Shown here in pieces: positions 1 to 64,000 of a stretch of DNA of 64,000 nt. The stretch is from Microthyrium microscopicum (taxonomy: Eukaryota). The DNA lies in NCBI GenBank assembly GCA_010405405.1, contig MU004231.1, positions 1,228,153 through 1,292,152 on the forward strand, written 5' to 3'. The notes beneath the pieces are model-generated. The model was not told the DNA's origin and did not search any database. It saw only the letters and a program-made list of their open reading frames with translations. A program made the translations under genes and the position numbers. The first letter of the stretch is position 1. Every line of letters begins with the position of its first letter.

Positions 1-2021
1 CGATCGGATAGCTAGCCATGTAGATTTGGAGCCCCTTGTTACGGATGTAACTGACACCTTGATCAAGCCAAATAGCACAAACACCCAGGTTACCGATGCC
101 TCCCAGATCCACACTGAATCCCAGATTTTCGCCGCAGCGACTAATACAGACGTGAATGATCACGATAATCAACCTACCAACGAGAATGTGATAAATTCAC
201 CAAGTTCCAAAGAAGCAGAGACAGCAGAAGACGACGTGTCAGGTGAATTTACCAACGAGAATCCAGAGGAAGACTTTTCACACCAAGACAATGAAGGTCA
301 ACAGGCCAATGAGCATGAAGGCGAGAACTTCGACGATCAATATCAAGATGGCCAGTTTGTGTACAATGCCATCATCCAGTGGCAGGACAACACGATGTGT
401 TTATTTCCACCCCTTGTGGACCCAAACCTCCCAGACCAGTACCTGTTGGATGATTCGAACCTAGCCAAGAGACCACTCTCAGACCTATTTCGTGAATGTA
501 GAGAAGCTCTTGGCGATCATGTCAAGTCTGATTACATATTGTGTATTGATGTCGACAGCCTGGATCTGAACATTAGTGAGGTACGTTTGTATTCCAATAG
601 CCCCCATTGACTTTGAATCACACTAACAAATTCAGGATCTTTCTGATTGTACCACGGCAACCATTTCGCAGATCATTGATGTGTACCATCATTTGAACAA
701 CAATGACGAAGTCTATGAACTGGAACCTTTGACTCTCACTCTATTCCAAAAACCTAAACTAATAACTGCCCTGAATAATCTCGCCAGAATTGCGGAAGAA
801 GGTCGAGGCTATGAGACCTTCCGTGACTATCTGCACTCACCCGATGGAAGCGTGCTACAGAATGATTTACCTGTTACCGAAGGAGTTGCTGAAGGTGTAT
901 CTACGATAGAAGAATCAGTGACCGAATATGCCGCACCAGAACTGACGGAGTACACCGAGGCGGAGGATGTGGATCACCAGACGGAGGACTATAATCCTGA
1001 TGAGCCCATTGGCAGCAAGGGTGTAGTGGATATAGCTGCCCAAGAACCCGAGTCAGTTGAAGAAGTTCAACCTCCTGCCAGAAAAGACGAGATTGATTAT
1101 GACGACGATGATGATGAAGCTGTTCCAGCAAATCAAGAAGAAGAAGAAGAAGTCACAGCATATCAAGAGGGAGAAGAAGATATAACAGCGCCTCAGGAGG
1201 AGGAAGATGTATCAGCTACTCAGCAACCAGAAGTATATGTGCCAGCGCCTCGGCTGCACCCCGAAGCTAAACAGACTGGCATTCAAAGCGCTGTCCAACC
1301 TCAAGACAGCACGAAAGACATTGATGACGATCTGATTGATTACTCGGATGACGAAGAAGATGTCCCAACTTCACGATCTTCCACTGTTCAGGGAGATAAA
1401 TCAGCACATGAAGATGGTACGGCTTCAAACCCCTCATTCGCACTTGATCAGTTTCTAATGGATGGACCATCAGATACCGTGCCAGCGGATCAAGCAGCTG
1501 CAGATACGCAACCGCAATCCAACGGGAAAACAAACATGCGCTATGCAGATCCAGTTGTGGTTGAGGAAGATGAAGATTTCCTTCTGGATCTTGATGACCC
1601 TGATCTACCATTGGACGCTACCAAGGTGAACAGTGAGCAGGTCGCCGAAACTTATGATGAGACTTATGGATTCGATGCCGCACCTACAGTGGACACTGCT
1701 ACTACGGGTGACATTGCCCAATTTGCAACGGAAGAACCCCTGGCAGACGAGGATAATCTCTTTGGTGACGATTTTGACTTTGGACCCGAGGATGATGTCG
1801 CTCAAAACACGAGCCACGGAGACGATGGTCTGAATGTTAAATTAGGCCAATCAACAATACTTGGAGATTCCAAATCCAACTCTCCTTCAGCAAAGCGGAC
1901 TTTCGAGCAGCATTCAGAGGATGTTCCAGAGATTAGCGAGCAAGGTCAGTGCTCACTACCCAATACATCATCTTCACAAGCTAATCACAATGCAGATGTC
2001 AAACGAGTAAAGTCAACCTGA
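1..2021 (+). CDS. 3' part of a Glu/Asp-rich conserved hypothetical protein (starts upstream of the window); introns 581-635 and 1945-1995
   Basis: ORFs 26-610 and 681-2021 join in frame across a GTACGT..CTAAC..CAG intron (…ISE/DLSDCTT…). A second in-frame GTCAGT..GCTAAT..CAG intron leaves a basic C-terminus (DVKRVKST*). Confidence 0.75.
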
Positions 2022-2988
2022 TCTTTCAAAGCTTAGCTAGCTTTGTGAAGCTCCGGCTAACCTTCCAATACATCTTGCTACTGTCTCTGGTACCCTCTGG
2101 GCACTCTTGGACCGCCAAACTGATATTTAGTCGTGGCTCGGGTGTTGAGTTATGCGCCCTCAACTTAATCTGTGTGTCAGTTGTCACACTGCTGTTGGCA
2201 ATACTTCTGTTACCGACTGACGGTTTCGCATTCGAACACGCCTCTTGTTACGCTATCTCTCGACATCTACCGCACATGCACATCGGCAACTAACCTCCAG
2301 GACAGGACAAATTCAGCGTTCAACGATAACAAGTAAGTACAGCCCGCTAATACTAATGTTCTAGGTCAGCTCTCTATCCCAACATTCTTCCCATGCTTAA
2401 TGCTATGGCACTATGATTCTATCTTTTCACGTCCCATGTCCTATCAAAAGGAAGGTCGACTATCGTCCTCAATATTGAAGAACGATACAATTGGGCTTCG
2501 GGGGATGAAGCACTACAAGAGCATTTTCAGGGCGTATATGGCTATAAGCCGTACGCACCATGACTTCACAGGGTTAGATCCCCTACTTTCAGGTTTCATT
2601 CACATATGTATAGTAGGTGTTGTTTTGCGCTTGTAGGTTCAGGAAAAGGGCATTGAAAAGAGCAGGTGATACCCAGCCCGGTCATTTTGTTTTGCAGCTA
2701 TCATTCTAGGTATCAATTTATCATACAAATTTTTAAGGTGTTGCCCATTTCTCACAGCTACTATGTTGCCACAATGTTGCAGGGTTGAAAAACTGGTCGT
2801 GAGCCCGTATCAATTTAAAATTATACATGCTCGTTTCTGTGTTTGCTTTGATCCTCTGGAGTGAGCTAATTTACCATATGTCAGGAAAGGACAGTATGCT
2901 CATGCTGTAACCATCTGCATTATGATAACGGTTTATGCAAAGAGTAGGATCATTTGTAGACATTGGAGCGACTCTTAACTTGAGGGAT

Positions 2989-4047
2989 TTAGGATAATAT
3001 ATTACTGTCTAGAAAGGAGAGGAACGGGATAGGAATGGCCGGTGGATGCCAAATTGTCCTCAGTATTCCCAGTCTCACATACCAATACTCCTGCTGCAAA
3101 TTGAAATCCCCCCTCCGATCTTCGATGTCGATCTCACGGTCGCCGCTGGAGGATGTATCATAGTTCGTAGGAGTGGTTGAAGTGATGTTATCGGTGTTGG
3201 TCAACTACGGTTCCTGTGCCTTTTTCGCTGTTGTTCCATCATCTGGAAGATCGGTTGAGCTTTAGTGTCGTCGTGTCCGTCTAGTATTAGGTATGTCGTA
3301 TTTGACTTTCTCTTTAGTCCCATAGATCCACTCCCGAATAGCTTGCTCTATATATGCGCGAGGCACACCTAAGCTAAGCGCATCTCTCACACCTTGGTGC
3401 ATTCGATCGCGATACTCCTTCGAAGGTGTACTTAGACCGAACAGCTCCTGATAATATGTCGTTACGTTCACGTTACGTACCGGCGTTTGTTGTACATCGA
3501 CCGCTGGTAATTTGTGGGTCAAGTTTAGGGGCTGGAAGTTGGCGGCTGGCCAGAAGTCTGCGGCGTAATGTGTCTTGAACCATCTTGGTTGCGTTTGCGT
3601 TCTATGACGTTGATGGATCATGGATTCGTCTGTGTCTTCGAGCTGATAAACCAGGCCCCATACTTCAGGGAGGAGTTTCCATGTAGAAGCAATTTCTTTG
3701 TTGCTCTTCGTGTGCGCAATATTGGCGATGCCTCTCTCATTGAGCATCCAGCTAATACCTGGCACGCGCGCGACTCCCAAGTAACGCGCTGTTGAACATC
3801 GTTTAGCCATTTGATTGAGACCTAGGTTGGTTCCATAGGCCAGATACTAGAATTCGCCCTTGGGAGGCTCAACACGACTGTTGATTGCTGATGACGAGAT
3901 CCTTGAAGAGGTGGTTGGTAGGGTTGTAATAGGATTTGTGTATGAGATCGTTGCCGTCTCTGTTGAATGATGCGAAGAAGTGTAAGGGTTACCAAGCGAT
4001 TGCGCGACCTAAGCGCAAGCAAAGAGGATCATTTGAACGCGAGCCAT
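2989..4047 (-). pseudogene. Gamma-glutamylcyclotransferase/AIG2-like gene with signal-peptide-like N-terminus, interrupted by in-frame stops at 4009, 3847, 3262 and 3205
   Basis: One collinear frame reads MARVQMILFACA*VAQSLG, then a Ser/Thr-rich linker, then EF*YLAYGTNLGLNQMAKRC (GGCT YFAYGSNL motif), VWGLVYQL, and PSKEYRDRMHQGVRDALSLGVPRAY. The true 3' end may be 3262 or 2989. Confidence 0.7.
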
Positions 4048-4569
4048 GATTATTGTGAGGGGATTTCCAAAACAGGCCAATGATAGAGAGATGCAAGATA
4101 ACAAAAGACGTAAGCTAACAAGGAGACGGTGAATGCTATCGAGATATAAGATGATAGAGAGAGACGAGAAGATAAGAGAGACGCAAGAAGATAAGAGACG
4201 AAGATGGCGAGTCTTTGAAGCATGAACGTGGAGGAAAGAGCTGTCCATACTCTAAACCAGCAGCATCTACACTTGCTTCTTGTCAATACGACCGGACTCG
4301 GTAAGTACCTGGTCTCAACTGCCACTTAGCCTTCCATGAGATTCATATCATAAGAATAGCCTTGGGACAGTCACAAAACGGATTAAAAAAAAAAACTTGA
4401 GATTAAAGCGGGTATCTAGCGGACGAAGTAGTGAAACTCCAAAGTGTTATAGAAATGTATTGTCCTCTCTTTTCGAAGTTGCTTCAACTGACGGTTGTAA
4501 ACATTACCAGATAAGATATCAGTCGTAGAACACATAAGTGTATTTTTGTCATTCATACGTTAACAGCCG

Positions 4570-7044
4570 CTAAGGTCTATCCGTAGCCGCTGCACCAGCC
4601 GCGGTGTCTGCTCCCAAACAGTCCAAGTCGAAGACTCTGAACTGCCGCAGATCACTACCCAGCAGAACGCATAGTCGCCGCCCCTGACGACCATTCACTT
4701 CGATGCGCACTGGCTGGAATCCATCCTCATCAGTAAATGACATTCGTGTCGCAATTTCCAGAGCATCATCAGTCAACTCGATGTGCCCGTTGACTTGAGG
4801 CGCCGAGCCAGATGGCCACTCCATGCTTTTTGCAGACCCGTCAATGCGGCTGAAGGCAGGACCGACTTTGGAGGAGTCCTTGTCGATAATTGGAATGGCA
4901 ACAAGCCTCGAGGCAGTTGCAGTTTTAAGCAAGACCAGCAATTCATGATCATCCACGAATTGCAGATCCTTGACTTGGCCAGGTAGCTTCACCAAGAAAG
5001 CCTCAACCTCTTGTATGCCATCATTCATATCATCCAGAATATCAGAGTGCAGAACACGACGGACTGTGACCACTGCCGGCTCTTGCTTTGTCGTGGTAGC
5101 CACATACGTCCACAGAGCACCAGCTGGAGTCGAGTCACTGACCGCCATTCGCATATCGCAAGACGCGACCTCAACATCGCCATTCTCAAGCACGATTGCG
5201 CCCGGTATCAGCGCGTTAGCACGCTGCCATTCAGTGATCTGCTCAATCAGCGCAGTATTATGCTGGCACCACTCGTTGTGATACGCCAACAATTTGAGCA
5301 TCTCCTTCTTATGCGCCTCTCCGTTCTTGAACGCTTCAAGTGCTTGTCGGACTACCTCATAGATGTCCGATTTGATTAGAATGGTAGGTGCATCAGCTGG
5401 CGGGCATAAGAAGGCATCTAGTTTGCTTCCATCAAGTCCAGACTCGATATAAGACAACACCAGCGTATGGTCAACACCAGCATCCCGCTCTACAAGCTCC
5501 TGGCCTGCCTGAGTCGCCGCGTCCGCGGTCTGTACTTCAATTTGGTGACGCAGCCATTTTGAAAATGTAGCGAAGCGTTTTTGCTCGACGCTGGCGAATA
5601 GTAGCATGTGATGCGCGAGGAGACGCATACATTTGATAATATCTTGAATGATGAGGAAGGACGATATTGGCACGTCAAAAGCTGGGCTATGTTCGTAATA
5701 TTGCGCCAGGCCTTGTAGATTGGCGAGGACAACGCTGCAGCGATCTAGCGCAGGGAGCAGATTTTCTTGTAGCAGTTCGATGATTTTGGTGTGGCCTTGT
5801 GTGATGGCTTGATCCCAGCGCTTGTGGCCACGTTCAGCAAGCTCGTCTTTTAGCCATTCGTTCATAGTTTCTGAGCAGTAGCCTGTGGCAGCTAGTTGGT
5901 AGAGGCTCTCGCTGAGGCTGGGCTCGTTTTTTTCGGCGAGAGATTCGCTGATGTTGGCTTGGAAGCGGGAGGGGAGGTCGTGAGATGTTTTCCAGTGGTG
6001 GTAGATGGCGAGGATGGATTCGCCGACGTATTTGACTAGAGTGTCTAGTTGTGCTGTTTTGTAATCAATGAAGCTAATGTTTTTGCCTGCCTTTCTGAGG
6101 AATCGTAGCGATATGGGAACCAAGGCCAGAACTGGATTCTTCGTTCCCTGCTGTATCTTCGATAACACCACATGGCAGTGAGCTAGAGGATGTGAGTAGT
6201 GCTTGATATACTCAATCTTGTCGTCAACAGCAAGACCAGGCAGTGCGATACTGCCAATGCTCAACGAGTCGTAAACGATCAACTGCACAACACCGCTAGC
6301 ATTGGACAGCAAGAACGTATTCAAAGCATTGAGCTCCCTCGACGAGCCTCTATGCAACGCAGCATCAAGCAACGTCTGCGACGCAAACAACTCCGCCAAC
6401 GACAACTGCCCATTCTTGTACGCCGAAGAAGGGAGCACCGCAAGCGTAGGCAGTTTAGGCATCAACTCAGTCGCATCAAACGTCGCCAACTGATCTGGCA
6501 ATTCCGCCGGCAAATCCAGCTTCTCCAAATCCGGTTCACGATCCAAAAAATCATCAGCCGAAACAGCCTGCTTCTTGGAATACGAACCCAGCGACTCGCC
6601 ATTCGTCTTCGTCCGCGCTCTCGCAGCCTCAACATCAAGCAAACTCATCCCCCAGCCCAAACACATCGCCGCATTCGATCCAGTAAACTGGCGAAAATTC
6701 TGCAATGCATTGCCCGTCTCTGCTGAAACCACATCGACTTCGCCATCGCTCCACGAGACCGCAATGTATTGACCCAATGAACCATCAGCAAATCTCCATA
6801 TCACTCAGAGTACGCGCTTACCATTATATTTCCAGCACAAAGAAGTGACTTTAGTATCCTTCTTCTTGCGTTGAACGCTGAAAGCGCGCTGCCCGCTAAG
6901 GCGGAACACCTCGACGCGTTCGTCGCGGGTGACGGTCGCGATCAGATCCATTGTGGGGCAGCATCGCAGCAGATTGGGCTGGACTTCCTGTCCCAGTATC
7001 TTGCTCACTATGAGCGATCGGTTTTCCGTCTTCTCATCCGCCAT
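4570..7044 (-). CDS. APC4: Anaphase-promoting complex subunit 4 (Apc4/Cut20); one 48-nt intron 6774-6821
   Basis: N-terminal WD40 (CCPTMDLIAT…VFRLSGQR…WKYNG/QYIAVSWSDG), central Apc4 helical domain (LYQLAATG…EWLKDELAERGHKRWDQA…LQENLLPALDRC…FSKWLRHQI), C-terminal EVNGRQGRRLC. The intron acceptor is non-canonical (see findings). Confidence 0.9.
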
Positions 7045-8051
7045 TTTGAGGAAAGGCACAGGAGTTGGTGTAAGATGTTGCCATGGGTGTTGTTTGTTGC
7101 GGAAGAATGGGAGTACAGCCAGCTCCAAGGAGCAAAGTAGAGTAGTAGTAAGTTGGATATCGTCCAAATTCTTTATTACGCACGAAGCAGCCTTTATTTT
7201 TTCAGGTCATGTTTAGGCCTCCATTACTTCACTCGATTCAGGCAATTAGAAATGAAAGCTCTTCGACCTGGGCGGCCGCAATTTTGGAATGTCAACCATC
7301 TGCGGATAATCGCACTCATTCACATCACAAGGAAACCAACAACTTTAATAATAGATTCTTTTCTCAAGCGAGTGACTCGGCATCAGCTTCTTCAGCCGTC
7401 GCCATGTTTTCATTCCTGTTGTACAAACTACAATTGGGCGAATTTTTTCAAGCCCATTTAATACAATATTCGCCAATCTCCGTCCCGCCTTCCAATATTC
7501 TTATGCCGTTACACAATATCTATAGTATGTACAAAAGTCCCGGGGTTCCAAAAGGGGCACCTGTTCCCGTCACAGTGCCAAAAACCGAATAGAACCATCC
7601 TCCATCATTGTCCTACAAAGGATGTTGGGGAGGTTCTGGTCTAAACGGTGTCGAGAAAAATAAAGGTGCAGCCTCCATGGAGGCGCGGATTATTGCTGTC
7701 AACGAGCAATAGTTGCCGAAGTGAAGAGGAGTAAAAGGTGTAAAAAACATTACGGTTTAAGCGGCGGCTATAAGCACGCCGAATAAGTATGCCGTTGGTG
7801 TGGGTATAATACGTGCCCATAAAAAGAATGTAGGGTTGAAGTGAAAAGAAGCATGTAATGAGTGTGGTAGACCTGCCACAGACCTCCGGGAGGGTGAGAA
7901 GTTAAAGTCATGTCGTGTCTAGTCGAGTCTAATTGAATCCTTGGGCCCGGAGACAGGTGTTGTCACCTTGTTGGGCCAAGTCAAGATGAACGCCGTGAAA
8001 TGCTATGTATGTGGAAGGGAAAGACCATCAAGCTGTCGTTGTGCAAGCCGA

Positions 8052-10910
8052 TCAATTTGGTGCTCTCAGATCCCAGGTTGGTTTTAACCCAGCCATGATA
8101 TCTGTTTTGGTGCCAACCAGTTGCTTTGGAACTCGACTTATGCGGTATGCGCCGGCACGAATGTATTGTTGATTAGATACTCCACTTCGGCCACTGCGGA
8201 TACTACCCGCATCGCTGCCAGTGTCAGTGTTACGTAATCTAGACGGCGGTGCAAAGTCCAAGTTGTTGAATGATCTTGAGTTTCGAAGCTTGTGACTAAA
8301 AACGTATTAGTAATCGTCGTAGTATATCTTTGAGACTGTGAAACACTTACGGGCTGGGCATCGCAGAGAGATCATCAAACGATGAATTCAAGGGCACAAA
8401 GGCTCGCACGCCAGGGGAGTACGGTCGTTGCATGCCCATCGGGCTGTCTGGTCGTCTACCATTCTGTCGCTCTCGGTAAGACACAGGAGGCGCAAAGTCT
8501 GCAGCACCGAAAATCGCATCATCATTCTTAAGCATACTAGGAGTAGGAAGTGATGTCAGCGGTTGTGGAGGTGGCATGGGACGTCTATTTTGTGGCCGAC
8601 CACGACTAGTAGCATTACTCATCGCAGACGGTGCACGACTGTTGCCCATAGAAGCTGGTCCACGAGGAGGCGGCATAAAGGAGCCTGCGTTGCTGGTAGC
8701 CCGACTTCGTCCCCGTGGTCCACCACCACCGCCCTGGAAACGTGGAGGAGCCCGAGGTGGAGGGGTCATTGCTCGGCGAGTAACAGGTTCTGCGTATGGG
8801 GCAGCAGGAGGAGCGATGACGAATCCATTTTGGTGCGCATCATAAACAGTGCCTCCATGAAGGTATTCCGAGGTATAGTCTTCGTAGTACGCCGCAGCTG
8901 AGGATGGCAGAGGAGCTTGAGATGTCGAAGGCTTGCTGTCATCGAAGTATTCCTTGTAGAATGATCGAATTCTATTCGCGCGCTCTTCAGGATTCTCGTT
9001 TGGATCATCCGGTGGCAACGGCCGCATCAGCATTGACATGCGATTATCAGCAGGCATTTCATACTCCACCGGAATATTCAGCATTTGTGATTCATCCTCA
9101 TCGACCACTGGCATGGCGGCAGCCAGTGATTGACCTCTGGGAGGAAGATTGGCAGGAATACTAGGAACAGGAGGCAAAGTCATATCCGAGTCCCGCGGTG
9201 TGCGAAGGATATCTGTAAGATTGCTACCATCACTCATGTAGCTCGGCACATAATTGTGAAGAGATGCCTCGAACGACTTGTGTCTTGGTAGGACTGGGGC
9301 CTCTATTTCAACATCTGGTACTCGATGCTCCACGGAAGGATGGGGAAGTCCGTTTCCAGTTGAGGTCTGATGTTGAGGGAAGTCCGTAGGATGCTCATAG
9401 TAGTCGGCGGCAGGGTCGTGATGTAGTTGTTGCTGATGTGGTTCCTGCTGATATGGTTCCTGCTGATATGGTTCCTGCTGATATGGCTCGTGATGATACG
9501 GCTCATGCTGATATGGCTCCTGTTGCGGGTACGACTGCGGGTAGCCTTGGGACTGGTAGTCTTGATGATATTGTTGGTCGAGACCCTGATTAGCTGAATG
9601 ATAATTCATATCGGGAGATTGATAGTGTTCATCAACATGAGCGAAGTCCATGGTAGTCGCGGTGAAATCTTTCGAAGATGGAACAGGTGGTAGAGGACTT
9701 TCATCAGATATCGAGCTGATCGGGGTGTTGAGGCTGTTGCTGCGGGTATCAAGTACGGAAGATCCAGCAGAGTGATGCACTGAGCTTGGTTCCGAGCTGG
9801 GTGCCTGTTCTGCCACATTCTGACCCTGAGTAGAGAAAAAGGACGATAGGTAGTTGTTGCTCTTGCGAATATTTGCGGCATTCTTTTCGAAATAGGAGTC
9901 CCGGGACGTATCGGCGGTAGGGACTGCTAATCCGGAGGAGTTTTTTGGTTCCTTGACGATTGCTGGCTCTGGCTTGGTCAATGGCTTTTCAGGAGCAGGA
10001 AACGGCATTCTCTCGCTAGTCTTCCGAGCCATGAAAGCGTTTGGTGCAGAATCTTCTCTGGAGGCTACTGATTCACCGCGAGGTGGAATTGACATGGCTG
10101 GTGATTGAGCGTTCGAAACAAGGTTGGCACGCTGGTCAAAGCGACCTGAATTGCTGGAGGACTCGGTTCCAGTGCGATTGAGGTCAAATCGACGCGAGTT
10201 GGCACTGGTATCGGTTCCTGTTCGATTGAGAGTAGGGCGATGACCAGTTGGAGTGCCAGCTCTGGAATTGTTGCGACTGTCCACTAGTTTGACAATTTTG
10301 TATTGATTATCGTCAAGTAGCGAGTCCGTGGATTGCTTCGAATGAGAATCTCCGGTGTTTAAGAAGTATGGGTGACTGGCAGGATCCAAGGATAAGCCTC
10401 GCATATGTTTTCGGTCATTGAAGCCGTCTGTTGTGCCCATTTCTGGTCCATTGCCTTTTTTGCCTTTTTTGCCTCGTTTACTATTATAGTCTAGATCCAT
10501 GCCAAAATCCATTGACTTGTATTTTTCAGCATCCACCTTGTCTTCCGCGTCAAGCTGTTTACGGTAGCGTCGATGGAGGAAGATGAAGACAATAATTGCA
10601 ACGAGTGGTACACTAGTCAAGTCAGTAATGATATCGCGTCCAAACTGATGTTTACATACGTTACTCCCAATGCTATTGGCAACGCAGATGACGACACGTT
10701 TGCGCCCTTTTCACAGGTATTAGTGTCTTGGTTGTGCGTGCATGCAGTGGTTGCGGAGGAATCCGAGGATGAAGGACTTCGCTTGGAAAGGGACATGGTC
10801 GGCATTTTGAAAGCGTCACGGCTAGCCAGCTGCGACAGGCGGGTGAGTCCATAGGGAGCGTAATGAGCCGGCGAGTCTGGCTGTCGCCCTTGTATGTGGG
10901 ACAGGTCCAT
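8052..10910 (-). CDS. Conserved single-pass membrane protein of unknown function with long Pro/Ser-rich cytoplasmic tail; introns 10613-10659 and 8296-8350
   Basis: Three ORFs join through canonical introns. Features: TM LPIALGVT/VPLVAIIVFIFLHRR, then KYKSMDFG, PPDDPNENPEERANRIRSFYKEYF and a C-terminal RVPKQLVGTK…LKPTWDLR. Start could alternatively be 10805. Confidence 0.8.
9436..9525 (-). repeat. 15-bp coding tandem repeat encoding (Q/H)(Q/H)EPY pentapeptides
   Basis: ctgctgatatggttc units on the + strand; protein QQEPYQHEPYHHEPYQQEPYQQEPYQQEPH. Confidence 0.85.
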
Positions 10911-13900
10911 TGTTGTGGTTGAAAGATTGTCGTCACCAATACATTAAGTATTATCAAGCTCGGTACCAGTACTCTAGGGCTCTCAATAGGAAACGCGCGA
11001 CTTTTGTATGTTTGGCACGGGTCACGATGTTTGGTTTGTTGGAGACTGGCTTGGCGTATGACCAAATTTTGGATTGAAGCAGAAAGGTAGTAGTAGAGAG
11101 AGGAATGCAGGTAGGAGTTTTGTGCGACGTTTGGCGAGTAAAAGAGCGACTGTGGTCAGGATGTAAGGGTGCAGCAAACGAGGGTCAAAAGGGTTTGTAA
11201 AAGAGGGCAAAAGAGTGAGTTGAAAGATACAAAAGGGAGAGTAGGACGAAAAATGAGAGTTAAAGGAACGAGAGACAGTTAGGCATTTGAAGACAAAACA
11301 GGAACAGAGGAGGTGGTGAGAATGAGTAGAGAGAGGGATGGGAGAGAGAATTGAAGATGCTGGCTGGGTTGGACAAGGAAAGGAGTAACTGGCAAGACCG
11401 ACTGGCTTGACTGGCTGACAGGCTGGACTGGGAAGGGGCGATGGGGTACTTGGGGGGTTGCACTTGCCCAGTGGCTCTAACGGCGGCAGGAGCGATGGAC
11501 TTGGTTGACTTGGTTGACTTGCAGGGCAGATTGAGGCAGGCACGAGTGCACGACAGTCAGGCACGGCAGGAGTTGATGGAAGCTTGGCAGGCACGACCAA
11601 AAAGGAAGGCGCGAAAGAAGCCGTGATTGGCCGTCTGTTGGATTACAGCGACAAGAGGCTGAAGTAAGAGGCTCACAATGTCCACTCTTGCCTAGTTTTG
11701 GGCTGATCCCTGACACTAATTTGACAACACTCCGTCGATGCTCAATTCTCACTGCTCAGCGCTCACGCTGCTCGACACGCGTGCTGTGCGGGTGCTCATT
11801 GTTTTAACATGGCCATGTGGTGTTGCTTTTGAATCGCCTGTTCTCGCCTGCGAACTCATCTCTCAATAATCTTACCCGCGCTTCTCTGCAGTCATCCGGA
11901 ATCCGGAGCAGTCTTCCCCTTGACCATCAGTGGAGCTTTCAAGCACCTGGGCTGGGCCATGCCAGACAAAACATGCCAAAGTCGATGATTTGCCCTTTAC
12001 CATATTCTTGATCTCAAGAAATGCAAGGCTTGGTCACGATGCCCTCCCGCAAGTAGAACACGCATCCTACTACTGCCCACCCCTTTGACAATATCCACGA
12101 AGTCAAGTCATGAGAGAGAATGCCTGATCAGCAACCATACCGCCGGACTTCGCGCCTAACTTTGAAAGCTCCAGACAAAATTAGCAAACCACGCCAATTA
12201 AACACGCTCCCAATACAGCTTAGCGGCACATGCAGGTACGCCACGTGAAATGTAGCATTCCTAGCCCCCAGAGCTCTAGAGCCCTCTCTCATCGCCTAAG
12301 CTTTCCAAACCAACTCCCAACAAACAGCTCCAAACGTCACCAAACGCATGCATCCCTTGATGTGTGTTCCCTGCTGCCAAACAAATTTGATCCGCTTCAG
12401 CGAGTCAAAACGCTTCCCGCTGATGCATGTAAACTTCTCCAGAGCGCATCCCAACTGACAGCCTTGAAACAATTCACCACGTGTGATGCAAAGCTTTGGA
12501 CCATCAAATTGCCGCGACAGAAAAACACTGCAGTATACATTCCCATTTCTTGATATATGTGCGTCATAAAGCCATCGAAACCAATGGCAAAGAAAGGAAC
12601 AATAACGGACAATTGATATAGCGCTGTCGTTCGCCCTGTGCACTCGGAAATTGGCTTGAAGCAAATTATCTATGGTTCGGTGAATCCCATAGCATCCTGG
12701 ACCGGCTGCCCTGACGAGGGCTATAATATCAATACTGACTTGATATCCTTGCACTTTTTCTGCATCTTGAGCCTCTTTCAATGAACCACTAACTATCAAT
12801 CAGGTAATTGGATCGACTTCTTGGGAAGCTACGTCGTATCTGCCCCTGCAGTGCTCTCGTGAGTGGACCAGACTGGTTCTGATAAATTCTCTTATCATAC
12901 ACCTCTTTGGGACGTTGACATGGTGACAGGTCGGGTATTACTGCAAGGAAATATAGTGGTCTGTACAAGGCAGACTCTTTTCGATTGCTGTGGTCACGGA
13001 ATTGTATATTGGGCCAGAGAATAGGCGGCATAGTTACTATCGGGATTCAATCTAATATGCATCTCCTATCCAACATAGTGGAAGCTTACCTTGAATGATA
13101 TCCTATTGTTGCGAAATCGGTGTGAGAATAAGCTTAGAGTATCTTGTCCCGGTCACTATATATGTTTAAGCTCAGAGGCAGTGCGATAGTATTCAGAGGG
13201 CCCGATATTGGTAATAAAGTACATGTTGCTATAGTGAGGAAACTACTCCGATGTAGTAGCGCTACTTGTTTCTAGTAGTTTATATTGCTAGACTCTTGGT
13301 CTACTATCTTTTATCTTCCGTTGCCAACTGATCGGAAGGATAAAACCACACTCGCGCATGGAGGTTAGCCCAAAGAATATCAGCTAAGTTTCCCCATCAA
13401 TTGATGCACTCAAAGTACCAGCTTCTCAATCGTTCTTCAGCATGTTATTTTATATAGGGATAAAAGCAGTCAGTGCTGAGTCGTCTTCTAATGTAAATAT
13501 CGACGTTGCAACAACCCCCGGTTTAATCGTTTTCGACCATCAAAAGTCTAAGAGAAGTTGCAATTGAGGAAACCAGCACTCGATGATTATGCAACTCACT
13601 TCCACTCTGCTATCCAACATGAGATACAACTATCCAGCTCTTCAAAAAGTGCATAAACTCACGCGTCGTGTAGTGACGAAGCAGTTTCTATGTCTGATGC
13701 AGCTTGAAGACTTCTACACGTCCAAAGTCTCATTGCAATGTTTGCACATATTGACGAGATTGGACTCGGTAATAGCATAGGTACTCGAAGAAATTGAAGA
13801 TGAAGTCGGAAGTGCTTCGGCGTGGCGTTTGACATGAAACCCACCACAATTGCACTTGAAACTCATTCATACTTGGCAGGATCTTTATCAAATTTGAATG

Positions 13901-14161
13901 TAAACTCAAACCTCCTTCTCTTTTTTCAAATTCTAAGCGCTAGTTAGCCTAGAAAGTCATGTTGTTCACTACTTTTCTTGACACGTTACTGTATAAACGC
14001 ATATACAGTAGCAACTATCGTACGTTCTCACTTACTCTATATGATGATATGTAAGTTTATAAGCTCATGTGCACAATCAGGTGAAACTGATGTATGATTT
14101 CATTTTGGAGGAGGGTTCCTCCATTCAGTATGCGTATCATGTATGTTTGTGGAAGATGAGC

Positions 14162-15407
14162 TTAAGCATTAAAGTCGACGACCATACGACCTGCAACTTG
14201 CCCCTTTCGCAGTTTGTCAACAGCCTCTGCCATCCTATCAATTGGATAAACCTCACAAATCTGCTTCAGTAGTCCTCTTTGAGCGTATTTCAACGCTCTA
14301 TCTGTATCCTCCATTGTTCCCACCAGCGTACCTTCGATCCTCCTCCCCTTGACTATACACCAATTAGGGTCAACAGTCATTTGTCCTGTTCCAACAGGTG
14401 GCAATCCAATACACATAACCACAGCTCCAACGCGGTCGCCAGTCAGTTTAGTCGCATTGGCATACGCTGACGGCGCAGTGACGAACACCCCATGAGCGCC
14501 AATTCCATCAGCGATTTTCTTAACTTCTTCAGCAACATCATCAATTTCTTTGAAATCAATGAACGCTTCCGCTCCCATCTCAAGCGACAGCTTCTTCTTG
14601 GAATCACCAGTATCGATCACAATTGGCCGAAAGCCCATAGCCTTAGCCAACTGAACTCCCTGGATACCCACGCCTCCACCTCCACCCGGGAACACAGCCC
14701 AATTATGCGGGCGCAGCTTCGACTCCGTCAACGAGCGCAACATCGTTGACGCACTGCACATAATCGGCGCCGCAACCTCATCAGGCACACCCTCTGGAAT
14801 CGGCGAGGTATAGCGTGCAGGTGAAACCACGTATTGCTGGTATGTGCCTACTCCAATCAGCCACACTCTCTCTAACCAAATCTCCCCATATTACATACCT
14901 GTAACCATAAGACCAGTATGAATAGCATTCGGGCAATGATTCTCCTTGCCCTGCCAACAAACTTCACAGGAACGACAAACATCCATCAACGGCTTAATGC
15001 CCGCGCGATCACCGACTTTGAAATTTTTGACATTGGCGCCTGTTTTGACGACAACGCCAGCGCCCTCGTGGCCGGGTGAGCGGACGCCAAAGTAGGAGAT
15101 TGGCGGCGCGCTGAGGTCGTTTAGCATGTAGTGCACGTCCGAGTAACATATGCCGGTGACGTTGAGTTTAAGGAGAACGTCATCGGGACCTGTGTGGTAC
15201 CTGTCAGCAAAGAACGTGGTACAAGGACGGATGTGATCGATGCACGTTATTAGGAGGTCAACGATGTGGTTGCCATGTGGGGTGGCAGTTGGTGTTCTTA
15301 CCTGGTTCTGGGACTGGAACCATTTCTACTTTGAGTTCGAAGTCTGGACCTTCATTGTATATTACGCCGGCCTTGCATTCTTTGGGGATGTCAAAATGTT
15401 GTGCCAT
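14162..15407 (-). CDS. Zinc-dependent alcohol dehydrogenase (MDR family); introns 15190-15301 and 14848-14898
   Basis: TGICYSDVH, GHEGAG, structural Zn cluster CRSCEVC…C, Rossmann GGGGGVG; canonical splice sites restore the frame. Confidence 0.92.
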
Positions 15408-16002
15408 CTTGATATGCGAAAGATGTCAAATTTCTCTGATATACAATTCGTAAACACGGCTCAACGATGGAAATGTCGTGCGCTTTTCGTTGTAGAAGAG
15501 TGGTTGTTAAGAAGTCGGGGTAAAGCTTGACACAACCCGAGGTCAGCGTTGATACATACTTCGCCATTACTGCAAGTCAGACCAGGCAACCTATCTTATG
15601 TACGTACCCACAAAAGAACTACCCTCATCAGGGAGTAGAGACAATATGATTTGCTTCACAGAAGCTACCCCGCATGAAGATATGCGACTATCCGCGGATC
15701 TGGGGCAGCCAATTGGGGATTTAGTATACCGTACCAGGAGCCTGGCTGCGTCTATAGCCTGCCTTAACGTGCGTAAGCTTCTTGAATCTTTCACATGGAG
15801 TACTTGAAAGTGGTATGGAATGAACTAAGATGCTCCCTTAAGCATCGTATTAAATTAGGATCTAAAAGCTAGCGATAGCCAATGTCGTACAGTCTAAAAC
15901 GCAACCAGTATTTGTTTATGTATCATATATCGCTGAACAATTTCGATAACCAGAGTGCCTCCTTTTTGTAGTAGATTGTTTTGAACATGAATGCTTACTC
16001 TT

Positions 16003-17347
16003 TCAATCCGCCTTGAAGACCATTTCACCAAACTTCCAGACCTGTTCGATCTTGAGGCTCTTCCATCCTTCAGCATCTTCACTGTCGTCCAAAACCACCA
16101 GATCTGCATCTGCTCCTGGTTCCAGAACACCTTTGACCCCATCAATGCCGAGCATACGCGCTGGCGTACGGGAAGCCGCAGTGAGTGACTCTGCGATGCT
16201 TGCACCAGTCCAGTTGCGGAAGTTGTTGATGCACTCGATCATCGTGCTCGCACTTCCTGCAATCTTGCCATCTGAGTCAACAAGGTGCAGTACCTGACCC
16301 TTCTTCTCGATGCGATCGCCATTGGTCCAGTCATACACGCCATCGGGCAAGCCGGCAGCAAACATAGCATCGGTGACCAGAATACAGCCTTCACGATGCG
16401 CGTGCCAGGCCAGGTTGATACAGGTTGCATGTAGATGAATGCCATCGGCAATCAAACCGAAGAATGGCTTATTGCTACTAGGTACGCCGAGCAATCCAAA
16501 GATACCTGGGTTGCGATGATGCAAAGGCTCCATGGCGTTGAACAAGTGCGTGATTGTTGATGCGCCGGCCGACAATGCCGATATAGCATGCTCGTATGTG
16601 GTAGTAGAATGGCCAATGGAAGCGATGATGCCGCGCGCGTCCAAGTCTGCAATGGCATCGATCGCACCGGGTAGTTCGGGTGCAATGGTGACTAGTCTCA
16701 CCGTGCTGTTGCTTCCGCCTTGAAGGTTGTCCGCGCCGTAGCATTCGGCAAGTGACGCGAAACCATCTTCAGGCTTGACAAGCACGCTCTTCGGATGGAT
16801 GCCGTTACGACAAGGATTGATGAACGGGCCTTCGCAATGGGCTCCGAGGATTTCAGCACCTTGAGATGCACTTCGGATGGAGCTGGAAGGCTTGAGGAAT
16901 GGCAAGACCTAGACCCATTGGTATCAGCTTATGTGTGATGTATCATGGAAGGTGATTGCCAACCTTTTTATAGAGCGTCGTTTTTTGGCTCGTGATTGTT
17001 GGTAGGAAGCTTGTGACTCCAAACTGAACAAGACCTTTTCGGATCTTGTTGACACCTTTTGCGTAGTCGCTCAAGTTGTCGCATTCATTCGAAAAGTCGA
17101 AACCAAAGCCGCCATTGACCTGAGTCTCGACGAAGCCAGGAGCAAGAATCTTCCCTCCTAGATCGATGACTTTGCTGGGTCCTAGCTTTTGGCTGTAAAA
17201 AACATCTTGACCATGTAGGACTCTGCCCGTCTCAGGGCTAATCCATAGGTCTGCCTTGACCAGACTATCTCCTCTCAAAAGTCGACAGTTGGTGAATTTG
17301 ATAACTGTATCGCGGACATTAATTTCATCTGCAGTAAAGTGGACCAT
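16003..17347 (-). CDS. DAC1: N-acetylglucosamine-6-phosphate deacetylase; intron 16909-16963
   Basis: APGFVETQVNGGFG, GVTSFLPTI, GAHCEGPF, TIAPE, SIGHS, THLFNAM, IADGIH, LVTDAM and IAGS motifs of NagA/Dac1. Confidence 0.95.
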
Positions 17348-18119
17348 GATTTGCTCGTGGACAAGAGCAACCACGAGCTCGCCACAGCAGTGCCATGAAT
17401 ACAAGTACTGAGCTACTTACGTTTGCTAGACGTCACTGACGCAGCTTCCGGTATCCTGGGATCCATTACACGTGGTGATAGTGAAGTAGTCAACTGGCGC
17501 TACTACTTGGGGTGGTGAAGAAAAACAGGGTGACCGTTGCATCATGGCCAGTCCGCGGATCATACTAGCAGATAACTGCACTTGATATCTAGAAAACTTA
17601 CTCTACATTAGGCAATACTACATGTTGAAGGCCAAGATAAAGAGGCCGCTAAAAAGTTTGCTTGATGATGATAAGTTTTGGCCTGCCCTCTACAAGCTTC
17701 AGCCATGGTTGGGGGCGGGGAGAGACGAGGATGCCCAAGCGCTAACTGACGCCCCTGACTCAACGCCAATCAGTCAAGCCAAAGTCCGATGATAACCACC
17801 TTAAAGCTCCAATTCAGGCTTTTTCCAGGGGCCATGTAGTCGCTTACTTTATCTAGAATCCCATTCGAAAGTACCACGCCAGTCAGTCAGCAATCAATCC
17901 AACGGATCAGCCAGTGTAACCTCAGGAGCTTGTACGATCGCCACCGTTGAGATTAGGTGTGAGGGCGTACAATGTGACTTAACCTTGCTGTCATGCTGCT
18001 TCAGTATCATTTGGGCCCGTTGACACCCTGCGTTGAGACGCTGTAACGGCTTGCATCGGAGTTCATTTGCTCTACACTGCTATAGCTGGCCGCATTGCGG
18101 TTGATTCTCGGCCGTCACC
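17348..18119. promoter_or_regulatory. Divergent dac1/ngs1 promoter with six HGATAR sites and one SYGGRG site
   Basis: Genes are head-to-head. HGATAR at 17476, 17570, 17635, 17669, 17790 and 17849(-); GCGGGG at 17715. Function of the sites is inferred only. Confidence 0.5.
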
Positions 18120-21100
18120 ATGGCCGTTACTGAGTTGGACGGGGTGTGGAACGATCTGGATCGGTAAGTGAACCCTCTCCTTGCTTGCCGAATCGGGCCT
18201 TGCTAATGTCGGTTTTAGGACGCTTGTATGTCGCCGTTGGCGTGTTTCTGGAGGCCCTCACTAATTCTATAGGGCCAACTGTTTATGATGGGCTTTGATG
18301 GTACTACAGTAACACCTCAAATACGTGAATTGATACAAAGCCATCATATCGGATCTATTTTGTTGACCGCCAAGAATTTACAAAGTAACTCTCCCAGGTT
18401 GCTTTGATATCTTCATCATGCTTATAAGCTTTAGGTGCGGAACATACAACCTCTTTGATATATGAACTACAGAAAACCGCATATGATTCAGGACATCCAG
18501 TTCCCTTACTTATTGGACTCGATCAAGAGAATGGAGGAGTTAATAGCTTGTTCGACGAGATTTATATCCGTCAATATCCCAGCGCAATGGGCATCGCCGC
18601 AACTAGATCTAAAGAGCTAGCATTTGACGTTGCGAAAGCAACAGGAGAAGAGATATCAGTAAGCACTCCATGGAAAGCTATCATCTCTGCCGGTATCTTT
18701 GATGTTCTACTGAAATGGTGCTATCACAAAGTATCGCGGAGCACTTTGGTGGATATCAAACCTGCCAGGCCTTGTATTGGCTACAGTAACATCTTCTATA
18801 TTGAATTAAGCTGACCGACAAATCAGGCATGTGGAATCAATCTGGTGATGGGGCCATGTCTGGATGTGCTCACAAATGCGCGAAATCAACCATTAGGCGT
18901 AAGAACAACTGGAGATGGTAGGTTGAGTTTTGGACCAAAAGGAATAGAAGGCTAATCAAAACAGATCCCCAGCAAGTATCAGATTTCGGTATTGCCTCTA
19001 TGCAAGGCTACAAAGCTGCAGGATTATCAACAATGGGAAAGCATTTTCCATCTTACGGTAATCTAGAGTTTCTCGGATCAGCATTAGATGTTCCTATCAT
19101 TACAGAATCCCTGGAACAACTGCAACTAAGTGCTTTGGTACCATTTCGAAATGCAATCAACCTCGGTCTAGATGCCATGATGGTAGGTGGATGTGCCATG
19201 TCGTCAAAGGGTTTAGAAGTGATGCATGCCTGCCTATCAGACCAGGTTGTAGACGGTCTCTTACGCAAAGATCTACACTTTGATGGTGTAGTAATATCCG
19301 AGTGTCTAGAGATGGAAGCGTTGAGCCACAACATTGGTGTTGGTGGAGGCACTGTCATGGCTGTAAACGCTGGATGTGATCTGATATTGTTATGTCGGTC
19401 ATTCAACGTGCAACAAGACGCTATTAGCGGACTCAAGTCAGGCATTCACAGCGCCATGATAACAATGCCTCGAATACAAAACTCACTAAGACGAGTACTG
19501 CAAATGAAAACAAAATGCACAACCTGGGAGAAGGCTCTCAATCCGCCAGGTTTACCCCTTCTTGGAACTTTACAACCAGCTCACACAGCTTTATCCACCA
19601 AAGCTTACAACAACTCAATCACTATCGTTCGTGATCGAAACAACTACCTACCCCTGACCAATATCCTAGAGTCAGATGAAGAACTATTACTACTTACGCC
19701 GCTGGTCAAACCGCTGGCAGCCTCTGCAGCAGCACGAGCTGTTATCGAGTCACTCGCGGTTGGATCACCAGAGCCAGCCGTATGGGAACGAAGTGCTTCT
19801 GTCATGAGCGGTGAAAGAGTCTTTAGAGAGTTAGGTCGGTCTCTTGCTCGAAGAAGAAATGGAAGAGTACTACATACCTCATACACAGCAAATGGACTCC
19901 GGCCACAACACGAGCAGCTAATCATAAGAGCTAGCGCAGTGATTGTGGTGACAGCGGATGCTAATCGGAATCTATATCAAACTGCTTTTGCAAAGCACGT
20001 TTCCCTGATGATGTCGCATGGCGAAGAGAAAGAAAAACCATTGATAGTCGTGGCTGTTTCATCGCCCTATGATCTGCTCGACGCCACCAAAATAGGGACA
20101 TATGTGGTTACATACGATTTCACAGTACGTCCGTAGACACTATATGCGAAATTGCAAACTTACACCATCTAGGAAACTGCCATGACAAGTCTCGTCAGAG
20201 TACTGTATGGAGACATCATCCCGTCCGGCTGTCTACCAGGCACCATCAGTCAGAGTCAACGGCTCGGGCCTGCACGCCAGCACTGGCTAGTCGAGACCTT
20301 CAATGAAGACCGAGACTCCCACGCTCTCGACGCACTGATCAAAACCCTCATCGATGATACGCCCCAAGCCCAACGCATCGAGCTGTCCGGCGCCACCTCA
20401 ACCTCACTCATCCTGCATCATCCCGACATTCTCGAGTCGCACTTTGTCGTGCGCAATAGCAGCACGCATGCGCTTTTTGGCTTCTGCGCTACTTACTTTT
20501 TCAAAAAGACCGGCACGGGCGTCATCGGCGCCCTCTTTGTCGACCCGGCCCGCCGCAAACTCTCCATTGGCCGCAGTCTGCATAACCGCGCCATCAGCAC
20601 GTTGCTGCAACGTGAGGGCTCCAAGCGCTTCCAGCTCGGTTCTAGACTGCCCTCTGTGTACTTGGGCATTCCCACAGACCACAGCATCGAACGCAAGAGA
20701 CTGCGCTCGTGGTTCGCAAACATGGGCTGGAACACAGCGCTCGCGCGACCCCTCTGCAGCATGATTGCGCGCAACCTGGGCGACTGGTCACCGCCCGAAG
20801 GCATGGCAGCCTCACTACAGAGCGCAGGCGCAGCCTTCGACCTAGTCTACGGCTGGGAGTTTGCGGGCCCAGTGCTAGACCACATAAAGTCGAGCAACCG
20901 ACAAGGACTGGCAGAAGTGTATCAGTTGGCGCTCAAGGACAGTGGAGCATGCGGCATCATTCGAGCCAAGCGGCCAGAAGACGGTGCATTGCTGGGCACG
21001 GTAGTTCTGTATAATCAGCATTCTCAGCTGGCAGAGTATATCCCTGCGATCAAGGATCTCACTGAACTAGCAGGAGGTATAAGCTCGCCGGTCATAGCCC

Positions 21101-21382
21101 CTGGAGTTGGGGAATATTCGACTTTACTGCAAGGCTTGATTCTATTGGGTATGCGGCAAATTAAGCAGCAAGGCTGCACGGCGTGTGTATTGGACTATGT
21201 AAGTACATCCTCGTCAGAAGATGCTTGACTCGACATGCTACGGATATTATAGCTAACTTCACGTCTAGATGGATGGCGATGGAGGATTTGATGGTCTGTC
21301 CGCGATGGGTTTTTCGGTCCTGCACAAGTTTGATGAGGTCAGTTGCGATGCTACGACTTTCACTATGCAGCCTCCGAATTAA
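18120..21382 (+). CDS. NGS1: GH3 beta-N-acetylglucosaminidase-like domain fused to GNAT acetyltransferase: Ngs1/Nag3-type GlcNAc sensor. Exons 18120-18163, 18219-18225, 18273-18384, 18435-18658, 18827-18917, 18965-20124, 20173-21198, 21269-21382
   Basis: DLDRTLGQLFMMGFDG, IGLDQENGGV, GPCLDV…LGVR, KHFPSYG, ISECLEMEAL; C-terminal GNAT motif A (LFVDPARRKLSIGRSLH). All seven introns are GT-AG and keep the frame; GlcNAc cluster context. Confidence 0.9.
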
Positions 21383-22570
21383 ATGAGTGGCAATTTGGTT
21401 AAGAGAGTTTCCTGGATAATGCTGCAGGAAGATGTTTCATGGCGTTCGATTTTATGTGTGGCTACTGCTACGTTGTGCTTTTCTTCGTTAATAGCGTGTT
21501 GATATTGGTCAATTGTTCATTGGGCGTTTATGCGGGCCGTGGGAAGTGCCTATTGCAGCGATAATATCTAGAGTAAGGCTGAGATCTGCTCAAATCCAAT
21601 AATTCTTGACATCCAACTGAATGCCAACGTAAAATACACTCCCATCAAGTGCGATATTTACCACTGCGCTTTATAAAGCTCATACTCTCTAAATCCCTCG
21701 GCATTCCACAAATATATCTACGTACTCTATGTGAAGTGAAGTAAGTAGTCGATAACAGAGCGTAGCGGATGGGAGTCAATGAGGCTGACAGAAGCGCGCC
21801 AGTTGACATCTTCTGTGCTTCCATCATCATCTTCTCTAACCGACAATAACCGCTCCCAATCTTGCTCCACGAGTATATCTGACATGTGAAATACATATCC
21901 GATGGAGGCGCACAACTTGAATTACCGAGCCGTCTTTTCTCCTAGCAGTGATATACGAAGAAACGCATAATTGCTTCTATCGTTCGCTCGAGCGCCAAAG
22001 ATGTGCGCAACCAGGTTCAACAGCCTCTGTACCACGCAGCCTTAAACTTCCCGACCATCTTCAGCATCTTGATAGAATGGCCAAGTCCGAGCACCAATGA
22101 CCATCCCTTAATCCATCGGCGCATCACTTTAGCGTCTAAGAGACATCAGCAAACCAAGGCGATCCCATGGCCTGCTACAGTATTCAGTTCGCGCTCATAA
22201 ACCACAGCCCATGCCATAGTCCGCGCAATAACCATCAGTCGCACAGGAATATGCGCAACCAACCACCATCCAAAGAATCGCAAAAGTTAACATAATAGTT
22301 TTCTCCACTGCCCATCACCTGTCCGCAATCCCGGTTCTGTCAAAGTGAGCAACTCAAAAGACCACACATGGATGTCCTGTCCTTCACCAGGCGCAACCAA
22401 CCAAACACATGCGCCATGTATGCAAACTTCCCTTCCCTTCCCCGGAACAGAAGTTCAGAACAGCAAGTAGAACATGCCGTTGCAACGATTTGACTGGATA
22501 GAAATGTGGCTTGCATACTCGCAGCCGCTAGAGCTGTTGGGTGCGTGCTTCCATGCCGTCCGGCGTTCTT

Positions 22571-22801
22571 CTAGAAAGACGCTAGAAGCTCTTTCTGGAA
22601 GCATGTCCGAAGCAAACCGTTGACGCCACTGCAGTCATCGGCCGCTGCATGTCCGTTTGAGCCAATCATTGGAAATCTTGCGATGCAGCCCCTTACTGGT
22701 AGGCCCCAATCCATGTTCGTGCTTGCTTGCGCCACCACGGGGTGTCCGGCGGCGACGGCGACTGGGGTCTTGGATGGACGGGGATTGGCTGGGTGGTGCA
22801 T
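22571..22801 (-). CDS. Candidate small ORF (76 aa unspliced, or 55 aa if 22645-22696 is an intron)
   Basis: CT-rich 5'UTR-like leader, caccATG context and a GTAAGG donor at 22696; no recognisable domain. Confidence 0.25.
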   Translation of the reverse strand: MHHPANPRPSKTPVAVAAGHPVVAQASTNMDWGLPVRGCIARFPMIGSNGHAAADDCSGVNGLLRTCFQKELLASF

Positions 22802-25800
22802 GGTGAGATTGAAATGAGATTCAGAATAGGTAGAGATGGAGAATATTCCTGGGGAGAGGAGAGTCCGTGTAAGCTGGTTTGCTTGATTGTGGGTTCTTGC
22901 GCGCGTGGTTGTGTGTGACGCGAGAGGGATCGTTCTGGTTGGCGAGATTGAGAATGAAATGCCGAAATGCAGGCTAAACGTGTAAACCAATGGTAGGTCG
23001 TGGGGAAGATTGAGATGCGTTTGGATGGAAATTTATGAGAAAGATTGGCTCTGTAGCTACATTTCGGATCCAAGATCAAGCGGATCAGGTCCCGCGTTGG
23101 CGTGTATGCATGCCAGTTGTACTCACCTTCCAATCGTAGATAACCGTTTCACGATGCTGCAGTTGTTAATCTATCTGGTACATATTCCGCCCCGGCTGCC
23201 CAGTTCCGCAGCCTGGAGACAGTGGTGTAGATTTTGACAACTGGCAGGTTGATTGTGATGATGTGGTAAAAGATTCATGTCATGGCTTGGGAACAAGGGT
23301 GTCGGTTGGTCAGTGTGGAAAAGCCATAAGGGTCCTGACAAGTTTGACAAGTGTGGAGGTGACAAACATGGCGTTGAATAAATGAACTTTATTTTAGGTA
23401 TTGTTGTCAGTGCGGATGATTAGTATTTCAGCCGCCACTTCTGATGACCTGCTAAAAGGTCCTATCACTTGAGGTTCGAGGAGGGAGACTCGAGAGAAAT
23501 GCCAGTGTGATCTAAATTTAGAACCCACCTGGTGTTTTTGGCGATATGGCTGCTTTTGACCGAGCAGTGGCTTTTTATTCGATTCATAACGTTGAAAATA
23601 GAAACAAATTGTATGGAAGATAGGAGCGTCTGGTCAGCCTAATAATCAACTTTGATGTTATGGCAGAGAGTGCTCCGGTGTACCACTCATCGGATAAAGC
23701 ACCAGAGATCTTCGTACCTTCCACCCCACGCTCACACGACAGATGCCATGGGCCATGGCTACCATGTTGTGAGATGATATGGCTCGATCAAGAGAAGCAA
23801 CAGGACATCTGTTCAGTGTCAGCCTTGCCGCACCATCTGACGTACCTGACCATAATGGGTCAGTTTACAACCACGTTTTGCCTCAGTTCCTTTTTTTGGT
23901 TGGCTTAGTGATGTATGAACTTGCAGCCAGAAGGCAAAATATGTATCAAAGGCCAACGACTTGAGGCCAATGAATAGTTTTTGGACCTGACACGATGAAA
24001 GGATTCGGGAAATCCTTGCCCATGAGGCCAATAGAGAGCACAGCCATGACGATGAGGCTCAGGAACATTTTGGCACGACGAGAATATTGATATTAGACTT
24101 CCGCATTGGGCAATGCGGATAGAATCCTGGCTAGTAAGCAGATAACAGGCAAGGCCCGCTATATGATCCACATATCCGACCTAATAACCGGTCTAGCAGG
24201 TGTATGGTACAAGGCCCTAGCAGTAAACTTTGAACGAAACAAGAAGATCCCGAGGGATATCCGGAAAATCAGAGTATGGTTCTTTGATTTGAGAGTTCAG
24301 CATGATGTTGAAGTGCATGGCAAATAAGTGTGTTTCGGGATGTTATAGATGGCTGATTATCAGCATCAAATGACATGTCTTTGTGCTATAAGCTGCAGAC
24401 CAAATATGAGCACTCTCTGACCTTACGCCACATTTAATGCTGGTCAAATGCTTGCGACGGCTTTCTACCCCGGGTGAGATCAATGTTGAAGAAGGGTAAA
24501 CACAAGCAGACACCGCCCTTGATGGAGGGATTCACCAATCAGCGAGCTTAGAGTGGTTGAAGCGGAGGTGAGGATGGGCAGCTGGGAGCGTGAAACAGCA
24601 GGATGAACAGTCCACGGTCTTGTGAAGGATGAATAGCTATGCTCCTACCTAGTAGGTAGAGTGAGTGACGGTCAAGGCAGGCAAAAGGACAGGGAGGAGG
24701 GCGTACGGACCCTCTTTCTTCAGGCTTTGGTGCGTGAGGACCGTGCAGTGATAGGATACAAGTATCATGTATGTCAAGTAATGATTTTCAGATTGCATAT
24801 CTGAGCCAGATTTGTGGACAAGACTTGACCGAGTGAAGTGGATGTCTCGATGATTCGAAGAAAAAGGAAAGCAAAGGGCCTCTGCTTGTTACATGGGGCC
24901 TTCTACAGCCGTTAGAGCGTTAGAGCTCGTAGAGTGGCCAAGCGATGCAAGGCTAGGACTGGATCAGGCAGGGCGGTAGAAGACGCTGTACAGGTTCTAG
25001 CGTTCTGTTGAGTGCATCCTTCTTGGTCTAGTTTGGCCAGCATGGAGCCAGCATGCATCAGGGATCCTGGACGGGCCGCCTCGAGGGTTGGCAGTTAGTA
25101 GTTGATGGTGGTAGTTTAGTGGCAGTTTTTGGTGGAAAAGTACGAAGTACGGGCAGAGGTTCAGTGTATGGTGTTGGGGTGGAATTGGGGATGAAGAAGG
25201 AGGAGGAATGGGGATTGGAGTTGTGGGAAGACTTCCTAGAAGAGACAAGGAACAAAAGCACAAGCATCAAGAGGCGTACTCCGAAGCCTTTTGACCTTTT
25301 GGCCTTCATACTCTAATACTAATGATTTGGTAGCAGTATGTAAATACAAACTGAATATGTATCGGGTGGCCTGCTCAATGCTTCCTTCTTAATCTTTTCT
25401 ACCTTGACTTATTATCATTGTTGATCCACCTGCCTTGCCTTTACTCCTGCAAGTTTCCCGCCAAACCACCGGCGCTGCCTCCGAGATCCCATCTCCAACC
25501 ATTTTTACTCGTCTGCACCGTTATCGATACTGTACTCGACGCCGTTGCTTGCGCCATCTATTATTACTGCGCTACCACTGTACAGTACATCTGGTGGCTG
25601 ATTTTCGACCCTACAGTACAGTACTGTGTTGTACTTCCCCAGTACAAAAGTACTTAACTGTCTCTCAAGGGCCTGCTCGGTGCTCACTCTTTCGCCCGTG
25701 ACGCCGCAGTATCCACGCTTTATTGCTCCTCCTTCCCACATCTTGGGATCTTACCTTGCCTCCTACATCCACTACCATCTTCTCCCTCTAAACTACTTCT

Positions 25801-25914
25801 CGCCTCCACTTTCTTTTCTTCCTCTCCCTCTCCTTCCACTCACCCGCTACTTTACACAGTCGCCATTTCGTGGATCTGCATGTCGATATTCTTGCCGCGC
25901 TTCACCTGCCCGTC

Positions 25915-27640
25915 ATGGACGGTTACGATAGTATTGCGCTGCATCCCTACTCGATGCCAGGACCGGTAGCCCCTCCTCCATCAGATATGCTCGCAATGTC
26001 AAATATGCCAACCGGAGCCATGCTACCATACGACACTCTGGATCAGCACTCCAATTACGACGTAGAAACCTATGCTGGGTAAGCTACTGCACAGGGCATT
26101 ATCTTCCGAAACGAAACAGTTATTAACATCGAGTAGGAGCGAAGACGCAAGCCAGTACGGTGCACCCCTCGGTCTCCAACCACCAACATCCGCCGGTCTA
26201 AAGCGCTATTCCGGAGGCTACGATGATGCTTTCTCGGACGTCCTCAGTACCTTTGATCCAACTATGCAGGGCGAGCCAAGCCAACTCGAGAGCTCCTCAA
26301 TCGACCGAGATCATAAACTCCTCTCCTTCTCCACTCCTTCCCTATCGCATCCTATTCTAGATTACACTTTCCGCCCCACATCAATATCACTCTCCGCGCA
26401 GTTACATGGAATGTTCTTCCTCGCCGAATCCGCATTTCCGAACCCATCCGAATCGGCCACGCAGACTGAGCTCACCTGCTACAGGCGCAACCTGTTCCAA
26501 GTTACTGGAAGTTTGGCAATACCAAGAGCAATGCGCTACGTGATGAATGATCAAGGAGAGCAAATTCCCATTGTCTCGCAGGAGCTCACAATATCTGCAA
26601 CGGAAACTGTTGAGGGGCATGCCGTCAAGATAATTTGTGTGCCTTGGAAAACCCCAGCAACGAGCGTCCCATCATCAGAGGACAAGACTGAAAAGGAACC
26701 TATGTCAATGCCAATAGATCTTTCCGCTGGACAAGAAGTCGACCCCGATTATGCAACTATCCCAATAGCCTGGAAACGTCTGCAATTTCGGATAGCTACC
26801 GCAAACAATGGGAGGAGAAAAGAACTACAGCAGCATTTTGTAGTTCGGCTAAAAGTCATGGCTACCTTGGCCAATGGTAACTGTGTAAATATATGCGAGA
26901 TTCGCTCTGGAGCCATCATTGTGCGAGGGCGGAGTCCCCGGAATTTCCAATCAAGAAAAGATATGCCCATCAGTGGAAGCGGCTCATTTGGACGCAGGCG
27001 AGAGCAAGTAAATCGAACCTCTACAGGCGATTCAAATGTTCCTCAGCCCAAGACAGAGCGTGCTACGCCAAACAACCTCGAAATTCCTCAGATGCCATTT
27101 ACATTTGAATCAGGTCTTTCGCCCGACTTGGTATTTGACTGGAAGATGCCTATGAACACAACCGGCGCAATGACTGCATTACCGTCTGCATTCGCTGTAC
27201 AAAATACTGGAGCGGCACCATACGCACAATCAACTCCTGATCTCAAGCATACACCACATACACCACGCGTACCAGCGCGACAGCCAATCAATCTCTCCCT
27301 GGTCGAGGATGACTCCCGTGCCGGCACTACGACTTTTATCACAACCTCTCAGCCTCACCGAATGACAAACTCTGCATCGCCTGTTGCAAATCCTGCCAAA
27401 CGGGCCCGAATTCATCGTTCGCAACCACGAACACCATCATTCTCATTAGGCCCTCTTACTACTAGTGATGAGTCTGCGGATACTCTTTACGAGTACTTCC
27501 CGCTTGGTCTTGATGACTGGATGCCTCCCGTTGATGCTGTCTACAGACCCCACGTAGTACATCACACTAATCTGCCCGCGGATCCGAAGGCCATCAAGAA
27601 CAAAAGCAAGCGCTATTTTTCCGAGGTTCATTCCGTTTGA
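25915..27640 (+). CDS. RON1: Ndt80/PhoG-like transcription factor, RON1-type regulator of GlcNAc catabolism; intron 26079-26136
   Basis: Ndt80 domain motifs SAQLHGMFFLAE, LTCYRRNLFQVTG, WKRLQFRIATANNGRRKELQQHF, IVRGRSPRNF; C-terminal LYEYFPLGLDDWMPPVDAVYRPHVVHH; located in the GlcNAc cluster. Confidence 0.88.
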
Positions 27641-29079
27641 TGGCTGGGCAAAACCGCTTGGTTGATTCAGCAGTCTACCAGGTGTGGGCGGACCGACTAG
27701 CCTCGTAAGGCTTAGCAGTTGAATATTGCAGCAACAGGATTCGCGCAATTATCAAGATCCGGACCTGACCGACCCCATGAAACGGATGCCTACGACCTCT
27801 GGTCTGGAGGGTCCCAGCAAGCTTCGTGTCCACTGAGCAGTCTCTCCGAGGTATTCGGGATGACTGCGATCGGATCCGCACGCATCACCAGGGGATGAAT
27901 AGTCGCACACCTCCCTGCTCCTTCCTAAAACGGAAGCGCATCAAAAAATCTAGACTTTGCCCTCGAGGAACCCGATTTGGATGAGGCAGCTTGGTGCTTA
28001 TGCTTGGTGTACGTCTGATTATGACGACGGTTGAGTACAACGACCATGCTCAACAACTCACGATACTCTGCAATTCATTATCATACGCCCCCACGATGCC
28101 TCGCTGGCGTCGACGAAGCTATTTTAGCTTGTCTATTTTCATTTGCATACCATGGCGTTTCTGGGGTTACCCGCATCTACGAATTGGATCCGGAATCCAT
28201 CGATACCAAGGGTTATTCTTGAGCCATCAAACTTTTTTGCAGCGACACGGCATGGGATTTTGGTCAAGCCTGCTTAGGCTCCTGGTCAGAAAGCTTTACA
28301 CGCCACGTTTTTATGACCTCTATATCTGTTTCCGCTTGTTAATTCTGAACTACTCGTTCTATTCCCCCAAACTTTCCCAGAGATTTGATAGTAGTAGCTT
28401 ACTTCCCGATATGATTAAGGGAAGCTGTAATGATAATCGAACGCATTGAATAGCAGCTGATGTCTTTGTACATGAATTACCACAAAAACTCTCTCCACAT
28501 TCTTGCTATGGTTCTTACTGGGTGTATCCTTGGTGCTTTTAATCTATTCTGCGCTTACCTTGTGTCGTACCCCTGATTAGTCTGACCTCCCAAGACGCAT
28601 GTTCCTGACCAGTGTGGAGGATCTGATGGCGTTGTGAATCCTGCTGTATGTGCTTACACTTGGCCTAAGCCAGCGCTGACTATCTTCAGCCTCGTCTGGA
28701 CTAGGTATTACCTGCGACTCTGCAGTGTGATGGTGTTGAAGTGGCTAGGTATGCTCACTATCATTGAGATCACTACCAACAATCCAGTAGACGACGTTTC
28801 CGCCCTGAGTCCAGGAACGCAGGATTCAAAAACTCGTCACTGGGCAATCCTTTGAAACATCGGTGACAGCCGCAACGAGCAGTAATTCAGCTCTATTTTT
28901 GGCTATATCTCAAAAAAATGCATCTGGAGTATCGTTCGTCAAATCATATCTAATGCCAAAATGCGGAAATCCACCATTCCCTTCCAGTTTCTTTGCCAGA
29001 CAATGACAAAGCCCTTCCTTATCATAGCACACACACACACGCCATAAAAAATGTTGAAAAACACCAAGTCTGAAGAAAC

Positions 29080-30839
29080 TCATCCTTCTATTCCCTCTAA
29101 ACATCCCACCGCCACTGCGGCACCATATATCGCACTCTCGACTGCAATCTCCAGCTCCACCGTCTGCGAGCCATGCATCAACGCGTCCAGCGTCCTTTGT
29201 GTCCGCGCGCGAAAGTCGGGATAGCGCTCGATTACGCTGCCGTTGCAGCCGATTGCCACTCTCTCTTTCACATCTGCATCCTTTGCTGGCACTTTGTCCT
29301 CTGAGCTGTTGCGGAGCTGGCACATGGCATGGATGCCTGCCGCTAGTAGACTTGCTGCTCGTCGCGTGATAAGCTGGACTACTCGCTGTACCAATTGCCT
29401 CTCTTCCGATGTCATTATACACGGGAAGGCGTCTGATAGCGCAGTGCTGTCCGCATCAACGTCAATGGCTGCGAGCACACCTGCGTCCAGCACATATGCC
29501 TCCTCCAGTCCTCTTGGTACATCCCCACCGAAAAGCCCCGCCTCTTTCACGGCGTCTAGCAGTACGAGGCGTACCAATTCGCCGATATACCGTCCACTGA
29601 TCCTATATTCAAAGGGCTGAAAATCAGGCATCGGATGTGCGACGTTCAGCGCTGCGTCCCAGCGCGTAGCTGGCAACAGGTCATTGCCAAACATGCTAAA
29701 CTCGCTATTCACAAGCACATGTTTCGCCTGCTGCATCCAGACAGCCGGTCGAGAAGCGAATTTGGACGGTGAGAGCGCTGAGACGGGTAAGATGATGGAC
29801 ATGTTTGTGCCAGTGCCGAGAATGAGGCCGAAGCGAGTGGTGGGATTTGTGTAAGCGCAGGACAGGAGGGTAGCGGAACCGTCGTTTATTATTGCGTCCA
29901 TTCGGACTGGTAGAGACTGAAAGCAATTGTCAATAAATCGTTGGAAAGGGTAATGGAGATGGGGTGGAAAGAGGGAGTGTTTACTTTTCGTGAGCAGGCG
30001 CGCATTATTAGTTCGGTGAGATCTGTGCCTGCGACGCCGTGGGTGGCGCTGAAGCCTTTGCCCATTGCTAGTAGGCGGCCTGTTCGTATTGATGTTTCTC
30101 TGGAGGGGACGTTAGAGACGGGTTTATCGAAGATTTCGTTTGTTGGAACATACTCTAGGGGAAAGGACCATGCTACTCCCATGGCATATATTCCGTCTCC
30201 ATGCGCTTCCCGCACCTCTGGCTGATTGACGACCGTCTCTATTCCTTCAGCCATCCAGTCGAAAAAGTCATGTCCTTTGAGTGCTCGTACGCGAGAGTCG
30301 ATTTTGAATGTAGTCATCTTGACTATGCGCATTTTGCTACCCTCTTCCGCCATAGAGCTGCCGCTCAAGTTGACGAGAGCAACACGAAAGTTTGTGCCTC
30401 CTACATCTAGCGCCAGGTAACTCCCAGATTCCATGCCTGTGGGTAATGTGTGATTGTACGAGGGAAGCATGCACATATTGCTCGAGGCTAACTTTTCCCG
30501 AAATTGCGCTTGTAGACCCTCCGATAGTTCTAATAATTGCTTTGTTTCCAGCTGTGACTCGAATGCCTCGGTGACATTTTGTAAGAACGATTGTAGGCCT
30601 GTTTTCGTGGATATGCCATTTTCCAGTTTGTCTTCTGTAGAATATCGAGGGGATGACGTTTGACTTGAATCTAGTGTGGATATGTGTTTCGACTTGGGCG
30701 AGCTAAAGGGCGACATGGCGATGAGAGATTGGTGGAAGCGGCGGAGGAGTGCGGGGAGCATGTCTTTGCATTTGGTGCAAGTCGTAGAGAGTGAGTTTAT
30801 GATGGACAGAATGTGGTCCCAGATATGCAGCATTGGCAT
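29080..30839 (-). CDS. hxk3: Hexokinase-family GlcNAc kinase (Hxk3/Nag5-type); introns 30100-30153 and 29917-29984; start codon uncertain (30839, 30761 or 30716)
   Basis: MLPSYNH, LALDVGGTNFRV, MGVAWSFP, LAMGKGF, IINDGSATL, GLILGTGTN, NSEFSMFG, FQPFEYRISGRYIGE, NGSVIERYP. GlcNAc specificity is inferred from cluster context. Confidence 0.85.
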
Positions 30840-32988
30840 TGGGAAATGTGATGTACCGAGTAGGGCGTTGCGAGCGGATAGTGTGTGTATGACTGGGAGG
30901 TTCAATGGTGGTATAATTCGACGTCCTTGGGTCTTGGTTCTTTAACACCGTAAAATTGGATTCGTGATCAACGGGATGTTACCGGGACCAGTGAGCAAAG
31001 GAGTCTAGAAGTTTCAAGGGTTTGGTGGTGGGACAGTTGGAGGGTGTTGGCAGTACGAGTGCTATGGGAATGTAGGCCGAATTTTGAGGGCGTGAACGAT
31101 TATGTAGTATGAGACTATGAGTGTAGCGGACAGCGGTTTGGGCAGAGAGAACAATGCCTGAGGCACATCAGCAGAAGAAGAGATACATGTAGTAGGCGAA
31201 TTAGGGAGATGATCAGCCTGGGCATACATTCGAGAAGCAAAGACTGAAAAGTGCAACCTGCTAGAGGCACAGAATCAACACCAGGAACGGTACCTTACCG
31301 CGTAAGGTGGTAGTTGCAGCGGGCAGTAGTGGGTAAGAGAAGGGAATCGGCCAGAACCAAGGACAGACCGACCAGAGCAATGAAGCATGGCAGCGACTCG
31401 CGAAACTGGGTGAACTCTAGAGTGTCATGGTTCCAGCGAGTAGTGCATATTACATTGTTGGTCAAAGCCCAATGAGGCTCTTGAATGGGTGGTGGAGGGT
31501 TGTTTACGAATAAAGGCAGCTTGTTGCTGGACCATGTAACCAGCACCAGGTATTGAAGATGAGAGATCAAGAGTTGCCTGGACTAGAGTAGAGTAGGTAG
31601 TAGAGTGGTCACTTTGTCAGACCCACAGTCCACTGCGAGATCGCCCTATTATTATTATTCAAAGCTTTATACACGGGGGGCTACCATGACATCTTGCGAT
31701 ATATTATCCAATAAACGCACCCGAAGTGGCTCAAGTTATGCTTGGCTTGACCCCAGAGCCCCTGAATAAGAGAGCTGCTGGGCCCCATTACATCTCCAAA
31801 GTCCTGTCTGCCCCATAATTCCTCCTACACTCCACACTCCTACAAACAAAGCCAATCCTACACATCCTATTAAACCCTGAAAAGTAAGATAGCATACTGT
31901 ATCTAAGACTCAAGCTTATCCCAGCCCATTGAGGCCATCCAGGTCCATCACAGCCATCTTCCCCAATCGTCATAGCCGCCACAATCCCCAACATCTACAA
32001 CCTCAGTTTGGAAACTCTATAACCTTTCCCAGCTCATCTTGACTATCAAAGTTCTAGCCTTGAATTCCTCACCTTTCTCTAATCAACTTGCTGTCGCCTC
32101 CAATCTCATTGCCAATCCATCAATATCCCACCCTAGAAACACAACGCTGACTGGCCTTGCCGTGTCTTGCTTAGCTTGGGGTTGCAATCCAACGTTGCAC
32201 GTCACTTAATATCTACGATAGTACCGAATAGACTCGTGTGGCGATCACTTATCCCCCCCACTACTACACGCTGAGTCTACAAGGTAAGCCAAACGCTTAG
32301 TGAGCGGGATGGCCCGTCCAAGGCTTTGACAAGACAAGCTCTAAAACATTCGCGTGATAGCTAAGCTCGTTATGCCCGAAATGTGTATCTAAAGTCTACG
32401 TTGGTGTGCATAGCTTTCGAAATAAGATTAAACATCACATTTGCACTACCTCAGAGTGCTACCTGGAACGGACTCGTGGTGTCGTGTGTACTCGTATGCT
32501 TCTGCTTTCTCGGTGTTGTTGTCGTTGCAAGGTGAACCAGCAGGGTGGTATTCGAGCTGCGCCGTATTTCACTCCGAGATTGCATGTTACTGTACCACGT
32601 CGTTGGTAAGAAGTAGCTATGATGAAGCGGGGAAAGGGAGCTTCTTCGGAAAAAGCAAGTTTGAAACAATATCACTGCCGTGGAATGCGGATGTGCTCGC
32701 CAGCTTTCAGGTGCTGAGATGATGGCATCAATTACAGATCAGATTGGCATATCAACCGTCAGGCAAAATGACTGGCGCCACTTCCATCTACTGCGCTGTA
32801 ATTCACACTGTAATCGAATGTGATGGCAGCCAGCGGAGTGAAAGTAATCGCCCTTCATTTCGTCCAGCCCATTTTGGCCTACAAGGAGAAGAATTTAGGA
32901 ATATTACTGGTCACAAGACCTATCATTAACGTCGCAACTGCTAAAAACTAGGAAATGCGTCCCACTATTAACATCAATTTTAAACCCC

Positions 32989-34945
32989 TTATGCTTTCTC
33001 CGTGGTGGTGGCATCCTCCAACGTCGCGCCCTTTGAAACTGTAGGCGCATGGGCTATATGAGTAGGGGCAACATCCGCAACCGTCTCATCCGAAAATTGT
33101 AAATCATCCGTCAATGGCACGGAGTCCTTGATTTTGAACCAGATCAATGGGAGGGCGAGCACTAATCCACCAGCTAGGAGACCCCAACATGTACCGAGGA
33201 AGCTCATGAATGAGATTGCGTAGATGCCGTCTAGAGAGAATGAAATTGCAGAACCTGAGACGGGTTAGTAAATGCCATATTGTCACACCGGCGAGCTCCA
33301 TGTGCTACGTTATCTATCGAGTGATTTAATTCCCATTGCATTCGATGAGCGGTCAAACGATTGCCGCCATCCTTGGGAAATAGAGCATTCGATAATAAAC
33401 GCAGCATATGGGAGCCATCGAGGCTAATGGGAGTATGCCAGTTGATAAGAGTCTTACCTGCTGATTGCATTCCCTTGTAAAAACCTGCAAAATTGGCCAG
33501 TTTTCGTCCATTGTTTGACAATGAGCCCATATACCAATACACGCAAGTCTGGAAAGCTGCATCGTAAAATCCATAAAACATGTAGAGGAACATGGGTCCA
33601 ACATAGCCACTGTCAGACCAATCGGTGAAGGCATAGGTCTTGGAGCTGGTCTCTGCGCGCGTGTATGTGCGCTGATACGCATATCCACCACCCCATATTG
33701 CAAAAGTGAGAACCATAAGGACTATCCAGGCAACGCGGGCGCGTACTGAACGACGCACTCCTGGAATTTATTAGTATAAAGTCACGTTCAAGCCTTGTGA
33801 ACGCGGTTTGATGTCTTCCAATGGGACCAAAATTATGAAACAGGTCATGGATGCCATCGCATTCGATGTCACCCATAGCACTCGATCCGGAACGCATCGT
33901 ATGGTAGCCATCGAGTGCGATGGGAGCCATCAAGTTTTTGGAGGAATGCGCAGAGGCTATGAAATGGGTCTAACAGGGGATTCTTACCTTGGTAATCCAA
34001 CGCGAATCCAAAAATATAGGCTCCAACTATTTGCATCATCCAGTATAAGACGTTATTGAGTGCCTTGGTGCGCGTCGTGAACTTGGCACCATTGAAACCA
34101 TTGAATTGATATGTGTAAAAGAAGTTGGAGGCGAAGAACATGGGGAACATAAATAGAATGTATGGATCGGTGCGGAATGTTTGGAAAAGTCCAGTGATTT
34201 CCGTCTTCCAGGTGGGATTCTTCATAAGAATAACTCTGCTCCCATCGCTTCGGATAACGCTATGAGCATCCACAAGAAGCCAAGCCATGGCAGCTCCGAT
34301 GAGAGTCAAAATGAGGAATCCGATATATGTTCCATCGCTGACAGTTGAATTTGTCCTGACATGGATATTTTGGCCTAGAGGAATCAAAGCGCCAATGACT
34401 GCTCCGAGATTGAAGACCATCCAAAAGAAACTGATGTATCGACCCTTTGATTTCTCCGGAGGATAACTCATCATAATTGCGCCTTGTGCGGTCCAAAGTA
34501 GACCAGCGCAAAGACCCAAGAAAAATCCAGCAAAGATTGTAAAGCCCTTGTTCGCATTGTGAGAATAACTGAGGAAACTGGCGACGTATATAGAGTATCC
34601 GAGACCACCGAATGAGAGCGCAAACTTGACTCCGAGTACGTTGGCGATACTTCCGGCAAAGAAACCGACGACCGCAAAGGTAGAGTAGAGAGCAACATTG
34701 GCATCATCAGCTGCGGTCTTGTCGACTTGTCCACCGCCTCCTATGCCGCCCAAAGCATTGAACATGCCTGGGCACATGAAGCAGACTAAAGAGACAATGA
34801 CCAGCTGGATTTGCGGAGAAGCATAATGTGGGATCGTAAAGGGTCCAATGCGCCTGACGCGGTATTTCCAGCCCGTGGGCCAGTCAGCGGGAGCTTCGTT
34901 CGTAGATGATGGGCCTGATACGGCCTTCTCTGGCATTTCGGCCAT
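32989..34945 (-). CDS. NGT1: UNC-93-like MFS transporter, probable GlcNAc transporter; introns 33761-33987 and 33255-33457
   Basis: PGMFNALGGIGGGG, ANVALYSTFA, WTAQGAIMMSYP, FWMVFNLG, MFPMFFASNFFYTYQFN, GPMFLYMFYG, FYKGMQSAG motifs of the Ngt1/UNC-93 family; adjacent to the GlcNAc kinase. Orthology versus paralogy is not tested. Confidence 0.8.
33255..33457 (-). repeat. Long (203 nt) intron with inverted-repeat motifs, homologous to the neighbouring intron
   Basis: 33385-33433 aligns without gaps to 33878-33926 at 37/49 positions; CCCATTGCATTCGATG at 33332-33347. Confidence 0.75.
33761..33987 (-). repeat. Long (227 nt) intron with 19-nt-period direct and inverted repeats
   Basis: ccatcgcattcgatg (33854), cccatagcactcgat (33872), inverted catcgagtgcgatggg (33909), partial catcaagt (33928). 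Confidence 0.8.
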
Positions 34946-37900
34946 GGTGCTGTCGAGGGGAGCGGGTGGGAGAAGGGTATAGACTGGCGACGCGATGAGG
35001 ACTCGAGCTAGATGACGGAGCACTTGCAATCAATAAGATAGGAGGAATTGACCAAGTGCTTGAGGAGATGCCAGACAGGGATGCAAGTGATAGTAATCAA
35101 TGAAGTAAGGGATGAGGCGAATGAGAAGGGTAATAATTTAGATTAGGCCTGGAAGAGCTGATTTGGGGTCACACAACTTGGCGCCAGCAGTTCACGATGA
35201 TGGACACAGAACATTGAAGGCGGGCAACCGGGTAAATAAAGAAAATGAGAGGAGGCTTACTCTGTGACAAGCCGCGAAGGCGCAAGCACAAGTGTACGGA
35301 GTACTACTCCCTAGATTCCTGAACAGACTGGAGTAGGAGGAGGTAGGTGTAACATTGATGCAGAAGGACGAGTGGGGCACGCGATATCCTTGCTGTTGGC
35401 TGATGTACGGTATGGCTCTCTTGCATCCTACTCTAGTCTAGTCTCTACCGAACCCTTTTTCTCCAGTTCTGACTTCCCTCTCTTCTCCAAAAGACCTCTG
35501 TTACTCCACCACTCGGTACTGGTACCAGTTGGCCAGTCCGTCGAACCACCAGCGGACAGTGGAGGCCTCACAGCTCCTGCCTTTACCCTTACAGGAAATC
35601 GGGGTGCCGATCTCTCCTCTACCTTATCGCTGTCGCATCCAATTGTATTGCGCATATGAAATGCAACCCTGGATTTCGGGGGACCATTTTGGATTACTCT
35701 GGAGGGACTTTATTTTTGGACCGTATACATACATTGGAAGGTTGATGCTGATAGCTAGATTACTAACCCATGGTCCTTAGCACTACACGGACCTAATGGC
35801 GCGGACTACATCTAAAGGCACGAAAACAGGCAAGATCTTAACTTACTTCAATTATTAAGACATACGTTATATAGCTAAATTAAGTACGTCTTCTATATCT
35901 AATTTATATCCTCTTATCTTCTAAATTCTACGACGTATATTTAAATATATAGTAAAAATGCTAGCTTATTTAGAGGTTTATATATAAATAAATTAGGGGC
36001 TAAACTATAGACCTCCTAAACCTTATGTAATTAAGTAATATAATTAGATAATAAATAATAAGCTTTAATAATAAATAAGTAATCTAAAAGACAATAAATT
36101 AATATAGAATAAATATTAGTTATAGACTAATAGAAAGTAAATCTAAATAATTTAGTATGCTTATAGTAGCTAATATAAAATAATAAATAGCTATAAGTAT
36201 TATTAAACTATTAGGCATACTTAAAGTATTAAATTTAAATTAATAGATAGTAATTATCTATAAAGAATATAGTGACTATTAAAATATAATAAGAAAGTAA
36301 AAAGTAACTAAGTTAACTAGATATTAGCATCTCTATTACTATTAGTTTAACTATATATTTTTAAAATAGTTCTTACTATATAAAATAATAGTTTCTATAT
36401 ACTATAAAGATATATAGCTATATACTAGTTATTTATAGTAAGTAGTATAATTTTTAATATTATAGTTAACTTTCTAGCTAGAACAAAGTTATTATTAAAC
36501 TTATAAATAATACTATAATTAGATTACTAGTAAGTAAGATTTTTAAATTTATATAAGTTTAACTACTAAGCTATTATTTTATAATTTAGGCCTACTATTA
36601 TAATTTCCTTATTAGGAATATCTTATAAATAAGACTTCTTTAGGTTAGATTATTTACTAGCCTATACTTCTACTCTATAACTACTAAACTAAGATTAGGG
36701 AGCCTTAAGAACTTCTTCTTCTCTTAATCTTTATTACCTCTATCTATTATACTTTTATACGTATTACTCTACGCTTATTAATTTAATTTAATACTATACT
36801 ACTTTATCTTTTAAAGTTAGCCCTAAGAAACTTCTTACTTCTTATTATTATTATAGCTAGCTTATTATTCTAAGTAGTATAGAAATAAATAAAGAGAAAG
36901 AGTTATTTAGCCTAAATTAAAGTTATTAACTATAGTTTAAGAACTATTAATAAGATTTATTACCTCTCTAACCTAGTACTCTTATTTAAGAGAGAGTATT
37001 ATTAGCTCTATTAGACGTTAATCTCTTAGTAACTACGTCTAGAAGGCTTTTATAAATTCTATTATTATTACTAATAGAAATCTAAGGCCCTTATATATCT
37101 ATTTTATTAGATATATTTAAGTTTCTATTTTTTAGTATTATAGTAATTAAGGCTACTTACCTTCTTAGAACTTTTTATAAATAATACTAATAGTATACTT
37201 TATACTACCCTAAGTAGAATTTTAGCTTACTAGTTAAAGTTAAAGTACTAGCGTCTTTTAAAAGATCTTCTTTAGTTTCTTTTTCTAAGAAGAGGAAATA
37301 ATTACTTATATTATCTATTTTAGATAGTAAATTTAATAAACGATTCTTTATTACTTTTTCTATTATAAGAGATTAAGATAGTACCTATATTATAAGCTAG
37401 TATAGTAATCTAGATTCTTTAATCTATTTATTTACTAAATCTACCCTAATTAATAAATTTAATAGCTTCTATAACTAAAATATTTAGGCTTATGCTAGTA
37501 GTTATTATTAATTAGCTAAAATCTTACTTTATAGTAATAGTTTTAATTAAAGTTCTAATAAAGAGATTAAAGACTTAGAAGATAAAGTTACTAAAGGCCT
37601 TATAGTTACTAATCTTACCTTATCTATTTAGGAATAGAACTAAGTATATAATATTACTTAAGGCTATATATATAATAACTTTATATAAATCTTAACTATT
37701 AAGATAGATAGATAAAATTAAACGCTAATCTTTAATACTTTAAAGAAGGCTAAGACTATAGTTAAAGAAGCTATACCTATTAATAATTATATTAATAAGT
37801 TTTATAATCTCTCTTATATTATTAAGAAGTTATATAATTAAAATATTTATTCTAATATAGTTTATAATTATAAGAAAATAACTATAGTTAATTATTACTC

Positions 37901-40900
37901 TAACTAGGTAAAGTACTATAATATTACTTTTAAGAGAACTATAGAGTTTATTACTTATATCTTTAATAAGGCTTACTTACTTAAAAAAGTTAAGGCTAAA
38001 AACTAATTATATACTAACTTATAGATCTAAGATTTAGCTAACTTATTAAGATAAGTAGTAATAATACTAACTCTAGCTTTATAACTATAGCTAAGACAAA
38101 ATTATTCTTAGAATAATTAGAATACCTAAACGAATAATTCTTAGCCTTTATATAATTAAAATAGCTAGCTTAACTAGATAAGAGGCTAGTAAGAATATAT
38201 ATAACTTTAGTAATAATATTAACTAATCTATTCTTAATAAGGACTTAAAAGCTACTCTATATAGCTAGCTAATAATAGATAATAGTACTAGGAAGATCTA
38301 AATCCTCTAATATTAGCTTTATCTATATTATAGAAAGTTAACTAGCTAAAACCTTTTAGTAATACTTATAACTATTTAGATGATTAAAACTAATTAGGTT
38401 ATTATAATTCTTATAGTACTAGTAAACGCTAACTATTAACTTACTTTAGTTATAGCGTACTAGATATAAAAAGAAGCAACTATTTAACTTACTATTAAGA
38501 AGGATAACTTAATAACTAATAATAATAACCTCCTCTAAACTATTCTACTTCTATAAATCCTTTAGTAATAGTAGTAATATAAGTATTATAGTAAGAAGTA
38601 AATAAGGTTATTAGAGATTATTATTTTAGCGTTTAGAAACCTAAGATTAAGAATAGATTTTATAATACTAATAATAAAGATTAGAAAGAGCTTACTTAGT
38701 ATAAGTATATTAATAATATAGATACTTTTAGTCTAGGCTAGAGTAAGGATAAAGCTAATAAGTTAACCCTCTAGCTAGAAGGTATAAAATTTAAAAATAT
38801 TATTTTAGCTAATATAGTTAAATATACTTAATACAATATTAATAATAATAAAAATAAAAATCTATACCCTTATAAAACCTAGGCCTAACTAGACGATTAA
38901 AACCTAGATATAGATAATAATTCTAAGTTCCTTAAAGGTACTAAAATTCTAAAATTTTAACTCCTTAAAAGAATAGAGAAGAAAGGCTCTATAGATATTA
39001 CTAAGATCTTACTTAGGCGTCTTATTAGCTTAGAAGATAGTATTATAGTAGAAAATATTATAAATTACTCTCCTTACCTTACCTAATAGCTAGGTATAGT
39101 ATTATAGTAAGATAAAGTAATCTCTCTTATAACTTAGTCTTATAAAAACAAGATCTAATAAGAAAATAAAGCTTAAATAAAAGAGTAAATAGTAGTATAT
39201 AATACCTAGCCTAAGAAAGTAATTCCTACTACTAAGGAGTATATTTAAAGCTTAATTTTTCTATAAGCAACCCTAGCTAATACTAATTATTACGTATTAA
39301 TAATAAAGAAAGATTAAATAGATACTTTAAATATAGTATATAAAGTAAACTTTATAAATACTAATAAGTAATTAATAAAGGCTATTACTAAGAATACTTT
39401 ATATAATTATTTAGTCCTAGATACTAACGTATTAGAATATATTTTCTATACTTAGATATACGTTACTATACTAGTTAGAAAAGAATATATTTTATATAAA
39501 GTTTTTTTAAATAAAGGCTTAACTATAAACCTTATTAATATCTATATAGCTAAGAAGATAAGTTTTAAGAAGTAAGAATTTAAGCTAATATATATTATTT
39601 TTATTAATAGCTCTTAATCTATTCTAAATATAGAAGTAGAGGTTATTCTTAATATTAGTAATATTATTTATAATATTTAATACTATCTTATCCTAGAAAT
39701 AGTTTACTATAATATTCTTTTAGGTTTTTATTAGTCTAAAAGTATAAATATACTAAAGTAGAGTAAGTATAGGCTTTCTATAGTAGTTAATAAAAAGAAT
39801 TATTAAGTTATCCTAAATTCCTATTATTATAATAAAATAAAGAAAAAAGAGCCTAAAATATAGATTACCTTAGAAGATTTACTTTTCTAAATAAATAAAC
39901 TTATCTTTCTAATTTATAAATTAGTAAAGAAAGTCTTTCTATAATTTCTATTAATAGTTTAATAGATTAGCTTAGCCTTAGATACTAAATATTACACTTA
40001 CTTAATAGATAATAAGAAATTAATAAGAGTTAGAAATAAAGTTTATTAATAAGTCCTAATCTAAAACTTAGGCAAAGAGGACTATAAAGCTATAAAGATA
40101 CTATTAATTAGCGCTTTAGAGTTAACTTAAGATATACTAATAAAAGTTATTTAATAGCCTTTAAAAGTACTTTACTAGTAGATACCTTAAAAACTATTAG
40201 TATGCCTAAATATATAAAGCCTTATATATATACTTTATTTATAAAATATACTTTTATTATAAGTATAATATATAGTATAATTATAAAGTATATAAATATT
40301 AGTAGTCTTAAATCTAAAGAAGAGAAAGAAATTAAGTAAAAGACTAGTTTTAAAGATTATATTAACTTTAATAATATTAACTATAAGGAAATATATAATT
40401 ATAAGTCTTATCTAGAAGTAATATATTAAGAATATTTAATAAATTTATATAACTACTACTTATACTTATTCCTTTTCTCTATAATAACTTAAGCTTACTA
40501 CCCTAATAATTTAGTAACGTAAAGAATTCTTAGTTATTTAGTATAAATTTCCTTAGACTTTTTACTTAGCTAAGAAGCCTAATTATAATAATATTTATTA
40601 TCTATACGTTTAAGTATACTAAATAGAATAAGCCTAGTTAAGAAAATATATTTAAATATAAGTAAGTTATTATCTAAAAAGAAGTCTTTAGTATAGCTTA
40701 AAGCATACCTAAATAAATAGGAAGAAAGAAAGTTATAGCGTATAGAGTAATAGAAAAAGTTATTTATAATATATTTAACTATAGAGCTTCTAAAAAGCTT
40801 AAATATTAACTAACTAATAATTATCCTTTATAATTAAGATAAATAACTAATAAAGAAAAGCTATATATAGTTAGTTACTAAAGAACCTCTTTATAAAGTA

Positions 40901-41944
40901 GAATTTAGTAACATTAATTTTAGGCCTAAGAGTACTCTTATCTCTTTAAATATAGCTAAAAAAAATATACTTATAAAGGAGTTAAATAAAAACTTATTAT
41001 AAAATCCTTATTAAGACCTTATATATATATTAGAAGATTAGCTCTATATTAACTTACTAAAGGCGTTATCTATAAGTTTAAATATATTTAATTCTTTATA
41101 AGATTTAGTATATTAAGAACTCTTTATATTAAGACTAAGTAATACGTAGCATCTATTTATTAGATAAGTATTTTTATATAGATATTACTTAGAACTTATT
41201 ATTAATAATTTAAATATACTCTCTCTATTACTTAAAGAATTAGGAAAAGAAGAGATAAAGAATTAATTATAAATTTTAATCTTTTCTTTAGTAGAGGAAG
41301 AGTTAAATATATAAAATAAGTAAATCTCTACTATTATTAGTTTAAACGTACTATTTTTAAGAGCTAAAGAAAAATCTACTTAGTAAAAGGATCTTATTAC
41401 TTAAGCTTCTTTACTTAATCTTACTATAAATTTAGTAGAGTAATTAAAAATATTATAAAACTATAAAAGTAGTATTTCTATTATAGATTATAGAAATAAT
41501 TTAAGCCTATTAAATTAGTAAAATCTAATAGACGCTATTATACTAATAACGTTAGAATTAATTAATAACCTTAATATAAAATATTTTATATTTAAGGCTA
41601 CCTAAACTATATAACTTAGCTTAAAGAACTTATAAAGGAAAGAATAGTTCCTTCTTAAAGAACTTAAAAAACTAGTATAGGACTATATATAAGTAATAAG
41701 TATATATTATCTAAAATATTAAGAAGGTATAAAGATTTTAAGATCTTTAATAATTAAGGCTCCTTAAAACTTATTATTATAATATAATTTAGGTAGAGAA
41801 AAGAATACTAATCTTAAAAGCTAGACTATACTTATTTCTTTAATAATAACCTAAATCTTATAAGATTTTTTATAGGATTTTAGGAAATAGGTAAGTTTTA
41901 AATTTAGACTAAATACTAATCTTAAAGATAGAATAATACTAGTA

Positions 41945-42166
41945 TGTGAGGAATCCTCACAGGTTTGGTGTTTTGGTGTTGGATCCAGAGATCTGATCCT
42001 GCAGATAAGATCTCTTTATCCCGTTTGGGGTTAGTGTGTCCGAGGATCCCCCGGGCCCTATATCTTCGCATCCGTAGCTCCATCTCCAGATCTCCTCTCT
42101 CCGTACGTAGATCCTACAATATTAGCTACATTCTGCTCGCCTGATCGTGCCCGATAGCTCCTCACA
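41945..42166 (+). repeat. 5' LTR (222 bp; 8-bp terminal inverted repeat TGTGAGGA…TCCTCACA)
   Basis: Direct repeat of 49384-49605. Confidence 0.97.
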
Positions 42167-42168
42167 TA

Positions 42169-42178
42169 ATCTACGTAC
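42169..42178 (+). promoter_or_regulatory. Primer-binding site complementary to the LTR itself (self-priming type)
   Basis: ATCTACGTAC is the reverse complement of GTACGTAGAT at 42103-42112; it lacks the TGG start of a typical tRNA PBS. Confidence 0.8.
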
Positions 42179-42561
42179 CTCTACACCAAAAAACAACTCT
42201 GCGCGTTTATCGCGCATCGCCAAATTGCCGCCAGCCGAAGTCGTGCTCGAATCCGCTGAACGACAACAACATATCGGCAGTACTGCCCTTGGTTGGGATT
42301 AGCGCTGTTTAGACCCTTGTAGAAGGTACTAGCAAAGCTGCGAACACCCAATCAAACGAACGCCTTTTTAGCGTCGTTTGCTAAAACAAAGAGCACGAAG
42401 CGGTCAAAGCGTTTACCCCACCGTGTTCTTCCACCAACGATCTGTGGAGGCGTTTCTGCATCCTCTCCACTTACCATCCACTTACACACACCCTGTCCCT
42501 TGTCTAAAAATATCCGTCATTCCATCATCTCGGTTCCGACAACGACAGAAACAACATTACC

Positions 42562-44772
42562 ATGGATTCCCAGAACGACCAGCGCGTTGATCGCAGCACG
42601 CTGCCTCGTCCTCTCTATCTCGAACGCAAGCGCTCACGATCTCGTTCACCAGAGCGCTCCCTACCTCCCCGCGACTCACACGGACGCTTTTTGAAGGCTG
42701 CGTCAGTCGCATCGGATACGGAAGCCAATCAGATATCGACCTTGCAGTCGACCCTTCAACATGAACCACTCGATATCCAAGATTCTGTTGAACTCCCTCC
42801 GATACCCGAAAAGGACGAAGGACTCTCTGATGACGAAGACGCCGAATTCCTGCGTCAGAGCGCCATAGATATCCATGAAGTGGAAAAAGCTTCTGGAGCA
42901 GCACTTGTCGCGGCGTCGATAAAAGAGCCAGGATTGAAGGAAGAGGTGTCGACCTCTAGTGCTGCCCAGATTGCTGGCCCTTCCGTGACGAAGGCGATCA
43001 AAGGAAAAGAACGTGCAGTGGAAGCGTTGGATGATGGTGAAGCACGTCTTCCAAAAGATGTGCGACTCTGGTTGGATTCGCTACTTAGTCGACCCAACCC
43101 TCCGAACGTCCCTCCAGGATTCCTTTCCCATTTGCCTGTTGCACCTGCAGACCTAAACCACCAGGTTGCTCTGTTGGCAGCAGACAAGCCTTTGTTTATA
43201 CAGGCCTTGCACGGAATTGGACCGAAACAGGGAAAACAAGTGTTAGCAATTCGCCGAGACGAAGTGGACCCGTCGAACCCAGTATGGGATCAATACCTCA
43301 CCATTGAAGGGGGGGATTTCCTATACCGTCACATCAAATCTGGCCACCCTGAAGATTTCTTTAAACGACTTCATACCGCGCTAGCAATATCACAGACTAT
43401 GGCTCTTCGCTATCAGTCTTCAAGATTGGCACAGGACACCATTGCAAAGAACCTCCTGGAATCAAACTTTGACATGACTCGTCTCGAGAAGTCGTTTGAA
43501 ACCTTGCAGGAAAAAGCCATGGATCAGCAACGTTCAATGGAGGACGTTCAAGCCCACATCGACCAACTACAACGTAACCATGCCGTCGAATTGAATGCGG
43601 CACGCCAGTCAGAACAACAGGCTATCGCAAAGCTGGAGACTAAACGAGCTACCAACCTTCAATACCGAGAATTGGTTGGCTCGCTGCGCACCAAGGTTAC
43701 TGAACTGGAAGGACAGCTGCGAGCGGCATTGGTCATGGCACCACCACCCCACATTGATCATGAAGATTTGGAAGACGATGCTATTCTGGGTCGTCGTGCA
43801 TCAAACTCTACACGTCCAGCGGTGTTAGGTGATGTCCAACCCGCGGGAATGCGACATCTGACCCCATTGTCAACCACTGCGAGCGCAGCAGGTGGTCGCC
43901 CTCGTTTCAAGGAACCTGGCGACTTTACCGGAATTGATACAACCAAGTACAAGATGTGGAAGGAGAAGATGCTTGACGTCCTGCTTGACGACGAGGCATA
44001 TTTGCACGTCCCAACAGAGAAGAAAAAGATCGAATTCATCCGCCAACGCCTCACTGGCACTGCCTACAACCTCGCCGTTATTCGAGGAGGTAGAGAATCG
44101 AAGAACCCGTACAAGCACATGAACGAGATGTGGGCTGATCTAGATAGCCACTTCCGTTCCGAAAACGGTTTCGAAGACGCCAAAGCTTGGTTGAAATCAC
44201 CTGAGGCGAAAATGAAGGATTCTGAGACTCTTCAAGGGTTTCTGGGACGATTCGAAGCCAACTCTGCAGATGCAGAACTCAACGAACGTGAGAAGATTGT
44301 CGAACTCAAAGATCTGATCCCGAAGAAGTTCACAAACCCCTTGGTGGCTCACGATATCAAAGACTTCGCTACCTTCTGCACCCAACTCTATAACGTCGGT
44401 CGTCACATTAACTACAAACCGAACACCGACGCAAATTCGAATAATAGTAACCCGCGTCAGAATAACTCACGTCGGGGAAACAATCAATCTTCCAATCAAG
44501 GGAGCAACACCGACGCCAAAAACAATAACATTTCTCGACCCCCGGATGTATTTCAAGCACTGAAGGCCGAGAAACGTTGTATTCGTTGTGGTGAAAAAGG
44601 ACATCGTGCCAATGCCAAGAACCCACCTTGTGAGGGTCAAGAGCCGTTGTCCGATCAGAAGATCAAAGCCAAAGTTGCTCAACTGGCCGCAGTATTTGCG
44701 CGCGTGCGTCAAGGTCAACAGCCCTCTGTCGAGGAAGCTCAAGACGAAGATGACCGCCGTTCGTTAAACTAG
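42562..44772 (+). CDS. gag: Retrotransposon Gag (736 aa): coiled coil, capsid region, atypical zinc knuckle
   Basis: FKEPGDFTG…W…KIEFIRQRLTGTA capsid motif; CIRCGEKGH…C knuckle; located after the 5' LTR. Confidence 0.9.
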   Translation: MDSQNDQRVDRSTLPRPLYLERKRSRSRSPERSLPPRDSHGRFLKAASVASDTEANQISTLQSTLQHEPLDIQDSVELPPIPEKDEGLSDDEDAEFLRQSAIDIHEVEKASGAALVAASIKEPGLKEEVSTSSAAQIAGPSVTKAIKGKERAVEALDDGEARLPKDVRLWLDSLLSRPNPPNVPPGFLSHLPVAPADLNHQVALLAADKPLFIQALHGIGPKQGKQVLAIRRDEVDPSNPVWDQYLTIEGGDFLYRHIKSGHPEDFFKRLHTALAISQTMALRYQSSRLAQDTIAKNLLESNFDMTRLEKSFETLQEKAMDQQRSMEDVQAHIDQLQRNHAVELNAARQSEQQAIAKLETKRATNLQYRELVGSLRTKVTELEGQLRAALVMAPPPHIDHEDLEDDAILGRRASNSTRPAVLGDVQPAGMRHLTPLSTTASAAGGRPRFKEPGDFTGIDTTKYKMWKEKMLDVLLDDEAYLHVPTEKKKIEFIRQRLTGTAYNLAVIRGGRESKNPYKHMNEMWADLDSHFRSENGFEDAKAWLKSPEAKMKDSETLQGFLGRFEANSADAELNEREKIVELKDLIPKKFTNPLVAHDIKDFATFCTQLYNVGRHINYKPNTDANSNNSNPRQNNSRRGNNQSSNQGSNTDAKNNNISRPPDVFQALKAEKRCIRCGEKGHRANAKNPPCEGQEPLSDQKIKAKVAQLAAVFARVRQGQQPSVEEAQDEDDRRSLN

Positions 44773-47700
44773 ATGCTCCTTCGCTGAGCCGCGAGGAGGA
44801 GCTGAATGAGAACGAAGCGCAAAACAAACGAAAGAAACGTCGGGATGACCAACCGGACGCACAACCGCCTGATGTTGAAACTGATGAGCAAAAAGCCGAG
44901 AAGACCTTTCGCGAGAATGAGGAGGTCATCGTTGGATATCTGCATCATCACATCAAGCGCCTTGAATACGAAGAAGCAGTCCGTAAGGGACGCGTTACAC
45001 CAGTACACTCTCAAGCCATCCGCATATCACTGGCTTCCGTCACACCTGCGGCATGGCCAAAGGATATCAAAAAGAAAGACCCTGTTGTTGGATCCCAATG
45101 GACCACAGTGGGGCAAGTTTATGTCCCACGTAGTGAAGCGTATTCCAATGCAGGTGTCCTGATCGACACAGGCAGTGGCGCTATGGGTATTGTTAACCCC
45201 CGCTACTTGCGACAACACGGTATACCGACATTTGACCTCACTCGACCTCGAATCATTGAGCTCGCTGATGGCAAGTCTGTTTCCACGGTCGATAAGGCCG
45301 CCCTTATCAATGTCCGCATTGGCTGCCACGTCGAACAACTCAGTTGTTTCGTCATGGAAGTTGCCTCGCACGACCTAATATTAGGAGCGCCTTGGATAGA
45401 CCAACACGAAGTCGATCTCCACGGGGGATCAAGAACCTTAACCTTTGGCAGCATGCGATGCATTGCCAATTGTATTACATCACGTCGCCCAATATCTGTG
45501 GATCCAAAAGGACGTACGATCAACCTTCCCCTCCCTGACGACATGGACATTGCATTCGTGTCAGCCGTGGCATTTGAGAAGCTTTCAAAGCGCAAAGACG
45601 CTGTTGTCGACGCCTTTTGGCCAGAAGATTTTGAGAAAATGAAAGATGATGGAACAATGGACAAGGACGATGACGACGGAGAAGCGATAAACCTCTCCGC
45701 TCACGCTATCTCCGAAGAGGATTATATCAAATGGCAGGATAAGCAGGACAGCCCGCACATGTCACGAGAAGAAATACTGAAGCTCATTCCGGAGGAATTC
45801 CGACGACACTTCGAGGTTTTCAACCCAAAACGAGCTGATACTCTCGCACCACATCGAGGCAAATTCGATCATGCCATTGACCTTATCCCAGACGCAAAAA
45901 TACCAAAACGTCGTCCTATCTCAATGTCCCCAAAGCAGGCATTGGTAGTAAAGCAGTACACAGAGCAATTATTAGCACGCGGGTTCGCGGGGCCTTCTAA
46001 GTCTCAATATGCTGCACCAATGCTTTGCGTTAGCAAGCCAGGCGGGGGTATTAGAGTTTGCATCGATTATCGCGGACTCAATGAAATCACCGTCAAGAAC
46101 AGCAATGTTCCTCCTCTTATCAACGAAACACTTACGCGTTTGATGCGCGCAAAGTTCTACTCCAAATTTGACGTCATCGCAGCGTTTGAACGGATTCGGA
46201 TCAAACCTGGAGACGAGCATAAAACGGCCTTCCTTACTCGATACGGCCTCTTCGAATTTAACGTCCTCCCCTTCGGTCTTACAGGGGGACCGGGAACGTT
46301 CCAATCTTACGTCAACCACGCGTTGATGCAATTCCTCGACGACTTCGTCACTGTCTACCTCGACGACATCTTGGTCTTCAGTGAGACGTTAGAGGAACAT
46401 AACGCACATGTCCATCTTGTCTTAGATGCATTGGAACGTGCAGGTTTATTCCTAGACATCAAGAAGTCTGAATTCTGCGTCCAGGAAGTCAAATACCTCG
46501 GTCTGATCATCACCACTGAGGGCATCAAAATGGATCCCGCTAAAGTTCAGGCGGTACTAGAATGGGAACGACCAGCGTGCTTGAAAGACGTTCAGGCGTT
46601 CCTTGGATTCGCAAATTTCTACCGTCGCTTCATATTTGGCTATTCAGCCATAGCGGCGCCGTTAACCAATCTCACAAGAAAGGACGCTATCGCAGTCTTC
46701 CCGTGGGATCTGGAGGGGCCTGAAGAGAGAGCGTTCGAAGCTCTCAAGGAAGCCTTCACTTCCGCCCCTATCCTTATCCACTTCGACTACAACAAGGAAA
46801 CTTGGGTAGAAACAGATGCATCGGATTGGGCATATGCAGCAGTGCTATCACAAAAGGACGCCAACGGAGATCTCAAACCCGTCGCGTTCCTGTCCAAAAA
46901 GATGACACCTGCAGAATGCAATTACGACATCTACGACAAGGAGCTGTTAGCTATTGTCCGAGCTTTTGAAGAATGGGAACCTGAACTCTTCGGCACAGAA
47001 GACGTCATCAAGGTCTTCTCAGATCATCAAAACCTCCAGACATTTATGAAAACAAAGAAGCTCACTCGCCGTCAAATGCGATGGGCTGAATTCTTGTCAC
47101 AATTCCACTTCCTTATCGAATATCGCCCAGGAACAGCTAACGGTAAAGCTGACGCCCTCACGAGACGTTCCCAAGATCTTCCTCAAAGCGATAATGATCC
47201 ACGGATCACCCAGCAGTATCGACCACTTTTATTCCCCCACCAGTTCAGTACGAAAAAAGCGGTCGAACTCGCTACAATTCTCATCAACCCCATCACCTTA
47301 TCCCTTTTACAAGTAGCTGCAATTGCGGCGGACGAGTTGGATGCCACCGCAACAGGGGAATTACATTCAGAACCTGTTGCGGGGAGCCTTCGGAATGAGG
47401 CTCCGGCCGGTTTGGATGATTCTCCACCGGTTAACGAGGAATCCCTGGACTTCGCCCCAGAACAGTTCTTGAAAGAGGTGATAAAAGCGAGCAAGGTTGA
47501 CGAGCTGTTGATTGCAATTCAGCTGGCTAAAGCACAAAAAGACCACTTCCTGCCTTTCAACATCCCCGACCGAGAGCACATCGAGTTGACGGACTGTGAA
47601 GCTATGCCAGATGGCACTGTGCTCTACCAGCAAAAGCTCTTCATCCCTACCACCCATTTACGCCGCAAAGCTATGAAGCAGGCTCATCAACATAAGGTAA

Positions 47701-49085
47701 TGGGACATGGAGGAGTTGCAACAACATACCACCATTTACAGCAAGATTACTGGTGGCCACGCATGTCGGAGTCAGTAAAGACTTTCGTCAAGGGCTGTCG
47801 CTGTGTCTTTGCCAAACCCGTGCGTCAAAAGAAGCAAGGTTTATTGAGATCCTTCCCACTACCAGATCGTGCTTGGTCGGATATTTCTATCGACTTCGCT
47901 GTCTCCTTGCCAAGATGCACACACCAAGGGATCGTCTACCGCCACATTATGGTTATAGTCGATCGCCTCACACGGTCCCGGAGATTTATTGCCCTCCCCG
48001 ACCTATCAGTCGAAACGATGGTCATCGCGTTTATCGACCACGTCTGGAAGCTTTACGGTTGGCCAGATTCCATCCTGTCAGACAGAGGAACCCAGTTCAC
48101 GTCAGCATTTTGGGGCCGCCTTTGCGAGCGCATCGGTGTTGCTCTAAGGTTGAGCACGGCTTGGCATCCTGAGACGGATGGAATCACAGAAATATCAATT
48201 GCTGCACTTAAACAGTACCTGCGCTCGTTCGTCAACTGGGACCAAGACAATTGGGCCTCGTTGTTACCCTTTGCTGAGTTCGCGGTTAATTCTGCAGTAA
48301 GCGCCACCACAGGCTTCGCACCGTTTGAGGCCCAGAACGGCTTTCTACCAAAATCAGGATTGGAATCAGCTCATCGTCTACCACCCAAGGCTTCGTACAA
48401 ATCCGCAGCAGCTCGCAAGGAAGTTGCCTCAGCGGACCACATCTGGGACGGTAGAGAGAAGTTACACCAATTCTTGAAGGAACAATTAGTGTGGGCGCAG
48501 TCACAGCAAAAGCTCCACGCTGACAAGCACCGGCGTCCAGCGCCTGATCTTTATCCAGGAGATTGGGTTCGTCTCGACGTTCGTAACTACAACACAACAC
48601 GCCCTTCAAAAACGCTTGACAACAAGAGCGCAGGACCGTTCAAAGTCCTCCGCAAGATCGATGGTGTTACTTACAAATTGGATCTGCCCGAGTCGATGAA
48701 AATGCATCCAGTATTTCACGCTTGGTTGTTACACCCTATCGACGACGAGGCTGAGCTTCTCAAAGAAGTTAACCCTCCGCCAGCTGTTGTCGGCGAAGTT
48801 GAAGGCGAAGAAGAAGAATGGCTTGTGGACGCCATCACCAACAGCAAATGGGAAGGCCGCGGCAAAGGCAAGGTCCTCAAATATAGGATCAAATGGAATG
48901 GTTATCACGATGAGAGTTGGCAACCATGGCAGAACGTGCTCAACGCGCCTGATGCCATCTTGGAGTTTCATCGTCTACATCCTGATAAACCAGGTCCACA
49001 TCCCTCGTGGAAGCCGCCAAAGCCTGACCAGGAAGAAGATCACGATATCGACGGTTTGCCCGCGGATTGGGATCTCACAGCATAA
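44754..49085 (+). CDS. pol: Retrotransposon Pol (protease-RT-RNase H-integrase-chromodomain) in the -1 frame relative to gag
   Basis: Frame is open from 44754. LIDTGS, YLDD, ETDAS…YDKELLAI, DISIDF…SDRGTQF…TDGITE, GPF, and chromodomain EWLVDAI…YRIKWNGY…SWQP. Confidence 0.97.
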   Translation, partial: PPFVKLDAPSLSREEELNENEAQNKRKKRRDDQPDAQPPDVETDEQKAEKTFRENEEVIVGYLHHHIKRLEYEEAVRKGRVTPVHSQAIRISLASVTPAAWPKDIKKKDPVVGSQWTTVGQVYVPRSEAYSNAGVLIDTGSGAMGIVNPRYLRQHGIPTFDLTRPRIIELADGKSVSTVDKAALINVRIGCHVEQLSCFVMEVASHDLILGAPWIDQHEVDLHGGSRTLTFGSMRCIANCITSRRPISVDPKGRTINLPLPDDMDIAFVSAVAFEKLSKRKDAVVDAFWPEDFEKMKDDGTMDKDDDDGEAINLSAHAISEEDYIKWQDKQDSPHMSREEILKLIPEEFRRHFEVFNPKRADTLAPHRGKFDHAIDLIPDAKIPKRRPISMSPKQALVVKQYTEQLLARGFAGPSKSQYAAPMLCVSKPGGGIRVCIDYRGLNEITVKNSNVPPLINETLTRLMRAKFYSKFDVIAAFERIRIKPGDEHKTAFLTRYGLFEFNVLPFGLTGGPGTFQSYVNHALMQFLDDFVTVYLDDILVFSETLEEHNAHVHLVLDALERAGLFLDIKKSEFCVQEVKYLGLIITTEGIKMDPAKVQAVLEWERPACLKDVQAFLGFANFYRRFIFGYSAIAAPLTNLTRKDAIAVFPWDLEGPEERAFEALKEAFTSAPILIHFDYNKETWVETDASDWAYAAVLSQKDANGDLKPVAFLSKKMTPAECNYDIYDKELLAIVRAFEEWEPELFGTEDVIKVFSDHQNLQTFMKTKKLTRRQMRWAEFLSQFHFLIEYRPGTANGKADALTRRSQDLPQSDNDPRITQQYRPLLFPHQFSTKKAVELATILINPITLSLLQVAAIAADELDATATGELHSEPVAGSLRNEAPAGLDDSPPVNEESLDFAPEQFLKEVIKASKVDELLIAIQLAKAQKDHFLPFNIPDREHIELTDCEAMPDGTVLYQQKLFIPTTHLRRKAMKQAHQHKVMGHGGVATTYHHLQQDYWWPRMSESVKTFVKGCRCVFAKPVRQKKQGLLRSFPLPDRAWSDISIDFAVSLPRCTHQGIVYRHIMVIVDRLTRSRRFIALPDLSVETMVIAFIDHVWKLYGWPDSILSDRGTQFTSAFWGRLCERIGVALRLSTAWHPETDGITEISIAALKQYLRSFVNWDQDNWASLLPFAEFAVNSAVSATTGFAPFEAQNGFLPKSGLESAHRLPPKASYKSAAARKEVASADHIWDGREKLHQFLKEQLVWAQSQQKLHADKHRRPAPDLYPGDWVRLDVRNYNTTRPSKTLDNKSAGPFKVLRKIDGVTYKLDLPESMKMHPVFHAWLLHPIDDEAELLKEVNPPPAVVGEVEGEEEEWLVDAITNSKWEGRGKGKVLKYRIKWNGYHDESWQPWQNVLNAPDAILEFHRLHPDKPGPHPSWKPPKPDQEEDHDIDGLPADWDLTA

Positions 49086-49289
49086 AAGCGCTTTGTTTTT
49101 ACAGTTTTATACCCCTTGTTTTCGGTTTGTTTTTGATAACGCCACCGTTGAGACTATTGGACACTGTGGACCATCTCGAATGGACATCCTTACCTTCATC
49201 AATGGGTTTCGACAGTCGCCAGGGTTAGTGGATGACGTGTTACATGTCTCTCGGTGGTGATGCACATGAAGGAGTTTTAGCATTCGCAT

Positions 49290-49349
49290 GGACCGGACCG
49301 GACCGGACTGGACTGGCCTGGCCTGGCCTGGAATGGAACGGATTGGAAC
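49290..49349 (+). repeat. Twelve tandem degenerate GGNNY pentamers in the element's 3' UTR
   Basis: ggacc x3, ggact x2, ggcct x3, ggaat, ggaac, ggatt, ggaac. Confidence 0.9.
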
Positions 49350-49368
49350 AGCCCAGGAGGTCTGTTTT

Positions 49369-49380
49369 GGAAGGGGGGAG
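49369..49380 (+). promoter_or_regulatory. Polypurine tract
   Basis: GGAAGGGGGGAG ends 3 nt before the 3' LTR. Confidence 0.92.
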
Positions 49381-49383
49381 TTA

Positions 49384-49605
49384 TGTGAGGAATCCTCACA
49401 GGTTTGGTGTTTTGGTGTTGGATCCAGAGATCTGATCCTGCAGATAAGATCTCTTTATCCCGTTTGGGGTTAGTGTGTCCGAGGATCCCCCGGGCCCTAT
49501 ATCTTCGCATCCGTAGCTCCATCTCCAGATCTCCTCTCTCCGTACGTAGATCCTACAATATTAGCTACATTCTGCTCGCCTGATCGTGCCCGATAGCTCC
49601 TCACA
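49384..49605 (+). repeat. 3' LTR (222 bp)
   Basis: Identical by eye to 41945-42166. Confidence 0.97.
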
Positions 49606-52600
49606 TAGTATAAAGATTAACTTAAGTAGTATTAAAAGGAAATAAATTCTAGAAAGCTACTTCTATATATTTAAACCTATTTAATTTATATATTTCTTAA
49701 TAGTATTAAAATAAATTAGCCCTAGAATATAAGAACTTATTACTTATACTAACTTATATTATTATTATAGACCTTAATAAAATACTTAAAGAAAGAAAGA
49801 ACTATAAGAAGGAAATTAGGAGTCTAACTATACTTATTAGTTTAAATATAGCTTTAGAAATAAATTCTACCTAAGACTTAGAAAATTTATATATAACTAA
49901 CTTTATACTAGATAGGACTTACTTTTAGAAAGAAGGAAAGCCTAGCTAGAAAAAAGCTTTTTTTATTTATAAATTAATTTACGTACTAGAAAAGATAAAT
50001 CCTTAAGATCTTATTATAATAAAGTAGATTCTACTATACTAACTACTTAATAAATTTCTAATAAAACCTTTACTAAATAAATATTAATTAATAGTTAATA
50101 TAATTAAATTATAAAGAGTAAGAGCATTACTAGTAGATATAGTAGTAGACTCTATAGCTAGGAATATAATAAAAATAGAACTAAAATAGTAAATTAAATA
50201 GCTAAAACCTCTATATCTTAGTAATATACTATAAGGAACTTAGAAATATTACCTTAATAAAATAATTAGTAGAGAAAAGTCTAGATCTATTAGTATAATA
50301 GTAAAAAATAAAACTATAACTTTAAAAGAGATTTTATATTAAGAAAAAGAAAAGTAACTTAATTTATTAAAAAAGTGCTATTAATATAAGAAGCTTTATC
50401 TACTTTATAAACTTCTATTAAGAGTTAATAAAGTAAAACTTATTCTTTCTACTAGTCTAGTACTAGTATATATATATAATAAGACGTATAGATAAGTAAT
50501 ACTAAGATTTCTTACTAATTACTAACTTAAGGATTCTTAGTACCTAATATTAAGTATACTTAAAAATATAATTATAGCCTAAATCTCTACCTAAATTAAG
50601 GTAAGCCTAAGCTTTATTAGTAATATACTAATAACTAGTACATAGTAAAAGAAGCTTTATTACGTACTATATACTTAAAAAAATCTCTTTACTAAATTAT
50701 TAAAGTATATCTAGATAATAAATCTTATTATATATTATATCTTAACTTACTTAGAAGTTATACTAAAAGTAGTACTACTTAAAATTCTAATAGAGAAAGA
50801 TAAAGCCTACTAGATAGTAGTTATTTTAAAGCTACTAAAGGTAATAGTTATAATATACTATATTTTAAATTAGGCTATAAAAGAATAATTAGTATCTAAA
50901 AAAGGATATAAGTATAAGTCTATATAGTCTATAAATAAATAGACTTACGATTTTTAACTAATTAATATAGCAATTATTAAAAGCTACTATTTAATAAGGT
51001 AAAGTAAGCTTATTCTTAATAAGCTTTATAAGCCTAACTATAAAATATTTTTTAAGATAGATATAGCTAATAAATACTAGTTAGTAGGTATCTATATAAA
51101 TAATATTTATAAAACGGCTTTTAATATAATATATAGTTAAATAGCTTAGACTTATATAGAATAAGGGCTAATAAATACTTATAAGACTTATTAAAAGTTA
51201 AAAGATTTTATATTTAGTCCTATACTAGCTCCTAACCTAGAACCCTTATTTTTAAACTATTATAATAAAGCTATAGTAGTTAACTTTATAGACGACGATA
51301 TAAGAAGTACGAAAGATATAAATATAATAATTAAGTTTTTATATAAATATTACTTTTCTTACATAGCTTAGGCAAAGCTTATATTTAACCTAAATAAATA
51401 TTCTTTTACCTACCCTTTAATCTACGTCCTAAGTATATAAATAGGTTAGGAAAGAATTAAACTAGATAATATTAAAATTAAAGTAATTATAAAATATCCT
51501 ATATCTATAAACTAAGAGTAAGTTAAGTAATTTAATTATATACTACTATTTTTATAAGATAGAATTCTTAGATAATTAAAATTAACTTAGATTTTTAAAA
51601 GAGCTACTATAGTAATTAGAAAAAGAGTCTAAGACTTAGTTATATAAAAATATTAAATATAAAAGGAAGTTAGATTCTTTAAATAGAAAGTAGAGTAATA
51701 AAAAGTATTCTAAAGAGTAAAAGACATAATTACTATAAAGACTAAGAAAGATAGGAATCTAAATCTATAATACTACCTTAGTATTAATATATCTAAGATA
51801 AAATATAGTAAATATTTATTCTAGCTTCTTAACTACTCTTTAAGAATTATAAGAAATAAAGTTTCTATTAAAGAATACTCTTTAATCCTATTCTATTTAG
51901 TATAATTCTTAAATACTAAAAAAAACTATAAAACTATAGAGAGAAAGATACTAGCCTTATTAAAAATAGTAGAATATTTAAGTTAGCTCTTTATTAGTAC
52001 CTAATTTTTAGTAATAACTTATACTAACTACTTTACTATTATTTAAATTATTTAAGGAAATATAATTAGTATAGCCTAAACTATTTCTTAGAAGTAATAA
52101 CTACTTAAGTATAATCTAAAAATTATATATATTCCTAGAAAGAATATTACTATTATAAATAGATTATTTTAAGTTAGTAGTAATCTAGCCCTATATAATA
52201 CTAAAATATATAAAGCTCTTAAAGTTAATATAGTTGCTAATAAATTTAAAACTCCTTCTAAATATTTATATCCTTAAGAACTAGAAAGTAAGGATCTTTA
52301 GAAGAAAATAAATAAAGATTTTAAGTCTTAGAATAACTAGCTAATAAATTCCTAGTATAAGAAAAAGGTTTTCTTTCTTTTAACTAGATAAATATAATAA
52401 ACTTTAGGAATAAGTAAAAATATACTTAAATAAATCTAATAAAAGCTAGTATATTAAGTAAAGTATTTTTAACTTATCTAGGAATCTAAGCCTTACTTAG
52501 CTTATTATAAAAGAAATAGAGAGCTAGCTTATTACGTTTTTAATAATTAGCTCTATATAGTACTTAAAAGAACTTATAATATATATAAATATTAGGTAGT

Positions 52601-55600
52601 AGATAGAACTCTCTAATCTATTATTAGAAGATATTACTAGCCTTTATAAATTTAGAATATTTAGTAATATACTTAAGAATATCTTACTTATTAACTATCT
52701 AGACTTAAGTAGTATATTAAGAATTTAACCTTAATTTTATAGCTATAACCTTAGAACTATATTTCTTTTAATCTACTAGGTCTAATCTTCCTAATATTAA
52801 AAAAAGAAAATAAATACGTTATAGTTTTTTAAGACTATACTATATAATTCTCTACTAATAAAGCTATGCTAGAATATAAAGATATTTATATCTAAAAAGT
52901 ATTCTATAAGAAAGTTCTTTTATAAGCTAGATATCTACTAACTACTTTCTTAGATAATAGTATCTAATTCTAGGATAGAAAGTTTATAAATAAGCTTAAG
53001 CTTAATATAGTAAAGATATTCTTTAGTTTACTATATTATCCTTCTTCTATTAGTTTTATTAAAAAGCTAGTCTATATAGTTAAGGTAAAGATAGTTAAAT
53101 ATATTCTTAATTATCTTAAATAGCTAAAATACTAGTATAAAATAATAGACTAGTAGTTTAAAATACTAGCAAGTAAACTATTAAAAGTAAAGGAATATAT
53201 ACTTAAAATACTATTATATAGATTTTAATCTTAAAGAATATAGAACTTTATAGTTAATAAGGAACTTAGATAATTAGTAATAGATTTAGATTTATAAAAA
53301 GAAGTTACTCTATTAAAGCTTAATACTATAGCTTAAGTAAATTAGATAATAAGGCTAGCCTAGCTAAATAAAATTAGGAAGTACGCTATAAAAAATTATT
53401 CTACTAAAATAATATAATACCTTAGTAAAAACCTTTTAGTAAATAATAATAATATAGAGCTAAGAAATCTAGTACTTATAAAAGAAGTCTACCTAAATAA
53501 ATAAAGGAGCTAAGCCTTTTAGCTATAATAGGTTAGGCCCTATATAGTAGAGTCTCTTAATAATAATAGCTAGATAGTTATAATAAAAGGAATCTTTTTA
53601 GGTTAAATTTATAAGGATATATAATAATATCTAGATAATCTAAAGATCTATCTAAAAAAGGGGGAATCTCCTTAGATTCTAGGAAATCTAGAAGAATAGA
53701 TAAAGAGATTATAAAGTAATATATCTATTTAGTAGAATATATTAAAATAAGAGTAGCTACTAGAGTTTAAAGAGCTTAAAGATAAAGAAGTTCCTAAATA
53801 AAGATAGGAGTAGCTATAGAGATCTAAATAATCTAGCTTAAATAATAAGGAGGATAATAACCTAGAATATTAGTATTATTATAAGTTAGATTTAAATAGA
53901 GTAAATAAAAAAGTTTATAAAATAGGATTAGTATTTCTATATAATAAGCTATTAGATATATTTAGCTCCTAAGGCGTAGGCTAAGTAGAAATTATAATAA
54001 GTAAGTTACTAGTAAAGGTAGCTAACTAGTAAAATATATATCTATTATTAAACTATTACTTTTATTCTATAGAAAAACCTAAATTATATAATAACTAGAC
54101 TAGAAAACTAGTTAAAAGAAAATCCTAGCTTAGTAAATTATCTATACTTATTTATTTAATAATAGGATTAATAGGCTATTTTCTACTTTAATAGATTATT
54201 AAGAAACTTCTAAACTATAAAGAGTTAAACTACTACTATTAGTTTAAATATACTATAATAAATACTAAAATATAATACCTTTCTTTTATAATATATAATT
54301 TAGAATATTACTTTCTAGATAGATAGCTAAGATAATACTAAATATTATATAAAGGAGTATCTATTTTATAATGCTACTCTTTATAGAAATATAAAAATGC
54401 TATATATATATTTATTATAAGTTTAAATATATTTTAATATATACTAAAATAGGATAAATCCTAAGTACTTAGAAAATATAATAAATTATGCCTATCTATT
54501 TAATAATAGAGCTATGAAGTACCTAATAAAGATAGAACCTAGGTATAAAATAATGTAAATATTTTATAAAGACTTATAAGGGAGGTAGAAGATTAATAAA
54601 TTTTTTATAATATAACTTAGGATAAGGTATTCTTCTATAAGACTAGATATACCTAAAATAACTAGGGGTACTACTATTAGTTTAATAATACTTTAGCAAA
54701 GAAGATTATATTTCTATAGTAGAGGAAGATATTCTAAATATAATATTTTAGGAGGTATATAAATAATCCTATACTCTTATTAGTTTAAATATAGTACCTT
54801 TATATTATAAATATTAATGAATTTATAATTAGTTAGGATGCTATTTAATATCTATAGTTTAGCTAAACATAGTAGTAAAGATTCTTAAGAAGAGTTATAG
54901 TAATATATTTTCTTAAGAAAAGCTATATAGCTAATTTAAGCACTATTATACCTTTAAATACACTATTTTTAACTAAGCAAAATATATATAGGATCCTATA
55001 GAACTTAGAGAATAAAGTTAACTCTCTATACTATCTTAAAGACTTAATAATAATTTTTATTATCTATAGAATAGCTTAGCTATAAAATCCTAATACTCTA
55101 TACCCCTATTCATTTAATAATAGCTTTTCCTTTAAAGTTATATAATAAGAATTTAGATATACTAAATTAAGGAAGCTAAATTTTAATAATATACTTATAA
55201 AAGAATATAATTAATACTAGTAAGTAAATAAAAGTCTAACCTAATAATATAAACCTTTAGGAATTTAATAACTTAGAAGCTAGCTTTAGATCTCTTACTA
55301 TAAGAGATAAAGTTACTACTTCTATATATTTAAACGTAATTAGAAGCTTCTAATTTTAAAAGCTATAATTATCTCTTAAAAAGGCTAGTAAAGAGTTAAT
55401 AAAATATTTAGCTTTAAAGATTTAAGAATTTAAGCGTAACCTTCTTAAGTAAGTACTAATATTTAATTAAGGAAGAAATAAATTATTTATTTATTAACAT
55501 ATATCCTACTTCTCTAAATTAGATTACTCTATTTTCTTTATACTATACTTTATAATAGGATATTCTAAGATTATAAAAATAGATACTATATAAAGATATA

Positions 55601-58078
55601 TTAATAGATTTTAGTATTACTATTAAAAATAGTAGATCTAGTAGATACTACTAAGTAATAATAACTTACGCTAAAAACTAACGTAGTACTTTAGCTAGAG
55701 AATCTCTTAAGAGACTTCCTAAAGAGCTTATTTATTAAACTAAGTATAAATAATAAATAATTATAAAATAATTACTATAATTCTATATATAAAACGCAAA
55801 AGGTAGCTAACTTAACTTATTTATATTTAGTATAATATATATAGACTAAAAAGTATTTCCTAATAACTAACTCTTACCTAAATCTAATTAGAGAATATAG
55901 AAGGGAGTATTAATTAGTAAAAGAAATAGATACAAATAATTAAGCTTAGTAAGAGAAGGAACTAAATATTCTAAAATATAACTAGCTAGATTATAATAAG
56001 TAGATAGCAAAACTTAATAATAAGTAGAAGCTAAAGAAAGTAGTAGACTATTTTAAGAAAAAAATCTAGTAAAGACTAGCTATTCTTAGAATAATAGATA
56101 AAAAAAAATAGAATACTTAAGATCTAGTAAATAAATTAAATAAAATATAAGAACGCCTTAACCTACGTCTAAGAGTTCTTATCTAATATAGAATATTTAC
56201 GTTTTTAGTCTACTAAGATTAAGTATAAAAGTATATAGTTATATACAACTTAGATTCTACTAAACTCTAAGAATAAAAATATATAGATTAAGCTAATATT
56301 AAAACTATTTTTAATTAGTAATAAACTAATATATATAAGTTCTTATATATCTTAAATAATATAAGAAAAGCTACTTATTATACTTAGCTCTATATAGAGG
56401 ATATAATTTCTTCTAATTACTAACTTAAGATACTTAATACTTAGTATAGTTTACTATTATACTAGTAGGTTAATATAAAAAATAACTTAGAGTTTAAAGA
56501 TAATAATAACTTCTTCTAATAGATAGAATACGTTTTATAGATATAAGTACATAAGAAGGATAAGGAAGAGTTAAATATTTTAATACTTTAAGATAAAGTA
56601 GTAAATTTAAGAAGAATTAAATAATCCTAATTATATTAAGATATAGCTAATTCCTATACAACTATTATAGAATCTTTTATTACTATAGGTAAGTAAAAAG
56701 TTTAAGTTTAGGTAAATAGATTACTAGTTAAACTAGTAGCTAAATAAGTTTAATTTAACTTAATAGCTACTAGTAAAGAAGATAAGGTTATTCCTAGGCT
56801 AGAAACTACTACTATATTCTAAAATCTACTAATTAAGATTAATAATCTAATATTACTATCCTTTATATAACCTTTTTTATAGAAAAAGATAGAAAGTAAA
56901 GCTTCCCTATTATATTAAAGAGTAGAGTAAATTAATAGAAATCTAATCTCTCTAGACTTATCTAATATAGAAGTAGAACTAGGTTTATTACTAAACTTCT
57001 TAATAAAAGATATATATATTACTATATAGGCCCTTAAAGATACCTAAATATAATAAGAATAACTAAAAAATAAGCTAAAGAAAAAGATAAAACTAAAAAT
57101 AGTACGTAGCCTAAATTAGGATAAAGATAAGTACTATATACTAAAAAAATAGCTATAGAATTATATAGATAGTAAAATTCTATAAATATAGCTTTATAAA
57201 CCTAATCTAGAAATTAAATATCTTAAAATAGACTTAGGAATTTTACTAGTAGTAGAATATTCCTTATAACTAAAGCCTTCCTTAGAAATTATAGCTACTA
57301 TTAAAATAATTATATAATACTATATATTAAAAAAGGGTAAAAGTAAGATAAGTCTTTAGAAGCTAGATATCTTTATTAAGTATCTAACCTAGGTAAAAAC
57401 CTAAGTTTAACTTTAATATAACTATAAGATAGTAAAAGATTAATTAGTTTATAAGAATTAGGGATACTACTATTTTTTATAATAAGGTTAAATTATAATT
57501 AATAAGCTCTTTTAAGTATACGTAAGATGCTTAGAGCTAATTAGACTATTACTAAAATTCTATAAAGTCTATATAAATAATAGAGTAACTTAAGAACTTA
57601 TATATAAGAAAAAGAATCTAAATTTTATTAGTAAATTGCTAGTACTACTAAATAATACTAGGTACTTTATTTAGTATAGAAAGATTATAAAGCTATTCTA
57701 TAACGCTAAGGATAAATTTATAGCTACTCTTCTAAGATAAGTAGTCTAGAATATATTTACTTGCCTTAAACTAGAAGGCTTTAACCTTATTAACGTTACG
57801 TATAATAATCTACTTTAGTATTAGTAGAATATAATATTTATTATTAAAAATAAGAAAGTTACGTACTAGGACTTAAGACTAGACTATCTTAGAGATACTT
57901 AGAAATAGCTAATAGGTATAGCTAATAAGGTAGCTATAACTAAGTTTAATTAAAACTTAATACTAAAATAAGTCTAAAAGTAGATAGTAGAATATAATAA
58001 GTAAGTTTAATAGTACATTAAGGCCTTACTATAAAAAAATAATACTATTTGACGATAACGTAATAAACTTACAGACTA

Positions 58079-61000
58079 TGTAATAATTCCTTATAGTACT
58101 ATATTGAGAGAGATCTTAGTATTATAAGATTACGCGCTAGACCTAGAGAGTATTAGCGCGTCTAAGGTTCTACTAAGTGGACTTACTTTCCTTATAGATT
58201 CGCAATAGTTCTAGATCTTCTTCCTCTCTCTCTTATACGTAGATTCTTAAATACTAGCTAATTATCTACTTACTCTAAGTCCTATTGCTTATTATATAAT
58301 CTATATACTACAAAATCGTTACGTGCTTATACTACGTATTAAAAAGCTTTAAATCGTTTAGCGTAAGCAATATCTTATTACTCTTTATATAGGCAATATC
58401 TTATTATACTTTATGTATAGAACCCTGAAATTTTAAGCCCTACTTTAAAATCTAATAATACTAAAACTAATTAGCGCGTTAGGATTCCCTAATACTAATT
58501 ATCCTAATTAGTATTAGACTAATAAAAGGTCTAAGCTTTAATTGCCTCTTAATTACTTACGTATAGAAATACTAAATTTATCTTCCTTACTATAATCTCT
58601 CTAAATACTACCTTTAAACTAAAATTATTCTTAACTCTAAATCCCTTTTATAGCGTTTATTAATTAAAGACTCTAATAGCTAGTAAGAATCTATTATTAT
58701 TATAAATAACTAAGTTCCTTTACTACTATAAAGTAGATATAGAGTAGATAGCTATCTATACTAATCTTTTTTACCCTAGTATAAGGCTAACTAGCTTAAT
58801 TATTATTAATTTTTATCTTCTTTATATTACCTATTAATTTTAGGTTATCTTCTTACTATACTAAATATTAGCTAGTTAGATACTTAGAATATAGTATAGA
58901 TTTTATAATTTATAAAGAAGCTACTTATACGTAACTAAGAACTATAGAAATTATTAGTAAACTTTAATAAAGATAATAATAATTAGCTACTTAGGTTATT
59001 ATAAAAAGAGAGTAAGGAGAAAGCCCTAATTCGTAATAATAAAAGAGTAAGACCTTTAAAATAGTATATTAAAGACATTACTTATAAAGGAGATAAGGAA
59101 TTTAGAAGTAAAAAGGAAGGTAATATTACTAAAATCTATAGAATCTTTAAAGATAATACTAGCTTATTATAAGAAATTATTAAATAGTTAGCAGTTATAT
59201 AAAAGAATCTAGAATTAGTAGATATTTCTCTAATATTTAAGAGCTACTATATAGTTACTATAAATTTAAACTATATTATTAATCTCCTAGTAGACTATAA
59301 GCTATTATAATTCTAAGCTATAGCGCGCTAAGTATTACCTAGTTAGAAAGACTAGAAGTTAAAGCTTACCCTACTAATAGTATAAAAGACCCTAAAAGAC
59401 TTAGAACTACTATACTATAATTACTTTATTATCTAATCTAGCTAAGGCCTTACCTATACTCTAAAAGGTAACCTAGACCTTAATAAATTTATTATAATAT
59501 TATTTAACTACTACTTAAAGATATAGGCTATGTCTTACTTCTATAATATAGAATAAGATATAAACGTCATCTAAGCTAAGTAATTAAATAAAGAGAAAGC
59601 CTATAGCGCCTAGCTAGAGGAAGACGCTAAATAAAACTAGAATTTAGTAGATAATCTTATAAAAGTAAATAAAGATTATTAAGTAGAGATCTTATAGCTA
59701 AATACTAGACTTTAAGATAGTAATATTTTTCTTAATAAGAGAGTTGCTACTTATAAAACTATAAATAACCTCTAGTATAATAATACCCTCCTAAAAGATA
59801 TAGTTACGTCTTAATTTTCTAAATTAGATTAGTTCTAAACTATACTTTAGTAGAAAGTTAACAAAGTTATAGTACTTTAAGTATAAGTTAAAGCCTTCTA
59901 AAAGTCTAAAGCACTTAAGAAGATAAATAACCCTTACGCTAATCTTAATAAGAATACTAATAATAACTTACTACGCTCTACATTAGTTAGTCCTAATTTA
60001 AACTTAAATTATTAGTCTCTATATAGAAGTTCTATACCTTGCTAATTTACCTCTAATTTCTTAATATACGCTATAAGTAAAGGTTTTAAAGAATAAAGAG
60101 AAAAGCTTACTAAGTTTAATAAAAAGAATAAAGATAAGTACTATACTTAGAAAGCTAAAGTGCTTAATTATCTTAATAAGAATACCCTTATATATAATAT
60201 AGAGTTATTTAAAATTTGTCTAATTTAGGAATAGATAGATAAATAGGCCTTTACTACTATTAAGGAGCAAAGTAAATAAGATTTTTATAATCTATATCTT
60301 TACTTAAAAGAGGTATAGGTAGACCTAGACTATAAATACACTACTAAGGATAGTTTTATAAAGGTTAAAACCTAGCTTAAAATATTAAAAGCTTAAATAA
60401 AGATATTAGAAAAGGTAGAAGAATACCTTACTTACTTCTCTTCTAATTCCTATAAAGTAAGATTATTTAACGAAGAGAAGATTATTAAATTACGCAACTT
60501 ATTACTAAAGCGTTTTACTAATTATCTACTATTTATTAAACTAGACTCTTACTTTAAATTTATTAATAACCTTTATAAAGTATTCTATTAAATAAAATAT
60601 TAACTTTCTATAGAAACTAATAATAATAGCTACTCTAACTCTAATAGCTTTTATAGAGGCTATAGAGGTAGAAGGCGTAAAAACTATAATAGTAGTAGTA
60701 GCACCTATAATAATATTACTAATAATAATAGCAAAATTATACGTTTATAGGAAGTCTTTTATACCCTACGAAAGAATAACTATTATATCTAATATAAAGA
60801 ATAAGGATATAGCTATTAGAAAGTAAATACTCTATATATAGATAAAAATTCTTTTTCTAATACTAAGATTTATGCTAAAGTTACTTATATAGCTACTATC
60901 TTTACTATAGTATTTATATAACTTAATTTTAATCTTTTACGTACTAATAATAACTTAGAAAACTAAAGGCTCTTCTATATAGATACGTAAAGAAGCTAAA

Positions 61001-64000
61001 TAAGTAAGAAGTATATAACTATTAAAAGAAGAAGAAATATTAAGTATATATATCTAATTTAGAAGATAAGCTAAAGACTATTTTTATTATTAATAAAATA
61101 TTAAGATATTAAGCTTATATATTTAACCCTAACTTAGATAATAAGGAAGAGAATAAAGATATACTAAATTATAACTTTAACTTTAACCTAGAGCTAAATC
61201 TAGAGCCTATAAAGAAGACTTAGTCTAAATAATTAACTATAAAAGAATAAACATTTAATAAAGAACTTATTTTTACTAAAGAATAAATCTAGAGTATAGT
61301 CTAAGATATAATTAAATACTTATAAAAATTAGTAAAGCTAGAGTTTATAGTAATCTAAATCTCTTTAGTATCTATTACTAATAGTTTTTATCTAAGAAGT
61401 ATTTCTAAGATACTTATAGTTAATAATTAGTAGACTACTAAAGGTATAGCTTATTTATTAAAAGTAGAATATTACGTCTAAACTAATATATTAATTAATA
61501 TAAGAAGTAGAGTAATAGGTATTATATACCTAAATTTTATTTATTAATATAGTATTTCTATAATAAATCTATCTACTCTTTAAGTAATATAACTTACTAA
61601 TAGCAAAGTAGTTATTAAGGTAGATAAAGCTACTATAATAAATATACGTCTTAGTAAGTATATTAAGTAAATCTACTACTTTATTATAAATATTACTAAT
61701 TATAATATTATCCTTAAAAATTTATAGGTAAACCTCTATAAAGTTACCTTTAAAGGAGATAAGAAGGAAATCTACTTTAACTCTACTTATTACTTAGTAA
61801 ATTATCTACTCTATAGTTACTTAATATTAGTAGATTATAAAGGCTATTTTTATAACCTTACTAATTCTCTACTAAATAAGAAAAACGTTACTATAATTAA
61901 TATAGTAGCTTTTATAAAAATGCTAGAATAAAGATAAGAATTTAGTAAAGTATAGCTAGAAAATTTAGATAAAGATAAAGATAAAGCACTACTAGATTCT
62001 TTTATATTAAAAACGCTAAAAGAGAATATTATAATTAATCTTTCTAAGATATTTCTAGAAGACTATAAAAAGTAGTATAAGAAGTATAATTAGCCTCTAT
62101 TAAGTTAGGAAGAAATCTTAAAGAAACTACTAAAGGAATTCTATTACTATATTAATATCTTTAACCTAAAGCTAAGTAATAATTTAGTACTATACTATAG
62201 TAAATAGGACTACTCTATTAATATTATCCTTAATACTACTATTCCTAAGTAAAGATATAATATCCTCTTATATTAAGAATTACTAGTTATTAAGTAGTAT
62301 ATTAATTAAATACTTAGCTATAATTAAGTTTAAGCTAGTAAATTCTACTTTGCTATCCTAATATTATATATATATAAACCTAGAGGTAGTATCTACATCT
62401 ATATTAATTATTAAAGCTTAAATAAAATTACCTAGAAGAACTATAACGTTCTTCTATAACTACTAGAAACCTTAGCTAGAATATATTATATAAAATTCTT
62501 CTTAAAATTTAACATTATTATAGTCTTTACTTATATCTAAATTAAACTAGAAAATAAATATAAAACTATATTCCTTACTTATTATAGTCTCTATAAATTT
62601 AAGGTTATATTATTTAGCCTTATTAAAGCTCTAAGTATCTTTTAAGTATACTTAAATTACGTCCTTATAAAATACTTTAATAACTTTATTATAGGCTATA
62701 TAGATAACCTCTTAGTTTTTAGTAAGAGCTAAGATTAGCATACTATATATATCTACCTTATCCTAGAAGCTATAGGTAAAGTAGGCCTCTATCTTAATAT
62801 TAATAAGTATAACTTCTTTACTAAATAAATTAAATACCTTAGCCTTATTATTACTACTACTAGTATTAAAATAGATCTAGATAAAGTTAAAAACGTTACT
62901 AAATAGGCTTAACCTTTATTAATTAAAGACGTATAGGCGTTTCTAAGCTTTACTAATTTCTATTACTATTTTATTTATAGTTACTCCTAAATTACTACCT
63001 CTCTTACTATCTTTACTAAAAAAGATATAATAGTAATCTTTTTATAGAATCTAGATAGACCTAAGGACTACATATTTAAAAAGCTAAAAAAGGACTTTAC
63101 TACTATACTTATTCTTTATTACTTTAATTATATAAAGGAAATATAGTTAGAGATAGATGCCTTTAATTAGATATATACTATAGTACTTTCTTAGAAAGAT
63201 AAAGAAGGTAAATTATAGCTTATTATATTCCTATTAAAGAAGATAACTCTTACTAAATATAACTATAATATTTATAATAAAGAGTTATTAGTAATTATCT
63301 ACGCCTTTAAAGAATAGAAACTAAAGCTATTCTTTATAATAGATATAGTTAAGGTATTCTTAAACTACTAGAACTTATAAACTTTTATAATAACTAAAAA
63401 GCTATTTTACTAATAGATAAGATAAGCTAAATTCCTATCCTAATTCTACTTCTAAGTTTAGTATTACCCTAGTCTATTTAATAGCAAAGCTAATATACTT
63501 ACTTACTAATTATAAGATCTACCTTAGGATAATAATAACCTATAAGTCTCTTAATAAGTCTAACTACTATTATTCTCTTACTAATTTAATATTCTTTACG
63601 CTATTAAGTTAGCCTTACTATTAGTTAAACTAATAATACTATTAATTATATACTTAGTTACTCTTACTTAGAATAAGTTAGATATTTTAACCTTTATAAA
63701 GGAGTTAATAAATCCTATAAAGGGGCTAGCTAATAATAAAAGACTACCTAGAAAAGAGTTAATAAAACTCCTAGGAAATAATAAATTCCTAAATTTTAAT
63801 AATAATTAGTTTATATAGGATATAGTTTAAGAGTTTACTAGTAATAAAACTATAGAAGCTATCTAATAAGCTAAAGTAAACTACTAAACGTATCTACTCT
63901 TTAATATACCTAAGTAGGAAAGTATTAAGCTAGATAACTACGTAGTTACTATAAATAATATAATTCTATATTATAACTATATCTTTATTCTTTATAATAA
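58079..64000 (+). mobile_element. RIP-degraded chromovirus of a sister family to the intact element (5' LTR ~58079-58296, gag to ~60966, pol runs off the window)
   Basis: LTR TGTAATAA…TTATTATA followed by taatctatatac (cf. taatctacgtac). De-RIPped LIDTGSGAMGI (~61490), GYVDDLLVFS (~62695) and WLETDA (~63145) are collinear with the intact Pol. Confidence 0.88.

Follow-up and report, generated by a model that had tools for sequence, protein, structure and literature searches.

The closest described systems to the locus reported here are the introner-like elements of Dothideomycetes (Collemare et al. 2015, PMC4457414), the symmetrical sister (stw)introns of Hypoxylaceae (Fekete et al. 2021, PMC8469720), the introners that derive from transposons and carry terminal inverted repeats or target-site duplications (Gozashti et al. 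2022, PMC9860276) and ordinary MITE or foldback repeats lodged in introns. Published introner-like elements form a stable hairpin, as reported from van der Burgt et al. 2012 (PMC8469720), and two gained elements in one gene have been described at distances of 145-626 bp (PMC4457414). Symmetrical proliferating introns were found in Hypoxylaceae, where three genes carry two each (PMC8469720). The introner screen described in PMC9860276 accepts introns only if their similarity sets in no more than 10 intronic bases from each boundary, and the same work attributes many intron-intron similarities to the secondary insertion of a transposable element into the intron interior. In its Supplementary Table 4, Microthyrium microscopicum is scored without introners (ie = 0). 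Dothistroma septosporum, a reported carrier of introner-like elements, also received 0 in PMC9860276, suggesting that the screen misses degenerate families. Among the literature matches listed, titles and abstract openings held nothing on the repeats or introns of M. microscopicum.

The locus lies in a stretch of 64,000 nucleotides of M. microscopicum DNA, which is called the window. The fungus belongs to the Dothideomycetes and its genome size is 37 Mb. The gene is composed as follows:

32989..34945, minus strand: coding sequence of a predicted UNC-93/MFS (DUF895-type) transporter; three exons, 508 aa; the script-spliced exons equal P0023
33761..33987, minus strand: intron 1; 227 nt, phase 1 in Gly320, GTAAGAATC...ACTAAT...CAG; fold z -2.29
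33458..33760, minus strand: exon 2; 303 nt, in frame (101 codons), flanked by both repeat-bearing introns
33255..33457, minus strand: intron 2; 203 nt, phase 1 in Gly421, GTAAGACTC...TACTAAC...CAG; fold z -3.34

The spliced product of the gene was identical to P0023, a protein of 508 aa recorded as 'MFS general substrate transporter [Microthyrium microscopicum]'. Pfam analysis of exon 1 returned MFS_1 (4.8e-13) and UNC-93 (2.7e-12), and the matching source proteins bear the names MFS, DUF895 or UNC93-like. Among the closest sequenced relatives, Tothia fuscella has a protein (P0028) that is 76% identical over exon 1. Judged by its sequence, the product is an UNC-93/MFS transporter. The sequence-only reading had called the gene NGT1-like, NGT1 being a GlcNAc transporter characterised in Candida. 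This identity found no support: NGT1 and GlcNAc were absent from the names of the matching source proteins listed, and Ngt1 did not occur together with DUF895 or UNC93-like in the literature matches listed.

Both introns were crossed exactly by one contig of run X5, which is presumed to be RNA; this contig spans both splice joints ('skips 227' and 'skips 203', with CT..AC on the plus strand). The two introns are spliceosomal and are removed from the mRNA. Their lengths, their phase and their GTAAGA(A/C)TC...CAG ends, as first read from the letters, are borne out by the coordinates, the splice joints and P0023. The two sites have in common the 5' end GTAAGA(A/C)TC, the 3' end CAG, the AG|G context and the phase. 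A GTAAGA start was found in only 3 of the 50 scripted introns of relatives. The protein alignment ran unbroken over both junctions, which are seamless in it. The length of introns in related loci had a median of about 61 nt (50 scripted introns), and the four well-supported short introns of the window measured 47-74 nt; the latter lengths come from a strict intron-finding script that gave 8 candidates, of which these four and the two studied introns were trusted, while the candidates from a relaxed version were mostly implausible and were discarded. The studied introns are thus about 3-4 times as long as the short introns of the window and of the related loci. The proposal that they have four times the local length stands as to their being longer, the exact factor having been only roughly tested.

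The positions of the two introns were compared with those in related loci, the closest named relatives being outside the set. An intron at codon 320 was present in 0 of the 56 interrupted related loci, and one at codon 421 in 0 of the 53 loci extending that far. None of the introns of the relatives is present in the M. microscopicum gene. Ordinary introns occupy site 415/416, five codons from intron 2, in four related loci. Both positions, for which presence or absence in orthologs had been named as a check, thus appear private, i.e. lineage-specific among the related loci examined.

Both introns contain a repeat, of which the following parts were delimited:

33854..33926, unstranded: multi-copy repeat core; 73 nt, two direct and one inverted unit of CCCATCGCAYTCGATGG type
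33838..33939, unstranded: extended imperfect palindrome around the core; 51-nt arms without spacer, inner 22-nt arms
33333..33433, unstranded: degenerate repeat copy in intron 2; colinear with the intron 1 copy, with indels; 33384-33433 is 76% identical to 33877-33926; also 33333-33347
32813..32832, unstranded: solo inverted repeat unit, 157 nt downstream of the stop codon; 18/20 (90%) complementary to 33848-33867

An ungapped core (33384-33433 versus 33877-33926) matched at 38 of 50 positions, a value that was reached by none of 1000 dinucleotide shuffles (maximum 32), and the 37/49 core reported earlier was thereby upheld. In the blastn comparison this core begins at intron position 62 in intron 1 and at position 25 in intron 2, and the introns gave no alignment beyond the splice signals and the 50-nt core. 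When up to three mismatches were allowed, the motif CCATCGCATTCGATGG matched 8 times in the window against 0.29 expected, and six of the eight matches lie in or beside the gene. The matches at 12572 and 47069 were rejected as chance, since their context showed no wider similarity. Repeat units occur in both orientations within both introns, and further degenerate units are present outside the 73-nt core. The copy that had been noticed 3' of the gene was confirmed as the inverted unit 32813-32832, which matches the motif with 3 mismatches; the run X5 contig over the gene ends at 32919, short of this unit, which reflects lack of cover and is no evidence of a transcript end. With regard to the reported 19-nt period, one adjacent pair of units (33854, 33873) was found, but an array was not: Tandem Repeats Finder returned 0 rows for 33200-34050.

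The inverted arms 33865-33886 and 33910-33931 (22 nt) are 86% complementary, and the extended arms of 51 nt are 71% complementary. The fold of 33838-33945 was estimated at -38.6 kcal/mol (z -3.67), and the plus strand gave z -2.98. Intron 1, intron 2 and the intron 1 core all folded better than shuffled sequences (z -2.29, -3.34 and -3.67, respectively), so that the self-complementarity of the introns is sustained. The inverted arms, together with folding on both strands, point to a palindrome at the DNA level. The pairing between the two introns, which had also been suggested, was at chance level, the energy of the intron 1:intron 2 duplex being equalled by 33 of 300 shuffles.

Evidence on copies was obtained from contigs of public runs (X1 and X3, which are DNA, and X5) aligned to the window. 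Contig counts were used, as summed contig depth (e.g. 39582.8 versus 858.7 in X3) is not a copy number. Over the core, 68 aligned records were found in X3 and 65 in X1. At position 33888, 33 X3 contigs and 32 X1 contigs carried a letter other than that of the window, corresponding to at least 32-33 other copies, in support of the suggested multi-copy, hairpin-forming miniature family. The pieces begin at 33854, 33855 or 33873 and end at 33925 or 33926. Most of them are 80-95% identical to the intron 1 core, with an overall range of 80-99%, and in X1 the identity classes 99+, 95-99, 90-95 and under 90 hold 5, 2, 16 and 42 records. These classes and the sharp ends of the pieces indicate that even the closest copies stop at the core. 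Similarity to other copies ends 61 and 93 nt inside intron 1, the 95-99% class included, and the splice-site bins and the rest of intron 1 were at single-contig depth. The 73-nt core is thus multi-copy, with sharp ends and single-copy flanks.

Joints of the type 'goes back 35/68' and the letters between joints revealed that some copies have extra units, as expected of a foldback repeat built from units. At least two copies were present unspliced in long, well-covered contigs of run X5, to which the contig of the spliced mRNA also belongs: one at 4947-5018 of record 19, which is 7806 nt long, and one in record 18, of 1661 nt. The copies inside long transcript contigs imply that the repeat family is not purely intronic. 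In intron 2, the bin 33356-33439 exceeded its single-copy neighbours in summed depth by the equivalent of only about one or two contigs (2257 versus 858.7 in X3, 186 versus 97.8 in X1). The common family letter A stands in the intron 2 copy at the positions corresponding to 33888 and 33890, where intron 1 reads C and G. Each intronic copy thus looks like a family member in its own right and not like a copy of the other. The consensuses of the 30-nt flanks of the copies agreed at 0.5-0.66, and no target-site duplication was seen by eye over about 33827-33941. The two-arm pattern gave 0 matches in a viral contig collection and 0 in a genome contig collection. The 16-mer of the repeat, allowing up to 2 mismatches, occurred 0 times in 353,542 bases of 80 related loci, compared with 4 times in the window.

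The reading that we prefer, and to which we would give about an even chance, is that a MITE-like palindromic repeat family has lodged inside two lineage-specific introns. The gene, devoid of the introns of its relatives, would have acquired two introns at positions of its own, and the interior of each would host one non-coding copy of the repeat, of about 75-115 nt. The repeat would consist of palindromic units of about 19 nt and occupy dozens of further genomic sites, forming a MITE-like or foldback non-autonomous family whose copies may be tolerated in introns and untranslated regions. The introns probably came first and the repeat second. The better-preserved copy is the one in intron 1, and that in intron 2 would be older and degenerate. 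The insertions would account for the length of the introns, for the resemblance of their central parts and for their self-complementarity. By folding, the central hairpin probably takes some 100 extra nt out of the path between the splice sites, bringing these effectively close together, and may in this manner keep splicing efficient. The core is short, non-coding and multi-copy over its 73 alignable nt, and the 22-nt and 51-nt arms would serve as terminal inverted repeats with putative termini; the repeat was probably mobile. In favour of this reading are the sharp ends of the core, its single-copy flanks, the unspliced copies, the copies with extra units, the palindrome at the DNA level and the family letters of the intron 2 copy, as are the remark on secondary insertions and the ie = 0 score in PMC9860276.

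Several observations run against the MITE-like reading. For a family with tens of copies in a 37-Mb genome, it is a strong coincidence that two insertions should hit one gene, in both of the introns that it has and at a distance of 303 nt; this would call for local hopping or for a selection effect of a scan that brings rarities to the surface. Both positions are absent from all related loci examined, and no intron of the relatives is retained; two intron gains and two insertions amount to four events, whereas an element that creates introns needs two. The GTAAGAnTC start is common to both introns, although GTAAGA is otherwise so scarce in relatives, and degenerate units extend beyond the 73-nt core. 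Published genes with two gained introner-like elements show the same kind of spacing.

An introner-like origin is the next alternative, which we consider possible but clearly less probable. A hairpin introner-like element would have been inserted seamlessly at AG|G in a then-intronless gene, creating each intron; the palindromic core would stay alike among the copies and the outer parts would have degenerated. Its mechanism supposes that propagation depends on the palindromic core with its units of about 19 nt, for which reason the core would stay alike, while the ends that bear the splice sites decay. The new positions, the seamless junctions, the AG|G context with the same phase, the common 5' end, the length of 3-4 short introns and the stable folds with a multi-copy core all agree with this origin, and fungal cases with two elements in one gene have been published (PMC4457414, PMC8469720). 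The closeness of intron 2 to site 415/416 also fits the pattern of 'parallel gain within 15 bp' described in PMC4457414. On the other hand, 61 and 93 nt of the intron lie beyond the two ends of the similarity, and these flanks are single-copy. As the repeat is limited to 33854-33926, it does not satisfy the boundary rule applied in PMC9860276, whose screen also gives ie = 0 for this genome, and at least two copies remain unspliced in long transcript contigs. The introns share with introners that they are spliced, lie at new and seamless positions and are longer than regular introns with a stable predicted structure, but not the similarity up to the exon-intron boundaries. The sequence-only reading had proposed an introner or mobile family that hit the gene twice; of this, the multi-copy repeat, the splicing and the new positions found support, but not the introner as stated: the repeated unit is only the interior of intron 1, and the family is not purely intronic. 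That both introns were born from an undescribed hairpin introner-like family in Microthyriales, after loss of the ancestral introns, is put forward as tentative; such a degenerate family would be scored as absent by screens for similarity up to the ends.

An intragenic duplication, in which a repeat-bearing intron was copied to a second site by reverse splicing or local duplication, is improbable. It would account for the same phase, the GTAAGAnTC start, the similar branch and acceptor regions and the colinear core in the same orientation. However, the introns do not align beyond the 50-nt core and the splice signals, and intron 2, unlike intron 1, has the common family letter at 33888 and 33890.

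It is highly unlikely that the paired intronic hairpins are a functional RNA structure that regulates exon 2 skipping or back-splicing: exon 2 (303 nt) is in frame, so that its loss from the mRNA would preserve the frame, and units of both orientations lie in both introns, but the inter-intron duplex is no better than shuffles, the strong self-pairing of each intron competes with pairing across the exon, Rfam gave 0 matches at E up to 1 over 32500-35200, and a core sequence found at dozens of unrelated genomic places is not one shaped for the transporter gene. The joints listed in contigs over the gene were the two canonical ones only, with no exon-2-skipped or back-splice joint, although contigs cannot show absence; with these joints and inter-intron pairing at chance, the suggested control of exon skipping or circularisation gained nothing.

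On either of the two leading readings, intron turnover in the gene has been complete, which makes it a clean case: it has two private introns and none at the positions of its relatives. If the repeat made the introns, introner-like intron birth would extend to another order of Dothideomycetes, screens that demand similarity at the boundaries would miss families that have an internal hairpin as their only lasting signature, and the result would bear on the number of 'regular' fungal introns that began in this way. If the repeat merely landed in them, it would be an ordinary small mobile element of a little-studied fungus, and would mainly serve as a worked example of the false positives by 'secondary insertion' that are removed in introner screens.

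Compared with the Dothideomycetes introner-like elements (PMC4457414), the introns occur in the same fungal class and are likewise long spliceosomal introns at new positions with seamless junctions, two per gene a few hundred bp apart, and associated with a multi-copy sequence. The elements described there are alike over the whole intron and are introns in unrelated genes, whereas the Microthyrium repeat covers only 73 nt of the interior, has unique splice-site flanks and includes at least two unspliced copies. With the Hypoxylaceae sister (stw)introns (PMC8469720) it shares the internal symmetry, the inverted arms, copies in tens and not hundreds, the new positions and the occurrence of two copies in one gene, which is reported there for several genes. 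Those introns are near-complete palindromes that reach the intron termini, and they include nested introns; in Microthyrium only the centre of the intron is palindromic, and its termini are unique. The likeness to transposon-derived introners (PMC9860276) lies in a short, non-autonomous, intron-associated sequence with inverted arms, but the repeat fails the 10-base boundary rule and the genome was scored without introners. From ordinary MITE or foldback repeats in introns it differs in lacking identified termini, a target-site duplication and a parent transposon, and in that its host introns are themselves lineage-specific, for which a plain secondary insertion offers no explanation. With these repeats it has in common that it is short, non-coding, palindromic and multi-copy, with sharp ends inside the intron and copies in other transcribed DNA.

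The studied gene is a minus-strand UNC-93/MFS transporter gene, organized as follows:

34945..33988, minus strand, exon 1
33987..33761, minus strand, intron 1 (227 nt, phase 1, Gly codon 320)
33760..33458, minus strand, exon 2 (303 nt)
33457..33255, minus strand, intron 2 (203 nt, phase 1, Gly codon 421)
33254..32989, minus strand, exon 3

The two introns have in common a GTAAGA(A/C)TC start and a CAG acceptor, with a branch motif ACTAAT or TACTAAC located about 10 nt 5' of the latter. The spliced product of 508 aa was identical throughout to the database protein P0023, 'MFS general substrate transporter [Microthyrium microscopicum]', which assigns the window to this Dothideomycete. The label 'NGT1-like', given by the sequence-only reading, found no support in the Pfam matches of exon 1 (MFS_1 and UNC-93) or in the names of related proteins (MFS, DUF895 or UNC93-like), and none of the literature matches listed mentioned Ngt1 together with DUF895 or UNC93-like. 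Contigs from four public sequencing runs (X1, X3, X5 and X6) were aligned to the gene stretch at 80% likeness. One 2430-nt contig of X5, whose nature as an RNA run is only a guess, covered 35100..33987, 33759..33456 and 33252..32919, with joints that skip 227 and 203 nt (CT..AC on the plus strand). Since this contig joins exactly across both introns, these are spliced out as annotated.

The mutual homology noticed between the introns proved to be real. An ungapped match of 38/50 was found between 33384-33433 and 33877-33926, a value that was reached by 0 of 1000 dinucleotide shuffles (maximum 32). When at most 3 mismatches are allowed, the 16-mer CCATCGCATTCGATGG matches the window 8 times, the expected number being 0.29; six of these matches were in or beside the studied gene, and the remaining two (12572 and 47069) were without wider similarity when their context was read. 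The extra unit seen outside the introns is a solo inverted copy at 32813-32832 (18/20 match). Self-complementarity was likewise confirmed: intron 1 contains inverted repeats with 22-nt (86%) and 51-nt (71%) arms, and both introns folded better than shuffles (z = -2.29 for intron 1 and -3.34 for intron 2). The core of intron 1 gave a z of -3.67 and its opposite strand -2.98, as it is expected for a DNA-level palindrome. No Rfam family was matched. The 19-nt period is less secure: it comes from a single pair of adjacent units, and Tandem Repeats Finder reported no array.

The main new result of the analysis is that this core, the 73-nt centre of intron 1 (33854-33926), is multi-copy. In X3 and X1, two DNA runs that may be the assembly source, 68 and 65 records were aligned, respectively, all but a few of them on 33854-33926. 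A non-window letter at 33888 was present in 33 contigs of X3 and 32 of X1, so that at least 33 and at least 32 other copies exist, in line with the multi-copy, hairpin-forming family initially suspected. The X1 identity classes of 99% and above, 95-99%, 90-95% and under 90% contained 5, 2, 16 and 42 records. Among the pieces listed, starts were at 33854, 33855 or 33873 and ends at 33925 or 33926. Both adjoining bins, which take in the remainder of the intron with its splice sites, showed single-contig depth; therefore the repeated unit is the interior of intron 1 and not the whole intron. Judging from the consensuses of the flanks, whose agreement was 0.5-0.66, the family similarity may extend about 15 nt more per side, up to a total of about 105-115 nt, which agrees with an imperfect palindrome at 33827-33941. 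Copies with extra units were evidenced by backward joints of 35 or 68 nt, as well as by the letters found between joints. In the bin of the intron 2 copy (33356-33439) the summed depth was raised by just the equivalent of roughly one or two contigs, which fits an older, degenerate family member.

In X5, 32 records aligned to the studied stretch. Family copies were found in a 7806-nt contig (depth 268, copy at 4947-5018) and in a 1661-nt contig (depth 428), indicating that at least some copies remain unspliced in abundant transcripts; these contexts are those seen among the 8 pieces listed per run, with 210 more pieces beyond the listing. The run X6, which belongs to another study and is labelled as a different organism, contained low-depth contigs identical to 32773-33242 and 34988-35100, and the repeat was found in it several times; this run therefore includes, in small amounts, the same fungus or one very close to it.

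Metagenome contigs were scanned with an alignment of 30 relatives, yielding 80 loci (52-68% identity) in which intron positions were read by tblastn and a junction script. The 56 interrupted loci were taken as genomic, and the other 24, probably transcripts, were left out as uninformative. In this DNA-level comparison, which stops short of Venturia and of Tothia fuscella (76% across exon 1), the nearest relatives with a name, both positions were private to the Microthyrium gene. Residues 310-330 were uninterrupted in 55 of the 56 loci, the last one (L046) ending at residue 328, beyond site 320, and no intron was found at codon 421 in the 53 loci that extend to it. The introns closest to 421 were at 415/416 (L031, L045, L051, L080) and about 424-435 (L064, L070, L074). 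The truncated proteins P0029, P0047, P0120 and P0140 tell the same story, being uninterrupted at site 1 and all ending in ...VYW. Against the 56 interrupted loci, none of the relatives' ten sites (about 25, 60, 94, 187, 383, 387, 395, 416, 427 and 444) was occupied in the Microthyrium gene. Judged from these alignments, the gene has undergone a complete intron turnover, with all its relatives' positions gone and two private ones present. The relatives' introns (50, read by script) had a median length of about 61 nt, 46 of them not exceeding 113 nt, and in other parts of the window four introns with good support measured 47-74 nt.

Three intron positions of different relative groups fall within 12 codons, namely 383 phase 0 (L035, L039), 387 phase 1 (L010, L016) and 395 phase 2 (L009, L020, L022), and reflect either repeated hotspot gain or intron sliding. 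Unusually long introns of the relatives L067 (1278-1584, 307 nt), L031 (2188-2367, 180 nt) and L080 (958-1082, 125 nt) occupy otherwise ordinary positions (94 and 395), and the Microthyrium 16-mer was absent from them. A strict script gave two candidate long introns in the window, 15825-15998 (minus strand, 174 nt) and 18659-18972 (plus strand, 314 nt); their flanking open codons were only 77-80, with one side of 387, and no blastn-short match of at least 10 nt to introns 1 or 2 lay inside them.

Taken together, these results indicate a family of short, palindromic, non-autonomous repeats, since it is multi-copy, sharp-ended and unit-built, has inverted arms and occurs in other transcribed DNA. 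The preferred explanation, in which a MITE-like repeat has settled inside two introns of recent origin, was given about an even chance; the hairpin would keep the splice sites effectively close. The genome-wide screen of PMC9860276 cautions that many similarities between introns go back to transposable elements inserted secondarily into the interior, and for this reason it demands similarity starting at most 10 intronic bases from both boundaries; the similarity of introns 1 and 2 does not start within that distance. In its Supplementary Table 4, Microthyrium_microscopicum_CBS_115976 has ie = 0. Dothistroma septosporum, from which introner-like elements have been reported, also has 0, and therefore this screen misses degenerate families. 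At 33888 and 33890 intron 1 deviates from the letter common in the family, whereas the copy in intron 2 has it, which speaks for two distinct members of the family and against one intron being a copy of the other.

It is possible, with a distinctly lower probability, that both introns originated as introner-like elements. Both are lineage-private in a gene that has no other introns, they share AG|G sites, phase and the GTAAGAnTC start (GTAAGA begins only 3 of the relatives' 50 introns), and additional degenerate units are present beyond the 73-nt core (repeat pairs D5 and I9). Such an origin requires two events, versus four for the MITE-like repeat, and PMC4457414 and PMC8469720 document, respectively, two gained introner-like elements in one gene, 145-626 bp apart, and symmetrical proliferating introns in Hypoxylaceae. 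However, the flanks are single-copy even beside the most similar copies, and a scan for rare coincidences will turn some up. Intragenic duplication of one intron was considered improbable. A structure regulating exon-2 skipping or circularisation was regarded as highly improbable; the pairing across exon 2 formerly proposed is at chance level, being equalled by 33 of 300 shuffles.

The repeat pattern had no matches in viral or prokaryote collections, and titles and abstract openings among the literature matches listed held nothing on repeats or introns of Microthyrium microscopicum. For the repeat itself, the choice lies between a small foldback repeat and a degenerate introner-like family.
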